NCBI GenBank assembly: GCA_965248925.1
Contig: CBDFLE010000006.1
Coordinates: forward strand, 3,136,001-3,200,000
DNA: 64,000 bases
Direction of reading: 5' to 3'
Origin: Candidatus Multivoradales bacterium
GTDB lineage: Bacteria; Acidobacteriota; Thermoanaerobaculia; Multivoradales; J023
Each line of letters opens with the position of its first letter. Position 1 is the first letter of the stretch. The position numbers were made by a program, and so were the translations under genes. Below the pieces are notes generated by a model that saw nothing but the letters and a program-made list of their open reading frames with translations, did no database searches and was not told where the DNA came from. Shown one piece after another: positions 1 through 64,000 of this stretch.

Positions 1-2
1 AT

Positions 3-1238
3 TGGCGGGTGGCGGGGGATCGGGTGCTGGTGACTTCCAACGCCGGCATCAACCTGTTTGTCGGTAACCACCCGGATAGCGATGGCTACACCCCCAATGT
101 CGCGGAGTTGGTGCAGATCACCGGTTTGGAGAGCTGGGAGTCGTTCGATCATCCGCGGCTGGCGCGCGCGGTGGAGGCTGCCGCGGGCCATTCGCTGAGT
201 GATTCCGAAGTCTCCACCTTCTTCGTCCGCCGGCTGGGTCAGCGGCTGCGGCAGGACGCTTCCCACCTACCGCGATTGTGGTTGCGCAAGCTGGCACTGT
301 TTTGGGGACCGGCAGAGGTGTCGAACAACAAAGTGCTCGAGGTCGAGCGCCGTTACTCGCGGGTACTGCGCTCGACTCCGGGTTTCGCCCTCCTGTTGAG
401 CCTGGCGGTCTTGGGGCTGGCGGTGAGCTGGCGACGGCGACCTGAAGCCGGCGCGGCGCAGGCTGAAACGCGGGCGGTAACGCTATTGCTGCTCAGCACC
501 GTGGCGGTGCTTTGCGCCAGCTATTTGCCGTTCTTTGTCGCTGCGCGTTTTCGCTTGGTGGTGGTGCCGGTGTTGGCGGTTTTCGCTGGCTGCGGGCTGG
601 CTTGGATGGGGCGGCAGCTGTTGTCTTGGCAGCCGCGCAAATTGCTTCCCGCCGGATTGGCATTGGCCGGCTTGTACTGGCTCGCCGCAACTCCCTGGGT
701 GCCCTATTCGCCGGACGAAGGCCGTTGGCATTTCCGGCGAGCCTTGTTGTATAGCAGTCGGGGAGAGCTGGTGGATGCCCTGAGCGAGGCCGAGCAGGCG
801 GTCGGGGCAGATCCGCGGGCGGCTGAAGCGCAGCTATTGCAGGCCGAGCTGCTGGTCGGAAGCGAGCGGCTCGATGAGGCGGGCCAGGCGTATTCACGGC
901 TGTTAGAGCTGCGCCCTGAATCGGTCGATGCACGGGCCGGCCTGGCTACCGTGCTGGCCCGGCAAGGTGATTTGGCGGCGGCGATCGATCATTGGCGGGC
1001 GGTGCTGCAAGTGCAGCCAAATCGCTTGCCGGTACTCAACAATCTGGCCTTGACCCTGGCCACGACCGACGATCCCGCTTTGCGCGACCCGGCGCGGGCG
1101 GTGCTGTTGGCTGAACGCGCCAACCGCCTCAGTGGAGGAGGTCATCTGGCGCTGCGGCGCACCTTGGAACTGGCCTACCGCGCCGCAGGACGGGATGACG
1201 AGGCGGCGGCGGTGGCCATCTTGCCGCCTGGCGAGTAG
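3..1238 (+). CDS. Membrane glycosyltransferase-like (GT-C/GT39-type) protein with C-terminal TPR repeats; 5' end lies outside the window
   Basis: Frame is open from the window edge. Motifs 'TSNAGINLFVGNHP' and 'FFVAARFRL', several TM helices, then TPRs and a 'NNLALTLAT..DPALRDPARAVLLAERA' tail. Confidence 0.65.
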   Translation, partial: WRVAGDRVLVTSNAGINLFVGNHPDSDGYTPNVAELVQITGLESWESFDHPRLARAVEAAAGHSLSDSEVSTFFVRRLGQRLRQDASHLPRLWLRKLALFWGPAEVSNNKVLEVERRYSRVLRSTPGFALLLSLAVLGLAVSWRRRPEAGAAQAETRAVTLLLLSTVAVLCASYLPFFVAARFRLVVVPVLAVFAGCGLAWMGRQLLSWQPRKLLPAGLALAGLYWLAATPWVPYSPDEGRWHFRRALLYSSRGELVDALSEAEQAVGADPRAAEAQLLQAELLVGSERLDEAGQAYSRLLELRPESVDARAGLATVLARQGDLAAAIDHWRAVLQVQPNRLPVLNNLALTLATTDDPALRDPARAVLLAERANRLSGGGHLALRRTLELAYRAAGRDDEAAAVAILPPGE

Positions 1239-1368
1239 CGGCGCCTGTGTTAAAGTTCGCAGCTCTTGAGGCGACGTTTCCTTTCTGATCAACAAGGCCA
1301 GCGACGGCACTTGCAACGAATCAACACGCTACGCATTTTCACGCGCCGTCACGGCGGCCGATTCGGGA

Positions 1369-3534
1369 GTGGGCACCGTGCCAACCAATACCGCGCCAAT
1401 CACAGCTGAGCAGGATCAGGAGCGCACTTTGCGCCCACCGCGGGCCAAAGTCGAGGTCAAAGCTACCGAGATTCACGGTGATCGCTTGAGTGACGACTAC
1501 TTCTGGCTGCGCCAACGAAACGATGCCGAGGTACTGGCATACCTGCAAGCGGAGAACGCCTACACCGAGCAGATGACGGGCCACACCGAGGAGCTACGCC
1601 AGAGGCTCTACGTGGAACTGGTGGGCCGGATCGAGGAAACCGACCTGTCGGTGCCCTGGTGCAAGGGCGATTACTTCTACTATTCGCGCACCGAGGAAGG
1701 CCGGCAGTATCCCATCCACTGCCGCAAGCGGGGTGGGCTGGAGGCCGACGAAGAGATCATCCTCGATGTCAATCAGTTGGCCGAAGGGCACGAGTTCTTT
1801 CGCGTCGGCAGCGTCGCGGTCAGTCCTGATCACCGCTTGTTGGCTTATGCGACAGACACCAAGGGTACCGAGCACTTCACCCTGGTGGTCAAGCGGTTGG
1901 CCGATGGCAAGCTGCTGTCTGATCGGGTGGAGAATGTCTATTACTCGCTCGAATGGGGCAACGACAACCGCACCCTCTTCTACACCACTCTCGATCACGC
2001 TCGCCGGCCTTATAAGGTGTTTCGTCATGTTCTCGGCACCGCGGCGACGGCGGATGTCGAGCTTTTCCACGAAGCCGATGCCGCTTTCACCGTCGGTTTG
2101 GGTAAGGCACGCAGCGACAAATATCTGCTGCTGGCCGCCGGCAGCTCGACCACCAGCGAATACCACATCCTTGATGCTGATCAGCCGATGGGCGACTTCG
2201 AGGTCTTCCAGCCGCGTCGCCACGAGGTTCGCTACAGCCTGGAACACCATGTCGGGGTGGCTGGCGAGAGCGAGGGCTTCTACGTCCGCACCAACGACGG
2301 GGCGAAGAACTTCCGCCTCCTATGGGCGCCGGTCGGGAGCCGTGATCGAGCGAGCTGGAGCGAAGTGATCGCCCACCGCGAGCACGTCAAGTTGGAGGCG
2401 GTGAGCGCTTTTCGCCAGTATCTGGTGCTCACCGAGCGCCATGCCGGGTTGCGCCGGCTGCGGGTTCGCCACCTGGCTAGTGGTGAGGATCATCAGATCG
2501 AGCTGCCCGAAAGCGTCTCGACGGTGTGGCCGAGCTTCAATCCGGAGTTCGATACCGATCAGCTGCGTTTCACCTACATGTCGATGGTGACGCCGCGTTC
2601 GGTCTACGACTACGACCTAGGCCAGCGCAGCCGGCGGTTGCTCAAGCGTCAGCAAGTGCCGAGCGGCTACGATTCTTCGCTTTACACCACTGAACGGATC
2701 TACGCTCGGGCCGAGGACGGTTTGGCGGTGCCGATCAGCTTGGTTTATCGCCGCGACCTGGTGCGCAATGGCTCCCATCCGGCTTTGCTCTACGGCTACG
2801 GCTCCTATGGTTCAGGTATCGATCCCTACTTTTCGTCCAATCGGCTCAGCCTGTTGGATCGCGGTTGGGTGTATGCCGTCGCCCATGTGCGCGGCGGTGG
2901 CGTGTTGGGAGAACGTTGGCACGATGACGGCAAAATGCTCAACAAGCGCAACACCTTCAGCGACTTCATCGCCGCCGCCGAGTTGCTGCTCGACCAGCGC
3001 TACACTTCGACTGACCGCTTGGCGATCCAGGGGGGTAGCGCCGGCGGCTTGTTGATGGGCGCGGTGGTCAACATGCGTCCTGACCTGTTCGCGGCGGTGA
3101 TCGCCGACGTCCCCTTCGTCGACGTGATCAACACCATGCTCGACTCCGACATCCCGCTCACCGTCGGTGAGTTCGAAGAGTGGGGCAACCCGGCCGAGAG
3201 TGTCGAGCACTATCGCTACATGAAGTCCTATTCGCCCTACGACAACGTTGTTCCCCAGGACTACCCGCCGATGCTGATCACCGCCGGGTTGAACGATTCA
3301 CGGGTGCAGTATTGGGAACCCGCCAAGTGGACCGCCAAGCTTCGGGCCACCAAGACCGACGTCAATCTCCTGCTGCTGAAAACCAACATGGGCGCCGGCC
3401 ACAGCGGCGCCTCGGGACGCTACGATTCCCTGCGCGAGATAGCCTTCGACTACGCCTTCCTGGTCGACACCATCGATCAGAGCATGGCTAGTAGCGATTG
3501 CGTTGACGCTGAAGCATCCACCGCCGAGTCCTGA
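1369..3534 (+). CDS. ptrB: Oligopeptidase B (peptidase S9A)
   Basis: N-terminal 'DDYFWLR', beta-propeller region, nucleophile GGSAGG, 'DSRVQYWEPAKW' (Asp) and 'GAGHSGASGRY' (His). Confidence 0.93.
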   Translation: MGTVPTNTAPITAEQDQERTLRPPRAKVEVKATEIHGDRLSDDYFWLRQRNDAEVLAYLQAENAYTEQMTGHTEELRQRLYVELVGRIEETDLSVPWCKGDYFYYSRTEEGRQYPIHCRKRGGLEADEEIILDVNQLAEGHEFFRVGSVAVSPDHRLLAYATDTKGTEHFTLVVKRLADGKLLSDRVENVYYSLEWGNDNRTLFYTTLDHARRPYKVFRHVLGTAATADVELFHEADAAFTVGLGKARSDKYLLLAAGSSTTSEYHILDADQPMGDFEVFQPRRHEVRYSLEHHVGVAGESEGFYVRTNDGAKNFRLLWAPVGSRDRASWSEVIAHREHVKLEAVSAFRQYLVLTERHAGLRRLRVRHLASGEDHQIELPESVSTVWPSFNPEFDTDQLRFTYMSMVTPRSVYDYDLGQRSRRLLKRQQVPSGYDSSLYTTERIYARAEDGLAVPISLVYRRDLVRNGSHPALLYGYGSYGSGIDPYFSSNRLSLLDRGWVYAVAHVRGGGVLGERWHDDGKMLNKRNTFSDFIAAAELLLDQRYTSTDRLAIQGGSAGGLLMGAVVNMRPDLFAAVIADVPFVDVINTMLDSDIPLTVGEFEEWGNPAESVEHYRYMKSYSPYDNVVPQDYPPMLITAGLNDSRVQYWEPAKWTAKLRATKTDVNLLLLKTNMGAGHSGASGRYDSLREIAFDYAFLVDTIDQSMASSDCVDAEASTAES

Positions 3535-3570
3535 GAACGGGCGGGGATAGGGGTTCGGAGAGCTTGCCAC

Positions 3571-5562
3571 TCAGGGTCTCATCACCACCGCTTCGCGGTG
3601 TTCGTAGCGCTGCAAATTGATCGACAGCTTTCTGGCGGTGCTCTGATCGCCGGCTCGTACTGCGTTCATCGCCAGGGAGCGCTGCCACTTGATGGCGGCT
3701 TCGAATTGGCCGGCGGCGGCCAGGGCCATGGCGACGGTTTCGGCGTGGTCGAGGTTGTTTTGCAGGGCGAAGGCGCGCTGGGCTCGGGGCAGGGCGGCGG
3801 CGCCGTCGCGGACCGCCGGGTCTGAAGCGGTGGCTTGCAATCTGGCCAGAGTATGAAGCAGCTGCGAATCGTCGGGATGCTCTGCAGTGGCGGCCAGCAA
3901 GCGGTCGCGAGCGGTTTGTTGCTCGCCTTCAAGAATCCACAGGGAGGCCTCGGACAGCCAGGCGGTGGCGTTGCTCGGATCGAGTTCTACCGCCTTGGCG
4001 AAGAGCCGCAGGGCCTCACGGTTTTGCTCCGCGAGTTGTAGGGCGTTGGCCAGCTGGGTGTGGGCGAAGGACGATTCGGGGGCCAGTTCGGCGGCGCTGC
4101 GGTAGTGGCCCAAGGCTTCGTCGCGGCGGCCGATCTGCCAGGCCAGCTTGGCCAGGGCGTCGAGATTCTGGGAGCGTTCCAAGGCGCTCAAGCCGGCCGT
4201 TGGCGCCTGCAACAGAATGGTGTAGGCGCGACGGCGGCGGCCGGTTTCGGACAACACGGTCACCAGACCCTGGCGGGCGGTGCGGTTGCTCGGATCTTCG
4301 GCCAGCAGGGCTAGGAGTTCAAGGTTGGCACGGTCGCTGTTGCCGGTTCTAAAACGCGCCATCGCTGCCAAATAGCGGGCTCGCGGTTCTTCGGGATCTA
4401 GTTCCAGAGCTCGTTCGAGGGCTTCGAGCGCCTCTGGCCAGCGTTCTAGCGAGGCCAAGGTGTTGGCCAAGTTGAAGTGGGCTTGCAGCATTTCCGGGGC
4501 CTGCTCGGCGGCGCTGCTGAAAGCGGCCACGGCGAGTTCGGGCTGCTTGTTCTGCAGCTGGGCGTTGCCGAGGTCGAGGTGCAGCCAGGCGTTGTCGGGA
4601 TGTCGTTCCACCGCCTCGCGCAGTTCACTGACGGCTTCTCCGGCGCGGTTGGCGCGGAGCAGAGCCAAGGCCAGGTTGCGCCGGCTTTCGCTGTAGTCGG
4701 GATTGGCGCTGACCGCGGCATGGAAGGTTTCGATGGCTTCCTCCAGTCGACCCGCTATCAGCGCCCGGTTGCCACGTCGCATCAATGCACCGGAGCTTCT
4801 GGCAAGTTTTTCGAGCCGCTGGCGCAGCGGGTCGGGAAAGGCGACTTCGCCGCCCGAGGGCTGGGCGAGCAACGCTGCCGCGTCTTCGATGCGACCGAGC
4901 TGGCGATAGGCCAAGGCCAGAGGATGGCGCACCGCGATGGCATCGGGATCGCTGGCGAGAGCACTTTCGAAGTGAGTGACGGCGATTTCCGGATCGCCTT
5001 GCTCGGCCAGGACTCTGCCAAGACCGTAGGCTGCTGCCGCGGCGTGTTCCACTTGTTTGGCCAAGGATGCAAAGGAGGCTTCGGCATCCTCTAACTGACC
5101 GAGGCCGAGCTGCGAGTTGGCCAGGCGCAGGCGCGCCGCCGGGTTCTCAGGCCGCAGTTCGAGCGCGCGGTGCAGGTGCTCGCTGGCGGCGGCTAGATTC
5201 CCTCTAGACTGTTCCAACAAGCCTTGAAAGTAGGGCCAGCGAAAGCTCTCCGGGTCGAGCTGTTCGGCGTTGCCGTAGCAGCCAGCGGCGGCGTCGAGTA
5301 ACTCGTAGGTATGGTACAGCTCGCCCAAGCCGCCGAAGGCGTCGGCGAGGGCGCGGTCATCGCTTCTGCCGCGGGCTTTTTCGAGCTGCTGACGCTGCGC
5401 CTCCAGCTGTTGGCGGGCGACGGCTTCGACGGCGCCCAGGTCGGGATGGTTGACTTGGCCGAGGTTCGGGCGCTCGGGCGTGCCGCCGCAAGCCGCCAGC
5501 AAGCAGCAGCCAAGCACCAGAGCGATTGAGATTCGGGCTGAGATTCGATCCGCTCGAGTCAT
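3571..5562 (-). CDS. TPR-repeat lipoprotein
   Basis: Start moved to ATG 5562, which overlaps the upstream stop (ATGA). Lipobox-like 'LLAACGG', then many TPRs. Confidence 0.8.
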   Translation of the reverse strand: MTRADRISARISIALVLGCCLLAACGGTPERPNLGQVNHPDLGAVEAVARQQLEAQRQQLEKARGRSDDRALADAFGGLGELYHTYELLDAAAGCYGNAEQLDPESFRWPYFQGLLEQSRGNLAAASEHLHRALELRPENPAARLRLANSQLGLGQLEDAEASFASLAKQVEHAAAAAYGLGRVLAEQGDPEIAVTHFESALASDPDAIAVRHPLALAYRQLGRIEDAAALLAQPSGGEVAFPDPLRQRLEKLARSSGALMRRGNRALIAGRLEEAIETFHAAVSANPDYSESRRNLALALLRANRAGEAVSELREAVERHPDNAWLHLDLGNAQLQNKQPELAVAAFSSAAEQAPEMLQAHFNLANTLASLERWPEALEALERALELDPEEPRARYLAAMARFRTGNSDRANLELLALLAEDPSNRTARQGLVTVLSETGRRRRAYTILLQAPTAGLSALERSQNLDALAKLAWQIGRRDEALGHYRSAAELAPESSFAHTQLANALQLAEQNREALRLFAKAVELDPSNATAWLSEASLWILEGEQQTARDRLLAATAEHPDDSQLLHTLARLQATASDPAVRDGAAALPRAQRAFALQNNLDHAETVAMALAAAGQFEAAIKWQRSLAMNAVRAGDQSTARKLSINLQRYEHREAVVMRP

Positions 5563-7379
5563 TGTTCTACCTCGGAGCCTTGGCCTTGGCGCAACAGGTA
5601 GTAGGCGCCTGGGGACAGCCGGGCAAAGGTCTCGCGTTGGCCGCCGGTCCATTCCACCGTCACCGTCACCGGGGCGGTGGAGCCGCCGAGGCCAAAGAGC
5701 AGCCGCGGATCGCTCGACGAGGCGTAACTGCTCTGGCTGCCGGCCCGGCGCCAGAGCACCAAACCATCGGTCCGCTCGAGCCTGGCGCGAGCACCCAGCG
5801 CGTCGCGCTTAGCGCTGCGCAAGCGCACACCTAGCCAGCTCGCATCCTGGCCTACTCGGTTGCGCAGCAGCCGCACCGGGCCGCTGTTCTGGGTGACCAC
5901 CACGTCGGTGTCGCCGTCGTTGTCGAGATCGCCGAAGGCGGCGCCACGGCTGACCTCGGAAAGGGCAAAGACCGCTCCGGCCCGCTGGGTGACCTCGGCG
6001 AAGCTGCCGTCAGCTAGATTGTGGAACAGCTGGTTGGTTTGGTGCAGCGGCAGCGGGTCGCCGGCCAGGGCGAGTTCCTTGATCACTTTGACGGCGCCGT
6101 GAACCACCAGCAGGTCGAGCCAGCCGTCGTTGTCGTAGTCGAAGAAAGCGGTGCCAAAACCGGTGAAGGACCACGACGGTTGGCCCAGCCCGCTGCGGCT
6201 GGAGTGGTCGGCGAAAGCGCCCTTGCCGTCGTTGCGGTAGAGGGTGTGGGTTTCTCGGCTCAAGTGCGACAAGAAAAGGTCTTCATCGCCATCGTTGTCG
6301 ATGTCGGCGGCGGCGACTCCCATCGAAGCCTCGGCGTGGCCTTGGCCGTTGACCGCCGTGCCGGCGAGCAGGGCGCGGTCTTCGAAGCTGCCGTCGCCGC
6401 GGTTGTGCCACAGCTGATTGGGCAGGCCGTCGTTGGCGACATAGAGATCGAGCAGGCCGTCACCGTCGAAATCAGCGGCACTGGCCCCCAGCGCGCCACC
6501 GAAGGCTCGGCGCAGCCCGGCGCTGGAAGACACATCTTCGAAGCTGCCATCGCCGCGATTGTGCAGCAGACGGTCGGCCAGTGGTGGGTAGGCCAGCGGA
6601 CCGCAGTAGTTGCGCTGGCCTAGCTCGTCGATACAAGGTTTGTCGGTGGCGACGGCGTAGCCTAGGTAGTTGCCCAAGAAAAGGTCGAGCCAGCCGTCGC
6701 CGTCGTAGTCGAAGGCTAACGCCGGCACCGTCCAATGTCGGTCGCCCGTGCCGCTTCTCGCGGTGCGATCTTCAAAGGTACCGTCGCCACGGTTGTGCCA
6801 CAGCTGGTTCGGGCCGACGTTGGTGACGTAGAGATCCACCCACCCGTCGTTGTCGAAATCGGCGGCCACGGTGCCCATGCCATAGCCAGTAGAGCTGCTC
6901 AAGCCACTCTGCTGGGTGATGTTGACGAAGCGCAGCTCGCCGCCTTCGGCAGTGTCGTTGCGCCATAGCTGGTCGGACAGTGAATTTGGCTGCGCCGGCG
7001 GGAAGACGGCATCGGCCAGGGTCTTGCCCCTCTCTTCGCCGAGCAGATTGCCCTGCACCAGATAGAGGTCGAGATCACCGTCGTTGTCGTAGTCCAGCAA
7101 GGCGGCGCCGGCACCCATCATCTCGGCATAGTAGAAGTCGCCGCTCATGCCGTTGAAATGGATGAAGTCGAGGCCGGATTCACTGGCCATGTCGTCGAAG
7201 AGAGCCGCTGGATCAGTGTTCTCGGAGTTGGTGGCGTCGCTCGCCACCCGAGTGCCAGGGCTGGCAGTGCCCGGTGTGGCCGGGGAGTTCGAATCGCAAG
7301 CCACCGAACCCACGGTACAGATCACGATCGCTAGTGCCACAGCGGCGAGCGGGGATATTGGCAGTCGGCGTCGAAACAT
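5559..7379 (-). CDS. CRTAC1-family protein (FG-GAP/VCBS repeats plus ASPIC/UnbV domain), exported
   Basis: Repeated DxDxDGxxDL motifs, 'VSRGAAFGDLDNDGD', C-terminal 'ALGARARL...SYASSSDPRLLFGLG', and an N-terminal signal/lipobox ('SVAC'). Confidence 0.9.
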   Translation of the reverse strand: MFRRRLPISPLAAVALAIVICTVGSVACDSNSPATPGTASPGTRVASDATNSENTDPAALFDDMASESGLDFIHFNGMSGDFYYAEMMGAGAALLDYDNDGDLDLYLVQGNLLGEERGKTLADAVFPPAQPNSLSDQLWRNDTAEGGELRFVNITQQSGLSSSTGYGMGTVAADFDNDGWVDLYVTNVGPNQLWHNRGDGTFEDRTARSGTGDRHWTVPALAFDYDGDGWLDLFLGNYLGYAVATDKPCIDELGQRNYCGPLAYPPLADRLLHNRGDGSFEDVSSSAGLRRAFGGALGASAADFDGDGLLDLYVANDGLPNQLWHNRGDGSFEDRALLAGTAVNGQGHAEASMGVAAADIDNDGDEDLFLSHLSRETHTLYRNDGKGAFADHSSRSGLGQPSWSFTGFGTAFFDYDNDGWLDLLVVHGAVKVIKELALAGDPLPLHQTNQLFHNLADGSFAEVTQRAGAVFALSEVSRGAAFGDLDNDGDTDVVVTQNSGPVRLLRNRVGQDASWLGVRLRSAKRDALGARARLERTDGLVLWRRAGSQSSYASSSDPRLLFGLGGSTAPVTVTVEWTGGQRETFARLSPGAYYLLRQGQGSEVEQ

Positions 7380-7616
7380 GTTCTAAGAGTTCGCGGGAAG
7401 ATTCGCAGCGGGGCAGCGAGCAGCGCGAACTTTAACATGGGATCGCGCGCGGCCCCGAGGCCGGGCCCTCGGCCCGTGACAACTCTCTTACAAACTCTGT
7501 GGCCTCGCCGTCCGTCTAAATCTTCAGCAGCACAACTTCATGGGCGGTGGCGGATTGCCGGGCCCAGGAGTCGACTGCGCAAGTTCAACACAGTTAGTTT
7601 TCTCGGAGGCACGGGT

Positions 7617-9899
7617 TTGTCCTTGGCTAGCGGTGTCTTTTTTCAAAGTTGCAGGCAGCTTGTTTGGGTGGGCGGTTTTGCCGTTTCCGTGGGTGTGCTG
7701 CTAGCGGTCTGCGCGCCAGCGCTGGCTGCCAGCTTGCCGCCAGGGCCGCACTACTCGGTGCCCAGGTCGTCGGGGGAGATCACGATCGACGGACAGCTCG
7801 ATGATGCCGCCTGGGGCCAGGCCGTGGTGGTCGAACTCGACTACAAGACCCAGCCGGGCGAGAACATCAAGCCGCCGCAGCGAACTTCGGTGCTGTTGAC
7901 CTACGACAGCACACGGTTCTATGTTGCCTTCAAGGCGTTCGATAGCGATCCGGCACAGATTCGTGCCCATCTCAGCGATCGTGATCAAGCCTGGCGGGAC
8001 GATTGGGTTGGTATCGTGCTGGACAGTTTCAACGATGGACGTCTGGGCTTCGAGTTCTTTGTCAGTCCCTTAGGCGTGCAGATGGACCTGTTCTACGACG
8101 ACGTCAACGGAAACGAGGACGCCGCCTGGGATGCGATCTGGGATTCCGCTGGCAGAATCACCGCAGAGGGCTACGTGGTGGGGATCGGCATCCCCTTCTC
8201 ATCGATTAACTTTCCCCCGGCCAGCGGTGAGCAGACCTGGGGATTCCAGGCCATCCGCTCATATCCGCGTAGCGAGTCCCACCGCTTTCGCAGCGAGCCG
8301 CAGGATCGCGACCGCAGCTTCTACATCTGTCAGTTCTCCAAGATGACCGGTTTCGCGGATGCCAGTCCGGGGCGCAATCTGGAAATCGTACCGACCCTCA
8401 CCGCCGGCCGTTCCGACAGCCGCGACACGGCGAGTGGGTGGCCCCTTCGAAGAAGGCGACTACGATACCGATCCTGGACTGACGGTGAGCTGGGGAGTGA
8501 CTCCCAACCTCACTCTTAGCGGCACCCTCAATCCCGATTTCTCCCAGATCGAAGCCGACTCGGCTCGACTCGAGGTCAACAATCAATTCGCCCTCTTTTT
8601 TCCCGAGAAGCGCCCCTACTTTCTCGAAGGAGCGGACATCTTTAGTTCGCCGATCAATGTGGTGCACTCGCGGGTGGTGGCCGATCCGAGTTGGGGGCTG
8701 AAGCTCACCGGCAAGCAGGGCAAGCATGGGTTGGGGGTGATGGTGACTCGCGACTCCTTGACCAACTTCTTGATCCCGGCAGTCAGGGCTCGTCGTTGGG
8801 GTCGGTCGCTACCCCTTCAACCTACGCCGTCCTGCGCTACCGCCGCGATCTGGGCGAGAGTTCGTCGATCGGTGCCTTGGTTACCGCGCGTGAGGGCGCA
8901 GACGGCTACTACAACCGAGTGGCCGGTATCGATGGCTTGTGGCGGGCGACCGACTCGGATTCGTTCACCTTCCAGGCTTTGACCTCCCAGACCCGGTATT
9001 CAGTGGCGATTGCCGAGGAGTTTGACCAGTCGCGGCAGCAGCTTGACGACCTCGCCTATCGTCTCGGTTATCGCCACGGTAGCCGCAATTGGTTCGCCTA
9101 TCTGAGCCATGCGGATACTGGCGTCGACTTTCGCGCCGATCTGGGGTTCTTGCCGCAAGTGGGCCAGCGCAAGTCGGTCGCCGGGTTGGAGCGCATCTTC
9201 TGGCCCGCGGAAGGTCGGCAGACCTGGTGGAGTCGTGCCGAGCTCGGTGGTGACTGCGACGTCACCACCGAGGAGGACGGACCCGAATTGGAGCGCGAAC
9301 TGGAGTTTTGGTTCGAGGTCCAAGGTCCGCAGCAGTCTTCGCTCGGAGGGCGTTGGACCCGGCGCTCGCGTTTCTTCGGCGGCGTAGAGTTCGAGGAGAG
9401 TGTCCGTCAGTTCAATTTTCGCATCAGTCCAAGCGGTGATTTCTCTACCGGTATCTTCGTCCGCAGCGGCGACAACGTCGATTTTGCCGGCACCCGGCCG
9501 GGCGAGCAATTGCGCATCGATCCATGGCTGCGGCTCAATCTCGGACGCCATCTGAGCTTCCGCTTGAGCCATCGGCATGACCAACTCAACATCAATGCCG
9601 GTCGCCTATTCACCGCCGACCTTACCGAGGCGCGGCTGGTTTACCAGTTCAACCGCCGCAGCTTCCTGCGTTTGATCACCCAGAACTTCGACATCGAGCG
9701 CGATCCGCTGCTCTATGCCGAGGAGATCGATGGCGAGCAGCGCGATCTCTTCAATCAGCTGCTGTTCTCCTACAAACTCAATCCCCGCACTGTGCTCTTC
9801 GTTGGCTACTCCGACGCCAATCAGGCCAACGAGCGCCTCGATCTGACCCAGGCCAACCGCGCCGTGTTCATGAAAATCGGCTACGCCTGGGTGCTGTGA
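7617..9899 (+). pseudogene. CBM9-like/DUF5916 outer-membrane protein split by two frameshifts
   Basis: TTG 7617 follows GGAGG and starts a signal peptide. Family motifs ('IDGQLDDAAW', 'LNPDFSQIEAD', 'FFPEKRPYFLEG', terminal 'KIGYAW') are spread over three ORFs. Shifts fall at about 8436-8438 (GGG) and 8775-8777 (CCC). Could be sequencing error. Confidence 0.75.
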
Positions 9900-9998
9900 T
9901 GTATTGGGAAGGTCCTCGTTCCCTGGTCTCCCCCAAGCTCATTTGGATTCGCTGACCCGAACAAGCACCGCCCGCCATCACACGGTCAGAGTCGCGGA

Positions 9999-10247
9999 TT
10001 ATGCGTAGGCAATGGTTGGGATCTTGAGATAGCGATCAGGTTCTTCGTCCTGATGCTGAATGGCGAGGAAGCGCCGCTCGATCTTCTTCAAGACCTTGGC
10101 ATCGTAGAATACCGTGCCGCACGCCTGGCAAATTTCAGCGGGAGTGTTAGGAACCAGCAGGTACTTTCCCCGATGACTGTAAAGGTACTCGACCTTCCGA
10201 GTCTCGAAGTCTTTCGAATCACAAGAAGTGCAACGAGTGTTCGTCAT
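9999..10247 (-). CDS. YgiT-type zinc finger protein (MqsA-like antitoxin)
   Basis: CxxC...'LVPNTPAEICQACG' zinc finger. Start overlaps the end of the upstream DUF4258 gene. Confidence 0.85.
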   Translation of the reverse strand: MTNTRCTSCDSKDFETRKVEYLYSHRGKYLLVPNTPAEICQACGTVFYDAKVLKKIERRFLAIQHQDEEPDRYLKIPTIAYA

Positions 10248-10552
10248 TCTCTAGTACCTCGGGTCCATGGGTCGATGAACTTGGGTGGCGTCGGGATATA
10301 GACCGTGATAATCGCGACTTTCTGTCCAAACCAACCGCAGACTACATGGATGGGTTGTTCGTCGCTCATGCCTACGATCAGGCAACTTTCCCCGCGTCCA
10401 GTGTTGGGATAGGACTCCAGAACCTGACCTGCCAGCAGAGCATCCTCGACCTGCTTGAGAGTGAGGTCGTCCGTCTTCCGCTCCAGATCACCATGGGAAG
10501 TATACACATACTCCTCTGCGCGAATCCGCGCCTTGATCTCTTCGAGATTCAT
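10244..10552 (-). CDS. DUF4258-domain protein (putative toxin of a type II TA pair)
   Basis: 'YTSHG', 'ESYP..GRGESCLIVG', 'PIHVVCG', 'IITVYIP...W'. Paired with the YgiT zinc finger gene; lower GC than its neighbours. Confidence 0.82.
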   Translation of the reverse strand: MNLEEIKARIRAEEYVYTSHGDLERKTDDLTLKQVEDALLAGQVLESYPNTGRGESCLIVGMSDEQPIHVVCGWFGQKVAIITVYIPTPPKFIDPWTRGTRE

Positions 10553-10708
10553 AGAGAGTCCTCTGTGGACAGGGCCACCTCTTGGGCGAATTTTAGCATG
10601 GGAGCGAAATCACCGAACCGCGCTCCCCTTGGTGACCAGAGTCGCGACGCTGATGTGGGTAGCATTTCAACGGCTCGGGTCAGTGACCAGCTGTCATGAA
10701 GTGCCAGC

Positions 10709-11569
10709 TCACCTGCGGCGGATCACCGCGGTGCGGGGAATGCCGCCGTAGTCGCGGACAGTCCGGCGGAGTTCGAGCCGTGGGCGCTCGGCGATGGCGT
10801 TGGCGAGCCATTCGTGTTGGTCGTAGCCGATTTCGAGCAGCAGGTGAACACCGGAGCGCAGCTCGCGGGCGCTGTCGAGCAGGTGGGTGATCAGCGCCCG
10901 ACCGGCGTCGTCGGCGTAGAGGGCCAGGTGGGGTTCGAAGTGGTGAACTTCGTGCGACAAGCTAGGGCCCTCGGCCGGATTAACGTAGGGCGGGTTGCTG
11001 ACCAACAGGTCAACTCGTTGCAGGTCGAGACCCTCGGCCAGGTCGCCTTGCAGGCAGGTCAGGCGCTGGTCGCGGAGGTGGCGGCGGGCGTTGGCGGCGG
11101 CGACGGCTAGGGCATCCAAGGAGAAGTCAGTGGCCAGTACTCGGGCCGCGGGTAGCTCGGCGGCCAAGGTGACGGCGATGCAGCCGGAGCCGGTGCCGAT
11201 GTCGACTATGGTTGGCCGTTCGCCGAGTTCGAAAGCGAGGGCGGCTTCGATCAGATGCTCGGTCTCGGGGCGGGGGATCAACACTCGGCGGTCGACGGCG
11301 AAGGAGCGGCCCCAGAACTCACGCTCGCCGGTCAGATAGGCCACCGGCTCGCCGGTCAGACGGCGGTCGATCAGCGCTAGGAACCGCTCCTGGGTAGCCC
11401 CCGGCAGCGGCTCTTTCGAACGGGCCAGCAGCTGGGCCTCGCTGTAGCCTGTGAGGTGGCCGAGCAAGAGGCTGGCTTCGCGGGCCGAGGGGGCAAACGC
11501 CGCCGCCGTCAAGCGGCGGCGAGCCGCGGCCAGCACTTCGCCGATCAGCGCTGTCGCGGGGCCGGCCAA
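10709..11569 (-). CDS. prmC: Release factor glutamine methyltransferase
   Basis: 'RRLTGEPVAYLTGEREFWG', 'VLIPRPETEHL', 'DIGTGSGCIA' and 'SNPPY'. Confidence 0.95.
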   Translation of the reverse strand: MAGPATALIGEVLAAARRRLTAAAFAPSAREASLLLGHLTGYSEAQLLARSKEPLPGATQERFLALIDRRLTGEPVAYLTGEREFWGRSFAVDRRVLIPRPETEHLIEAALAFELGERPTIVDIGTGSGCIAVTLAAELPAARVLATDFSLDALAVAAANARRHLRDQRLTCLQGDLAEGLDLQRVDLLVSNPPYVNPAEGPSLSHEVHHFEPHLALYADDAGRALITHLLDSARELRSGVHLLLEIGYDQHEWLANAIAERPRLELRRTVRDYGGIPRTAVIRRR

Positions 11570-11571
11570 GT

Positions 11572-11745
11572 TCAGTGGACCTCCACCAGCGACTCGCGGC
11601 CGGCCACGGGCTGGCCCTCGCCGTCGCTGATCGCGTCGCCGAAGGTGATTTCAGCCGCTCGGGCGCCAGCCGCTGACAGGGCGCTGAAGGTGCGCGCCAC
11701 GATCATCACAAGTGCGAGCAAGCGGTGGCAGTAGGAAAATCGCAT
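11572..11745 (-). pseudogene. 57-aa ORF (MRFSYCHRLLALVMIV...GDAISDGEGQPVAGRESLVEVH), probably the truncated start of a secreted protein
   Basis: GGAGG lies 7 nt before the ATG. A signal-like N-terminus is followed by a 'G.I.D.EG.PVAG' pattern resembling the start of a carboxypeptidase-regulatory-like domain, then a stop. Absent from the ORF track. Confidence 0.4.
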
Positions 11746-11916
11746 GTCGGATCCTCCGCAGGGAGGGCAAGACGGAGGACTCTACCCTCTCATACCGAGC
11801 AGAAATCAAGCCAGGTTCAATGGCTCACGCTGATGGCCGAAGATCGGCGGTATGATGCGCCCCCGTCGGCCACTACACCGATTGCCCACTGGGCTGGCGG
11901 TGCCCGGAGGTCATCG

Positions 11917-12888
11917 ATGGCTAGCGATCAGAACCACCCTCAGAGTGGCGCCCAAAACGGTGTTGCGCGCTCGTTGAGCTGGCGCCAGGTGGCGGCGCTG
12001 GGGGCGGTGTATGTGATTTGGGGCTCGACCTATTTGGCAATCCGTTTTGCCATCGAAACTCTGCCCGGTTTCAGCATGAGCGGCCTGCGTTTCTTACTCG
12101 CCGGTGGAGTGCTCTACCTGTGGGCAAGGCTGCGTGGTGCCGCGCCGCCGCGCTGGGTGGAGTGGCGCTCGGGACTGGTGATCGGCGCTTTTCTGCTGCT
12201 CGGCGGCAATGGTGGGGTGGTTTGGGCCGAGCACCGGTTGCAGTCTGGGATGGCCGCCTTGATCGTCGCCAGCGAGCCGCTTTGGGTGGTGTTACTGCTC
12301 TGCGTTTGGCCCCGCTCTGAGCGACCGCGGCCGGCCGTCCTATTCGCCATGTTGCTGGGTTTTGTGGGTGTGGTGCTGCTGCTCTCGCCCGCTGTCGATG
12401 GGTCGGTAGGGACGGCGATGGCGCTCCACCTGCCGTCGGCGTTGATGGTGATGCTGGCGGCGGTTTCCTGGGCCATCGGCTCGCTCTATGCACGGCGCGC
12501 GGCGCAGCCGAAATCACCAGTTTTGGCGACCGCCATGCAAATGTTGAGTGGCGGGTTTCTGCTGAGCTTGGCGGGGGTGGTCGCCGGAGAATGGCAGAGC
12601 TTTGAGCCGCAGCAGACTTCGTTGCTGTCGGTGATGTCGTTTCTCTACTTGGTGGTTTTCGGCGCCTTGCTGGCGTTTAGTTGCTACAGCTGGTTGGTGC
12701 GGACCACCGAGCCCACCCTGGTGGCGACCTATGCCTATGTCAATCCGATGGTGGCGGTTTTTCTCGGCTGGCTGTTGGCGGGCGAAGCGGTAGGCTGGCG
12801 GACCTTGCCAGCTGCAGGACTGATCATCGGCTCGGTGGTGTTGGTCGGTTGGTTGAGCCGGTCCAAGCGACGATCCGCGAGCCCCTAA
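11917..12888 (+). CDS. EamA/DMT family transporter (YedA-like)
   Basis: 'VYVIWGSTYLAIRFAIETLP' and 'TYAYVNPMVAVFLGW', about 10 TM helices. ATG 11917 follows GGAGG. Confidence 0.9.
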   Translation: MASDQNHPQSGAQNGVARSLSWRQVAALGAVYVIWGSTYLAIRFAIETLPGFSMSGLRFLLAGGVLYLWARLRGAAPPRWVEWRSGLVIGAFLLLGGNGGVVWAEHRLQSGMAALIVASEPLWVVLLLCVWPRSERPRPAVLFAMLLGFVGVVLLLSPAVDGSVGTAMALHLPSALMVMLAAVSWAIGSLYARRAAQPKSPVLATAMQMLSGGFLLSLAGVVAGEWQSFEPQQTSLLSVMSFLYLVVFGALLAFSCYSWLVRTTEPTLVATYAYVNPMVAVFLGWLLAGEAVGWRTLPAAGLIIGSVVLVGWLSRSKRRSASP

Positions 12889-12912
12889 GACAAGCTATGG
12901 AGAGGAGGATGA

Positions 12913-13524
12913 ATGGCCGAAGACCTCAAGTCCCCCGCCACGCCCCAGGTTGTTCGTTGTGACTGGGCTGGCGATGATCCGCTCTACATCGAGTATCACG
13001 ATCGCGAATGGGGGGTGCCGCAGCACGACGATCGAAAGCTCTTCGAAATGCTCCTGCTGGAAGGGGCCCAGGCCGGTTTGGCTTGGATCACAATCCTGAG
13101 AAAGCGCGAGGGCTATCGGCGGGCACTCGAGGGTTTCGACGCCGAGCGCATCGCCCGCTATGGCGACGCCGAAACTGCTCGTTTGCTGGCTGATGAGGGC
13201 ATTGTTCGCAATCGGTTGAAGGTTAAGAGCGCAATCCGCAATGCCCGCGCTTTCTTGGCGGTGCAGGAGGAGTTTGGCAGTTTCGACAGCTATCTCTGGC
13301 GCTTTGTCGACGGTCAGCCGATCCAGAACAGTTGGCGGCGAATGGCCGAGGTGCCGGCCTCCACCGAGCACAGCGATGCTCTGTCGAAAGATCTGAAGAC
13401 CCGTGATTTCAACTTTGTCGGCTCGACTATCTGCTACGCCTTGATGCAGTCGGTGGGAATGGTCAACGATCATATTTCCGACTGCTTTCGCTACCGCGAG
13501 TGCACTGTCTTGTCGTCAGTGTGA
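12913..13524 (+). CDS. tag: DNA-3-methyladenine glycosylase I
   Basis: 'RCDWA...YHDREWG', 'LEGAQAGLAW', 'IVRNRLK' and 'GMVNDH...C'. Confidence 0.95.
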   Translation: MAEDLKSPATPQVVRCDWAGDDPLYIEYHDREWGVPQHDDRKLFEMLLLEGAQAGLAWITILRKREGYRRALEGFDAERIARYGDAETARLLADEGIVRNRLKVKSAIRNARAFLAVQEEFGSFDSYLWRFVDGQPIQNSWRRMAEVPASTEHSDALSKDLKTRDFNFVGSTICYALMQSVGMVNDHISDCFRYRECTVLSSV

Positions 13525-13574
13525 CTCCAAGGCTGAATACCGGTCGAATTCTGTAGGAGCGAAGCAAAGGGGCG

Positions 13575-15356
13575 ATGGTGATACAGACTTGTCTACCCGG
13601 AGTGGCACGCGGTGTGGTGCTGCGCGTCCTACTTTGCTGGTTGCTGGCCTGTGGCTTGGCCGCCGCCGAGTTGGCCGCGGAGACGGTGGCGGTGAAAGTC
13701 GAGGTAACCGGTGTCGAGGGTGAACGCCGGGCCAATGTGCTGGCCCTGTCGAGTTTGGCGCGGCAAGCTGGCCAAGGTGAACTCGAAATCCGCCAAGTCG
13801 AACGCCTTTTCGCGCGCGCTGAGCGGGAGATTGCTGGCGCCTTGGAGCCCTTCGGTCTCTATCGCCCAGAAGTTGATAGTGAGCTGGATCGCGACGCGGC
13901 ACCTTGGCGCGCGATCTACAACATCGATCCTGGTCCGCAGATTGTGGTCGGCGAGTTGCAGTTCGAAATCCTCGGCGCGGCGCGGCAGGACGATCTCTTC
14001 ACCGCTCTCGAAGTGTTTTTCCCCTTGGCCGGGGGCACTGCTTTCAGCCATCCAGAGTGGCAGGCTACCAAGGCGGCGCTGCTGGATCTGGGTGCCGAAC
14101 GGGGCTATTTCGATGCTCGCTTGACCGTGCATCAGGTACGCATCGATCTCGACCGCTACCGCGCCGATCTCGAACTGCGCTACGACAGCGGTCCGCGCTA
14201 TCGCTATGGCGAGGTGCGGATAGAGCAAGACTTCCTCCAACCAGAGTTGATCGAGGCTTATGTTTCGCTCACTCGCGGGGCGCCGGTAGACTTGCTGGAA
14301 CTGCTGCGTTTGCAAGCGCGACTCTCGGGCACCCCCTATTTCCAAGGGGTCGAGGTGCGACCGCTGATCGAGGAAAGGGCCGCGGGTGAAGTGCCGATTG
14401 AGCTTCGCTTGGTGCCACGCCGCCGACTGGGCTATGAAGCGGGCCTGGGCTACGGCACCGATACCGGTCCGCGGGTCACCTTCGCGCTCGACCTGCGGCG
14501 GCTGAATCGCCGCGGCCACCATGCCTTGGTGAGTGGCAAGATCGCGGCAGCCGAGCGCCGGGTCACCGCCAGCTATGTGCTGCCGCGGGTGCGATCTGTT
14601 TCTAGCAACTTGCGTCTGAGCGCTGGCTGGCGCGAATTGGTGCCGAGTTCCAGTGATACCCAGACCTCCTTTCTCACCCTCTCCCGCGACCGTCGCCGCG
14701 GTCGTTGGGGCGAGGTGGTGTCGCTGTCCTATCAGCGTCACCAGTTCACCATCGGCAACGACGACGATGTGACCCGCCTGTTGATTCCGGGGCTGGCTTA
14801 CTCGCGGGTCGAAGCTGATGATCGACGTATCGCGACTCGTGGCTACCGGCTATCCCTGGAACTCGACGGTGCGCTGGCCGGAGGGCCTTCTGACGCTGGC
14901 TTTCTCCGCCTTCGTCTGGGTGGCAAAGTAGTGCGCAAGTTGGCTGAGCGCTGGCGCGTGATCGGGAGGGGTGAAGTGGGTTATTTGGCCGCGGATGATT
15001 TCCGCCTGCTACCGCCGACTGTGCGCTTCTTCACCGGTGGCGACGGCAGCGTGCGTGGTTTTGGCTTCCAAGAAATCGGTGCCCGCGACGAGCTTTCAGA
15101 TCAGCTGCTCGGTGGCAAGGCTCTGACCGTGCTGTCGGCCGAACTCGAATGGCGCTTCTTCGAGACCTGGGGCGCGGCGGTGTTTCTCGATGCTGGCAAT
15201 GCCAGCGATAGTTTTGGCGACCGGCTAGAACGCGGTGCGGGTCTCGGGGCTCGTTGGTATCTGCCGATCGGCTTGTTGCGGATCGACGCTGCTTGGGCAC
15301 TGAGCCGCGACAGTCGGCCGCTGCGCTTGCACCTCGGTGTGGGGTTCGACCTGTGA
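13575..15356 (+). CDS. tamA: Omp85-family translocation and assembly module protein TamA
   Basis: Signal peptide, POTRA-like region, 'GYGTDTGPR', 'RFFTGGDGSVRGF' and a C-terminal barrel strand. Directly upstream of TamB. Confidence 0.85.
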   Translation: MVIQTCLPGVARGVVLRVLLCWLLACGLAAAELAAETVAVKVEVTGVEGERRANVLALSSLARQAGQGELEIRQVERLFARAEREIAGALEPFGLYRPEVDSELDRDAAPWRAIYNIDPGPQIVVGELQFEILGAARQDDLFTALEVFFPLAGGTAFSHPEWQATKAALLDLGAERGYFDARLTVHQVRIDLDRYRADLELRYDSGPRYRYGEVRIEQDFLQPELIEAYVSLTRGAPVDLLELLRLQARLSGTPYFQGVEVRPLIEERAAGEVPIELRLVPRRRLGYEAGLGYGTDTGPRVTFALDLRRLNRRGHHALVSGKIAAAERRVTASYVLPRVRSVSSNLRLSAGWRELVPSSSDTQTSFLTLSRDRRRGRWGEVVSLSYQRHQFTIGNDDDVTRLLIPGLAYSRVEADDRRIATRGYRLSLELDGALAGGPSDAGFLRLRLGGKVVRKLAERWRVIGRGEVGYLAADDFRLLPPTVRFFTGGDGSVRGFGFQEIGARDELSDQLLGGKALTVLSAELEWRFFETWGAAVFLDAGNASDSFGDRLERGAGLGARWYLPIGLLRIDAAWALSRDSRPLRLHLGVGFDL

Positions 15357-18300
15357 GCCGGTGGCGAAGTGGAAAGTGGGTGCGGGTGCTGGCGGTCTTG
15401 TTGTTGCTCTTGGGTCTGGCACTTTTTTGGCTCAGTGCTACTGCGAGTGGCGCCGGTGTGTTGTTGGGATGGGTTGGGCGCCTGGCTCCCGGCGAGCTGC
15501 ATTTCGCTTCCCAGACCGGTGCCCTGGCTGATCTAAAAATCTCCGGCTTGCGCTACCACGATGCCGCTGGCCTCAGCGTGAGGTGCGCTGAGTTCGAGCT
15601 GTCCTGGCATCCCTGGGCCCTGCTGCGCGGCCGTTTGCAGATCGAGCGTCTGCTCGCCCGCCAGGTCGAGGTGCGTCTACCGCCGAGCACGGGTGAGCCG
15701 TCATCCCCGCCGCCGAGCTGGTCCCTACCGATGGCCGTAGAGGTGGACTCGGCCCTGATTCAGCAGCTTGAAGTGGTTCCGGCGGAGGGTGAGTCGAGTG
15801 TTGTAGATGAACTGGAGTTCGCTCTGGCGGGCCGTGACGAGCAGTTGCAGGTCGACACTTTGCGGTTGCTGGCGGCGGGAGTCGAGGCCGAGCTACAGGG
15901 GGAGCTGCACGCCCAACAGGTCGACTTCGAGGTGGCTTGGACCGTCTTTGTCGAGGGGGGTCCCAAGCTCAGTGGCGGCGGCCGAATCGAGGGTGACCCG
16001 GTCCGGCTGAAGATCACTCAGCAGCTCACCTCACAGCCGGGTTTGCGGCTCGCGGCGCAAATCGAAGATGCCTTCGACACGGCAGCCTTGGTCGGAGCGC
16101 TGCGCTTCGATCACTTCGACCCGTCTTTGACCGACCCTGCTTGGCCGGCGGCTGTAGTGACCGGCGAGTTACGTTTGGCCGGCAGCGTCTCCGCCCCGCG
16201 GCTGGAATTGGCACTCGACGGCAATCTGGCGCAGGCCGAGCCTTGGCGTCTTTCCGGCGGGGTGGCGTTGGCGGCGGACGGTTGGCGGTTGAGTCAGATC
16301 GAAATGCAGCAGCTCGGCGGCGCTGGCTGGCTCCGGGCCGACGGGTCGCTACGGCCGGCCGGCTCAACGATGGCGATCGACTTGGCCTTGGATTGGCGGC
16401 AGCTGTCGACCTCGCTGGCCGAGGGTCGCCAGCTGCTCAGTCCTCACGGCAGTGGCCGCCTCGCTGGAACCCTGGCGGACTACCGGCTCGAGGTGCTGGC
16501 CGATCTGCGCCTGGCGGAAGTCGAACTGGCGGATTGGCGGCTGGCGGCGACGGGTGATGCCGACCGTCTCTTGATTGAGGAGTTGGGAGGTGGCATCGGC
16601 GGCGGCGAGCTGCGAGTTCAAGGTGAAGTGGCTTGGCAGCCGCGGCTCAGCTGGCGCCTGGGGATGGTGGCCACGGCCCTCGATACCGAAGTGCTTGGGC
16701 CGCAATGGCCAGGGGCGGCCGATCTGCGGGCAGAAGTTGCGGGCTATGTCGATCCAACCGGCGGCCCGGCGCGGGGCACCCTCGATCTTGAGCACCTCGG
16801 TGGCAATTTGCGCGGTGAGAGCCTTGGTGGTGCTGGACGGCTGTTATTCGATGGTGCCGCCCTGGTCGCCGAAGAGCTGAGTTTGTCCTGGGGCGCGGCG
16901 CGGCTGGAACTTAGCGGTCAACTCAGCGCGGGCCTGGACCTTGAGTTCGAGCTAGAGGCGCCAGATCTAGCACCTCTTTGGCCCGACACGGCCGGCGCAT
17001 TGCAGGCCAGCGGCCGGCTTTCGGGCGCCTGGCCGCGCCCTCAGGTCGAGATCGAAGCACGCGCTTCCGGTCTGCGTTGGAGTGACTATTCGCTGGCCCG
17101 ATTCGACCTGTCCGCCAGCCTCCAACCAGGAGCCGAAGGGGTGACAGAGGGCCGTCTACTGCTCCACGATTTGCGGCTCCGCGAGCTACAGCTCGAGGAG
17201 GCCGACATGACCCTCAGCGGTAGCTATGCCGCCCACCAGCTCGCGGGCTTGCTGCGGCTGCCGCTGGGCGATCTGCGTTGGCGTGCCGTGGGTGGTTTTG
17301 AGACTCACTGGCAGGGGCGCTTCGAAGCGCTCGATGCTGAGTTTGGCGACTATGGTAGCTGGCGACTCGCGGCACCCGCCGAGTTGGTGCTGGCGGCCGA
17401 ACAGAGTTCGTTGGCGCCGGCTTGCTGGCACTCCTCAGCCGGCAAAGTCTGTCTGCGGGGTAGCTCGGTGGCGACGGGGTGGCAAGCTTCGTTGCAACTC
17501 GAGGCGCTGGATCTCAGATTGCTTTCGAACCACTTGCCGGCCGGGTTGAGAGTCAAGGGCCATTTTGACGGTGAGGCCGAAGCCAGTTCAGCCGCGGCGG
17601 GCGGTTGGTTGGGAAGCGCGCGGCTAGTGCCGTCACCAGGAGGCTTCGAGTATCGCCGCCTAGGCCAAGAGACGGTGCGTTTCGACTACGCCGGAGGCGA
17701 GCTGCGGCTCGGGCTAGAGGACGGCTGGCTGCGGGCGACCGCCGATCTTTCTTTTGCCGGCGACGACTACCTGCGGGGCCGCTTCGCCATGCCTTGGGAG
17801 CAGGCCGACGCCGAGATCGAGGGTGATCTCGAAGCCCGCTTGTCGACCCTTGAGCTGGTGCCCGTGTTGATTCCGCAGCTGGGCAATGCGGCGGGCCGCT
17901 TGCGGATCGAATCGCAGCTGGCTGGTACTTGGTCGGCGCCGCGGGTAGCTGGTTTGCTGACTCTGGAAGAGGGGCGCTTCGCTCTGCCCGACTTCGGAAT
18001 TGAGCCCCGCGATGTCCATTTACGCCTGCGCAGTGAGACCGGTGATAGGTGGTTAATCTCGGGTGCCGGTACAAGCGGCGGCGGACAGCTGAATGTCGCC
18101 GGCGAGGCGGCGGCCGATTTCTCCAGCTTCAGCCTGCGGCTGACCGGCACCGACTTTCTGCTCAGTGACACCGCCGAGTTGCGGGCCGAGGTCTCGCCCC
18201 GTCTTGACCTTCAGTTCAGCGCTAGGGAGCTGACCTTCTCTGGCCAGGTCGAGGTGCCCCGAGCCCATCTCGATCTCGGTCGACAGCAGAGCGTGGTCGA

Positions 18301-19060
18301 GGTTGCGGACGATGTGGTGGTGCTCGGAGGTGAGGACGAGATAGCCGGCCTACCGTTGGCCGGGCGCCTGCGAGTGATTTTCGGCGACGCGGTGACGGTC
18401 GTCGGCTATGGCGCCGATCTACGCGCCACCGGCACCCTGGAGATTGACGAAAGTCCAGTCACCGCCACCACGGCGGTCGGCGAATTGGCCATCGAAGAAG
18501 GGACCTACAAGATCTATGGTCAGACATTGAAATTGGCCGACAGCCGACTGACCTTCACCGGGGGTCCGATCAGCAGACCGGGGCTCGATTTGCGAGCTGT
18601 TCGCGAGGCCAAAGACGGCACCGTCGCCGTGCTCACCGCGCAAGGGTCGGCGGCGGCGCCAGAGGTCAAGATCACCACCGAGCCGCCGACCTCACCCAGC
18701 GATTCCCTGGCTTACCTGGTATTGGGGCGTCCGCTGACCTCGGCCCGTGGCGCCGACAATGACTTGGTCGAGCAGGCGGCTGCCTCGCTGGGTCTTGGTC
18801 TGGGTGGCTTGGCGGCGGGCAAGCTGGCACGGCGGCTGGGTTTCGACGACGCCGAGATCGAGAGCCGGGGCACGGTGGAAGATTCCACCTTCTTCGTCGG
18901 CAAGTACCTCTCCCCGCGGCTTTATCTGGCCTATGGAGTGGGGATATTTAGGCCGATCGGTGTTTTCAGGGCTCGCTACTTGGTGGATCGCCATTGGACC
19001 TTGCAAGCCGAGAGTGGCGAGGAGAACGGCGTCGATGTGCTCTATCGGGTCGATCGCTAG
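15353..19060 (+). CDS. tamB: Translocation and assembly module protein TamB (DUF490)
   Basis: GTG 15353 overlaps the tamA stop. N-terminal anchor, long beta-rich body, C-terminal 'LAYLVLGRP' and 'VGKYLSPRLYLAYGVGIF'. Confidence 0.87.
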   Translation: MSRWRSGKWVRVLAVLLLLLGLALFWLSATASGAGVLLGWVGRLAPGELHFASQTGALADLKISGLRYHDAAGLSVRCAEFELSWHPWALLRGRLQIERLLARQVEVRLPPSTGEPSSPPPSWSLPMAVEVDSALIQQLEVVPAEGESSVVDELEFALAGRDEQLQVDTLRLLAAGVEAELQGELHAQQVDFEVAWTVFVEGGPKLSGGGRIEGDPVRLKITQQLTSQPGLRLAAQIEDAFDTAALVGALRFDHFDPSLTDPAWPAAVVTGELRLAGSVSAPRLELALDGNLAQAEPWRLSGGVALAADGWRLSQIEMQQLGGAGWLRADGSLRPAGSTMAIDLALDWRQLSTSLAEGRQLLSPHGSGRLAGTLADYRLEVLADLRLAEVELADWRLAATGDADRLLIEELGGGIGGGELRVQGEVAWQPRLSWRLGMVATALDTEVLGPQWPGAADLRAEVAGYVDPTGGPARGTLDLEHLGGNLRGESLGGAGRLLFDGAALVAEELSLSWGAARLELSGQLSAGLDLEFELEAPDLAPLWPDTAGALQASGRLSGAWPRPQVEIEARASGLRWSDYSLARFDLSASLQPGAEGVTEGRLLLHDLRLRELQLEEADMTLSGSYAAHQLAGLLRLPLGDLRWRAVGGFETHWQGRFEALDAEFGDYGSWRLAAPAELVLAAEQSSLAPACWHSSAGKVCLRGSSVATGWQASLQLEALDLRLLSNHLPAGLRVKGHFDGEAEASSAAAGGWLGSARLVPSPGGFEYRRLGQETVRFDYAGGELRLGLEDGWLRATADLSFAGDDYLRGRFAMPWEQADAEIEGDLEARLSTLELVPVLIPQLGNAAGRLRIESQLAGTWSAPRVAGLLTLEEGRFALPDFGIEPRDVHLRLRSETGDRWLISGAGTSGGGQLNVAGEAAADFSSFSLRLTGTDFLLSDTAELRAEVSPRLDLQFSARELTFSGQVEVPRAHLDLGRQQSVVEVADDVVVLGGEDEIAGLPLAGRLRVIFGDAVTVVGYGADLRATGTLEIDESPVTATTAVGELAIEEGTYKIYGQTLKLADSRLTFTGGPISRPGLDLRAVREAKDGTVAVLTAQGSAAAPEVKITTEPPTSPSDSLAYLVLGRPLTSARGADNDLVEQAAASLGLGLGGLAAGKLARRLGFDDAEIESRGTVEDSTFFVGKYLSPRLYLAYGVGIFRPIGVFRARYLVDRHWTLQAESGEENGVDVLYRVDR

Positions 19061-19332
19061 CCGGCCGCGACCAGACCTCCGAGCCAGCCATGTGGTTTCC
19101 CGAGCCGCGGGAAAAGTAGTAGGTGCCGTTAGGCTGCACGTTCGAATCGCCGCTTCCCGAGGGACTCCCTGAGCATAAGTCGCAGCCGGTGTAGGGAGCC
19201 AAAGCAGCCCTCAAAGCCATTGACCAGCTCGATCCGAACCGGGCTCGCGAGAGCGACAATCTGCAAACAGAAGCTCGGCGAGTGCTGGTTCTAGGTCGAA
19301 CAGTCCGGCGGTGAGTGAGCCTGCCCTGGCGG

Positions 19333-20085
19333 CTATCGGCCTCGCGACCCCGAAGAGGGTGGCACCTTTCTCCGAAATCTCCGAGGGGCTACATGGGACC
19401 GCGCAAGGCGGTGTCGGATCCGGCGGACAGGAAATCGGGAGCCTTGCAGAGTTTGGATCACCATCAAACAGGCCGAGGCCAGGCGGCGTGGCTGATGGCC
19501 TCCGGCGGGAAGCAGTAGCCTCGGTAGCTGGGAGCGGGCTCGTTCATGGGGATACTCTGGCCTGCTCGGGCCGAAGTTAACAGTACCGGCCCCGAAGTGA
19601 GTGGCACCTGTTTCGACCCCGAAGAGGGGGGGGGGGGGCAATTTCTGGCGACTTTCCGGACTAAAATTGGCAACGCCAGCGGTTACAAAATACTCGACCC
19701 AGGTGACTTGAAAGATCTTTATATCAAGCACAACATCCCTTTCCAACGCACTGTTTACCAGGCCGATCAGCTCATTTTGAAGAAGACCCACCTGGTCTTC
19801 CATGAATATCTCAAACCCTAACTTTTCAGCCTCGCTTGTTATCAAACTCGCTAGCATCGTCATCTCTTCCTCAGAAATAGCTAGCAAATCTTTCTTTTTT
19901 CCGCTTAAGGACGCCAGAAATGTAACATCCATGAGGGAAGCCATGTTGATCCGCAACTTCGAATTCGAGACAAGGATAGAATGAGAACCTTCACTGCTCG
20001 CGTTCTTCATGTCAGGCCGAACTGAGGCAGAGCCATTGCACCCACACAGGATGCAAGCACTGAGAAATATTCGCAGTAGTTTCAT
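19333..20085 (-). CDS. Putative Rhs immunity lipoprotein; 3' end probably disrupted
   Basis: ATG overlaps the Rhs stop (TGATG at 20083-20087). 'MKLLRIFLSACILCGC' is lipobox-like and the body is low-GC. Beyond the G13 run the frame reads through IS-like DNA. Confidence 0.55.
   Translation of the reverse strand: MKLLRIFLSACILCGCNGSASVRPDMKNASSEGSHSILVSNSKLRINMASLMDVTFLASLSGKKKDLLAISEEEMTMLASLITSEAEKLGFEIFMEDQVGLLQNELIGLVNSALERDVVLDIKIFQVTWVEYFVTAGVANFSPESRQKLPPPPLFGVETGATHFGAGTVNFGPSRPEYPHERARSQLPRLLLPAGGHQPRRLASACLMVIQTLQGSRFPVRRIRHRLARSHVAPRRFRRKVPPSSGSRGR
19464..19587 (-). mobile_element. IS6-family insertion sequence remnant (left end plus transposase N-terminus)
   Basis: GGTACTGTTAACTT (19587-19574) resembles an IS6 terminal repeat. 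It is followed by ATG 19547 'MNEPAPSYRGYCFPPEAISHAAW', matching the IS6 start pattern 'Y.GYRFP.EIISHAVW'. Confidence 0.65.
19626..19638. repeat. G13 homopolymer tract
   Basis: 13 consecutive G, read directly, inside the putative immunity ORF. Confidence 0.9.
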
Positions 20086-23000
20086 CAGTAGGGGGAGTCT
20101 CCAAATGATCCCGGGAGCAGCCTCTTCAAACAGTCCGAACCAACTCCATATGCGTCGCACTCCAAGATATTGGCAATCTGCGTTACCGACATTCCTTCGC
20201 GGAAGAGGCGCTGGATACGCGGTTCCCTTAGCTGCTTCTGATGCTTTCGTTCATGTTGACAAACACAGTAGTCAACACAGTCGTCACCAGAGGGGGCAAA
20301 TTTTGGACCCCCAACAGCGTTTCCAGCTTGGCGAATATTACCGTCCCTCTTCTGTTGCTCAATCCATGGTGGTCGAATTGACTCATTTCTGAACTTGCAA
20401 AATTGCTGACCAACTCGGCGAGATAACTGTAGTGCGCCAGATATCTGCGACGGATCACATGGGGTAGCGCAAGGCGGGGAAGCATCAGGTGGACAGGGAA
20501 TCAGGCCCCGGTTTGCCAGCGGATCACCAATAAATAGACCGAGGCCATCAGTGAGACTAAGCGGACGTCCATTGGCATACCAAAACCCATTGGCTTCGGA
20601 GTTACGACGGATGCCCAAGGGATCCAGCCGCGAGTACCTACCTCCAGTCGGCAGGTACCAGCGATGCACGTTGTGGAATGACGTGGTGCCAACGTCCCAA
20701 GCCGTATCCTGCCACTGCCCAGGGAACCGTAGAAATACTCCTTGATCTCCCGCGCCGGAGTAATCATTGCCGAAAGGCTCGAATCCCCCATCCTAAACAA
20801 CCATTGCGGCGGCATCTGAGGCTAAGACGGGAGTTCTGAGATGGTCAGTGGTGAGGTGGGTCGTACCCGTGTCGCTGATCTGCGCTACAGGCTGTCCGCT
20901 AAAGTAGAAGACGCCGCTTACAACGCCATCGGCGACCCGCTGTTGCAACATTCCCTCCGAGCTGTAGATGGCCGTCGTCTTGGTAGTTGAAAGGCAGGAA
21001 TCGGAACCCGGCTGTCCCCATGCAGATGTGTCGCCGGTCTCAAAGCCATCGCAGAAGAGCGCACCGCCAGAAGTGTCCGGTTTGAGGCCGGTAGCTCGGC
21101 GTAGGAAACTCCTCCCATCGTAGACCAGCTCTGAGTTGGCCTGAGCTGCCGGATGTTCGATCCTCGACAAGCGACCCGCAGCGTCGAAAGTGTAGGTCAC
21201 AGGATCGTCGTTATGGCTGACACCTACCTGGTTACCAGCCGTGTCAAAGTCATAGACACTGGCACCACCAGCCCCTAGCGCTACTTGGTCGAGTTTCGCT
21301 GTATTGCCAGTGCCAGCAGCGTTACTGAAGTACTGAGAGGTGTCGATCACACCATCACGGTTTTCGCTGAGGCGGTTCCCGATCTTGTCATAGGTCCACG
21401 CCAGCATACCCCAAGGGCCATCGCCCTGAGTTAGAGAGTATTGGTAGTCCTGGTAGGCATAGGTGCGGTTGCTCAACGGATCGAGCAGGTCGTTGATCGC
21501 TCTTATGTTGCCGACTCCGTCGGTGGTGTATTCCCAGTCGAGCAGCGTTCCGCCGGGACCGACGCCTGTAGTGCGATCAGGCTGGTAGCGGCTGTCATGT
21601 TGCCGGGTTTCGGTGACGCCGTTGCTGCGGGTCAGCTGCCGTAGCGGGCCAGTTGGTGAGTACAGAGCTCCCGTGACGACCGACTGGACTCCTTGGCCTG
21701 GCACGTCGGCATCGAGCGTCAGTTGACGGTCCGCGTGATCAAATGTGTAAATTGCCCTCACACCTCCAGGATACAGGATCTCGCGCTTGTTGCCATTGGC
21801 GTCGAAAGCGTAGGCCAGGACCCCGTCCTGGATCAGGCGGCCGAAGCGGTCGTACTGGCTGTCGATTGGCACATCGTCCCTATCGATTTGGGTAAGCCGG
21901 CCAAGACTGAAGGGCACTAGGGGATCGTCGTAGCGGTACGTCACGTCGAGGCTGTCGTCCGGGTAGCTCACAAGCGTAACCCGGGTTACTGAGGATCGGT
22001 GATCTTGCACGTCGTAGCCGAAAGTCGTCACGGCCAGCCCTCCAGCCGCACCACCGAAGGGCTGACTGACGGTAACTATTCGGTCGAGTTCGTCGTAGGA
22101 GTAGCTTGTGGTGGGGGTTGCTGTCTGGCCAGCGGACGGGTGGTTGGCGCCCCAGAGGCGTTCGATGTCGCCATCGCAATTGTAGGAATACTCGGTGATC
22201 GCCTGCTCGGGGCTGCCAGCACCTTCGATCATCTGGTCGAGATGGCAGCGGGTCGAGTAGACGTAGTCGGTAATCGACTCACTCGTCCAACTCGCGGCGT
22301 CCCAACTTTGCAGCTCTTCGCGGACCCGGTGACCGAAGCCATCGAGGGTGTAGAAGGTGCGCTCGACGTGGCTGCCCGGCAGGTCGTCTGGTTTGCGCTC
22401 GATGGACACCAATCGGCCTGTGGGATCGTAGCCATACTCCAGCACGTTGCCGCGCGGCAGTACGGTTTGGAAGAGGTCGCCAAAGACCGTGTAGCGCTGC
22501 TCGGTGATCAAATCCTCGGCCGGTACCGCACCTTTCTGGAGGCTGAACAGAACGCGATTGAGCGGGTCGTACTGCGTTTCGCTGGCTACGCCGTTGGGGT
22601 CGGTGACTGAAGTTCGGCGGTTGAATGGGTCATAGCCGAACAGGGTGCTGCCGATCAGCGGATCGGTGCGGCTGGCCAGCACCAGGCCGCCACGGGCAGC
22701 GTCCCAGGCGCTGGTGGTGACATCGGCGGTGCCATAGCCGGGTTGATCGCGATCTTCTGGCTGGCCCTCGGCGGTGTAGGTGGTCGTGGTGGTGTAGCTG
22801 AAGGCTTGGCCGTCTTCTACCCCTTCGTCGATGCGGTCGGTGGCGTTGCCTCGGCCACTGAGGGTGAAGGTGGTACGGCGGAAATCGAGAGGGCTGCCAG
22901 TGGTCGAGGGACGCTCGATCTCGGTGATCAGCGCCGGGTAGGTGAGGTCGCGCTGCCAAGTGGTCTCGCGCTCCTCCGCCGTGCCCAGAGCTTCGACACG

Positions 23001-24665
23001 GGAGATTGCTTGGCCGTTGGCGTCGTAGGTGGTCAGGGTCGTTGTGCCGCCGCCGTCGATCTGGCGGGTGGGGCGCAGGGGGTGAGCCGGATCCTCATAG
23101 AACAGCCGGCTGTTGGGGCCGGTGCCGCAGCTTGGGCAAGAGCCTTCGAGCTGCTCCAGGCGAGGCTTGCGGCTCTCGGAGTCGCGGCCCAAGGTGTAGG
23201 TGGAGATCTCGCCCATCGGGTCGGTGACCGTGGTGACCATCGGCAGCTGGGGATGGTCGAAGCTCATCGACCAGCGATCGACGGCGCCGGCATCGTTGAA
23301 GTTGGCCGCGCCTTTCCACATTTGCACTACATTGCCGAAGGGATCATAGGCCCAGGAGCCCGCGATCCGCTCGCTAGCGTCTGTACCCGCCAGGCTCATT
23401 CGGGTCATGTAGCCCGGCAAGGTTGGGTCATCGTAGAGGAAAACCCAGGCGGTGCCGTCGGGTCGGTCGATGCGGGTGAGGTCTTGACCGGTGAAGGTGT
23501 AACCCCAGGTGCGGCTGGTGATTCCGTCGCTGCCGACTTCTGTAATCGAGTCCAGCCTGCCGCCCGCCGAGTAGGTGAAGGTCTCCGAGCGGCCATCGGG
23601 GAAGCTGACGGCGGTCAGCCGGCCAGTGCCATCGCGGGTGGCGGTCTTGGCGTTGCCGTTGCGGTCGGTGGTCGAGGACCATAGGCCGGTGTCGTCGAAT
23701 TGCTTCAGGGTGCCGTCTAGATCGAGCAGGGTCCAGCCGGTCGGGGTCTTGGTCAGGGTGCGGTACTCATCGCTGGGAATCGTGCGGTCGTAATCCCCAT
23801 CCATGTCCAAGTCCGTAAAGCAACGGAAAGTAGCGTAGCGAGTGAGCAGCCAGACGTTGCTGTCGTCGGGGTCGCGAGCGATTCTCTCGGCGTAATCATG
23901 GCTCCAATAGCGCCCCAACTCGGCGGTGATGCCGGCTGAGCCGGGGTAGGTCGGATGGCCAACGCCTCCCGCGTGGTAGCGCAGTAGGGCGCCGGGGCCG
24001 CTCTGCGGCGGCGAGGCGCCGCCTCCACCACCACCCGCACTGCCGCCGACCCCGCCACCTGAACCAACGCAAGAGGAGCATTCTTCATCTTCTGGGCAGC
24101 CGCTGGGCGGGGGTGGGGGTGGGCAGAGGGGCGACAGGCTGAAGTCGACTACTTGGGTGGTTTCTTTCGGGCAATGGGGGCACAAGAAGCCGACGCAGGG
24201 GCAGGCGGTGGCGGTGATCGTGTAGCTGGCCATCAGGTCGCTGCACGAGCTGGTGATGCCCCAGCTCAAGGTACCGTGATCTTCCTCGATCACCGCGCCC
24301 GAGAGACCGCAGGTGCCCAGGGTACCGCCGCCGCTGGGGGTCACCGTGACGGTGGCGAAGCTGTAGAGGAAGCCCGAGGCGCTGGGATCGTTCTGGTGGT
24401 TGCCGGAAAAGTCGATCGGCACTTCGATGGTGATGGCGCAGGATTCGATCGCCGGGTCGCAGCCAGCCTCGGGGGTGAAGGTGGCGCCGGAGATGACCGG
24501 CGTGTAGCAGCGGGAGCCGGTGGAGCAGTTCGAGGGTTGGTCAGCGAAGAATCCTTGTTCGAGGTAAGTGAGGACGCCGCTGCAGGAAGTGCCGGCTTGT
24601 GCGGGGTGGGCGTTGAAAGCGATGAGGACTATAACGAGATTCACGATCGGTCTTCTGAACTGCAT
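20085..24665 (-). pseudogene. Rhs/YD-repeat polymorphic toxin with an in-frame TAG at 20793-20795
   Basis: Signal peptide, Cys-rich N-terminus and YD repeats. The core reads 'TDHLRTPV...VV*DGGFEPFG...LRFPGQW...HNVHRWY...GRYSRLDPLG...DGLGL' in one frame across the stop, then a C-terminal HExxH domain. Confidence 0.85.
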
Positions 24666-25266
24666 CTGGATATTCTCCTTGCTGGTTTGGCTCTCATCGC
24701 AGATTTTTAACTAGCTTCCATTCTCAGTTTCTGTGCCTTTCTCTTTTCTTGGCGATCTTCGCCAGATTCGCTGCTGGATGACGGCGTTAGCTCTTTGGTT
24801 CACGGTTAGGGACCGATCCTGTGATTGGAATCGTTCCAGAGAATACACTAAATATAGAGATTAATCTCTATCGAATGTGATTCTCTGATCTGTATCTCGG
24901 TTAGCTGAGTTCATCGCCTCCTCACGGTTTGGCGGTCGACGGTGTCTGACCAGGGCCAGCGAATGGTTTCGCACCGAGTGTCTGAGCAGCGGCTGGCTGA
25001 CCCCGGCTGTGCCGTAGGCTGAGGCCACGACCCCCCCCTGCCAAGAAGGCCGGGAGGATCGCCCAACACCCCGTTGCCGGCGTCGGTACGCTGGCGGCCA
25101 ACCCCCCATGGAGCGCTGGACGCTCCGGTGGGGGAAGGAGTACTCGATGAGTGCAATTGAAACAGAGACCACGTCATTCTTACGCTGCCAGTCCGAGAGA
25201 GGCTCGGTCGTTTTTCTTAGCAGCATGCAATAAATCGGCGCAATTATCTTGCCCAGCGGATAGCCC

Positions 25267-25626
25267 TCACATTCGCCGGGCTCCGCCAGGGGAAAGACCT
25301 AGCGTCTGGCTCCGACGGAGTTCGGCTTGGGCGGCTTCGATCGCCGCTAACGTTAGACCCTTGGCAGAGTGCTGGACGTAGCTCAGTCGCTGCAACGCGG
25401 CTGCGGCGATGCAATTGCCCTTGCGGGGTTCCAAGAGACGACCCACAGCATTTGCGGCCTTATGGGCTGCCATCAAATCACCGCGCTCCAGCAGCAGGGA
25501 TATCAGATCGAGAGTGACTAGCGACCAGTCGAAAAGGTTGAGCGGCCAAAGAAGCTCTTCCGATTGACGCAAGGAACTCTCGGCCGCGGCGCTATTTCCA
25601 AGCCTGCGCTGGGTGCTCGCTGGCAA
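25267..25626 (-). pseudogene. C-terminal remnant of a helical TPR-like protein
   Basis: 'FDWSLVTLDLISLLLERGD...AAAALQRL' resembles the C-terminal helix pair of Acidobacterial TPR-like proteins. No credible start or RBS. Confidence 0.35.
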
Positions 25627-26472
25627 GGCGACGAAGACCCGGCGCCGCAGCTCTACCCACTGGGCAGATGGGGCAACCTAATCGCCGACCTACGCCAAGA
25701 CAGCGATGCCTTGTTGGGCTACATGGCCGCGTCGGATGCGGATTTGTGGGAGCAGTGGGATACCCACGCCGCCGACAGCCAATGTCTGCCCAATTGGCGC
25801 AGCAAGGCCGGAGCTGAGGTGTGGCTGGTGACCCGTGAGCACGACCTGCGGCGGCAAACTTCCTTCGGTGCCATCGCCCAGCTGATCAAAACCTGGCGGC
25901 TGATGCTGAATTCCCGCGACGGCTCAGCGCCAGCCGAACTGCTGGCCAGCGTGCAGAACTTGATCCAAGAGCTGCTGCTCTTTGCCCGTGCGCCAGAGCA
26001 TTCAAATTCAACGTCCGCCCCAGATCGTAGCCGAGGCGTTGAGAACCTTGGCGATGATGCCGTACCCCGCGGCACTTCGTCCCCCATCCACGGTTCGGGG
26101 GCTACATCCCTCGTCCCCGAACCGGATCCTTTTTCAACAGCTTCTCGACAGGACTCCAACGTGAAACCAGAACGCATCCAACTCGGCATGAAAGACCTTT
26201 CTCATTGGCGGCAGGAGGGCGACTCAGCAACGTTTGTTTGCTCGCTGCAATTCGACGATCAGCAGGCGGCGCAGAATTTCTTGAAGACAATGCTGAAGAT
26301 GGCGCGGAACTTGAGCGTCGAACTCGATGTCAACCTGCGCGGTCTTAGTCTCACCCTGATTCTGCCGGCAACCCGCGAGAAGCTCAGGGAAGGCCATCTG
26401 CTACTGGCGCGCGGGGTCGAAAGCCTGGCCGGCTTGTCCGACACGGGCGTGCAACGCGAGGAATCGCGATGA
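25564..26472 (+). CDS. Hypothetical protein or fragment ending in a pterin-4a-carbinolamine dehydratase-like domain (possible true start GTG 26161)
   Basis: 'KPERIQ..MKDLSHWRQEG...LQFDDQQAAQNF...V.L....LTL.L......H.LLAR.VE' fits the PCD fold but lacks the HHP catalytic motif. Confidence 0.45.
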   Translation: MTQGTLGRGAISKPALGARWQGDEDPAPQLYPLGRWGNLIADLRQDSDALLGYMAASDADLWEQWDTHAADSQCLPNWRSKAGAEVWLVTREHDLRRQTSFGAIAQLIKTWRLMLNSRDGSAPAELLASVQNLIQELLLFARAPEHSNSTSAPDRSRGVENLGDDAVPRGTSSPIHGSGATSLVPEPDPFSTASRQDSNVKPERIQLGMKDLSHWRQEGDSATFVCSLQFDDQQAAQNFLKTMLKMARNLSVELDVNLRGLSLTLILPATREKLREGHLLLARGVESLAGLSDTGVQREESR

Positions 26473-26717
26473 GCACTTCGGCTAGAGCTGGCGAGGCGAG
26501 GAGGGTGGCACCTTGCACCCACCTTCCCCAAATAGGGTCATTCGCTAGAGGGGGGCAAGGCCAAGAAAATCCCCGACTGTAATGATGTCTGTAATCTGTA
26601 TCTATTTGAATGAGTGACTAGGCGGAGTCGCAGAGGCGGGCATGCGCGCCTCTTGTGTTTGGGGGATCAGTTTTCGATTGGGTTGTAGCGGTTCTGGCGT
26701 CAGGGTGCGAGGTGGTG

Positions 26718-27362
26718 ATGTTGCCAGAGAACGAAATAGGTATCAGTAGTAGTCCGTTTCCTGTTCTTCGGGTGGCGGAAGAGTTGTTGGTGATCGGGGC
26801 GTCGGCTGGCGGTCCGCAAGCGGTGCGCGAACTGTTGTCGGCTCTGCCGGTGGACTATCCGACGGCGGTTATCGTCGTGCAGCATATTCCCAGCCAGTTT
26901 ACCAAGGTCTTGGCGCGACAGCTCGACGACCAGCTCGATTGGTCGGTGCGGGAAGGGCGCGATGGCGATTTGTTAGCCGAGGGGCAGGTCTTCTTGGCGG
27001 CTGGAGAACGGCATCTGCTGGTGGGCCAGGATCGGCGCATAGCCCTGATCGAGGGCCCCAAGATCCGAGGCCAGCGGCCGTCGATCGACATGGCGATGAA
27101 ATCAGCGGCGCAATGCTACGGCAGCCGTTGCCGCGGCGCCTTGCTGACCGGCATGGGCGAGGACGGCGCTCAGGGTTTAGCGACCATTCGCGCCCACGGC
27201 GGCGCCACTTTTGTCCAGAATGCCGAGTCCTGTGTCGCCGTGAGCATGCCCCAAGGAGCCCTCGACCTTGGCGTGGTCGACGAGGTCGCCAGTCCCTACG
27301 ATATTGCCGCCAGTTTGGTGGCGACGGCTGCTCGGCTGCGCCTGTCGCGCTCTGCCGGCTGA
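26718..27362 (+). CDS. cheB: Stand-alone CheB-type methylesterase domain
   Basis: 'IGASAGG' (Ser), 'VQHIP' (His), 'RPSID' and 'LTGMGEDGAQG' (Asp). No receiver domain. Confidence 0.85.
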   Translation: MLPENEIGISSSPFPVLRVAEELLVIGASAGGPQAVRELLSALPVDYPTAVIVVQHIPSQFTKVLARQLDDQLDWSVREGRDGDLLAEGQVFLAAGERHLLVGQDRRIALIEGPKIRGQRPSIDMAMKSAAQCYGSRCRGALLTGMGEDGAQGLATIRAHGGATFVQNAESCVAVSMPQGALDLGVVDEVASPYDIAASLVATAARLRLSRSAG

Positions 27363-27364
27363 TC

Positions 27365-28447
27365 TCAGGCTTCGACCCGCGCCTCCTCTTCCATGCGCTG
27401 GGCTTGGAAGTGGCTGGTCAGCGGATCGATGATCGCATCCATATCCCCTTCGAGCACCGCGGGTAGGCGGTGCAGGGTGAGGCCAATGCGGTGGTCGGTG
27501 ACGCGGTTCTGCGGGAAATTGTAGGTCCGGATCTTCTCCGAGCGATCGCCGGAGCCGACCATCTTGCGGCGTTCCGCTGACAACTCGGCATTGGCTTTTT
27601 CCTGCTCGGCTTGCAGCAGTCGAGACTTGAGCACCCGCATGGCTTTGGCTTTGTTCTTGATCTGGCTGCGCTCGTCCTGGCAGCTGACCACCAGGCCGGA
27701 GGGCAGGTGGGTGAGGCGTATTGCCGAATACGTGGTGTTGACTCCCTGGCCACCGGGTCCCGAGGAGCAGAAGCGATCGATGCGCAGATCTTTCTCTTCG
27801 ATGTGGATTTCGACTTCCTCGGCCTCTGGCAGCACCGCCACGGTGACCGCCGAGGTGTGGATCCGTCCCGAAGCCTCGGTCTGCGGCACCCGCTGCACCC
27901 GGTGAACGCCCCCTTCGTACTTCAGCCGGCTGTAAACCCGCTTGCCTTCGATGATCGCCTCGACATCTTTGATGCCGCCAGCCTCGGATTCAGAGATGGA
28001 TATGATCTCCACCTTCCAGCCTTGGCGCTCAGCGTAGCGGCTGTACATCCGCAGTAGTTCGGCGGCAAAGAGAGTGGCTTCGTCACCACCGGTGCCGGCG
28101 CGAACCTCGAGCACTACGTTGCGCTGATCGTTGGGATCTTTGGGCACCAATTCCACCCGGATGCGGCTGTCGATATCGGCCAACCGCCGGGTCAGGCCGA
28201 CGCGCTCTTCTTGCACCATCTCGAGCAGCTCGTCGTCCTTGGGCAGGCCGGCGAGCATTTCTTCGATGTCGGTGAGTTCATCGGCGAGCTTCTTCTGCTG
28301 CCGGTAAAGCTCCACCACGGTGGCGATTTCAGCCAGCGACTTGTTGGCCTCGCGGAAGCGATTCTGGTCGCTGATCACCTGCGGGTCGGAGAGACTCTGG
28401 GTGAGTTCTTCGTAGGCGCGTTCTATTTGGTCGAGTTTCTCAAGCAT
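27365..28447 (-). CDS. prfA: Peptide chain release factor 1
   Basis: GGQ motif ('[12 protein letters not shown]'), RF1 PxT motif ('VPQTE') and '[17 protein letters not shown]'. Confidence 0.97.
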
Positions 28448-28606
28448 GGATGAACTCCAGCGGTGGCCGGGTGGACTCTGGGGTCGTTCGTCGCGATGCC
28501 GACGATCGGTGCGGATGGCAGGCTATATAAACGCTCGCTGAGTCACAAGGGCGGGCGGTCTCGCCAGCCGCTATGATCACCACTCACTGAAACAACGGAA
28601 GAATCG

Positions 28607-30064
28607 ATGCCGAGAATTCCACCCGCAGCCATGCCGACCCCGATCCGATGGGCGACGGCCCTCTCCTGCACCCTACTGGTGCTACCCGCTGCCTGTCGCA
28701 GCATCCCCGAGGAGTTCAGCATCCCCGAGGAGTTCAGCATCCCCGAGGAGTTGCCGACGACCGTTTCCGGCCTAGCAGTAGCCGGGTTGATCGAGCCCAC
28801 CCCGCAGCTGGGTCGCCAGCGGGCGATCGCAGCCGGCCCTTTGCCCGCCGATCCAGATCCACAGGGGCCTGCTTTGCTGTGGTCGGCAGAACTAGGTAGC
28901 GAAGCCTACGGTGGTCCCGCCATCGCTGGCGAGCTGGTGCTGGTGGGAACCAACAATGCCCATCCCCGCGACTCCGAAGTGACCGACGATCATGGGGTCC
29001 TGATGGCCTTTCGCCGCGCCGACGGTGAGTTTCTCTGGCAGCATCGCCACCCCAAACTGAAGAGTGGCCGGATCAATGATTGGCCGCTCCAGGGGGTCGG
29101 CTCGACCCCCGCCTGGGATGGGGAGCAGCTGTACTATGTTTCGAATCGTGCCGAGTTAGTGGCTCTCGACGCCGCTCAGGGAAGGCTGATCTGGAGCTTT
29201 GATTTGATCGCCGAACTTGGCGTGTTTCCCCACCACTTGGCCTCGTCCTCGCCTCTGCTGCTGGGCGAGAAGCTGCTGTTGATCACCGGCAATGGGGTCG
29301 ACCGGAGTGGCCGACCGCCGCATCCAGAGGCGCCTAGTTTCGCCGCCTTCGATCGCCGCTCGGGAGCCCTGTTGTGGAGTGACGCCTCGCCTGGCACGGG
29401 CATCTTGGATGGTCAGTGGGCGAGCCCGTCTTACGGTGTTGTCGAGGGTCGGTCGCAGGTGGTTTTTGCCGCTGGCGATGGGTGGATCTACTCCCTATCT
29501 CCAGGCGACGGGGAGCTGCTGTGGAAGTGCGACGCCAATGCCCACCTGAGCCCGGGTGAGCGACGCGAGAATCTGGTGGCGAGCGCGGTTTTCCACGGCG
29601 ACCGGGTCTATGCCGCCATCGGCCACGATCCCGAGTTAGGTGCGGGCCGCGGCCGTCTGTGGGCGATCGATGCAGGGGGCCAGGGTGACGTCACCGGCGA
29701 GCGGGTGCAGTGGTCCTACGCGGCCGAGGATTTCAGCGTCGTTCTCGGCACTCCGGCGGTTGGCGGTGGCCGGCTCTTTGTCGCCGACCTCAACGGTTTC
29801 GTCCACGCACTGGACCTTGGCAGCGGCGAAAGGCTGTGGAGTTACGACACCTTCGCTGCCATTTGGGCCTCGCCCTTGTTGGCCGACGGCAAGCTCTACG
29901 TCGGTGACGAAGATGGCGATTTGGCGGTGCTCGACGCGGCCAGCGGGGAACTTCTCGCCGAGCCCAATCTGGGAGATTCGATCTACGCTGACCCCACCGC
30001 CGCCGATGGTGTTCTCTACGTCGCCAGCCGCAGCCGGCTCTATGCCTTTTCTGGCGTGGACTAG
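28607..30064 (+). CDS. PQQ-like beta-propeller lipoprotein (BamB-like family)
   Basis: 'LPAAC' lipobox, repeated 'A.D...G..LW' blades, and 'SSPL'/'ASPL' motifs. Confidence 0.82.
   Translation: MPRIPPAAMPTPIRWATALSCTLLVLPAACRSIPEEFSIPEEFSIPEELPTTVSGLAVAGLIEPTPQLGRQRAIAAGPLPADPDPQGPALLWSAELGSEAYGGPAIAGELVLVGTNNAHPRDSEVTDDHGVLMAFRRADGEFLWQHRHPKLKSGRINDWPLQGVGSTPAWDGEQLYYVSNRAELVALDAAQGRLIWSFDLIAELGVFPHHLASSSPLLLGEKLLLITGNGVDRSGRPPHPEAPSFAAFDRRSGALLWSDASPGTGILDGQWASPSYGVVEGRSQVVFAAGDGWIYSLSPGDGELLWKCDANAHLSPGERRENLVASAVFHGDRVYAAIGHDPELGAGRGRLWAIDAGGQGDVTGERVQWSYAAEDFSVVLGTPAVGGGRLFVADLNGFVHALDLGSGERLWSYDTFAAIWASPLLADGKLYVGDEDGDLAVLDAASGELLAEPNLGDSIYADPTAADGVLYVASRSRLYAFSGVD
28699..28752 (+). repeat. 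18-bp tandem repeat, 3 copies (CAGCATCCCCGAGGAGTT)
   Basis: Three exact in-frame copies encoding SIPEEF/SIPEEF/SIPEEL. Confidence 0.95.
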
Positions 30065-30091
30065 GTTTTTCCGGCTAGCGGATTCTCGGTG

Positions 30092-30523
30092 TCAGTCCTT
30101 GAGAATCGGCCGTACCCATTCCAGACCTAGAGACTTGCTGTTTCGCACCAGTCGCAGGTCAGCCGTCCAGAGGTCGGCCTGTAACAGCTCGGCCACCGCC
30201 AGATAGCTGGCGTCGTAGACGCTAAGAGCTGTTAGGCGACCTGCCCAGTCCAACACCGCGTGAGCCAATGCTTCGTTAGGCGGCTGGGAAGTGATCGGAA
30301 ACTCCAGCAGTGCGGTGAGGGCAGTGGTGGCAGAAGTTGAGGAGATCTGGCCAATGCCGGATGCCTTGCGGAGTGCCGAGGTGGCTTCATAGATCCATAG
30401 AGTCGGGGCAAAGATCTCGGTTCCAGCTTCGGTCAAGTCTCCCACCTGCTGTGTTGCAGATTCGGAATAGGGAGTTGGGAAGACCAACGCTACAACCACG
30501 TTGGCGGCCAGGACAGCCTTCAT
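30092..30523 (-). CDS. vapC: VapC-family PIN domain toxin (first catalytic Asp appears replaced by Ala)
   Basis: 'APTLWIYEATSAL', 'LSVYDASYLAVA' and 'LWTADLRL'. The N-terminus reads 'VLAANV' rather than 'VLDANV'. Confidence 0.85.
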   Translation of the reverse strand: MKAVLAANVVVALVFPTPYSESATQQVGDLTEAGTEIFAPTLWIYEATSALRKASGIGQISSTSATTALTALLEFPITSQPPNEALAHAVLDWAGRLTALSVYDASYLAVAELLQADLWTADLRLVRNSKSLGLEWVRPILKD

Positions 30524-30561
30524 TCCGGCTTCATTCCGGCTTCATTCCGGCTTCATTCCGG
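30518..30561. repeat. 11-bp tandem repeat, 4 copies (CTTCATTCCGG), at the antitoxin-toxin junction
   Basis: Four exact copies. The minus-strand unit CCGGAATGAAG contains ATGA. Confidence 0.95.
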
Positions 30562-30858
30562 TGTTTCACCGAGAATGACTGCCGAAAGCTGTTGCTCTCT
30601 TTCCCGGTGGCCCTCAGTGACAAGATCGATCGCTGTTGCGGTGTTCGTAGCTTGCAGACTCCGCCGAATCACTGCGAGCCTTTCGAGCGCCTGAACCTGG
30701 TGCAGGCGGCTGGCCTCAGTTGCCTCGATCCCTTGATCGATGAACTCCCTGACCAGAGATGAGAGCGACCGGTTCTTGTTCTTGGCCAAGCGGTCGAGCG
30801 CCTGATATTGCTGCTGATCGAGGAGCAGTTGGGTTCGATGGCGGGGCTGACGTTGCAT
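30553..30858 (-). CDS. Ribbon-helix-helix (CopG-like) antitoxin
   Basis: 'RTQLLLDQQQYQALDRLAKNKNRSLSSLVREFID' RHH pattern, upstream of vapC. Confidence 0.8.
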   Translation of the reverse strand: MQRQPRHRTQLLLDQQQYQALDRLAKNKNRSLSSLVREFIDQGIEATEASRLHQVQALERLAVIRRSLQATNTATAIDLVTEGHREREQQLSAVILGETPE

Positions 30859-30879
30859 GCTTCGAGAAGTCATCACTAG

Positions 30880-30903
30880 GCTTACATCGACATCGATGTA
30901 AGC
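30880..30903. promoter_or_regulatory. Palindromic operator of the TA operon
   Basis: Perfect 11-bp arms, GCTTACATCGA-ca-TCGATGTAAGC, about 20 nt upstream of the antitoxin ATG and overlapping a TTGAGC-17nt-TAAGCC promoter-like element on the minus strand. Confidence 0.65.
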
Positions 30904-30950
30904 TCAAGAGTAAGAGTGTAGAGGAGGCTTGGGGCTGGAATGACCCGGTG

Positions 30951-32345
30951 TTATTCCCCAGCCGTGGCGGCCTCTTCTGCTGGCGCCTCTTGCGGCGGTT
31001 CGCCGAGGCCGTAGAGGTTGGAGATGCCGCGCACGACGAGCATTCCGTCGGTGATCGCCGGGGTGGTCATGATTACCTCGGGCAGGCTGTTGCTGGCCAA
31101 GAGTTCGTATTCGGCGCCGGCTTTGACGACGTAAATATCGCCGTCTTCGCTGGCAAAGTAGATGCGCCCATCGGCGGCCACTGGTGAGCCGGAGAAGGCG
31201 GCGCTCCCCTTGCTCAGGCGCTGACGGTAGATCTGTTCACCGGTCTTGGCGTCGTAGCAGGTCAACACACCGTTGTTGGCGGTCATGTAGAGGTGGTCGC
31301 CATAGATCAACGGGGTTGGCATGTAGGTACCGCCGCGGGTAGTGCTCCAGGCGACGTGGGCGCTCGAGGTCTCGCCCTCGGCCAAGGTGAGGTCGCCTCG
31401 GCCACCTGGCTTGAGGGCATAGATGGGCCGCACAGGGGGGTAGCCGCCAGTGACGAAAACCATGCCGTGGCCGACCACCGGGGTGCCGACGGTGACTTCT
31501 GAGTTGGGCCCCAGCCGCCACAGCTCTTTGCCGCTCTCGGGGTCGTAGCCGCGGATCTGCTTGCTGCCGTTGGCCACCAATTCGAAACCGTCGCCGGCCG
31601 GTAGCAGGGTGGGCGTGCCCCAGGAGGGCAGGTTGTCGCGTTGGGTCTTCCACAGCTGTTTGCCGTCAGCCAAGGAGAAGGCGGCGATGAAGGAGTCGCT
31701 GCTCCTGTCGACTTGCAGGATCACCTTGCCGTCGTGGATCACCGGCGAGCTGGCGTGACCCCACTGGTAGGAAGGGTCGAAGAACCAGCCGGTGTCGAGC
31801 AGACCGAGGTCTTGCCGCCACAGCTGCTTGCCGTCCATAGCGAAAGCGTAGAGGCCCTCGGAGCCCAGGCTGGCGATGATCGTCTGCCCGTCGGTGACCG
31901 GTGAGGCGTTGGCCTGGGTGGCCTTGATGTGGTGACTGGCGCTCGGCTTGCCCGAGTGCACCGGATGGTCAAAGAGCACCTTGCCTGAGTTCTTGTCGAT
32001 CGCCAGCAGGCGCCAGGTGTAGGCGGGGAGGTCGGCCTCGCTGTCGACGTCGCCATAGAGCCCGTGGCGGAATTCTTTCTCCGGCTGGGAGCGCACCGCG
32101 GTTGTGAGGTAGATCCGCTGGCCCCAGATCACCGGGCTGGAGTGGGCACGGCCGGGGATTGGAGTCTTCCAGCGCACATGGGTGCCGTCTTCGCTATTCC
32201 ATTCGAGCGGCGGGCCAGCGCCATCGGCGGTACCCGCAGCATTAGCGCCACGGAAGGCCGGCCAGTTGACGGCGTTGGCTGAGGAGGCGGCGAGCAGCAG
32301 GGCGCTCAGCGCCAGGATTCTCTGGCAATGGGTTCTACTAAGCAT
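30951..32345 (-). CDS. PQQ-like beta-propeller repeat protein, secreted
   Basis: Signal peptide, 'NWPAFRG', 'WKTPIPGRAHSSPVIWG' and repeated blades. Confidence 0.87.
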   Translation of the reverse strand: MLSRTHCQRILALSALLLAASSANAVNWPAFRGANAAGTADGAGPPLEWNSEDGTHVRWKTPIPGRAHSSPVIWGQRIYLTTAVRSQPEKEFRHGLYGDVDSEADLPAYTWRLLAIDKNSGKVLFDHPVHSGKPSASHHIKATQANASPVTDGQTIIASLGSEGLYAFAMDGKQLWRQDLGLLDTGWFFDPSYQWGHASSPVIHDGKVILQVDRSSDSFIAAFSLADGKQLWKTQRDNLPSWGTPTLLPAGDGFELVANGSKQIRGYDPESGKELWRLGPNSEVTVGTPVVGHGMVFVTGGYPPVRPIYALKPGGRGDLTLAEGETSSAHVAWSTTRGGTYMPTPLIYGDHLYMTANNGVLTCYDAKTGEQIYRQRLSKGSAAFSGSPVAADGRIYFASEDGDIYVVKAGAEYELLASNSLPEVIMTTPAITDGMLVVRGISNLYGLGEPPQEAPAEEAATAGE

Positions 32346-32357
32346 GAAATTCTCTCC

Positions 32358-33200
32358 TCAACTTTGCCCGTTGTCGGCATCTGCCGGGGTTTTTTCGACT
32401 GCGGTCTCAGCGGCTCGCTGCAACACCACTTCTTGGCCCGCATTGCGGAGCGTGACCGTGCTTCCCTGGCCATCCTCTCCGCGGCTCATTTCGAGCTTGG
32501 CCGCCGGCATCTCGCGAATTCTGAAGTGGCTCTCGTCGAGAGCTTCGAGGGTCATTTCCTGCGGCCCGAAACTGATCTTGAAAGCCCCGTCGGCGTTGAC
32601 CTTGAGTTCGATGGCGAATTCGTTCTCGCCTTCGTAGCGGCCGGCGTAGCTCGCCAGCAGTTCGGCGGGGGCGTCGTAGCCAGTGGGTTCGGGGGGCTTG
32701 GCGCCAGCCTTTTTCAATATCGCGATCAACCCCTCGTTGTTTTGCTGGGTGACAGCGGCGAGGGCGCCGTCGAGGGACTCTTGGTTGACTTTGCCGGTGG
32801 CGATGACCCGCTCGATGACTTCGGGGTGATCGCGTTGGATCGCCAACATCAGCGCTCCCTGAATACCCTCGGCGCCGTTCTCCACCAACAAGGCCACTAC
32901 CTCGGCGTGGCCGTTCATGGTTGCCCAGATAATCGGTTGGGCCTTGTAGAAGGTGTCTTGGCGGTTGACGTCGGCGCCTTTCTCGATCAGGTATCGCACC
33001 ACTTCGAGCTGGCCCTTGTCGCAGGCGTAGGTCAGCGGGCTAGCGCCGTATTGGGTCGTCGAGTCGGCCTCGACACCGCTTTCCACCAACTGTTGGACGG
33101 TGGCTAAATCGCCCTCGCGGGCGGCGGTGAAGATCGCTTCTTCAGCCGCCAGCGAGGATGCCAGGGCGAGGCAGGCGAGCCAGGGAGTGAGCTTGCGCAT
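32358..33200 (-). CDS. Secreted ankyrin-repeat protein
   Basis: Signal peptide 'MRKLTPWLACLALASSLAA', ankyrin repeats ('SPLTYACDKGQLEVVRYLIEKGADVN') and a C-terminal 'LASYAGRY' beta domain. Confidence 0.82.
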   Translation of the reverse strand: MRKLTPWLACLALASSLAAEEAIFTAAREGDLATVQQLVESGVEADSTTQYGASPLTYACDKGQLEVVRYLIEKGADVNRQDTFYKAQPIIWATMNGHAEVVALLVENGAEGIQGALMLAIQRDHPEVIERVIATGKVNQESLDGALAAVTQQNNEGLIAILKKAGAKPPEPTGYDAPAELLASYAGRYEGENEFAIELKVNADGAFKISFGPQEMTLEALDESHFRIREMPAAKLEMSRGEDGQGSTVTLRNAGQEVVLQRAAETAVEKTPADADNGQS

Positions 33201-33373
33201 GAATTCTCCGGGTGAGTTGGGGACGGTGCAGCACTGCTGCCACTGACCGGCGATGAAGGTGATTTGTCGAGACCCATCCATTCTACGTTTTATTGGGGCC
33301 AAAGATTCACCGGCGAATCAGCTACAATCCGGATGATTTTCACTGCGACCGACTAGATTCCACAGGAGGCCAG

Positions 33374-34735
33374 ATGGCGACATCCGGGGTACCTTCGTCC
33401 GCGCGGCGCGGACGCCCTACACTCCTCTTGCCGTTCCAGGAGTTCTTCCGCAAGGAAAGCTCGAGCGGCAAACTTCTGATGTTCAGCACCGTGGTGGCGA
33501 TGGTCTGGGCCAACTCGCCGTGGGCCGCGTCTTACCACCATCTCTGGCATACCGAAGTCACCCTCGGGGGTGGTGTTTTCCAGCTGACCCAATCTCTCCA
33601 CCACTGGATCAACGATGGTCTGATGGCGGTGTTCTTCTTCCTGGTCGGCTTGGAGATCAAACGCGAGTTGCTGGTCGGCGAGCTGTCCAGCCTGCGCCAG
33701 GCGGCATTGCCGATTTCGGCCGCGGTCGGTGGCATGGTGGTTCCGGCGGTGATCTACACCGCCCTCAACTTCGGTGGCGAGGGCCTGCACGGTTGGGGAG
33801 TGCCAATGGCCACCGATATCGCCTTTGCCCTCGGAATCTTGTCGCTGCTGGGGAATCGCGCTCCCTTGGCCTTGAAGATTTTCCTCGCTGCTTTGGCGAT
33901 CGCCGACGACCTCGGCGCGGTGCTGGTGATCGCGCTGTTTTACACTGACGAGATTTCCTTCGGCTTGCTCGGCGCCGGGATGGTCATCTGGGCGGCGATG
34001 TTTGGCCTCAATTTCATTTTGCGGATTCGCCATCCCCTGCCCTATTTGTTGCTCGGTGGGTTGCTCTGGTTAGCGTTCTTGAAGTCAGGGGTGCATGCAA
34101 CCGTCGCCGGGGTATTGGCGGCATTCGCTATTCCCGCTCGAACCCGGATCAACTCGCGCGAATTCGTCAAACGGGCACATCTCTACTTGCAGGAATTCGA
34201 AGAGGCTGGCGAGCCCGGCGAGAGCACTCTGACCAACGAACGCCAGCGGGCGGCGTTGATGAGCCTGGAGCGGATTTGCGAGAAGGCCGAAACACCGCTG
34301 CAGCGACTGGAGCACAAACACCATCCCTGGGTCAGCTACGTGATCATGCCGCTGTTCGCGCTGGCCAACGCCGGGGTTTCGTTGCGCGGTGGCTTGGATG
34401 CCCTAGCCAATCCAGTGAGTCTGGGGGTGATCGCCGGCTTGGTGATCGGCAAGCAGTTGGGGATCTTCGGTAGCGCCTGGTTAATGGTCAAATTCGGTTG
34501 GGCGAGCTTGCCGACCGGGGTGGGTTGGCGGCACATCTATGGCGCCGCGCTGCTCGGCGGAGTGGGCTTCACCATGTCGCTATTTGTTGCCAACTTGGCG
34601 TTTGATAGCGACGAGCTGCTGCTGATCACCAAGTTGGGTATCTTGACGGCGTCGGTGGTTGCCGGCGTCGCCGGTTGGCTGGTCCTGCGCGGAGCGCCAA
34701 GGGTCGATGAGCCCGAGGAGATCTTCACCGATTAG
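33374..34735 (+). CDS. nhaA: Na+/H+ antiporter NhaA
   Basis: 'HWINDGLMAVFF', 'PMATDIAF', 'LAIADDLG' and 'GVGFTMSLF'. ATG follows AGGAGG. Confidence 0.95.
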   Translation: MATSGVPSSARRGRPTLLLPFQEFFRKESSSGKLLMFSTVVAMVWANSPWAASYHHLWHTEVTLGGGVFQLTQSLHHWINDGLMAVFFFLVGLEIKRELLVGELSSLRQAALPISAAVGGMVVPAVIYTALNFGGEGLHGWGVPMATDIAFALGILSLLGNRAPLALKIFLAALAIADDLGAVLVIALFYTDEISFGLLGAGMVIWAAMFGLNFILRIRHPLPYLLLGGLLWLAFLKSGVHATVAGVLAAFAIPARTRINSREFVKRAHLYLQEFEEAGEPGESTLTNERQRAALMSLERICEKAETPLQRLEHKHHPWVSYVIMPLFALANAGVSLRGGLDALANPVSLGVIAGLVIGKQLGIFGSAWLMVKFGWASLPTGVGWRHIYGAALLGGVGFTMSLFVANLAFDSDELLLITKLGILTASVVAGVAGWLVLRGAPRVDEPEEIFTD

Positions 34736-34810
34736 TCCGCGGCGACGGCCGGCGGTGCTATGGTGCGCCGCCGGGAGCAAACCCCGAGAAGAACCCTTGG
34801 AACCATCGCT

Positions 34811-35551
34811 ATGAGACGTCGTCACGAGTTGTTGCCGAGCACCGCCATGGGTCGCCGCATGCACGTTTGGTGCTTCGGCCACTGGGGTGCTCCCGTGTTG
34901 ATTTTCCCCTCGGCGGCGGGATTCGCCCACGAGTGGGACCGGCAAGGAATGGTCGAGGCATTGCAGCCGTTGATCGAGGGCGGCAAGATCAAGCTCTACT
35001 GTCCGGAATCCAATGTCGCCGAAAGCTGGACGCGTAAGCAGGGCCACCCCATCGAGCGCTTGCAGCGCCACCAGGCTTATGAGCATTTCGTGCTCGACGA
35101 GCTGGTGCCGTGGATTCGTCACGACTGCAACTCGGAGGAGATCCGCATCGGCGCCAGCGGTTGCAGTCTGGGTGCCTTCTACGCCGCCAATTTCGCCCTT
35201 AAACATTCGCGACTATTTCACTATGCCTTGTGCTTGAGCGGTCGCTACGAGGCCAGCCAGTTTCTCGATGGCTTCTCTAATACCGAGGTCTACTTCAACA
35301 ACCCGATGGCCTACCTCAGCAACCTCGAGGGCGACGCTCTCGAAGAAGTGCGGGCCAATACCCATTTGACCCTGGTCTGTGGCCAAGGAGCGTGGGAAGA
35401 GGGCTGCATCGAAGAGACTCACTTGTTGGCCAACATTCTCGAGGCTAAGGGGATTCCCCATTATCGCGACATTTGGGGCCACGATGTCAGCCACGATTGG
35501 GCTTGGTGGCGCCGGCAGGCGGTCTTTCATCTGGGTAAGGCTTTTGGCTAG
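34811..35551 (+). CDS. Esterase-family alpha/beta hydrolase
   Basis: 'FGHWGAPVLIFP', GCSLG nucleophile elbow and 'HDW.WW' (His). Confidence 0.85.
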   Translation: MRRRHELLPSTAMGRRMHVWCFGHWGAPVLIFPSAAGFAHEWDRQGMVEALQPLIEGGKIKLYCPESNVAESWTRKQGHPIERLQRHQAYEHFVLDELVPWIRHDCNSEEIRIGASGCSLGAFYAANFALKHSRLFHYALCLSGRYEASQFLDGFSNTEVYFNNPMAYLSNLEGDALEEVRANTHLTLVCGQGAWEEGCIEETHLLANILEAKGIPHYRDIWGHDVSHDWAWWRRQAVFHLGKAFG

Positions 35552-35715
35552 CCCAGCTCGGCGGCGACGATCAGCCGATCGGTTGGGTCGCCTTGCAGCT
35601 GTAGGGCGAGTTCCTGAAGGCCGTCGAATAGGCAGCTGTTCTCGACCGGCGCGATAGGATCCTGCCGACTGCTCGCCCGAGCTTCGATTCATCTCACCAA
35701 CCACTGGGGGACGCT

Positions 35716-37134
35716 TTGAGAGAGTATCTGCAACACTACGTCGATGGTCAGTGGGCCGAGCCCACCACCGATGCCACGATCGAGGTGATCCACTCGACCA
35801 CCGAGGAGGTCATGGGCCGGATTCCCGAGGGCAGTGGCGAAGACGCGGGCCGCGCGGTGCTCGCCGCCCGGCGGGCGTTTGCCGGCTGGGCGGCGACGCC
35901 AGTTGCCGAGCGCGCCGAGTATCTCGACCAACTGGTTAGCGGCCTGGCCGCCCGCCAGCAGGAGATCGGCGAGGTGATTTCGCAAGAGGTCGGAACCCCG
36001 GCGAAGATGGCCTGGGCGGTGCAAGCGGGTCTGCCGATCAAGGTGATGAAGTCGTTTGCCGAGCTGCTCGGCGAGACCACCTTCGAAGAGCAGATCGGCA
36101 ACTCGCTAGTGTTGCGCGAGCCGATCGGCGTGGTCGCCTGCATCACCCCTTGGAACTACCCTCTGCATCAGATCGTCGCCAAGGTGGCGCCAGCGCTGGC
36201 CGCTGGCTGCACGGTGGTGGTCAAGCCCTCTGAAGTGGCGCCGATCAATGCCTTCATGCTGGCCGAGGTCGTCGACGCGGTGGGCTTGCCTGCTGGGGTT
36301 TTTAATCTTGTTTCTGGCTACGGGCCGGTGGTGGGTGAGGCGCTGGCCAGCCATCCCGAAGTCGATATGGTCTCTTTCACCGGCTCGACCCGAGCTGGAA
36401 TCCGGGTGGCCCAGGTGGCCGCGACGACAGTCAAGCGAGTGGCGCAAGAACTCGGTGGCAAGAGCGCCAATGTGATTCTCGACGATGCCGATTTGCCCAA
36501 GGCGGTCAGGGTCGGGGTGGGCAACGCCTTTTTCAATTCGGGACAGACCTGCTCTGCTTGGACCCGGATGCTGGTGCCACGAGAGCGTCACGACGAGGCG
36601 GTAGGACTGGCCAAGGAGGCCGCTGAGCGGCTTACCGTCGGCGACCCGGAAGCTGGCAAGGCCAAGCTCGGGCCGTTGGTTTCAGCGGCGCAACGGCAGC
36701 GAGTGCGCGAGTTTATCGACCAGGGGGTGGCGGCTGGGGCCGAGCTGGTCACCGGTGGCGCCGAGCCGCCGGAGGGTTTGGAGACGGGTTTCTTCGTCCG
36801 TCCGACGGTGTTCGCCAATGTGCGTGCCGATATGAGCATCGCCCAGCAGGAGATCTTCGGGCCGGTGTTGTCGATTATCCCCTACGATGACGAGGCCGAT
36901 GCCATCCGCATCGCCAACGACACTCAATTCGGCCTGCATGGCGCGGTCTGGTCGGCCGACGCGGAGCGTGCTCAGCGGGTAGCGCGGCAGTTGCGCACCG
37001 GCCAGGTCGACATCAACGGCGGCGCCTTCAATCACCGGGCCCCCTTCGGTGGCTACAAGCGCTCCGGCAACGGCCGCGAGTACGGCAAATACGGCCTCGA
37101 GGAGTTCTTGGAGATCAAGTCCTTGCAGCTGTGA
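35716..37134 (+). CDS. Aldehyde dehydrogenase
   Basis: 'ITPWNYP', 'FTGST', 'ELGGKS', 'FNSGQTC', 'EIFGPV' and 'PFGGYKRSG'. Confidence 0.95.
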
Positions 37135-37274
37135 GGCAGCTCGTCGGTCACCGACTTTCTACCTTTTTGCCTCTAAGTAGGAACTCCGCCTGCGGGAATG
37201 TTCCGGCTGCAAAGAAGGTGATCATGCTCAATGCTCCAGTCTGCGACCAGTCTAGCGGACCTCCCGAGAGGCAA

Positions 37275-38486
37275 CTAGCCCGCTTCTCTAGCCTGGCGCC
37301 GCAGCTCGAGCTTGGCGACGGTCTCGCGGTGGACTTCGTCGGGGCCGTCGGCGAGGCGCAGGGTGCGCGCGCCGGCCCAGGCGTAGGCGAGGTGGAAGTC
37401 GTCGCACACACCGGCGCCACCGTGCGCCTGGATGGCGCGATCGAGCACCCGCAGGGCCAGGTTGGGGGCCACGACTTTGATCATCGCAATCTCGGCGCGG
37501 GCTTCCTTGTTCCCCACCGTGTCCATCATGTAGGCGGCTTTCAAGGTCAGCAGGCGGGCTTGCTCGATCTCAATTCGTGAGTCGGCGATTTCAGCGCGCA
37601 AGGTGCCTTGCTCGGCCAATGGCTTACCGAAGGCGACCCGCTCGCTGGCCCGCCGGCACATCGCTTCGAGGGCCCGTTCGGCGACTCCAATCAGGCGCAT
37701 GCAGTGGTGGATGCGGCCCGGTCCGAGGCGGCCTTGAGCGATCTCGAAGCCGCGCCCTTCGCCGAGCAACATGTTGCTGGCGGGTACCCGCACGTTGTCG
37801 AAGTTGATCTCGGCATGGCCGTGGGGGGCGTCGTCATAGCCAAAAACCGACAGCATGCGCTCGATGGTGACCCCTGGTGTGTCAAGCGGTACCAGGATCA
37901 TCGATTGGCGGCGATAGGGCAGTGCTTCTGGGCTCGACTGGCCCATCAAAATGGCGATCTTGCAGCGCGGATCGCCGGCCCCGGAGGTCCACCATTTGCG
38001 CCCGTTGATGATGTACTGGTCACCGTCGAGTTCGATCCGGGTGCGGATGTTGGTGGCGTCTGAGGAGGCGACATCGGGTTCGGTCATGGCAAAGCAGGAG
38101 CGGATCTCTCCCGCCAGCAGGGGCTCTAGCCACTGCCGCTGCTGCGCGGCGCTGCCGTAGCGCGCCAACACTTCCATGTTGCCGGTGTCGGGAGCGGCGC
38201 AGTTGAACACTTCTGGTGCCCACAGCACCCGACCCATGATTTCGCACAGCGGCGCGTAGTCCTGATTGCTCAAACCGGCGCCTTGGTCGCTGTCGGGAAG
38301 GAAGAGATTCCACAGCCCGGTGGCTCGCGCCTGGCGTTTCAGCACCTCCACGATCGGCGGTACTTGCCACCGGTCGCCAGCAGCGTGCTGGTCGCGGTAG
38401 GTGATCTCGTTGGGATACACCTGCTGGTCCATGAAGGCCTGCAAGCGCTCGCCGTAGTCTTGGGCTCGGGCCGAGGGTTCGAACAT
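37275..38486 (-). CDS. Acyl-CoA dehydrogenase
   Basis: '[14 protein letters not shown]', '[14 protein letters not shown]', '[13 protein letters not shown]' and '[10 protein letters not shown]'. Confidence 0.95.
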
Positions 38487-38522
38487 CGGATCTCCTCGTT
38501 TTGGTGGTTCGACCACGGCCGA

Positions 38523-39890
38523 CTAGTGGCGGGTCAGCGCGGCGGCGATTTCGGCGCCGACGGCTTCGCCGAGGAGGCGGTTGCCGAGCGGGCCAGGGTG
38601 GCAGCAAGGGTCACGGTAGAGGGTCTCCGGATGGTCGCGGAAAACCCCGGTCAGATCTCTAAAATAGATCTGCCGACGGCGCAGCTCTTCGCCACGGGCG
38701 AGCAGTAGTGGATAGCCGGCAACGGTGGCGCGACTCCACAGCCGGTGCGGGTTGTAGAACCGCTGGCGCTCCTCGTTGCTCAGCGGCTTGGTGCCTTCCA
38801 GATGTTGGTTGGGTTGCAGCAGGTGCAAGTAGACGGCGCCGAAGCGCTCGCTCAAGGCCGCCATGCTCAGGGAGGCGTCGCGCCAGATGTCGGCGATTAG
38901 CTGCAAGCAGGGCAGGGATTCGCTCAAGCAGGGATCGTCGAGACTTGCCAGTGAGTCAGAGCGGCTGTCGCCGAGTTCGCTGAGCCCACTTTCGAGTTCC
39001 ACCGACCGAGCTTCTCCGACCCGTACGCGATAGCCGATCATCGCGCGCAGCAGGGCTGAGGTGGCCCAATGTGGGTGCCGCTGAGCAAAGCTGCGTTGAT
39101 ACTCGGTGCGACGCCGGTTGAGCAACAGCTCGGCGGTGGCTTCGATTTCGGCCTCGCTCGGTGAACCACTAGCGAAGTCGACCGCCAAGGCCAGGTAGTC
39201 GCGGTAGGGGAACAAGGGGTGGTCGCCGCGGCTGGCGTCGGAGACACCGAGGGCGAGTTCGTTGAAGCCGTCGAGGTTCACCACCACGTCGAGGGGCACG
39301 TCGAGCAGGATGCATTGGGCTAGCAGGTTGAGCTGTTGCGGTTGTTTGTAGCCGCCAAAGGCCAGGTTGATCAGGCGGATTCGTCCGCGCAGCTCGGGCC
39401 GCAGCTCCTGCAAGCGACGAATGATCGCGTCGCCACCTTCGAGCGCCAAGTTGAGCGCCACCGAGCCGCCGAACAAGCCGACCACGAAGTCCTCTTCATT
39501 CAGTTGACGAAAATCCTCGATGGCCGAAGGGATGCCGAAGGTGTTGATGCGGTTGTGGCTGCGGTACCACTGCTCGGCCGCGGAGTCGGGAAATCCTCGC
39601 CTTCTAAGGGGTACTCGTGAGCCATCGGCTCTCCTGGACCAGCCGAGGAATGGATGCACCACCATCTTGCTGCTGGCTGCGGGCGGTTCAGCAGTCTGCT
39701 GCGAGTCGGCGTCTTGCTCCTTGGCCGACCCATCCGTCAGCTCGTAGTACGAATCGAAAATTGCCCGCTCGACGGGCATCAGGTCGAGCCAACGGACGGT
39801 TACCTCGGCTGCCACCAAGGCTAATAGGGCAGAGACCGCTGACAGCAGCAGCTTGGGGGCGAGTTTGGCCAATGAAATACGGTAGGACAT
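38523..39890 (-). CDS. Membrane-anchored SGNH/GDSL hydrolase-like protein
   Basis: N-terminal TM helix, then blocks 'FGGSVA', 'NLAFGGYKQPQQ', 'LDGFNE' and 'DPCCH'. Confidence 0.6.
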   Translation of the reverse strand: MSYRISLAKLAPKLLLSAVSALLALVAAEVTVRWLDLMPVERAIFDSYYELTDGSAKEQDADSQQTAEPPAASSKMVVHPFLGWSRRADGSRVPLRRRGFPDSAAEQWYRSHNRINTFGIPSAIEDFRQLNEEDFVVGLFGGSVALNLALEGGDAIIRRLQELRPELRGRIRLINLAFGGYKQPQQLNLLAQCILLDVPLDVVVNLDGFNELALGVSDASRGDHPLFPYRDYLALAVDFASGSPSEAEIEATAELLLNRRRTEYQRSFAQRHPHWATSALLRAMIGYRVRVGEARSVELESGLSELGDSRSDSLASLDDPCLSESLPCLQLIADIWRDASLSMAALSERFGAVYLHLLQPNQHLEGTKPLSNEERQRFYNPHRLWSRATVAGYPLLLARGEELRRRQIYFRDLTGVFRDHPETLYRDPCCHPGPLGNRLLGEAVGAEIAAALTRH

Positions 39891-39941
39891 CGGTCGATCA
39901 GTGCGCGGCAGAGCTTCGATTTATAGCACGGGAACGGGCGC

Positions 39942-41831
39942 TCAGCTCGCTAGTAGGCGGTGGGTGGCGAGCAGGCGGTCGGCGGAGGATGCCAGGCCGC
40001 CGGATCTCGAGCGTTGCCGCCACAAATAACGAAAATCCTCGGTCAGCTCGACCACCTCCGCCGCCAGGGCGAGTCGCCGCGGGCGGGCAATATGCTCAAG
40101 TCTAGCTGCTGGGCCAAGCGAGCAGCGTGCCTGGCCGATACGCGCCGCCACTGCCAGGGCCTTGGCAACCCAAGCGAGTTCGGCCGCCGCTACTGTGCCT
40201 TCGCCGGCTGCGGGTTGGGCCCTGGCCAGCTCGTCCCCTAGCTCGACTGCGCGCTGCTCGGCTCGTTGCAGATCGCCGCGGCATAGACCACGGTACCGTG
40301 GATGCCGCAGATCATCTTGTGGGAAGCACAGCAGGTGAAAGAGTGGCGAGCCATTCTTGGGCCGCGCCTCGAGTGTTAGGTAGAGGTCGGCGAGGGCTCG
40401 CTGAATCCCGCCCAGGTGTTCGGCCCGGTCGCCAAAGAGCAGCAAGTCCAGATGCTCGGCCCAAGGGGCGGTCAGGGCTTCACCGGCGGTCTGCGTGTTC
40501 CAGGCGAAAGCCGCGCCAGCGGCGAAACCCAACCAACTGACCGCCATCGGTTGCAGGTGACCGTGGTCGCCCCAATCGGTAACCAGATAGCCGCAGGCGC
40601 CTTGCTCTCTGCCGTGGCGAGCTGCTGCGGCCAAGTTCAAGAGAGCGTTGTGTCCGCGTCCGGCCAAGCTGCACCAAGAGCTGGTGCCAGGACAGACGTA
40701 GTGTTCGAGCCCCGAGGCCGCCAGCTTGGCACCATTCTCGGCAAAGGGGTGGTCGGCCTCGTAGCCCCACTCGAGAGCGATGGCGTCCATCGGCAACTCG
40801 GCGATCAGCTCGGGATGTTCGAGCGCGATATCGCCCCAGAACATTATCCGCCGGCCACGATCTTTGGCCAGCCGGTGTACCTGGCGCAGGAAATCGAGGT
40901 AGACCCGAAACTTGCCGCGCTCGGCGCAGGCTGCCGCCGAGCGTCCGCGGCCGAGGTCCAGGGTCTCGTCGAGCCCCACATTGAATAGCCGGCTGCGAAA
41001 ATTTGGTAGCAGCTGATCGTAGAGTTCGGCCAGCAGCTCCAGCGAGCGTGGATCGGTGGCGCAGAGTCCAAAAGGCTCGGGCCGCAGGCTGAAGGGATGC
41101 TCGATGCCTTGGGGACACTCCGCCAACGGGCGGTAAGGGGAGTGGATCAGCCAGCGGTGCCAATGACCGAAGCTGTTCTGGTTGGGCACCAGCTCGATGA
41201 AGCGCTCGGCACAGTAGGCGTCGAGCTGGCGCATGTCGTTGCCAGCGAACGGGCTCCATCCCTTCCAGACCTGCTCGTGGCCAGCGTAGGCGAAGGTGTG
41301 TTCGACATAGAGCTGTAGCTGGTTGATCTTCCAGCTGGCCAGCTGGTCGATCCAGGAGAACAAGCTGTTGAGCTTGGGCACCCGATTGCGGCTGATGTCG
41401 AGCATCACGCCGCGGTGGCGAAAAGCAGGTCGGTCGAGGACTCGCAGTCCAGCGATCGACTCACCCGGTCGCCGGGCGGCGTGCAATCGCAACCACTGAG
41501 ACAAGGTGGCGATGCCGTAGAACAGACCCGCCGCATCGCCTGCCGTGACCGAACAGCCCACGGCTTCGATGCGCAGGCGGTAGCATTCGCTGCCCAGCCG
41601 CTGATCCACAGCGAGCTGGAGTTGGCCCTGTTCGCGCGGTGATTCCAGCAGCTCACACCGATGCTCTGCACAGGCCGCCAACAGCAAGGCGCGGGCGCTG
41701 GCTGGCAGGCTGGTAGTAGCTGTGTCCGCCACGGTGGCCGCCAGCGCCAGCTGAGGTCCGAGGTGAAAGCCCTCACCCGAGCTGTGCAGCTGCCGTGGAG
41801 GTGGCAGCAGGAGGTCTTGCAGAGGAGTCAT
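39942..41831 (-). CDS. Glycoside hydrolase family 20 (beta-N-acetylhexosaminidase-like)
   Basis: GH20 zincin-like N-domain, 'RGVMLDISR', 'LVPNQNSFGH', catalytic 'GLDET' and 'TDWGDHGH'. Confidence 0.88.
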   Translation of the reverse strand: MTPLQDLLLPPPRQLHSSGEGFHLGPQLALAATVADTATTSLPASARALLLAACAEHRCELLESPREQGQLQLAVDQRLGSECYRLRIEAVGCSVTAGDAAGLFYGIATLSQWLRLHAARRPGESIAGLRVLDRPAFRHRGVMLDISRNRVPKLNSLFSWIDQLASWKINQLQLYVEHTFAYAGHEQVWKGWSPFAGNDMRQLDAYCAERFIELVPNQNSFGHWHRWLIHSPYRPLAECPQGIEHPFSLRPEPFGLCATDPRSLELLAELYDQLLPNFRSRLFNVGLDETLDLGRGRSAAACAERGKFRVYLDFLRQVHRLAKDRGRRIMFWGDIALEHPELIAELPMDAIALEWGYEADHPFAENGAKLAASGLEHYVCPGTSSWCSLAGRGHNALLNLAAAARHGREQGACGYLVTDWGDHGHLQPMAVSWLGFAAGAAFAWNTQTAGEALTAPWAEHLDLLLFGDRAEHLGGIQRALADLYLTLEARPKNGSPLFHLLCFPQDDLRHPRYRGLCRGDLQRAEQRAVELGDELARAQPAAGEGTVAAAELAWVAKALAVAARIGQARCSLGPAARLEHIARPRRLALAAEVVELTEDFRYLWRQRSRSGGLASSADRLLATHRLLAS

Positions 41832-41883
41832 GATGAGCGACTCTATACTCTTGTTTCCGGATCATTTTGTTTCCGGGTCATTC

Positions 41884-41912
41884 TTGACAAGGTAGTGCCA
41901 TACTCAGATTAT
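41884..41912 (+). promoter_or_regulatory. Putative sigma70 promoter
   Basis: TTGACA-17nt-GATTAT in an AT-rich divergent intergenic region. Confidence 0.4.
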
Positions 41913-42009
41913 CAAGGACTCGACGTTGTAAGCATGAAGACAGGGGGTGCGCTGGTGGCCCTTGGCGATCTGGCATCTGGTGCCCCAACGATCTAGGGAG
42001 AAGCGTGGG

Positions 42010-42912
42010 ATGAAAGGGAGTTGGCAAAGGTCTCAATCGGTGTTGATTTCGCTACTGTGGCTCCTGCTGCCTGCGATCTGCATGGCGGCCCCGGTATTGG
42101 CAGCTCCGAGCGCTGCCCCACCGCCGGTCGGTGTACGCTTGCAGTTTGAAGTCCGTGATCTGCGCGATCAGCAGGCACCGTTGACCATGACCTCAATTCT
42201 GGTCGCTGGCGCGCGCCTGCGCATGGATGGAGCTTTTTTGGCTGGCGAGGTCACAACCAGCATGATTTTCGACGCCCAAGCGGGCGAGATCTGGTGCATC
42301 GATCATCGCCAGCAGCGCTATTTGGTGCTGGATCGCGAGACTGTCGAAGGGATGGCCGGCATCCTGCGTGAGACCATGGAGGAACTCCAAGCGGCGCTCG
42401 AAGACGTTCCCGAAGAGCAGCGCGAGGTAGTCCGGGCGATGGCTGAGACGCGATTGCCCAAGGACCAGCTCGAGCCCAAGATCAGTTCTCATTGGGCGGT
42501 CGAGGAAGAGGCGGAGCAGGCTACCAAGGCAGGTTATCCCAGCCGCCGATACCGGCTGTTGCACGAGGGTCGCGAATTGCGCCAGCTGTGGCTCACCGAG
42601 TGGCACAACCTCGAAGGTGGCAAAGAGATCGCGGAAGTGCTCGACGCTGCCGGCCTGTTGTTGCTTCAGCTGGTCGAGTCGGGAGAGGAGGAGTTGCTCG
42701 ATCTCGGTGCCGCGGAGCTACTCGCAGCCAACCTGCTGGTTGGTATCACCGGTCTCGGTGGCTTCCCGGTCGAAAGTACCGAGTTGGTCAAGGGCGAAGC
42801 GATTCGCCGCACCACCCTCAAGTCGATAAAGCGGCATCGTGTCGAGCCGGCGTTGTTTGCCTTGCCCGCAGGATATTTGCGCCAGGAACCGAGAATGGGG
42901 GTTTTGCGGTGA
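42010..42912 (+). CDS. Secreted DUF4412-like protein
   Basis: Signal peptide, 'LRMD...SMIFD....IDH.QQRY', 'KAGYPSRRY...ELRQLW' and terminal 'LFALPAGY'. Confidence 0.6.
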   Translation: MKGSWQRSQSVLISLLWLLLPAICMAAPVLAAPSAAPPPVGVRLQFEVRDLRDQQAPLTMTSILVAGARLRMDGAFLAGEVTTSMIFDAQAGEIWCIDHRQQRYLVLDRETVEGMAGILRETMEELQAALEDVPEEQREVVRAMAETRLPKDQLEPKISSHWAVEEEAEQATKAGYPSRRYRLLHEGRELRQLWLTEWHNLEGGKEIAEVLDAAGLLLLQLVESGEEELLDLGAAELLAANLLVGITGLGGFPVESTELVKGEAIRRTTLKSIKRHRVEPALFALPAGYLRQEPRMGVLR

Positions 42913-45371
42913 ACACTTCAGTAGCGGCACGGCCGGCCTTTGTCGCGCGTTTTAACGCTTTTGTGACCGACCAAGCCCCTTTCGCCATGGAGGTGGCGCG
43001 TTCGGCCTTGGATGCTGCCGTGCGTCAGCTGCCACGGCAGACGTTCTCTAGCCCGCGTCAGCTGGACACCGTGCGCCGCCTGCTGGCCAAGGAATTGCGC
43101 CTCCGCTTGCGACCGCTGCCCGAGGACGAGCGACTCGAGGTCGCCCCCGGCGTTCGAATGGCGGAGCGCCAAGGGCAAGCAATCGAGGATTTGGTGGAGA
43201 TGTGTGACGGATTTCTCCATCGCGAATCCCTGCTGGCCTCGCTGAGCACAGCTGAGCGCCGAGAGATCCTCGGTGGCATGATCCTCACTCGCGCGGTCGA
43301 CAATCGACTCAAGCTCCTGCACGCCAAGGGCGAAGTGTTTTGGGACGAAGTCCAGTTTCCTGGCACGGGCTACCGCTCGTTGGGCAGGGAGGCGGTCTAT
43401 GCTGCCGGTTTGCGCCTGCGCCGTGGTAGCGAATGGCGAGGTAAAGACGGCGGCTGGAATGGGGACTTGGTGGCGCCTTCGCGGCGCGGCCTCGGCCTGG
43501 CGTTGGCCATGCACCCCGAGCCTGATTTGGTTTATCGCGCGCTGAGCGCTCAGGCCGGCAAAGGGGGGGCGCCGCCTGCGGGGCGAACGTCGTTCTTTGG
43601 CGACCTCGCGCGCGGGGTTTTGCCAGCCGCCAACTCGGCGGCAATTTCCAGCCTGACCGCCACCGGTTTCGCTCTTGCCTTGGCGCGAGAGGACGCAGGA
43701 CGGGTAGCGGTGGTGTTGGTCGGCGACGGTGGTAGCGCTCTCGGTGAGTGGCACGAGGCGATCAACCAGGCCGCCTTGCGTCGCCTGCCGGTAGTTTTCT
43801 TGATGGAGTCCGAACCCGCGTTGGCGTCGACCGAGGCCGCCGAATCGGCAGCTCGACAGTTGGCGGACAAAGCCGCGGGTTATGGCTTGCTGGCGCTGAG
43901 AGTCGATGGCGCGGATCCCGACGCGGTGGCGGTAGCCGCCGCCTGGGCGGTGGAGCGCGCGCGTCAGGGAAGCGGCCCAACCTTGCTCGACCTAGTGGCG
44001 ATGCGCATGTGTGGCGTTACCCACGCCACCGATGATTTTTATTTGGGTCAGGGGGCGGAGCCTGGCTGGGACTACGCCGAGCTTGGCAGCGCCGGCTGCG
44101 CCGACGCCGAGTCCTATCGCTATTGGTCAGAGCGCGATCCGATCCAGCGCTACGCCGCCCGTCTCGCCGTGGAGCAATTGGTCACCGCCGAGGAGGTTGT
44201 CACCTGGAAGGCCGAGGCCGAGGAAGTGGTGGAAGCCGAAACGCAGAGGGTACTCGATGCCCCGTGGCCCAAGGCGCGGACGGCAGGGGAGGGCGTTTTT
44301 AGCGATCAGCCGCCGGCCCACCGCAGCGACCCCTTATTGCGTCGGGTCGCGCGCCAGGAGGTCCGCCAAGGACTGCCGGATCTCGAGACAGGGGCTCCCT
44401 ACCATCCTGCCGGTGCTGGTTTTGGCGAGGCGATCCAGCGCGGTCTGGAACAGGCCCTCGAAGCCGATTCGCGAGTTTTCCTTTTTGGCCCGGCCTGCGA
44501 GGCTCGGGATCAACGAAGCGCGGTGCTCGAACCCATACGCCAGCTGCATGGCCAGAGGGTGCCTTGCTCGCCGTCGTCGCCGGCCGGAGTCTTGGGAATC
44601 TGTATCGGTGCGGCATTGGCCGGACAGAGGCCGATTGGCGAGATCCGGGCGGCGGAAATCGCCAGCGCCTTCAATCCCCTGGTCACTAGCGCGGCGCAAT
44701 TACGCTTTCGGTACGGCCAACCGGTACCGATGGTCTTGCGCGTACCCGGCGGCGAAGCTCATTCGCCTGACCCGGCCAGTTTGACCTGGTTCTACAGCGC
44801 TCCTGGACTGAAGATCGCCGTACCGTCAACGCCGCAAGACGCCCAAGCCATGCTGTTGGCGGCGGTGGAAGATCCGGATCCGGTGCTGTTTTATGAACCG
44901 ATGGAACTCTACGAATCGGTTGAGCTGCGCCAGCCGTTACCCGATGGATTGCCCGAGCCTCTGCCGCTGGGGCGCGCCGCGCTGCGCCGCGCCGGCTCCG
45001 ATCTGCTAATTGTGTCGTGGGGTGCTTTGGTCCACCGGGCGCTGCGGGTGGCTGAGAAACTGGCAGAGGCCGGCACGGGGGTCGCGGTCCTCGATCTGCG
45101 CAGCCTAGTGCCCCTCGATAGGCAGTGCTTATTGCGCTGTGTCCGCCATTGCGGCCGAGTCTTGATCGTCCACCGGGATAGCCGCATGGGGGGGGTTGGC
45201 GAGAGCTTGGCGGCGATCATCCAAGAAGAAGCCTTCGAGTATCTCGACGCCCCAGTGCGCATTCTTGGCGCCCTGGACACCCCCATGCCCTACTCGCCTC
45301 CCTTGGTTGAAGCCTTTGTCCCCGGTCAGGCCGAGATCGAGCGCGCCGCGCGCCTGCTGTTGGCCTATTAA
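42909..45371 (+). CDS. 2-oxoacid dehydrogenase E1 alpha/beta fusion homolog with degenerate cofactor motifs
   Basis: GTG overlaps the upstream stop. 'GDGGSALGEWHEAIN', 'RDPIQRY', 'PGLKIAVPSTPQDA', 'DPVLFYE', 'DLRSLVPLD' and 'LDAPVR'. Confidence 0.85.
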   Translation: MNTSVAARPAFVARFNAFVTDQAPFAMEVARSALDAAVRQLPRQTFSSPRQLDTVRRLLAKELRLRLRPLPEDERLEVAPGVRMAERQGQAIEDLVEMCDGFLHRESLLASLSTAERREILGGMILTRAVDNRLKLLHAKGEVFWDEVQFPGTGYRSLGREAVYAAGLRLRRGSEWRGKDGGWNGDLVAPSRRGLGLALAMHPEPDLVYRALSAQAGKGGAPPAGRTSFFGDLARGVLPAANSAAISSLTATGFALALAREDAGRVAVVLVGDGGSALGEWHEAINQAALRRLPVVFLMESEPALASTEAAESAARQLADKAAGYGLLALRVDGADPDAVAVAAAWAVERARQGSGPTLLDLVAMRMCGVTHATDDFYLGQGAEPGWDYAELGSAGCADAESYRYWSERDPIQRYAARLAVEQLVTAEEVVTWKAEAEEVVEAETQRVLDAPWPKARTAGEGVFSDQPPAHRSDPLLRRVARQEVRQGLPDLETGAPYHPAGAGFGEAIQRGLEQALEADSRVFLFGPACEARDQRSAVLEPIRQLHGQRVPCSPSSPAGVLGICIGAALAGQRPIGEIRAAEIASAFNPLVTSAAQLRFRYGQPVPMVLRVPGGEAHSPDPASLTWFYSAPGLKIAVPSTPQDAQAMLLAAVEDPDPVLFYEPMELYESVELRQPLPDGLPEPLPLGRAALRRAGSDLLIVSWGALVHRALRVAEKLAEAGTGVAVLDLRSLVPLDRQCLLRCVRHCGRVLIVHRDSRMGGVGESLAAIIQEEAFEYLDAPVRILGALDTPMPYSPPLVEAFVPGQAEIERAARLLLAY

Positions 45372-45469
45372 AGTCGCTGGCTAGCGCCCGCTGAGCGTCG
45401 CGCTTTGGCTGAGCTGTCTAAGAAAATGGACAGCGCTGTCGGTCTGAGAGGTCAGAGAACAAGGAAGGA

Positions 45470-45501
45470 CGCTGGCGGCTGAAAAAGATGAGCCGCCAGC
45501 G
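45470..45501. terminator. Stem-loop between convergent genes (probable terminator)
   Basis: CGCTGGCGGCT-10nt-AGCCGCCAGCG, a perfect 11-bp stem with a pyrimidine-rich tail on the minus strand. Confidence 0.55.
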
Positions 45502-45779
45502 CAGGATGAGGGAACGTGGCAGGAGTCAGGTAGGTTGCTCAGCGCCGGGGCGGTGAGGGAGTGTCCCGGTCGAGACCGAAACCACCGCGACAGCGTTTTC
45601 CAAAAGTGTCAGAGCAGGGTGCTTGAAGCTCATCGGTTGTTCTCCGCGGACGGAGCGTTGCCGAATCCTGCTCGTCTCCATGGTGTACTAGCAAAGGCCG
45701 TGCCGGCTTTCGATTTAGCTTGTCGATAGTAGGTAGGGGCGCGGCTGGTCACTGCTGGGGGAATCAGATCAGTTTCGAT

Positions 45780-47071
45780 CTTGGCGGAGTTGTCGGGCCC
45801 TTGGGTCCGGGCCTGGCGCAGAAGGATCATCAAGTCGCCGCCGCCGCTGGGGGGCAGGTTGGCGCTCGCCAGGAGGGCGGTGCCGGCCGCGGTGGTTTGG
45901 GCAGCTTGCCAGTGGAAGAGGAGGTCTGAGGGTGCCAGACGACTCAGGGCTTGTTCCACGGATCGCGGGTCGCGAATGATCGGCGAGAGCACGAAGGGAG
46001 GGTCGGGGCGCATCTCGCGGGTCTGCTGGCTATCGATGTAGTACAGCTCACCGGTGAGGGCGAGCATGCTGACAGTGCGAGTGTCCAGTCGCCGAGTTGG
46101 ACTCGCGGATCGCGCAGCCAAACAGTGCCGTTGCCGCGGTGATAGAAAGTCACCTGTTGGCCTTCGACTGACTCGGGTACCTCGATCTCCAACCACCAGC
46201 GATGCCAGTCGTCGGTGAGCTGGTCGAAGGTCCACGAGGCGTCGCTGCTGGCCCAAAGACCGCCTGAACCCCAGGTGAATCCATCGGCTCGAGCTTCGAG
46301 GCCGATGCGCAAGATCTCGCTGTGCTGGCGACCGGTGGGCAGAGCAATGTCCAGGGTGGCGGAAAAGCCGCTGAGGTTGGGGATGACCCCAAGGCCCTGG
46401 AGATCGCGATGACGAGCATAAGTCGTCGTCGCCCGCTTGGCCGCCGCCGGATCGATCCGGGCCAGCAGCTCGACGACGGTGGTCATCGCCAAGCGTGGAT
46501 CCTTGCAGTCGAAACCAGCAAGACGCAGCGGCCGGCTGGCCTTGCGATTGTACTCTCGCATCCACAACAACAGTTCGCGCAGGCCACGGCGGTAGAAGAC
46601 TTTGTTGGGCCAGGCGTGTCGAGCGATCAGCTCATCGAGGTCGCCCTCGCCGCCGCGAACCCACCGGTCAAGCAAGTGGGCATGGGCCGGGTCGATCTCC
46701 AAGGCGAAGACCTCGAAGACGGCTTGCTCGGCCAGATCAGCGAACAAGCGATGGGCCAGGCGGTGGAAGTCGTCGACCCCATGCTCGCTCTCCCCCAGGC
46801 CGACGACCCGAGCATCGCCGAGCCAAGCTCTCAGGGTCTGTAAGTCGGTGGCGCTACCGCTCTGCTCCGGATCGATGCTGAGCAGGGGTGCTACGAACTC
46901 ACCCAACGGATCTTTTCTGTCCCCGGTTCCTTCCAGCAACCCGAGCAGACGATGAATCCCGCGACAAATCCGGCCAAGGCTGTTCTGAGCGAGAGGGTGG
47001 TCATTGAGAGGTGCAAGCTCATTGTGAGTCAGCGGCTGATGGCAAAACCAGTCATCTTTGCAGATCACCAT
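45780..47071 (-). pseudogene. Erythromycin esterase (EreA/B-like) family gene, internally deleted or frameshifted
   Basis: 'ARVVGLGESEHG..DF', 'FALE' and 'LLLWMREYN...LAGFD'. The frame breaks near 46075, and a C-terminal-like piece ('RSVEQALSRL..SDLLF') continues in another frame. Boundaries approximate. Confidence 0.6.
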
Positions 47072-47414
47072 AGCGCTGGCGCAGCCTGCGCTCTTTGTCG
47101 ATCGGGCCGTAGAAGGTCACCACCAGCACTCGCTCGCCCAAGTCGACGAAATATTTGACCAGATAGTTTTCTTGGCCGATGAGGACCTCGACCTTGTTCA
47201 AGTCGAGAGCTGCTGAGGCTTTGGCGGCGAAGCATAGGTCGAAATTGGCCGCCGGGCCCGTGCCAAGCTCTTCGAATCGATTGCACTTGATGGTCTGCGC
47301 GTTGGTCATTTCAACCTGAAGAGCACCGACTTCGAGAGCCTTCGATGCTTCATCCCACACCATTTGGCATGGAATGGCATGGCTAGGCACAGGACTGCCA
47401 ATATCCGGGAGCAT
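47052..47414 (-). CDS. Hypothetical protein (possibly a fragment)
   Basis: 120-aa ORF with plausible composition and no recognised motif. Confidence 0.3.
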   Translation of the reverse strand: MLPDIGSPVPSHAIPCQMVWDEASKALEVGALQVEMTNAQTIKCNRFEELGTGPAANFDLCFAAKASAALDLNKVEVLIGQENYLVKYFVDLGERVLVVTFYGPIDKERRLRQRYGDLQR

Positions 47415-47488
47415 TGCGCACGATTCCGAGAGAAAACGATAGCGCTGGTCATCATGGGAAGGTTCTCTATAGTTGGCGAACTTAGAAT

Positions 47489-48007
47489 TCAGGGATCAGC
47501 CGCAAACAACCTAATCTCGTCTTGCTCTCCAGGCATCTTTAGGTTGCTATCTAAAGCGAAGCCGAGCTTCTCAAGCAAACCGATGGAAGCTGTGTTCTTA
47601 GGTGAGGTGATGGCTAGCAGGCGACCGAGGCCGAAGGTCTGGCGGCCGTGGGCGATCACCGCGGCGGCGGCCTCGTAGCCGTAGCCTTGGGAGCGGAAGG
47701 CTGGCAGATAGGCGAAGCCGATGTCGGGATGGTCGAGGTGATCGCGCCGCAACAGTCCACACATGCCGATCGGTTGCCCTCCCTCCTTGAGTTCAACCCG
47801 GTTGAGGCCGAACCCGTGTTGCTGGTAGCTCACCATAGGGCCGTCGCGCAGATAGCGTCGAGCATCTTCCTCGTCGCGTACTCCGCGATCCCCGATGTGT
47901 TCCAAGAATGCCGCGTCATTGAGCAGTTCGACAATAAAACGGGGATCAGCGGTGGAGCTGTCGCTGAACCGGCGGATGATCAGGCGTTCGGTTTCTAGAA
48001 TCTGCAT
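47489..48007 (-). CDS. GNAT N-acetyltransferase (RimJ/RimL family)
   Basis: 'LETERLIIR', 'IGMCGL', 'DIGFAYLP.FRSQGYGYEAA' and 'NTASIGLLEKLGF'. Confidence 0.92.
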   Translation of the reverse strand: MQILETERLIIRRFSDSSTADPRFIVELLNDAAFLEHIGDRGVRDEEDARRYLRDGPMVSYQQHGFGLNRVELKEGGQPIGMCGLLRRDHLDHPDIGFAYLPAFRSQGYGYEAAAAVIAHGRQTFGLGRLLAITSPKNTASIGLLEKLGFALDSNLKMPGEQDEIRLFAADP

Positions 48008-48010
48008 GAC

Positions 48011-48739
48011 TCAGGGGCTCTCGATGGCCTCTATCCGCCGCTCGTAGCGGATCGAGAGGATCGGCATGATGATCGGCAGCAGACAGTAAGCGAAGCCGGC
48101 GAAGGTGCCAAGGTTGCCGGGGGCGAGCAGGGCGAAGAGGGCGGAGAGCAGGCCGATGGCAGCTTGTGCCGTCCAAATGGTGACTTGCTGCTGGGTGCGC
48201 AGCCGCTCGACGGCGTCGAGGCCCAGGCTGTCGGCACAGCGCAGGGCACGAAAGTTGAGGGCCGCCAGGGCCCCGGACATGGCCAAGGTGCCGATGCCGT
48301 AGGCGACGAACAGGCCGATAGCTTCTCGCAAGCTGTTGATTTCGAATTGCGACGGTAGGCGCCCGCCGCTCATCCAGCCAAAGAAGGTCGAGAACATCAC
48401 TCGCAGTGGATAGACGTAGACCAGAACGACAAAGACCAGGCCGAGGGAGATCATCGTTGCCGGCATATCTTCGAGGCCATAGCGTTGACTCCATTGGCGG
48501 TGAGCGAACCAGAACATCATGATCAGCGCGAAGCTGGCGGCAAAGGCCGGGATGCCGAGCAAGGCTTCGATCATCTGTGAATAAGTGGTCGGCAAACCGT
48601 CGACCGCGATCACCAGCAGGCTCATCGAGAAGGCGAAGGCGGCGTCGACGAAGGTTTCGAGCCGGGTCATCTCGATGCCACGCAGGCGCACGCCGTGGCG
48701 GCGGGTCAAGAGGCGGAGCTTTTCTTCGGTCCACAACAT
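48011..48739 (-). CDS. TMEM175/DUF1211 family membrane protein (K+ channel-like)
   Basis: 'RLETFVDAAFAFSMSLLV' matches the RxxxF(S)D helix-1 motif; 'FWFAH'; about 6 TM helices. Confidence 0.82.
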   Translation of the reverse strand: MLWTEEKLRLLTRRHGVRLRGIEMTRLETFVDAAFAFSMSLLVIAVDGLPTTYSQMIEALLGIPAFAASFALIMMFWFAHRQWSQRYGLEDMPATMISLGLVFVVLVYVYPLRVMFSTFFGWMSGGRLPSQFEINSLREAIGLFVAYGIGTLAMSGALAALNFRALRCADSLGLDAVERLRTQQQVTIWTAQAAIGLLSALFALLAPGNLGTFAGFAYCLLPIIMPILSIRYERRIEAIESP

Positions 48740-48767
48740 GGGTTCAGGGAGTTTGGCAGCGCGGTGC

Positions 48768-51278
48768 TCAGCGCCTGCCGCGTTCTTCGGTATGGGTTTC
48801 GACGGTCGCCGGTAGCGACTCTTGTTCTGGTGTTGATTCGATGGCAATGTAGGTCTCCAGCCAGCGATGGGTTTCCCACAGCATGTGCAGGATCGACTCA
48901 TGGGCGCGGTAACCGTGGCTCTCGTGCGGCAGCATCACCAGTCGAGCGGTGGCGCCATGACCCTTAAGGGCGTTGTAGAAGCGCTCACTCTGCATCGGGA
49001 AAGTGCCGGAGTTGTTGTCGGCCTCGCCGTGGATCAGCAGTAGCGGCTCGTTGATCTTCTCGGCGTGCATGAAGGGGGACATGCTGAAGTAGATCTCGGG
49101 GGCTTCCCACAAGGTGCGCTCTTCGGCCTGGAAGCCAAAGGGGGTCAAAGTGCGGTTGTAGGCCCCGCTGCGAGCGATGCCAGCGGCGAATAGGTCGCTG
49201 TGGGCAAGTAGGTTGGCGGTCATGAAAGCGCCGTAGCTGTGGCCACCCACCGCGATGTGTCCAGGCTTGGCGACGCCACGGCGGATGCATTCTTCGACCG
49301 CTGCTTTGGCGCTCGATACCAGCTGCTCGCGGAAGGTGTCGTTGGGTTCGTCGTCGCCTTCACCAACGATCGGCATCGACGGGTTTTCGAGCACGGCGTA
49401 GCCCTGGGTGAGCCACAGGGTCGAGGAGTACCAGCCGACGCGATCAAATCGATGGGGTGAGTCGGTGACCTGACCCGCCGCGGCGGCACTCTTGAACTCG
49501 CGCGGATAGGCCCACAACAGCAGGGGTATTGGACCGTCGCGCTCAGCGTCGTAGCCAGCCGGTTGATAGAGGGTGGCGGTGAGGTCGACGCCGTCGCCGC
49601 GTTGGTAGCGAATCAGTTCTTTTTTAATCCCCTTCAGCTCTGGCGTGGGGTGCGGGAAGTGGGTTAGCTGGCGTTCGACAGCGCCGCTAGTGAGGTTGCG
49701 GACAAAGTAGTTGGGCGGTTCCTCAATCGACTCGCGGCGGGTCAGCAAGTGGTTTTCGTCAAGCATCAGCAGCGGGCGTTCGTAGTAGGGCGCCGCCGAG
49801 TGGAAGAGGCGCCGAGTTTTCTTGCTGCCAAGGTGGATGGCATCGAGGAATGGGCGATCGCCTTGTGGAGAGGCGCCGCTCGATACCAGATAGAGGATCT
49901 CGCCATCCTCGCCACCGGTCTTGAGTACTTGCCAGCCAGCCGCGTTGGGCTCGGTCAGCGGGCTGCCGGGGTCGCTGTAGCGATCTTCCCAGGACCGTTC
50001 GATGAACACCTCGGGCGGTGCTTGGGGCGAGTCGGGTCGCAGGCGGCTAACTCGCACTTGGCGGGTCTTGCGCCAAACCTCGGCCACTAGAGCCAGGTCG
50101 CCGCGGCCCCAGTTGATCTCGGCCAGACGATATCGCAGGTCCATCAGCGGCTGAGGGTTGTCGCTGAACGGTGCCGCCAGGTGATAAACGCGGTCGCGGA
50201 ATTCAGCCGGGTTCTTGGCGTCGCCACCATCGAGTGCTTCTACCCAGACCAGGTCCGCCGCTTGGTCGGCGCGCCATTCGTAGCGCCGTGGCCCAGTGGC
50301 GACGTTGTCGAAACCAGTCGGGATTTCCTCGAGTACTGGCAGTTCAGCGATCAAATGCGCTTCTCCGCTACTGAGGTCGTGAGCCTCGATACGGCGGCCA
50401 AAGCGCCAAGCCGGCACCAGATACGAAAACGGCCGTCGCAGAGTCTGGACCATCAAATAGCGTCCGTCGGGGGACGGTGATAGGCGCCACAGCAGGCCAG
50501 GTTGACCTATCTTCTGCGCCCTGCCGTCGAGGTCGATGCGCATCACTTGACTCTGCAAAAAGTGTGCGAAGAGGGCCTCGTCGTGAGGGTTCTGCAGCAG
50601 GTCTTGGAAGGTCCGGGCGGGGGCGGTGCGGCCTAGGTTTTCGAGGATCACCGGCCCCGCTGGGGTCGTTGCCGGGCGCGGCGCGGTGCCGCGGTTGGCG
50701 ACCAGTGTTGGACAGATCAAGGCCCGACTGTCAGGTAGCCAAACCGGGCGGACAAAGGCGGCTAGATTGAGTTCTACACTGCCCAATCGTCGGGCGCTGG
50801 CAGTGGCCAGCTCGGCCACCCAGAGTTCGATACCATCGCCGCGGGTGTGGGTGAAGGAAATGTACTTGCCGTCGGGTGAGAAGGAGAGCACTTCCAGCCT
50901 CGCTGCTGCTGGCAAGCCGCGCACCGGACGGGGCGCGCCGCCAGTAACATCGAGCACCGACAAAGCACTCGCCGGTCGGCTGCGACTGGGGCCGTTATTG
51001 GCTGGGCGAATGCGCAGTCCGGCCAGTCGCAGCTCTTTTTCGGCAAGTTCCGAGATAGATGGCAGGCTGGGATATTCGATCAGTAACAAATGCCGGTGAT
51101 CCGGGCTCAGCTGGACTCGCGGTGTTGGCGGCCGAGTGACCATCGCGGCTAATGCTGCCGGCGGTGTGCGGTAGAGCGCCTTGGTTTCGTCGCTGTCAGC
51201 GGCTACTGGCGAGCCGGCCAATGCCAAGATCGCGAGAATCGAGAGCAGGCGGCGAGTGACGGTTTTCTCAGAACTCAT
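48768..51278 (-). CDS. Secreted S9-family peptidase (glutamyl endopeptidase-like)
   Basis: Signal peptide, GHSYG nucleophile, 'ARSGAYNRTLTPFGFQ', 'HGEADNN' and 'ESHGY'. Confidence 0.92.
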   Translation of the reverse strand: MSSEKTVTRRLLSILAILALAGSPVAADSDETKALYRTPPAALAAMVTRPPTPRVQLSPDHRHLLLIEYPSLPSISELAEKELRLAGLRIRPANNGPSRSRPASALSVLDVTGGAPRPVRGLPAAARLEVLSFSPDGKYISFTHTRGDGIELWVAELATASARRLGSVELNLAAFVRPVWLPDSRALICPTLVANRGTAPRPATTPAGPVILENLGRTAPARTFQDLLQNPHDEALFAHFLQSQVMRIDLDGRAQKIGQPGLLWRLSPSPDGRYLMVQTLRRPFSYLVPAWRFGRRIEAHDLSSGEAHLIAELPVLEEIPTGFDNVATGPRRYEWRADQAADLVWVEALDGGDAKNPAEFRDRVYHLAAPFSDNPQPLMDLRYRLAEINWGRGDLALVAEVWRKTRQVRVSRLRPDSPQAPPEVFIERSWEDRYSDPGSPLTEPNAAGWQVLKTGGEDGEILYLVSSGASPQGDRPFLDAIHLGSKKTRRLFHSAAPYYERPLLMLDENHLLTRRESIEEPPNYFVRNLTSGAVERQLTHFPHPTPELKGIKKELIRYQRGDGVDLTATLYQPAGYDAERDGPIPLLLWAYPREFKSAAAAGQVTDSPHRFDRVGWYSSTLWLTQGYAVLENPSMPIVGEGDDEPNDTFREQLVSSAKAAVEECIRRGVAKPGHIAVGGHSYGAFMTANLLAHSDLFAAGIARSGAYNRTLTPFGFQAEERTLWEAPEIYFSMSPFMHAEKINEPLLLIHGEADNNSGTFPMQSERFYNALKGHGATARLVMLPHESHGYRAHESILHMLWETHRWLETYIAIESTPEQESLPATVETHTEERGRR

Positions 51279-51487
51279 GACGGATCCTCCGCCAGGATTC
51301 GAGTGTTGCGTTCGGCCGGAAGCTAGGAACTCGACGCCAGGCTAAGCAAGTTTTGGGCGGTCGGAAGAGCCTGCTAGCCTAGCATGCCACGGTCGTTGCG
51401 CCGGCTTCCTCCACCCGTGGTGAAGTGCGGCCATGGGGTTGATGGCGACGGTTTGGCCAGGCGTGAAACCTCCCATTCCTGGAGGAT

Positions 51488-52222
51488 CTAAGCCAGCCGG
51501 CCAGCGAGCTTCTGCTCACCGGGGCGCAGGGCTAGCACCAGGCGAGCGTTGTTGCTGGGCGGCCAGAAGTTCTTGCGGACCTCGACCTCGAAACCGTGTC
51601 TTTCGAGGTCCCGCGCCACTTTGGGCAACAGCATGCTCAGGTAGTACATGATGAAGGGGGGGCGCCACAGCAGATTGCGCAGCGCTATCGTGGTATCGAA
51701 TCCAGTGGCCAACCAGAGTCGTGGGCTCCACCGCGGTGGGCGCTTCGCGGTGACGAAGACGAAGCGGCCGCCGGGGATCAGAGCGCGAAAGACGGCGGCG
51801 AACAAGCGCGGCTGGTCGCCAGGTGGAAAGTGGCCCAGAGCGCCGAAGCAGGTGATGAGATCGAATTGGCGGGCGAAGTTCATTTGCAGAACATCGCCGT
51901 GCAGCAGTTCTAATTTTGTTTCCGCGGTAGGCGGCTCGGGGTGCTCACCCGCCTGGGCGAGCATTCCACGGCTAAAATCGATGCCCACCAAGCGGCGCCG
52001 GCAGAGCGGTGCCAACATCCTCAAGCCAGCGCCGGTGCCACAGCAGAGGTCGAGGATGTTGTCGACCGGGTCGAGTTCACCAGCCACTGCCGAGAGCAGC
52101 TTGTCGGGGGTGCGGAACGGGGTGAGATCGAACTTGCTCGCCAGCAGGTCGTAGCCGTGCTCGGTCGACGACAGAGACTGCCGGACAAGCTCGCCGAAGG
52201 TGGGTCCTCGAGGGTGGAACAT
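51488..52222 (-). CDS. Class I SAM-dependent methyltransferase
   Basis: 'LDLCCGTG', 'GIDFSRGML', 'FDLITCF' and 'LIPGGRF'. Confidence 0.88.
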   Translation of the reverse strand: MFHPRGPTFGELVRQSLSSTEHGYDLLASKFDLTPFRTPDKLLSAVAGELDPVDNILDLCCGTGAGLRMLAPLCRRRLVGIDFSRGMLAQAGEHPEPPTAETKLELLHGDVLQMNFARQFDLITCFGALGHFPPGDQPRLFAAVFRALIPGGRFVFVTAKRPPRWSPRLWLATGFDTTIALRNLLWRPPFIMYYLSMLLPKVARDLERHGFEVEVRKNFWPPSNNARLVLALRPGEQKLAGRLA

Positions 52223-52275
52223 GCCCAGCGAGCATATCGGCTCTTACGGGGCAGGATCGCCGCCGGCTGCGCCGC

Positions 52276-52812
52276 CTAGAGCTTCAGCACCAGCTTGGTC
52301 ATATCGTGCTGGTTGCCGTCCGGATCGGTGCCGTATCCTGGCCACGCTTGGGACTGGAAACCGAGTCTTTCGAGGGTCTCGATCGCTTGCTGCTCGAGGT
52401 CCGAGATCAACATGCAAGACAGATGACGCAGGCCGTTGTTTTTTGCTGTGTCGATCAGGTGATTGACCAGCAAGGTACCGAGGCCGGCATCCCGCCAATG
52501 GGGATCGATTAGCCACTTGATCCGTCCGACCAACCGCAGTGGTCCTCGGTCGCGGCAATGCAACGAAGCATCGGCGACAATCTGAGCACCGTCGAGCGCT
52601 AGCAAGGGCAAGACCCGGTCATAGTTGAGGTTCTGACCCCAGCTCTCGACCAAGCCAGGGTCGTCAAGCCGCTCCCAGGCGAAACGGCGGGTGTCTTCGG
52701 GAAGGCGCTGAAAGAACTCGAATAGTGCCTGGGGATCTTGCTCAGCAAAAGGGCGCACCAAAATGCGCCGTCCGTCGCCGAGTACCGCCTCTTGCGGGTA
52801 GCGGTGCTGCAT
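52276..52812 (-). CDS. GNAT N-acetyltransferase
   Basis: 'LGDGRRILVRP' and 'IDPHWRDAGLGTLL'. Start taken at ATG 52812. Confidence 0.8.
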   Translation of the reverse strand: MQHRYPQEAVLGDGRRILVRPFAEQDPQALFEFFQRLPEDTRRFAWERLDDPGLVESWGQNLNYDRVLPLLALDGAQIVADASLHCRDRGPLRLVGRIKWLIDPHWRDAGLGTLLVNHLIDTAKNNGLRHLSCMLISDLEQQAIETLERLGFQSQAWPGYGTDPDGNQHDMTKLVLKL

Positions 52813-52858
52813 CGTGAAGACTCTCCTCCAATGTTCTTGCTCGAAACGAGCGGGCAAA

Positions 52859-54133
52859 TCATAACACCGCCGGGAGTTGCAAGTGGGTGGCACTTTGGGC
52901 CAACCAAGCGAGCAAGCGATCGACATCCGGCGCTCGATGCCAGCCATGGAGTGCGATCCGCAAATAGCCTTCGCGAACCGAAGCGTAAATGCCGCCGCGA
53001 ATTCCATCTTGGAGGATTCGGTCGAAGCATTCAGCGCCGTGTCCGCAGTGATGTAGGGCGATAATCGAGCCGAGGCGCCTGGCCTTCAGCAGGCCCTGCA
53101 GGCGTTTGCTCTCGAGGCGCCAGTCGGGTAGCTCGGCCAGTCCGTCGAGCAGCTGGCATTGCAGACCGTGAAGGTGCTGGGCTATGCGCCGCGGGCCAGC
53201 CTCGAGGATCAGTCCCATGGCGGCACCAAAGGCAACGCAGCTCAGCAGGTTAGGGCTGCCGGCTTCGAGGCGCTCACCGGTGGTTAGCCATGCGCGGTCG
53301 AAATCGGTTGATGGACGGGCGAAGTTGCCGGCCGCCTCGACCGACAGCCAGGAACCGGTCGGCGCCAAGCGTTGGCGGAAGGCTGCGGCGGTCCACAGAA
53401 ACCCCTGGCCCTGCGGCGCCAGCAGTCCCTTGTGACCGCCGCAGGAGAAGGCGGCCAAGCCGTCGAGGTGGGTCGGTACCTCACTGGCGGGAAGGGTACC
53501 GGCGCCTTGGATTCCGTCGACCACCAGATCGATGCCGCGCTCGGCGCAACCCGCGACCAGCCGCCGCAGATCGAGGCGCAAACCATCTTGGAAGCGCACC
53601 CAGCTGACCGCCAGCAGGCGAGTCCGCGGGCCGCAACTGGCGAGCAATCGCTGCTCCGGATCGGCGGTTGTGCTAGGTGGTGCCGACTGCCAGGCCGCGG
53701 CGCCGGCTCTGTGCCCGGCCCACAAGGGCGCCTCGCGAACAGTCACTCCGCGCTGGCGCAACGCTAGCCAAGGCCAAGCATTGCTGGGGAACTCGCCGAG
53801 GGGCAAGAGAACCTCATCGCCGCTTTGCCAAGGGTAGCCCTGAGCCACCGCCACCAGGCCAGCGGAGGTGGTGGGTACCAGGGAGATATCAGCTTCGCGA
53901 CCACCGATCAGCGCTGCCGCGGCGGCTCGGGCGCGTTGTGGGATGGCGAGAAAATCCTTCTTCCAGCTCAGGGTCCAGGGGCGGGTCTCGCGGCTCAAGA
54001 AACGTTGAGTGGCTGCCGCGGCGGCCACTGGTACTGGGCCCTCGGCACAGTGCATCACCCACAGCACATGGTCTTCCAAGTCGAAGGCGGCGCGGGGCAA
54101 GGGTAGGGGAAACCCTTCTGTAGACGTTCGCAT
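52859..54133 (-). CDS. Class V PLP-dependent aminotransferase (cysteine desulfurase-like)
   Basis: 'EFPSN..PW', 'VSWVRFQDG', 'VDGIQGAG' and the PLP lysine in 'CGGHKGLLAPQG'. Confidence 0.85.
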   Translation of the reverse strand: MRTSTEGFPLPLPRAAFDLEDHVLWVMHCAEGPVPVAAAAATQRFLSRETRPWTLSWKKDFLAIPQRARAAAAALIGGREADISLVPTTSAGLVAVAQGYPWQSGDEVLLPLGEFPSNAWPWLALRQRGVTVREAPLWAGHRAGAAAWQSAPPSTTADPEQRLLASCGPRTRLLAVSWVRFQDGLRLDLRRLVAGCAERGIDLVVDGIQGAGTLPASEVPTHLDGLAAFSCGGHKGLLAPQGQGFLWTAAAFRQRLAPTGSWLSVEAAGNFARPSTDFDRAWLTTGERLEAGSPNLLSCVAFGAAMGLILEAGPRRIAQHLHGLQCQLLDGLAELPDWRLESKRLQGLLKARRLGSIIALHHCGHGAECFDRILQDGIRGGIYASVREGYLRIALHGWHRAPDVDRLLAWLAQSATHLQLPAVL

Positions 54134-54208
54134 GATGCTATCTTCGCAAATCTTGTTCGTGGTCGCGAACCCTCGAACCTTGGATGAACAATCCGCAGCG
54201 CGACCGGC

Positions 54209-56173
54209 ATGAAAATGAGTCCTACCGCACAGGGAAGCGATCACCATGAGCCTCGACCGCTCGCCGGCTTGGCAGTGGTTTGGGCGCTTCTTTCAGCTTT
54301 GCCATTCTTGTTGGTTGCGCCGCTGGTCGCTGTCGTTCATTGGTTCGAGGCGGCTCACCGATTCGGTTTCCTCGGCGGGTTGCGGCATGCCCTCGATTAC
54401 GCTTTTCTGCCACTTTCAGTGCGCCTCGCGGTTGGGTTATTGCCGGCGGTTTTGCTGGTCATGTTGGTGCATCTGGGCTGCGCTCAAAGGCTGCAACGCC
54501 GGCTGGCATTGTTCGGCGGGCTGTTGGCTGGAGGCGTGGCTGGGGCCACGGCCAGCTATTTTGCCTCGGGGCCGATAGCGGCGGACCCCTCCTACGGTCG
54601 ATCGATCTGGTCGTTCTTGCCCGATGATTTGCTCAGTGCCGTTTTGGTCTTTGCCATCGCGGCTCTGGTTGCGGGTCTGGCGTGGAGGAGCTTTGCTCGG
54701 GTGGTGCCCTGGGCGTTCCTCGATAGTCGGCCGCGGCGTTGGTTGCTGGCGTTGGCAGCCGTGTTCTATGGCTTGATGCTGGTGGTAGCCGTGGCGGCGC
54801 CGCTGGTGGTAGCCGAACCGGTCGCTAGCCGACCCAACGTGCTGTTGATCAGCATCGATACCCTGCGCGCTGATCATCTCGGCGCTTATGGATATGCTCG
54901 CGACACTAGCCCACGAATCAATAACTTTGCCCAGCGGGGGGTGCTCTATGAACAGGCCCAGAGTTCCGCGCCATGGACCTTGCCGGCCCATGCCAGTTTG
55001 TTCTCGGGCCTCGATCCCAGCGAGCATGGCATCACCGAATATGCGAGTGACGGCGATACTTGGCAGGTTCTTGACCAGGAAATTCCGCTGCTGGCAGAGC
55101 AGTTGCGGGGCCATGGCTACACCACCGCGGCTTTCACCGGCGGTGGCTTGCTGGGTTCGCGCTTCGGATTGGCGCGGGGTTTCGACATGTATCGCAGCGA
55201 CGGCCGTCGCTTGGAGGACTATCATCCGGCGGTGCTCGGTTGGTTGCGGCGCAATCAACGCTGGCCGTTTTTTCTTTTCTTGCATTTCTACAATGTCCAT
55301 CGGCCTTACCGTCCGCCGGCGCCCTACGATAAGCTCTTTTCGGCGGCTGAGGGGGAGTCCTTCGCAGCGGCCGATCTGGAGGATTTCTGCGCCGCCGCGG
55401 AACAACGCGGCACTCCGCCCACGGCAGCGTTTCTGCGGCAGGTGGTAGCGCGTTATGACGGCGAGATTCGCTATCTCGATACCCTGTTGGGTGAGGTCTT
55501 TGATCAGCTAGAGCGCAGCGGTCTGAACGACAACACCCTGGTGGTGTTGCTGTCTGATCATGGCGAGGCATTCTTCGAGCACGGCAACTGCGATCATCTG
55601 AAATCGCTCTATCAACCTCTCGTTCGCGTACCTTTGATCGTCGCGGGTCCCGAGTTGCCTAGCGGTTTGCGGGTCCCCCAGCCGGTGCAACTCAAAGATG
55701 TGGGGCAGCTGATTCTCGACTATGTTGGGGTGGCCGACGAACTGGGTTCGCAGCCACGGCGGTTGCTCGCCGAGTTACGCCGCCAGGCCAGCGGTGAGCC
55801 GCCGGAGCCCGCTCTTGCCTATGCCGAGACCTGTTGCAAGGGCTACCGGCGCGATGTCGAGGGCTGGCACCACCAGCCTTGGCAAAGTGGTATTCGCTCG
55901 ATACGCTCTGCGGGTTTCAAGCTGATTACTGATGCCCAGGGGATACCACTCGAGCTGTACGATATGCAAGACGATCCAGGCGAGCGGCACGATCTGCTCG
56001 CTAGCGAGGATCCCGCGGTGAGCAACGCTCGCCACCAGCTAGAAGCGGCGATGGCCAAGCGGTTGCTCAAGATTGACCAACAGCGAGCGCGGTGGCAATC
56101 ACTGGCCGGCCGCCGACAATCGCTCGACGAGGAGACACTACGCCAGCTGCGCCAGCTCGGTTATGTCGACTGA
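54209..56173 (+). CDS. Membrane-anchored sulfatase-like (alkaline phosphatase superfamily) protein
   Basis: About 5 N-terminal TM helices, 'PNVLLISIDTLRADHL', 'APWTLPAHASLFSG' (Thr where CxPxR has Cys) and 'SDHGE'. Confidence 0.85.
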   Translation: MKMSPTAQGSDHHEPRPLAGLAVVWALLSALPFLLVAPLVAVVHWFEAAHRFGFLGGLRHALDYAFLPLSVRLAVGLLPAVLLVMLVHLGCAQRLQRRLALFGGLLAGGVAGATASYFASGPIAADPSYGRSIWSFLPDDLLSAVLVFAIAALVAGLAWRSFARVVPWAFLDSRPRRWLLALAAVFYGLMLVVAVAAPLVVAEPVASRPNVLLISIDTLRADHLGAYGYARDTSPRINNFAQRGVLYEQAQSSAPWTLPAHASLFSGLDPSEHGITEYASDGDTWQVLDQEIPLLAEQLRGHGYTTAAFTGGGLLGSRFGLARGFDMYRSDGRRLEDYHPAVLGWLRRNQRWPFFLFLHFYNVHRPYRPPAPYDKLFSAAEGESFAAADLEDFCAAAEQRGTPPTAAFLRQVVARYDGEIRYLDTLLGEVFDQLERSGLNDNTLVVLLSDHGEAFFEHGNCDHLKSLYQPLVRVPLIVAGPELPSGLRVPQPVQLKDVGQLILDYVGVADELGSQPRRLLAELRRQASGEPPEPALAYAETCCKGYRRDVEGWHHQPWQSGIRSIRSAGFKLITDAQGIPLELYDMQDDPGERHDLLASEDPAVSNARHQLEAAMAKRLLKIDQQRARWQSLAGRRQSLDEETLRQLRQLGYVD

Positions 56174-56198
56174 ACCAGGTGTTAGCCTCGCGGATTGT

Positions 56199-56264
56199 GT
56201 AGGGGCCGTGGCATGCGCCCGTTTGTGCTGTCCGAGCCGCTGGGCGCACGCCGTGCGCCCCTAC
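56199..56264. repeat. GTAG-type REP doublet (REPIN-like)
   Basis: GTAGGGGCCGTGGCATGCGCCC ... GGGCGCACGCCGTGCGCCCCTAC: two inverted GTAG-capped palindromic units in an intergenic region. Confidence 0.75.
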
Positions 56265-56335
56265 GAAAACCTATTGTTGTCAATAACTTGTGAATTTCCG
56301 AGACGGTGAGTTAGAGCGAGTTGGAGCACAGCGTT

Positions 56336-57547
56336 ATGGAAAAAGAGCCCACCACCGTTTCCCCCGACACGGTTTCGTCATCGGATTCGGACCCCTCTGA
56401 CGCTAAGTCGCCGGCGGCTTCCAAATTGGCCCTGGTATTGACCGGCGGTGGTGCCCGTGCGGCTTATCAGGTGGGATTGCTGCGCTGCATGGCGCGGCAT
56501 ATGCCGGATCTGCAAGTGCCGATCATCACCGGGGTCTCGGCGGGGGCGATCAATGCGGCGTTTCTGGCTTCCCACCCCGGGTCGTTGAAGGACGCGGCGC
56601 ACGACCTGTGCAAGGTTTGGGAAGGGATTGAGTTTGAGCATGTTTTTCAGGTCGGTGTTGGGCCGCTGTTGCTAAGGGGTCTGCGTTGGGTCACTCGCCT
56701 GGTGTCTGGCGGTAGCCAGATGACCCCGGCGCCGCGCGGCCTGGTCGATACCGAGCCGTTGCACGAACTGCTCGAACGGACTCTAGAAACTGGCCCAGAC
56801 GGCGAGATCGTTGGCATTCAGCGCAACCTCGACGCTGGCCACCTCGAAGCCGTGGCCCTAGTCACCTTGCGTTACTCCACCGGCCAGACGGTGACTTGGT
56901 GTCAAGCAAACGAAGTCACAGATTGGCGCCGCGCGCGGCGCCGTAGCCGGCAATGCCGGTTGAACATTGACCATGTGATGGCATCCTCAGCGTTGCCGCT
57001 GTTCTTCCCGGCGGCCAAGCTTGGCGAGGATTGGTACGGCGACGGTGGGATTCGTCACTCGGCGCCGCTGTCGCCGGCGTTGCACCTTGGTGCCGATCGG
57101 GTGCTGGCGGTGTCGACGCGGTATCATCGCAGCCAGGCCGAAGCCGACCAGCCGGTGGTCAGCGGCTATCCGCCGCCGGCACAGATCGTCGGCAATTTGA
57201 TGAACTCGGTTTTTCTCGATGTGCTGGATCGCGACATTCTGCGCCTGCACCGGCTTGACGCCCTGGTGCGGCGATTGCCGGCGGCGGAGCGCGAGGGTAT
57301 GCGGCCCCTAAAGATCATGCTGTTGCGGCCTTCGGTAGATCTAGGCAAGTTGTCGGCGAATTATGAGGTGCGCTTGCCTAAGGGGTTTCGCTGGTTGACT
57401 CGCAGTCTGGGTACTCGCCAGACAAAGAGCCCCGACTTTCTGGCCATGTTGATGTTTCAACCTGACTATCTGCGCCAACTGATCGACATTGGCGAACGCG
57501 ATGCCGAGGCGCGGCTGGATGAGATTGCTCGGCTGGTGTCGGCCTGA
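56336..57547 (+). CDS. Patatin-like phospholipase
   Basis: GGGARA, GVSAG and DGG motifs. Confidence 0.92.
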   Translation: MEKEPTTVSPDTVSSSDSDPSDAKSPAASKLALVLTGGGARAAYQVGLLRCMARHMPDLQVPIITGVSAGAINAAFLASHPGSLKDAAHDLCKVWEGIEFEHVFQVGVGPLLLRGLRWVTRLVSGGSQMTPAPRGLVDTEPLHELLERTLETGPDGEIVGIQRNLDAGHLEAVALVTLRYSTGQTVTWCQANEVTDWRRARRRSRQCRLNIDHVMASSALPLFFPAAKLGEDWYGDGGIRHSAPLSPALHLGADRVLAVSTRYHRSQAEADQPVVSGYPPPAQIVGNLMNSVFLDVLDRDILRLHRLDALVRRLPAAEREGMRPLKIMLLRPSVDLGKLSANYEVRLPKGFRWLTRSLGTRQTKSPDFLAMLMFQPDYLRQLIDIGERDAEARLDEIARLVSA

Positions 57548-57689
57548 GCCAAGCCGCCGCGGCTAGCACTAGGCAACACGCGAGGGGTCGGTTGGCGCCA
57601 GAGGTTGTTGCCGCGGTAGCATGGTAGGTCGGGACGGGTAGATTTTCAGGAGTCGTCTAACTGCTTGCCAACTGTCGAAGGAGTTCGAG

Positions 57690-58559
57690 ATGCGATGCTA
57701 TTTCGCCAAGGATCTCAAACGTCGCTTGATTGCCACCGGGGGTATCGCTGGTTGTTTGCTAGTGGTTCTTGCCTCCGGCGTGTTGGCGGAGTCATCCAAG
57801 GGGCGAGTGGGCTACCGAGCCCATGGTCGCTACGCGCGCCCGGCACCGCCGCGGGCGACGCAGCAGCCGCTGCCGATCGTCGGTACGGCATTTCCAGGCA
57901 ACGTGCCGCGCACGCAGCAGAAGTACTACCGCGTACTGCCGCCCTACGCCTCGAATACCCAACCCTTTCACAGCAATCCGCACTACCCGTCCGGGGTGCC
58001 GATCGATCCCCGCGCACTGCCCAGTTTAGGCGCTACTCGCTTCATCACGGTGCTGCCACAGCCGGTGGTCTATCTGCCGACCAACGCTGTGTTCCGGTCA
58101 CCGGCCGAGGTTCTGCAGGCCGTACCGCAGCCGATCGCGCCGCCACAGCAAGTAGGGACGGCCCCCTCCGGTGCGCCGATCTATGTGGTGGTGCAGGCCC
58201 CTCCGGCACCGCCGGCACCTTCCGCGCCTCCGGCCAGCACGCCCCCCGCCGTGTCCCCAGCAGCTCCTACGGCGGCGCCGGCACCCCCCCGCGGACCGGG
58301 CGGACTCCGTTTTCGCGTGCAGCCGGCCGATGCTCAGGTCTTTCTCGACGATCGGTTGCTCGGTGAGGGCGCTGCTCTTTCGGCCCAACTCGAAGCCATG
58401 GTGCTTGATGCCGGGGTCTACATGCTCGAAGTACGCCACCCAGACCATCGTTCGGAACGTCTGTTCTTTGGCGTCTATGCCGACACCGAGGTTGAAGTAG
58501 AAATCGATCTGACCCGTCGGGACGGCCGCCGCCGCTCGTGGGTAGATATTGATAGTTGA
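57690..58559 (+). CDS. Exported Pro-rich protein with a C-terminal PEGA-like domain
   Basis: Signal/TM segment, Pro/Ala-rich linker, then 'LRFRVQPADAQVFLDD..LG...LDAGVY.LEVRHPD'. Confidence 0.72.
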   Translation: MRCYFAKDLKRRLIATGGIAGCLLVVLASGVLAESSKGRVGYRAHGRYARPAPPRATQQPLPIVGTAFPGNVPRTQQKYYRVLPPYASNTQPFHSNPHYPSGVPIDPRALPSLGATRFITVLPQPVVYLPTNAVFRSPAEVLQAVPQPIAPPQQVGTAPSGAPIYVVVQAPPAPPAPSAPPASTPPAVSPAAPTAAPAPPRGPGGLRFRVQPADAQVFLDDRLLGEGAALSAQLEAMVLDAGVYMLEVRHPDHRSERLFFGVYADTEVEVEIDLTRRDGRRRSWVDIDS

Positions 58560-58779
58560 GAATAATCGGCTAAGAGTAGAGATTCTCTGATCGCCTGCCA
58601 ACCACCAGTGAGATTTCTGTATCTCGCTACAGGTATCGTCAGCATGCCTCTTCGGTGCCCGGATTGATAGACCAATCGTGGCGTTTTTCAAGCACCCCCT
58701 TTGAGGTTTTCGCCTTCTTGGGTCTCTAGTCGCCAAGAAAGTGCGGCAAGTCGGTCGGCCAGACTTATAATCGCAGGTT

Positions 58780-61587
58780 ATGGAAGGGACCACCCTGGGT
58801 CCGTATCGCCTCGAGAAGCGGCTAGGTGCTGGTGGTATGGGGGAGGTCTTCAAGGCGCATGACGACCGTCTGGGTCGATCAGTGGCGATCAAGAGGATCC
58901 TGCCCACTAAGCAGCAAAGTGCCGGTTTTCGTCAGCGTTTGCTAAGGGAAGCACGGGCTATTGCCCAGCTTAATCACCCGGCGATCGTTCAGATCTACGA
59001 CATCTTCCAAGACGGTGATAGCGACTGCATCGTCATGGAGTTTGTCGAGGGACAGCGCCTCGATAAGCTGATCCGCGAGAGCCGGCTCGACTTGGAAACG
59101 GTGTTGCGTTGCGGCAAAGAAATTGCGAGTGGGCTTGCTGAAGCCCATTCCAAGGGAATCCTGCATCGTGATCTGAAGACTGAGAATGTCCTGCTGAGCG
59201 CCGCCGGTGACGCCAAGCTGCTGGATTTCGGCTTGGCTCGCCCCCTCCGACCGACAGAGTTCGACGCCTCGCTCACCGCCCACGACCAGATGGTCGGCAC
59301 CAGCCGAACCTTGTCTCCCGAGTACGCCAGCGGCGACGAGATCGACCATCGCTCGGACCTTTTCCAGTTGGGAGTGCTGCTCTACGAAGCTTGTACCGGC
59401 AGCTCACCGTTCAAGGCCCAGAACACCCTCGCCACCCTCAAGCGAGTGATTCTGCACACCCAGGCACCGGTGGCGATGTTGCGCCCCGAGGTGCCGCCAG
59501 AGTTGTCGGAACTGATCGACAGGTTGTTGGAGAAGGACCCTGAGGATAGGCCGCAGAGCGCAGCCGAAGTGGCCGAGGAGCTGGCTCTGATGTTCGGCTC
59601 CACCACTTCGTCGGAATCGATGGTGCGCAGCAACCAGTATCGGCGGCCCTCGCGACTGACAGCGGTGCTTGCTGTGCGTCGGGGAACGTTTTGGCTCGCT
59701 GCTCTGGCCATGCTGCTGCTGGCGCTGGGGATAGGGTTTTACTTCGTTGGCGGGCGAGCCGGTCGCGAGCAACAAGGACCGGGCTTACTGCAGGCCAAGG
59801 ATTCGGTGGTGCTGGCGCATCTCGACAACCGTACCGGCGACGCGGATCTCGATCACTCCGTCGGCACCGCGTTGCGGGTGGGGCTCAATCAGTCTCGTTT
59901 TGCTTATGTGCTGCCGCCGGAGCGGGTAGCCGACGCTCTGGATCGGATGGAGCGGCAGCCGGGCTCGAGAATCGATCGCCAACTCGGCATCGAAATTTGC
60001 CAGCGGGAGGCCTCGAAGGCTCTGGTGAGCGGCAGTGTGGTCAAGGTGGGTGACAACTACAAGATCAGTGTTGAGCTGATCGACCCCGGCAATCAGCGTA
60101 GCGTGTTTACCTTCTCGGCCCCTGCCGAAGGGCGAGACGGGATCCTCAACGCGGTCGAGCTGGCGGCACGGGCCCTGCGCGCCAACCTAGGCGAGTCCTT
60201 GGCGACGATCAAAGAGAGCGCCCTGCCCTTGGAGAAGGTAACCACCCCCCATTTGCAGGCCCTTGAAGCCTACTCGCTGGCCGCCAGACATCATCTGCAG
60301 GGTGATCCCGAGGCCGCTATCCTGCTGCTCGAAGAAGCGCTTGAGATCGACCCCGGCTTTGCCATGGCGCACGCTCGCCTGGGTACTATTTATCGCAATT
60401 TGCAGCGCGGAGGGGAACTCGCCCCGAGGCATTTCGAGCGGGCCTTGGAGCTGCATGACCGACTGGCTCCCCTGGAGCGGCTCTATGTCGAAGGTTGGGT
60501 GGCCTCAACCCAGGGGGAACCGGGTGAGATGGTGCGGATCTGGTCGCTGATGAGTTCTCTTTACCCGCAACACGACTCCGGGCACTACAACCTGGGGATG
60601 GTCTACTGGCAGTTCCAGAATCAGTACCAGATGGCCGCAGAAGCCTTGCGCGAAGCCAGCGAGCTGGTCAATAACAGTCGCCGCTACCAGGCGATGATGA
60701 TGTACGGCTACTGTCAGCTGGCACTCGGTGAGCGTGAGGGTGCTCTGGTCAGCTTCGAAGAGGCCCGGCAGCAGCAGACGGACCAACCTGTGGCGGCTCT
60801 TGCCTTGGTAGATGCCTACCTTGCCGAGCGTCGTTACGACCCAGCGCGGCAGCTGGCGGAGAGGGTGGTTCGAGAGACCGCCGATCAGTGGCAGGTTCAG
60901 GCCAAGCTGCGTCTAGCTTTGTTGGAGATGGACCGGGGCCGTTTTCCAGCTGCCCTTGATCGGTTGACCGAGGTGATTGCCCAAGCCGAAGCGACGGGGC
61001 TCGCGCGGCCGGCCCTGGTCGCTCGCCTGGCTCGTATCGCCGTGCTCGAGATCGAAGGCGATCGGGATAGCTTCGCGCGCGAATTGGACATCTCGATCTC
61101 CTCCGCTCGCCAGCTGTTGGGCACCGAGAGCGCCGTGCTGAGCTCCTCTCCAACTACTTTGCTGGTGATGCTCGGCAAGCTTGGCTTACGCCATGGATCG
61201 GCTGAACAAGCACGGCAGATTTTCGGCTGGCTAGCGCCGCTGGCCGAAGAGACCGGATATGCGCTGCGCCGGGCCTACGTCAAGATCCTGGAAGGCGAGA
61301 TTCTAGCTTTTGAAGGACAGGTGCAGCTGGCTGACGAGCGTTTGCGCGAGGCGATCACTATCGCCGAGCCGATTCAGGCGCACGAAAGTCTGGCCCGTCT
61401 ATGGATGGCGGCGGGCCAAGAAGAGACCGCGGCGATCCACTTTGCTTGGCTGCGCCAGCACCGCTCACGCGCCTTTGTCGAGTGTGTCGGCTATTGCTTT
61501 GGTCGTGAACTCAATGTCTTGGCCTTGCAGCAGGCCGAGGAATGGCGGCCGCTGACAGCGAATGAAGCGGGATCGGACACCGACTAA
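58780..61587 (+). CDS. Hanks-type Ser/Thr kinase with one TM helix, a TolB_N-like domain and TPRs (peptide-system receptor-like)
   Basis: GAGGMG, VAIK, HRDLKTEN, DFG and SPE motifs; TM 'FWLAALAMLLLALGIGFYFV'; then 'VVLAHLDNRTGD..LD' and TPRs. Confidence 0.9.
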   Translation: MEGTTLGPYRLEKRLGAGGMGEVFKAHDDRLGRSVAIKRILPTKQQSAGFRQRLLREARAIAQLNHPAIVQIYDIFQDGDSDCIVMEFVEGQRLDKLIRESRLDLETVLRCGKEIASGLAEAHSKGILHRDLKTENVLLSAAGDAKLLDFGLARPLRPTEFDASLTAHDQMVGTSRTLSPEYASGDEIDHRSDLFQLGVLLYEACTGSSPFKAQNTLATLKRVILHTQAPVAMLRPEVPPELSELIDRLLEKDPEDRPQSAAEVAEELALMFGSTTSSESMVRSNQYRRPSRLTAVLAVRRGTFWLAALAMLLLALGIGFYFVGGRAGREQQGPGLLQAKDSVVLAHLDNRTGDADLDHSVGTALRVGLNQSRFAYVLPPERVADALDRMERQPGSRIDRQLGIEICQREASKALVSGSVVKVGDNYKISVELIDPGNQRSVFTFSAPAEGRDGILNAVELAARALRANLGESLATIKESALPLEKVTTPHLQALEAYSLAARHHLQGDPEAAILLLEEALEIDPGFAMAHARLGTIYRNLQRGGELAPRHFERALELHDRLAPLERLYVEGWVASTQGEPGEMVRIWSLMSSLYPQHDSGHYNLGMVYWQFQNQYQMAAEALREASELVNNSRRYQAMMMYGYCQLALGEREGALVSFEEARQQQTDQPVAALALVDAYLAERRYDPARQLAERVVRETADQWQVQAKLRLALLEMDRGRFPAALDRLTEVIAQAEATGLARPALVARLARIAVLEIEGDRDSFARELDISISSARQLLGTESAVLSSSPTTLLVMLGKLGLRHGSAEQARQIFGWLAPLAEETGYALRRAYVKILEGEILAFEGQVQLADERLREAITIAEPIQAHESLARLWMAAGQEETAAIHFAWLRQHRSRAFVECVGYCFGRELNVLALQQAEEWRPLTANEAGSDTD

Positions 61588-62822
61588 CCACCAGAACCCG
61601 TGGGCTGGCCGCGCAAGGCCAGCGTCGGCCGAGAGTCCTCAGCCGCTGCCGGCACTCCACAGCCACAAACCGCGATGGAACCTTCCATGGCAGGCTCCAG
61701 GCCGAGTTCTTGCTCGACGTTGGCGCCGTTGATGGCGGCGCTAAAGAAAGCTCCCAAGCCCAGCTCGGCGGCTACCAGGTAGAAGGTCTGGCTGAGGTGG
61801 GCGGCGTCCATCAGGACCACCCCATAGGTCTTGGCACTGTCGCCATATTTCCAGAAATTGCGTCGAAAGCGGGCGGTCAGAAACACCAGCACCTGGGCCC
61901 CAGAGGGAAAAGACTGGCCCGCGGTTAGTTGGTCGGCTAGTTGTTCTACCCGTTCTGGCGCCAAGGCTCGTACCAAGCTCAGTCCGTGCTGGCCAGTGTT
62001 GTAGTGGTAGAAGCCGGCAGCCAAGTCTTCGACGTCGCGGACCAGGGGATAGGCTTCTATGGGATGCAGCGCGCCGCCTGAAGGACTGGTCTTGTGTAGC
62101 ACCTCGAAATCGGCCGACAGCCTCGAGCTACCGTGGCAGCCGAAGACCTGGAACAGCAAGGTAGATAGATCTTGCAGCCGTAAAGAGCGCCGAGGATTGA
62201 AGCGGCGAGTGGTTCTGCGCTGAGCTAGCAGGCGGTAGAACGGGCGATCAGTCTCGGCTGTCGGTAGGGGTTCAGGAGATGCCGCGTTGGTCGGCTGGTG
62301 AAACGCTGTTGGCGCTACCCCGCGCTGGGCGGCGAATTCGGTGAATAGCCGCTCGTTGTTGCGGACCAGCTGGTTTTGCTCGTCCTCATCATTCGGCACT
62401 CCCAAGTCTTGATCTCGCCAGCGGTTCATGAAGTGGTAGAGCGCCGCCTGGGCTGGCCAGCCGGCCTCCCCGATGCGCTGATCGCGCTCGCGAAGAGCCG
62501 TTGGGCCGGGCTCCTCCTGGTCGCTGAGTAGCAGCCCAATATCGATCAACTTGGCGATCAGCTGTGGCTTGGCAGCGGTTCGTTCGAGCAGCAGGTCGAC
62601 CGCAAGCCACTGGTCGCGGGGTACGCTCAGCAGTAGCTCGACTTCGCTGGTAGTGATGCAGTGGCGGGTCGAAGTAAGCAGCGAAAGAGCTTGCAACTCA
62701 GTCTGAGAGCGCAGCTCGACCGCGCCGCGGAGCAGAGCCCCGAGATCGACGACCTGCTGGTCCGCGAGTTCGAAGAACAGGTTGCGAGGCCGCTTGACGC
62801 GCAGTGTCGATTCTTCTGTCAT
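61584..62822 (-). CDS. SagB-related FMN-dependent putative peptide maturation dehydrogenase
   Basis: Nitroreductase-fold motifs 'LLAQRRTTRRF', 'KTSPSGGALHPIEAYPLV', 'ARFRRNFWKY' and 'MDAAHLSQTFYL', plus an N-terminal extension of about 170 aa. Confidence 0.88.
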   Translation of the reverse strand: MTEESTLRVKRPRNLFFELADQQVVDLGALLRGAVELRSQTELQALSLLTSTRHCITTSEVELLLSVPRDQWLAVDLLLERTAAKPQLIAKLIDIGLLLSDQEEPGPTALRERDQRIGEAGWPAQAALYHFMNRWRDQDLGVPNDEDEQNQLVRNNERLFTEFAAQRGVAPTAFHQPTNAASPEPLPTAETDRPFYRLLAQRRTTRRFNPRRSLRLQDLSTLLFQVFGCHGSSRLSADFEVLHKTSPSGGALHPIEAYPLVRDVEDLAAGFYHYNTGQHGLSLVRALAPERVEQLADQLTAGQSFPSGAQVLVFLTARFRRNFWKYGDSAKTYGVVLMDAAHLSQTFYLVAAELGLGAFFSAAINGANVEQELGLEPAMEGSIAVCGCGVPAAAEDSRPTLALRGQPTGSGG

Positions 62823-62933
62823 GGGTCAATTTGGCCCCTGGACCGACCCGCGGGATAGCTGTATCGAGAGCTTCGAGGTCGGTATTCGACCCGTGTTTGG
62901 CCTTCTCGCAGATGCACGATGCCCAGATACAAC

Positions 62934-62979
62934 AAACCCCCCAGACTCGTACTCAACCGTAGCTGGAGTCGGGGGGTTT
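62934..62979 (-). terminator. Stem-loop or terminator just downstream of the precursor peptide gene
   Basis: AAACCCCCC(A)GACTC ... GAGTCGGGGGGTTT inverted repeat, followed by a T-rich stretch on the minus strand. Confidence 0.6.
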
Positions 62980-62992
62980 TCGGGACTGACGG

Positions 62993-63292
62993 TCAGTGTA
63001 CGAGCGAATCGTCCGTCAGGAAAGGAACCCAGGGCAAGATTCGACGCCGACTGGAAGCCGACAAATCCTTGACCCCAGCCGCCAGTTCGGCGCTGCCCGG
63101 CAAGGTGACACTCTGCGGAATGTCCGCCGGATCGACGATCAGTCCGAGCTGCGCGAAGGCAGCTGAAGGATCCTCTCGCAGCTGAGTTCTAAAAGTTGGG
63201 TTGTGGTGGACTTGCCGCAGTAGCTCGAGCTGCCGCTGTGGCAAAGGGTCGCTGGATAGCGAGCTTCTTAAGTGGGAATTCGCCAGACGCAC
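62993..63292 (-). CDS. NHLP-related RiPP precursor peptide (about 99 aa)
   Basis: GTG 63292 follows AAAGGGGG. Leader 'LELLRQVHHNPTFRTQLREDPSAAFAQLGL.V....IP..VTLP' is typical of nitrile-hydratase-like leader peptides. Lies directly upstream of the SagB-like gene. Confidence 0.75.
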   Translation of the reverse strand: MRLANSHLRSSLSSDPLPQRQLELLRQVHHNPTFRTQLREDPSAAFAQLGLIVDPADIPQSVTLPGSAELAAGVKDLSASSRRRILPWVPFLTDDSLVH

Positions 63293-63534
63293 TCCAAGGC
63301 CCCCCTTTGGGTCAATGGCGATTAGGGAAGTGTATTCGTCCTCAGTAAAGCACCGGATGGTCGAGGATCGAAGCGATAGTAAAATTGCACTTTCTCGGTT
63401 GGGTAGGCTATCAAATGTCTCGGCCAAGAAGCGATAGCCCAGTAGAAATTGGCCAGAGCGAAAACATCGACCAAGAATAGGAGGCTAGACAGTGAAAATG
63501 GGCTCTCCCCCCTTCCACCGGTGGTGGCTGGCCC

Positions 63535-63744
63535 TCAGCAGGACTTGATTTCTGCCCAGGAGGCACAGACTTTGCGGATTTCACCAGGGTCGGCGCGGTC
63601 TAGAGCATCGGCAGTGAAGGCGCGGATTTCAGCGTCTTCGATGCCGGATTGGCGCATCGCCTGCCGAATCGCGCTGACCCAAGCGAATGGGTTGTGGCTG
63701 CTCAAACAAATTTCAATGTCGGGGTATCGCGGGTTCATCAGCAT
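63535..63744 (-). CDS. Small hypothetical protein
   Basis: 'NPFAWVSAIRQAMRQSGIEDAEIRAFTADAL...CASW' is a compact helical pattern that recalls small phage-associated proteins. Function unknown. Confidence 0.55.
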   Translation of the reverse strand: MLMNPRYPDIEICLSSHNPFAWVSAIRQAMRQSGIEDAEIRAFTADALDRADPGEIRKVCASWAEIKSC

Positions 63745-64000
63745 TCTTGGCGCCTCGTCTAACAAGTTAGACGCTTGAAGGCTGGAATTCGTTCCGTATG
63801 CCTTGGTGATTTTTCAGATTCCGTGGTCTTCCAGGGCCGCCTGAGAAAAAAAGGTGCAAGACTGATTCCAGGCGCTGGGTAGTGTCAGGCAGCAACAGCG
63901 GCGCGGAGAGCGTATGCCGGGGTTGACGATCCATGTCCTCCGGATGGGGCGGTTGAGAGGGCGGCTGGGTTATCCTAGATTCCCCGGTGCCAAAGGTGGG

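Follow-up and report, generated by a model that had tools for sequence, protein, structure and literature searches.

The locus described here raises the question of what a peptide gene, a flavin enzyme gene and a membrane kinase gene do together in a member of the Acidobacteriota. The first-pass annotation had proposed a modified-peptide signalling circuit rather than an antibiotic cluster. We refer to the whole stretch of 64,000 nucleotides that was analysed (Candidatus Multivoradales bacterium, contig CBDFLE010000006.1, positions 3,136,001 to 3,200,000) as the window. The positions proposed for the receptor gene, the dehydrogenase gene and the end of the peptide ORF were borne out, as was the overlap of the two convergent stop codons (Table 1). 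The outer edge placed at 63292 was too short, because a conserved small ORF lies further out on the minus strand. The cassette is conserved in soil bacteria and looks like a peptide-signalling circuit. It is very probably the kinase-output form of the NCBIfam cassette TIGR04509/TIGR04510/TIGR04511, in which a precursor and a SagB-type FMN dehydrogenase are combined with a convergent single-pass receptor. Xanthomonas and Stenotrophomonas carry these three families as a triad. Two Lysobacteraceae loci were found among those examined here. The window cassette is a new output variant of a parent cassette that is known from database models alone, and no mention of the three models was found in the literature searched. 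The family matches of the three window proteins are, by sequence comparison, not due to chance, because the E values were 1.4e-94 for the receptor (TIGR04510), 1.7e-93 for the dehydrogenase (TIGR04511) and 2.6e-15 for the precursor (precursor HMM).

Table 1. Features of the cassette, with positions in the window.
Feature	Position	Strand	Basis
Receptor gene: Hanks Ser/Thr kinase, single membrane helix, extracytoplasmic alpha/beta and TPR-like sensor (~600 aa)	58780..61587	+	ORF, 935 aa
Kinase domain, PknB-like, residues 9-261	58804..59562	+	PF00069/Pkinase, 180 bits
Single predicted membrane helix, ~residues 305-327, FWLAALAMLLLALGIGFYFVGG	59692..59760	+	Sequence; one long helix 295-329 in AF2 model
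Sensor alpha/beta domain, residues 341-469; most conserved motifs AFRxGLEQSR and ICQRE	59800..60186	+	AF2 secondary structure
TPR-like helical repeat region, residues 474-927, ~26 helices	60199..61560	+	Pfam and AF2 model
Overlapping stop codons of convergent receptor and dehydrogenase genes	61584..61587	.	CTAA: TAA 61585-61587 (+), TAG 61584-61586 (-)
SagB-type FMN dehydrogenase, 412 aa, TIGR04511 member	61584..62822	-	TIGR04511, 313.7 bits (cut-off 240)
Dehydrogenase N-terminal domain, ~residues 8-95, three strands then three helices	62538..62801	-	Model secondary structure
GC-rich hairpin 3' of precursor stop, 15-nt arm AAAACCCCCCGACTC pairing with GAGTCTGGGGGGTTT, then U-rich GTTGTAT	62934..62980	-	Fold of spacer
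Precursor peptide, 99 aa from GTG start, NHLP-related leader, C-terminal ILPWVPFLTDDSLVH tail	62993..63292	-	ORF; TIGR04509 and custom HMM
Small conserved ORF upstream of precursor, same strand	63535..63744	-	69 aa from ATG; 76 aa from TTG at 63765

Judged by fold and motifs, the N-terminus of the receptor is a Hanks-type (eukaryotic-like) Ser/Thr protein kinase. The catalytic residues K38, H129-R130-D131 (HRD) and D149-F150-G151 (DFG) were present in the translation and the alignment, and PknB structures matched the domain with TM-scores of 0.83–0.90 on the target (mean pLDDT of the AF2 receptor model, 85.5). The kinase (PF00069) stands where a class III nucleotidyl cyclase domain was looked for, and no PF00211 match was listed. 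The profile search gave the result predicted by the first-pass annotation, in that the receptor matched only the C-terminal part of the cyclase model TIGR04510 (model positions 214–813 on residues 305–919). The score of 318.2 bits was below the cut-off of 400 because the cyclase domain, which takes up model positions 1–213, is replaced by the Hanks kinase. The membrane helix and the sensor of the family are present, as full-length alignment to true members (P0010, P0011, P0015 and L041) indicated, and in the alignment the position of the helix is taken up by hydrophobic residues in cyclase-type relatives too. Furthermore, the gene adjoins a TIGR04511 dehydrogenase gene in convergent orientation, as expected of TIGR04510 members. 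The quoted sensor motifs were found in the translation, and A364, R366, Q371 and R409 were invariant columns of the alpha/beta domain in the alignment. The label "TolB_N-like" had to be dropped: no TolB family was among the best 25 of 26 Pfam families, no Pfam family matched the alpha/beta domain, and the model gave this region simply as an alpha/beta domain.

By score, alignment span and tree, the region after the membrane helix resembles TIGR04510 proteins more closely than it does the generic kinase-TPR proteins of Acidobacteriota. TIGR04510 gave 318 bits for the window protein and 192–233 bits for four generic kinases. Approximately 580 of the 606 sensor residues aligned with true TIGR04510 proteins, whereas the generic kinases covered about 290–400, from sensor residue 8 to about residue 300–400 only. 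The generic Ser/Thr kinase-TM-TPR proteins correspond to the window receptor in the kinase, in the single membrane helix and over the initial 290–400 sensor residues (~31–38% identity), but their second TPR half did not align with the window sensor, and this half separates the dehydrogenase-linked clade from them. A branch with an SH-aLRT value of 99 united the window protein with 7 cyclases and 14 other kinases and left 47 generic kinases outside, and FastTree (149 rows) placed the window sensor with true TIGR04510 proteins with a support of 100, again separate from the generic clade. Among the best 150 representatives, the full-length sensor was fused to 53 kinases, 55 cyclases, 19 ToxR-like wHTH domains and 5 TIR domains (outputs of 10 checked with Pfam). 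These output types were interspersed across the sensor tree, which indicates that the sensor is an input module for interchangeable outputs.

Such a module can sense other things, because its generic relatives are common in the phylum without peptide genes: matches at E ≤ 1e-60 occurred in 51 of 401 genomes and the dehydrogenase in one. The receptor might therefore perceive another envelope or environmental cue and time the making or use of a peptide that is itself an effector (an antibiotic or a membrane-active product), the kinase or cyclase being a cluster-linked regulator. We consider this explanation rather unlikely. The very hydrophobic precursor tails would suit a membrane-active product, and the cassette has no linked exporter. 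However, the sensors linked to the dehydrogenase branch off as a separate clade whose second TPR half is distinct, which suggests a cassette-specific ligand. Moreover, none of the outputs (phosphorylation, cyclic nucleotide, TIR) binds DNA and the cassette contains no transcription factor, so that cluster-local control would need unlinked parts. Against an antibiotic-type product, none of the immunity genes, transporters or proteases that usually accompany antibiotic RiPPs was found. Within the 401 genomes, a sensor match above 262 bits was obtained in the window genome only.

We surveyed gene neighbourhoods at 80 dehydrogenase loci and 78 generic kinase loci. A tail-to-tail junction of the kinase-sensor gene with the dehydrogenase gene was found in 7 other genomes (7/80 dehydrogenase loci, all Acidobacteriota), a count biased towards linkage because these seven loci were found through the dehydrogenase; one more locus has a kinase 3.3 kb upstream. 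The cyclase is arranged likewise in 4 of the 80 loci (4 genomes) and on 1 metagenome contig, and none of the 78 generic kinase loci contained the dehydrogenase. The arrangement extends over Acidobacteriota, Pseudomonadota and Myxococcota, and the junctions in relatives are tight, from a 39-nt overlap to a 36-nt gap. Among 8 kinase-type relatives found by the sensor alone (P0002–P0009), 4 were on contigs equal in length to contigs with a dehydrogenase hit, and 2 of these 4 were confirmed as loci. The dehydrogenases paired with a membrane sensor lay on one side of a branch with a local support of 98. Chance adjacency of three functionally unlinked genes would agree with the kinase being a separate transcription unit on the opposite strand, but it is contradicted by the synteny counts, namely the recurrence with kinases and cyclases in three phyla and the absence from generic kinase loci, and is extremely improbable.

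The 80 loci were not uniform. In 51 of them, a kinase or cyclase ORF was no more than 500 nt away from the peptide/dehydrogenase pair, in at least four architectures, and in 9 loci with full flanks neither a kinase nor a cyclase was present within 3.5 kb. Most Actinomycetota loci had as partner a cyclase-AAA_16-TPR protein without the TIGR04510-type sensor. These partners bring to mind a stress or anti-phage (abortive-infection-like) module, in which the peptide/dehydrogenase pair would serve defence together with a kinase, cyclase, TIR or STAND partner. The domains concerned are typical of defence systems (Ser/Thr kinase, STAND-like cyclase-AAA_16-TPR protein, and TIR as a sensor fusion). PADLOC models PD-T4-6 and mad6 matched the kinase domain and PycC matched the actinobacterial cyclase, and the cassette is sporadic, since the window genome alone, among the 401 sampled from the phylum, gave a TIGR04511 match over the cut-off. 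Nevertheless, the PADLOC matches were confined to the generic kinase and cyclase domains, and no model of PADLOC-DB 2.0 matched the dehydrogenase, the precursor, the small ORF or a 1360-aa actinobacterial partner. An extracytoplasmic sensor would also be odd for phage detection, and the neighbours are of the housekeeping type, with no defence island. A role in defence is improbable on this evidence.

In regards to the precursor, we used an HMM built in a leave-one-out manner without the window sequence. Its sole match among the 1246 window ORFs was the precursor ORF, and of the 71 non-seed dehydrogenase loci it gave a precursor hit in 43. With 20.0 bits for TIGR04509 (E 5.4e-4), the window precursor falls short of the 34-bit cut-off; precursors of cyclase-type loci passed with 50.7 and 42.9 bits, and that of the kinase-type locus L033 scored 27.2. 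As the alignment indicates, the leader is homologous to the TIGR04509 NHLP-related leader, with R35 (FR), P42 and L64-P65 (LP) invariant. The GTG start follows 7 nt after a purine (SD-like) run, AAAGGGGGG. The C-terminal tail is aromatic and holds a W-x-G/P-F-hydrophobic region, and the cores show no conserved pattern of Cys, Ser or Thr.

The precursor gene with which the dehydrogenase gene pairs has the same orientation and is located 170 nt upstream of it. The TIGR04511 match spans model positions 1–371 of 380 (313.4 bits in the genome search), and the nitroreductase-fold FMN domain of the SagB type was detected with TIGR03605 (120.6 bits, cut-off 78.4) and PF00881 (65.8 bits). The closest solved folds to the AF2 model (pLDDT 88.8) were ThcOx, BmdC and McbC. 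These azoline oxidases, together with CyaGox, were the best matches by sequence and fold (8pz5 and 5lq4; E 3.7e-23 by sequence, E 6e-17 by fold), and Foldseek aligned the enzyme with ThcOx over its full length (412 columns). ThcOx has RRE-like N-domains. In the model, the N-terminal domain of the window enzyme is probably leader-binding (RRE-like). A Lys-Tyr pair in the conserved RNFWKY stretch resembles the catalytic motif of azoline oxidases. In contrast to the loci of azoline oxidases, no YcaO or cyclodehydratase lies near the dehydrogenase, and the usual azoline substrate is missing because the cores have no conserved Cys/Ser/Thr pattern. An azoline substrate is therefore unlikely for this enzyme.

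The residues of the core also bear on the possibility that the receptor takes part in maturation, which its database name, "peptide modification system cyclase", would imply, either as a scaffold for the precursor or with its kinase phosphorylating Ser and Thr of the core. Ser and Thr each occur in the window core, several in all, peptide binding is common among TPR domains, and the kinase domain weakly matches lanthipeptide synthetase kinase domains (94 and 54 bits). These scores are far under the cut-offs of 575–650 bits, however, and the core tails of relatives such as L052 contain one Ser or none. In addition, the predicted topology puts the TPR module across the membrane from the dehydrogenase and the ribosome. 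The same sensor carries a cyclase, wHTH or TIR in place of the kinase, so that no common peptide chemistry fits. We regard a maturation role as quite improbable.

The best reading that we infer from these results is a circuit of ligand, maturase and receptor, to which we give a probability slightly short of even. The leader would be bound by the dehydrogenase and the C-terminal W-x-G/P-F-hydrophobic region oxidised; a two-electron dehydrogenation of the peptide would be expected. No cyclodehydratase is present for azolines. The matured peptide would leave the cytoplasm and bind the outer TPR module of the receptor, whereupon the kinase would autophosphorylate and then phosphorylate its targets. 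The signalling reading is strengthened by the four kinds of output domain that the sensor bears and weakened by the lack of an exporter. In the neighbourhood of the cassette, no exporter, leader protease, transcription factor, immunity gene, YcaO or cyclodehydratase was found, and Peptidase_C39 had no match at E ≤ 1e-5 in the genome (96.9% complete). Because the cluster contains no transcription factor, the output would be global signalling and not cluster-local control. If the actinobacterial cyclase-AAA_16-TPR partners are cytoplasmic, an outside ligand would not be a general rule. The loci with neither kinase nor cyclase nearby, the precursor score below the TIGR04509 cut-off and the want of a conserved Cys, Ser or Thr pattern in the core were counted against signalling.

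A broader proposal, which we make tentatively, is that the cassette represents a hitherto unrecognised family of pheromone systems that Gram-negative soil bacteria build on modified peptides, with a STAND-type cyclase variant in Actinobacteria. Such systems would combine a flavin-oxidised peptide with an aromatic C-terminus, a dedicated TPR receptor and at least four outputs. If this is true, evolution has plugged one receptor input module into Hanks kinase, nucleotidyl cyclase, ToxR-like DNA-binding and TIR outputs.

The window cassette shares with the NCBIfam cassette the dehydrogenase family, a homologous leader, the membrane helix and the whole outer sensor. Its tail-to-tail gene order is that of the cyclase-type loci L041, L099, L107, L110 and L170. 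The precursor gene lies upstream of the dehydrogenase gene in the window, whereas the three cyclase loci from proteobacteria have it placed between the genes for the dehydrogenase and the cyclase. The TOMM kinase/cyclase fusion TIGR03903, which occurs with NHLP-Burk precursors, is likewise a large signalling protein whose gene is linked to those of an NHLP-type precursor and the enzymes that modify it; Haft et al. 2010 (PMC2887384) mention "a large, Ser/Thr kinase" in TOMM clusters. The actinobacterial partners of TIGR04511-type dehydrogenases matched the cyclase-ATPase part of TIGR03903 with 206–217 bits. The window receptor is not a TIGR03903 protein, as it scored 103.2 bits against a cut-off of 705.75 and matched the kinase part only (model positions 3–245 of 1267). 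TOMM clusters also possess a cyclodehydratase/docking protein, which the window cassette does not.

In ComQ/ComX/ComP and in AgrB/AgrD/AgrC, a precursor is encoded together with an enzyme dedicated to its modification and with a receptor kinase in the membrane. The window cassette would follow the logic of these autoinducer-type circuits by analogy, with parts that are unrelated to theirs by homology. The ComX cassette is not known to encode a dedicated exporter, and none is encoded in the window cassette. The receptors of ComQXP and Agr are polytopic histidine kinases with a response regulator, whereas the window receptor is a single-pass protein with a TPR ectodomain and a Hanks kinase (cyclase, wHTH or TIR in relatives). 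ComQXP and Agr belong to Firmicutes, in contrast to the Acidobacteriota, Pseudomonadota and Myxococcota that carry the window-type cassette.

The hairpin noted between the precursor and dehydrogenase genes was present, but it is not a conserved feature, since z-scores below −2 were obtained in 2 of the 6 spacers tested. The whole spacer in the window had a z-score of −2.3, and 3 of 200 shuffles folded equally well. Lying between the two genes, the hairpin may serve as an attenuator. The genes around the cassette encode a patatin, a desaturase, a two-component pair and CpeT. The small ORF had no family match in Pfam or PADLOC and the atlas search gave no lead; homologues with 46–55% identity occupied the same position in the loci L033, L070, L052 and L105.

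The dehydrogenase of the cassette belonged to TIGR04511 (peptide maturation dehydrogenase), scoring 313.7 bits (cut-off 240). The large protein contained a Pkinase domain at residues 9-261 (180 bits), and its residues 305-919 aligned with positions 214-813 of the 814 positions of TIGR04510 (peptide modification cyclase; E = 1.4e-94, 318 bits, cut-off 400). Thus, all of TIGR04510 was matched except for the cyclase domain, as the first-pass annotation had predicted when it expected a match to the C-terminal part of the cyclase model only. The precursor matched TIGR04509 (NHLP-related peptide) weakly (20.0 bits, E = 5.4e-4, cut-off 34); an HMM of nine precursors from related loci, built with the window left out, detected this ORF alone among 1246 window ORFs (E = 2.6e-15). 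Among 401 genomes of the phylum, a sample that includes one genome (G024) with only a sub-cut-off SagB-like match, the window gene was the best match to TIGR04510 (318.9 bits; runner-up 261.4 bits) and TIGR04511 exceeded its cut-off in the window genome only. The closest relatives of all three proteins were from Acidobacteriota MAGs. The window genome contained no second strong copy of the sensor. Approximately 215 kb away in the same genome, a 1092-aa ORF (G000:C6:3414602-3415168) matched TIGR04510 in the cyclase part only (positions 2-191, 199 bits); it is a cyclase whose C-terminal region is of another kind.

Features of the cassette at the window locus and at loci of relatives (L numbers); the junction figures leave out L037 and L092
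Feature	Locus	Position	Strand	Remark
Receptor kinase gene	window	58780..61587	+	935 aa, ORF listing
Dehydrogenase gene	window	61584..62822	-	412 aa, ORF listing
Precursor gene	window	62993-63292	-	99 aa, GTG start; longest ORF form from 63427
GC-rich hairpin, then U-rich stretch	window	62934-62980	-	3' of precursor stop
Small conserved ORF	window	63535-63744	-	69 aa, MLMNPRYPDI...; upstream of precursor, beyond the span of the first-pass annotation
Convergent Solirubrobacterales ORF	L044, L061, L062, L063, L069, L076, L083, L088, L098, L108	about 11160-15440	-	
Receptor/dehydrogenase junction	window			4-nt overlap
Receptor/dehydrogenase junction	L033			36-nt gap
Receptor/dehydrogenase junction	L052			4-nt gap
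Receptor/dehydrogenase junction	L054			35-nt gap
Receptor/dehydrogenase junction	L055			9-nt gap
Receptor/dehydrogenase junction	L070			6-nt gap
Receptor/dehydrogenase junction	L041			39-nt overlap

The convergent receptor and dehydrogenase genes share the tetranucleotide CTAA at 61584-61587, which bears out the overlap of stop codons read earlier from the sequence. The shorter form of the precursor gene was adopted because AAAGGGGGG lies 7 nt before its GTG and because the Met residues of its relatives lie at a similar distance from the conserved leader in the precursor alignment (A3). The hairpin was rejected as a generally conserved attenuator, with z < -2 in just two of six spacers. Homologues of the small ORF (46-55% identity) occupied the equivalent position in three kinase-type loci (L033, L070, and L052) and in L105, on a contig that breaks off past the dehydrogenase; the remaining kinase-type loci did not contain it. 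The small ORF matched no Pfam or PADLOC family and retrieved unnamed clusters only (scores 0.89-0.90) in a protein atlas search. The outer neighbours, surveyed past the window end, were unrelated (patatin, a protein without family, a CpeT-like protein, a PQQ-repeat protein, a desaturase, and a two-component pair), and no exporter was found among the cassette neighbours. PCAT export in the window genome was also considered and rejected, with no Peptidase_C39 match and TIGR03796 matches that had no peptidase part.

We compared the region following the membrane helix with TIGR04510 proteins and with generic kinases, that is, acidobacterial kinase-TPR proteins outside the dehydrogenase-linked clade. 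Four generic proteins also matched TIGR04510 (192-233 bits), which indicates that the sensor module is broadly related to the generic family; true TIGR04510 proteins scored 628 (P0010), 595 (P0011), and 453 bits (P0015). In a word-index search with the sensor, query coverage was 93-96% for ten matches (33-43% identity) and 34-71% for all others; of the ten, P0002-P0009 were kinases, and P0010 and P0011 had no kinase domain. BLAST aligned the dehydrogenase-linked sensors over approximately 540-580 of 606 residues and the generic sensors over residues 8 to approximately 300-400 only. In an IQ-TREE analysis of 69 sensors, from which three partial sequences and one duplicate had been removed, a branch with an SH-aLRT of 99 separated 22 rows (the window, 14 other kinases, and 7 cyclases) from 47 generic kinases. 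Coverage, BLAST, and tree thus agree in placing the region nearer to TIGR04510 proteins than to generic kinases, a question that the first-pass annotation had raised.

The dehydrogenase family comprised 971 clusters at E ≤ 1e-10, and the best 120 of these were examined. A single dehydrogenase query of species genomes gave no relative, and a 35-sequence alignment was used instead, which confirmed 558 relatives. In the best 80 of the 558 loci, tblastn detected a TIGR04510-type sensor in 13 and none in the other 67. The sensor was joined to a kinase in 8 loci, seven from Acidobacteriota or Thermoanaerobaculia MAGs (L033, L037, L052, L054, L055, L070, and L092) and one from Kofleriaceae (L067), and to a cyclase in 4 (L041, L099, L107, and L110); L085 contained a sensor fragment only, at the contig end. 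The receptor was convergent with and abutted the dehydrogenase in 7 of the 8 kinase loci, so that the synteny anticipated for the two genes was recovered; in L067 it lay 3.3 kb upstream instead. The dehydrogenase tree followed partner type, with a 19-row set (local support 98) that held 8 of 9 dehydrogenases with kinase-TM partners and 5 of 5 with cyclase-TM partners.

Because these loci were selected through the dehydrogenase, the frequency of kinase-type receptors without a dehydrogenase is not readable from the 8 loci, and less biased evidence of linkage came from sensor-first matches, a metagenome scan, and the 401-genome tally. Four of the eight kinases found with the sensor were on contigs (189188, 5015, 6204, and 11044 nt) of the same size as dehydrogenase-bearing contigs, and the 189188- and 11044-nt contigs were confirmed as L033 and L070. 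The metagenome scan with the receptor alignment (A2) returned generic kinases at 78 of 80 loci since the kinase domain dominated the ranking. These 78 loci served as a negative control: none carried a dehydrogenase, and in 50 of them (counted by hand) the sequence continued for 2 kb or more past the aligned part. The clade members were L113, a kinase type whose contig stops 394 nt past the match, and L170, a cyclase type with a convergent dehydrogenase. Against this background, we regard it as very improbable that the genes are adjacent by chance.

When the sensor alone was searched exhaustively against 1.84 billion representatives, 1631 proteins were found at E ≤ 1e-30. The outputs of the best 150 of these, assigned with small home-made HMMs, were 55 cyclases, 53 kinases, 19 Trans_reg_C (ToxR/CadC-like wHTH), and 5 TIR domains; 17, in which less than 100 residues precede the sensor, are probably fragments, and 1 had no class. 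A Pfam check of 10 proteins bore out the wHTH and TIR classes, with 4 TIR_2, 5 Trans_reg_C, and 1 without a match. Full-length sensors were fused to TIR in P0218, P0243, P0252, and P0271 and to Trans_reg_C in P0229, P0237, P0240, P0250, and P0290. In a FastTree analysis of 149 rows, of which only the broad pattern was used as the method is prone to long-branch errors, a 143-row ingroup was separated from 6 generic kinases with a local support of 100, output types were interspersed, and dehydrogenase-linked rows occurred in three of four main subgroups. The output classes and the interspersed tree indicate that the sensor is an input module repeatedly joined to different outputs, and the conserved sensor with a swappable output proposed at first pass therefore stands. 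One source gives P0002, a kinase type without a cyclase domain, the name "putative peptide modification system cyclase"; this name is misleading and is an annotation carried over from the partial TIGR04510 match, an error that the present analysis flags for kinase-type proteins.

The AF2 model of the receptor (pLDDT 85.5) consisted of a kinase that matched PknB structures (TM-score up to 0.90), a low-confidence linker, a long helix (295-329) holding the hydrophobic stretch, an alpha/beta domain (341-469), and approximately 26 helices up to residue 927; a fold search with the full model gave kinase structures only. Since the receptor has a single membrane helix and its kinase is cytoplasmic, the sensor must be on the outer side of the cytoplasmic membrane. 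Two features of the sensor end were also observed. A Cys pair (E-C-x3-5-C) at receptor residues ~900-910 (FVECVGYC; A2 columns 1240-1260) was kept in kinase-type receptors, was absent from cyclase-type receptors, and may form a disulfide outside the membrane. At its C-terminus (61450-61587), the window receptor ended approximately 50 residues before most relatives, exactly where the dehydrogenase stop is met, and did not contain their last helix pair (G.L.E..GD...A...Y..FL..W).

The precursor was located directly upstream of the dehydrogenase in kinase-type loci and between the dehydrogenase and the cyclase in L099, L107, and L110. The 13 precursors in A3 exhibited a conserved leader (hydrophobic-L..hydrophobic-a.DD.FR..Le..P..aLa..G, then V.LPs), a variable linker, and a short aromatic tail (W-x-G/P-F-hydrophobic), such as WVGFVGQ, WIGFLGN, WAGFIGHD, WFGFIVD, WAGLF, and, in the window, WVPFLTDDSLVH. 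R35, P42, L64, and P65 were invariant and F34 was nearly so; these precursors contained no Cys and no conserved Ser/Thr. The precursor HMM matched in 52 of the 80 loci, nine of which were seeds, to give an unbiased 43 of 71, and the cores at other loci were likewise hydrophobic or aromatic.

In the dehydrogenase model (AF2, pLDDT 88.8), the nitroreductase half resembled the azoline oxidases ThcOx/CyaGox, BmdC, and McbC, and the Foldseek alignment to ThcOx spanned all 412 columns. Residues 8-95, modelled as three strands followed by three helices, are read as a putative leader-recognition domain; ThcOx presumably carries such domains. No cyclodehydratase was found among the neighbouring genes surveyed, which makes an azoline an improbable substrate, and a SagB-type enzyme in such a setting makes chemistry new to RiPPs likely. 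As a guess by analogy, the candidate reaction would be a Cα to Cβ dehydrogenation of an aromatic or hydrophobic residue, as nitroreductase-fold cyclodipeptide oxidases perform.

We tentatively suggest that the dehydrogenase would mature the precursor, that the matured peptide would reach the cell exterior, and that the TPR module would bind it and switch the kinase on; taken whole, this proposal has in our estimate slightly less than an even chance. In its favour, the conserved partner is a signal-transduction protein rather than a transporter, protease, or immunity gene, and the outputs are global signals. Such output swaps fit poorly with the large protein being a maturation scaffold or a peptide kinase, which we consider decidedly improbable. 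A defence-type module is somewhat less remote but still improbable, and PADLOC gave generic domain matches only. Against the proposal stand the lack of a detected exporter or C39 peptidase and the actinobacterial partners, which have no TIGR04510-type sensor. That the receptor responds to a different cue and controls the peptide is unlikely, though it is the foremost of the alternatives. Two complex predictions of sensor residues 330-935 (A2) with the 99-aa precursor (A3) each scored 0.02, a value that bears on binding in neither direction.

A kinase or cyclase ORF was found within 500 nt of the peptide/dehydrogenase pair in 51 of the best 80 of the 558 loci (43 cyclases and 8 kinases), within 3.5 kb in 9 further loci, and in none of the remaining 20, 11 of which had a cut flank; these nearest-partner counts rest on home-made HMMs. 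In Actinomycetota, the partner was a 1040-1116-aa cyclase-AAA_16-TPR protein directly upstream on the same strand, which matched TIGR03903 positions 269-900 (L043 and L058; 206-217 bits). In Solirubrobacterales, an ORF of approximately 1300-1400 aa convergent to the dehydrogenase matched the home-made cyclase HMM weakly (32-44 bits), and its L061 copy had no PADLOC match. A Haliangiales MAG (L035:11317-13965) had a Ser/Thr kinase with PD40 (TolB-type propeller) repeats after the dehydrogenase, not a TPR sensor.

Firmicutes provide the textbook cases of peptide pheromones that come with their own maturases and receptor kinases; to our knowledge, hardly any such systems have been described from Gram-negative phyla. 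In soil, the Acidobacteriota rank with the most abundant bacteria and also with those understood least, and the cassette offers a compact candidate of one peptide, one enzyme, and one receptor, whose input module has interchangeable outputs and behind which a large dehydrogenase family stands. Literature searches by model accessions and names gave no paper on the cyclase-type cassette, and further searches gave nothing relevant. On these searches, the kinase form is a new version of the cyclase-bearing cassette, which is known only from the three NCBIfam models. In the accessible text of PMC8939145, a SagB-like enzyme is named for graspetide loci alone. In the accessible text of Haft et al. 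2010 (PMC2887384), a large Ser/Thr kinase is recorded beside NHLP-Burk TOMM clusters, the nearest published precedent, which differs in its TIGR03903 protein and in the presence of a cyclodehydratase.

Several precursors had unusual layouts. In two Solirubrobacterales MAGs (L061:8816-9994 and L098:8776-9945), a leader-like region and a GTLGTLGTLGTFGTNR tail formed the C-terminus of a ~390-aa protein whose first 300 residues matched no Pfam family. A 245-aa ORF in the Haliangiales MAG (L035:9232-9969) had two tandem NHLP-like leaders. In two further MAGs, one from Gemmatimonadetes and one from Oceanibium (L093:8553-9515 and L106:8771-9844), the same leader was followed by approximately 20 tandem units of ~13 aa (QTYGPASYAAGAAP / QTYGPATYAAGA), giving Tyr-rich multi-core precursors.
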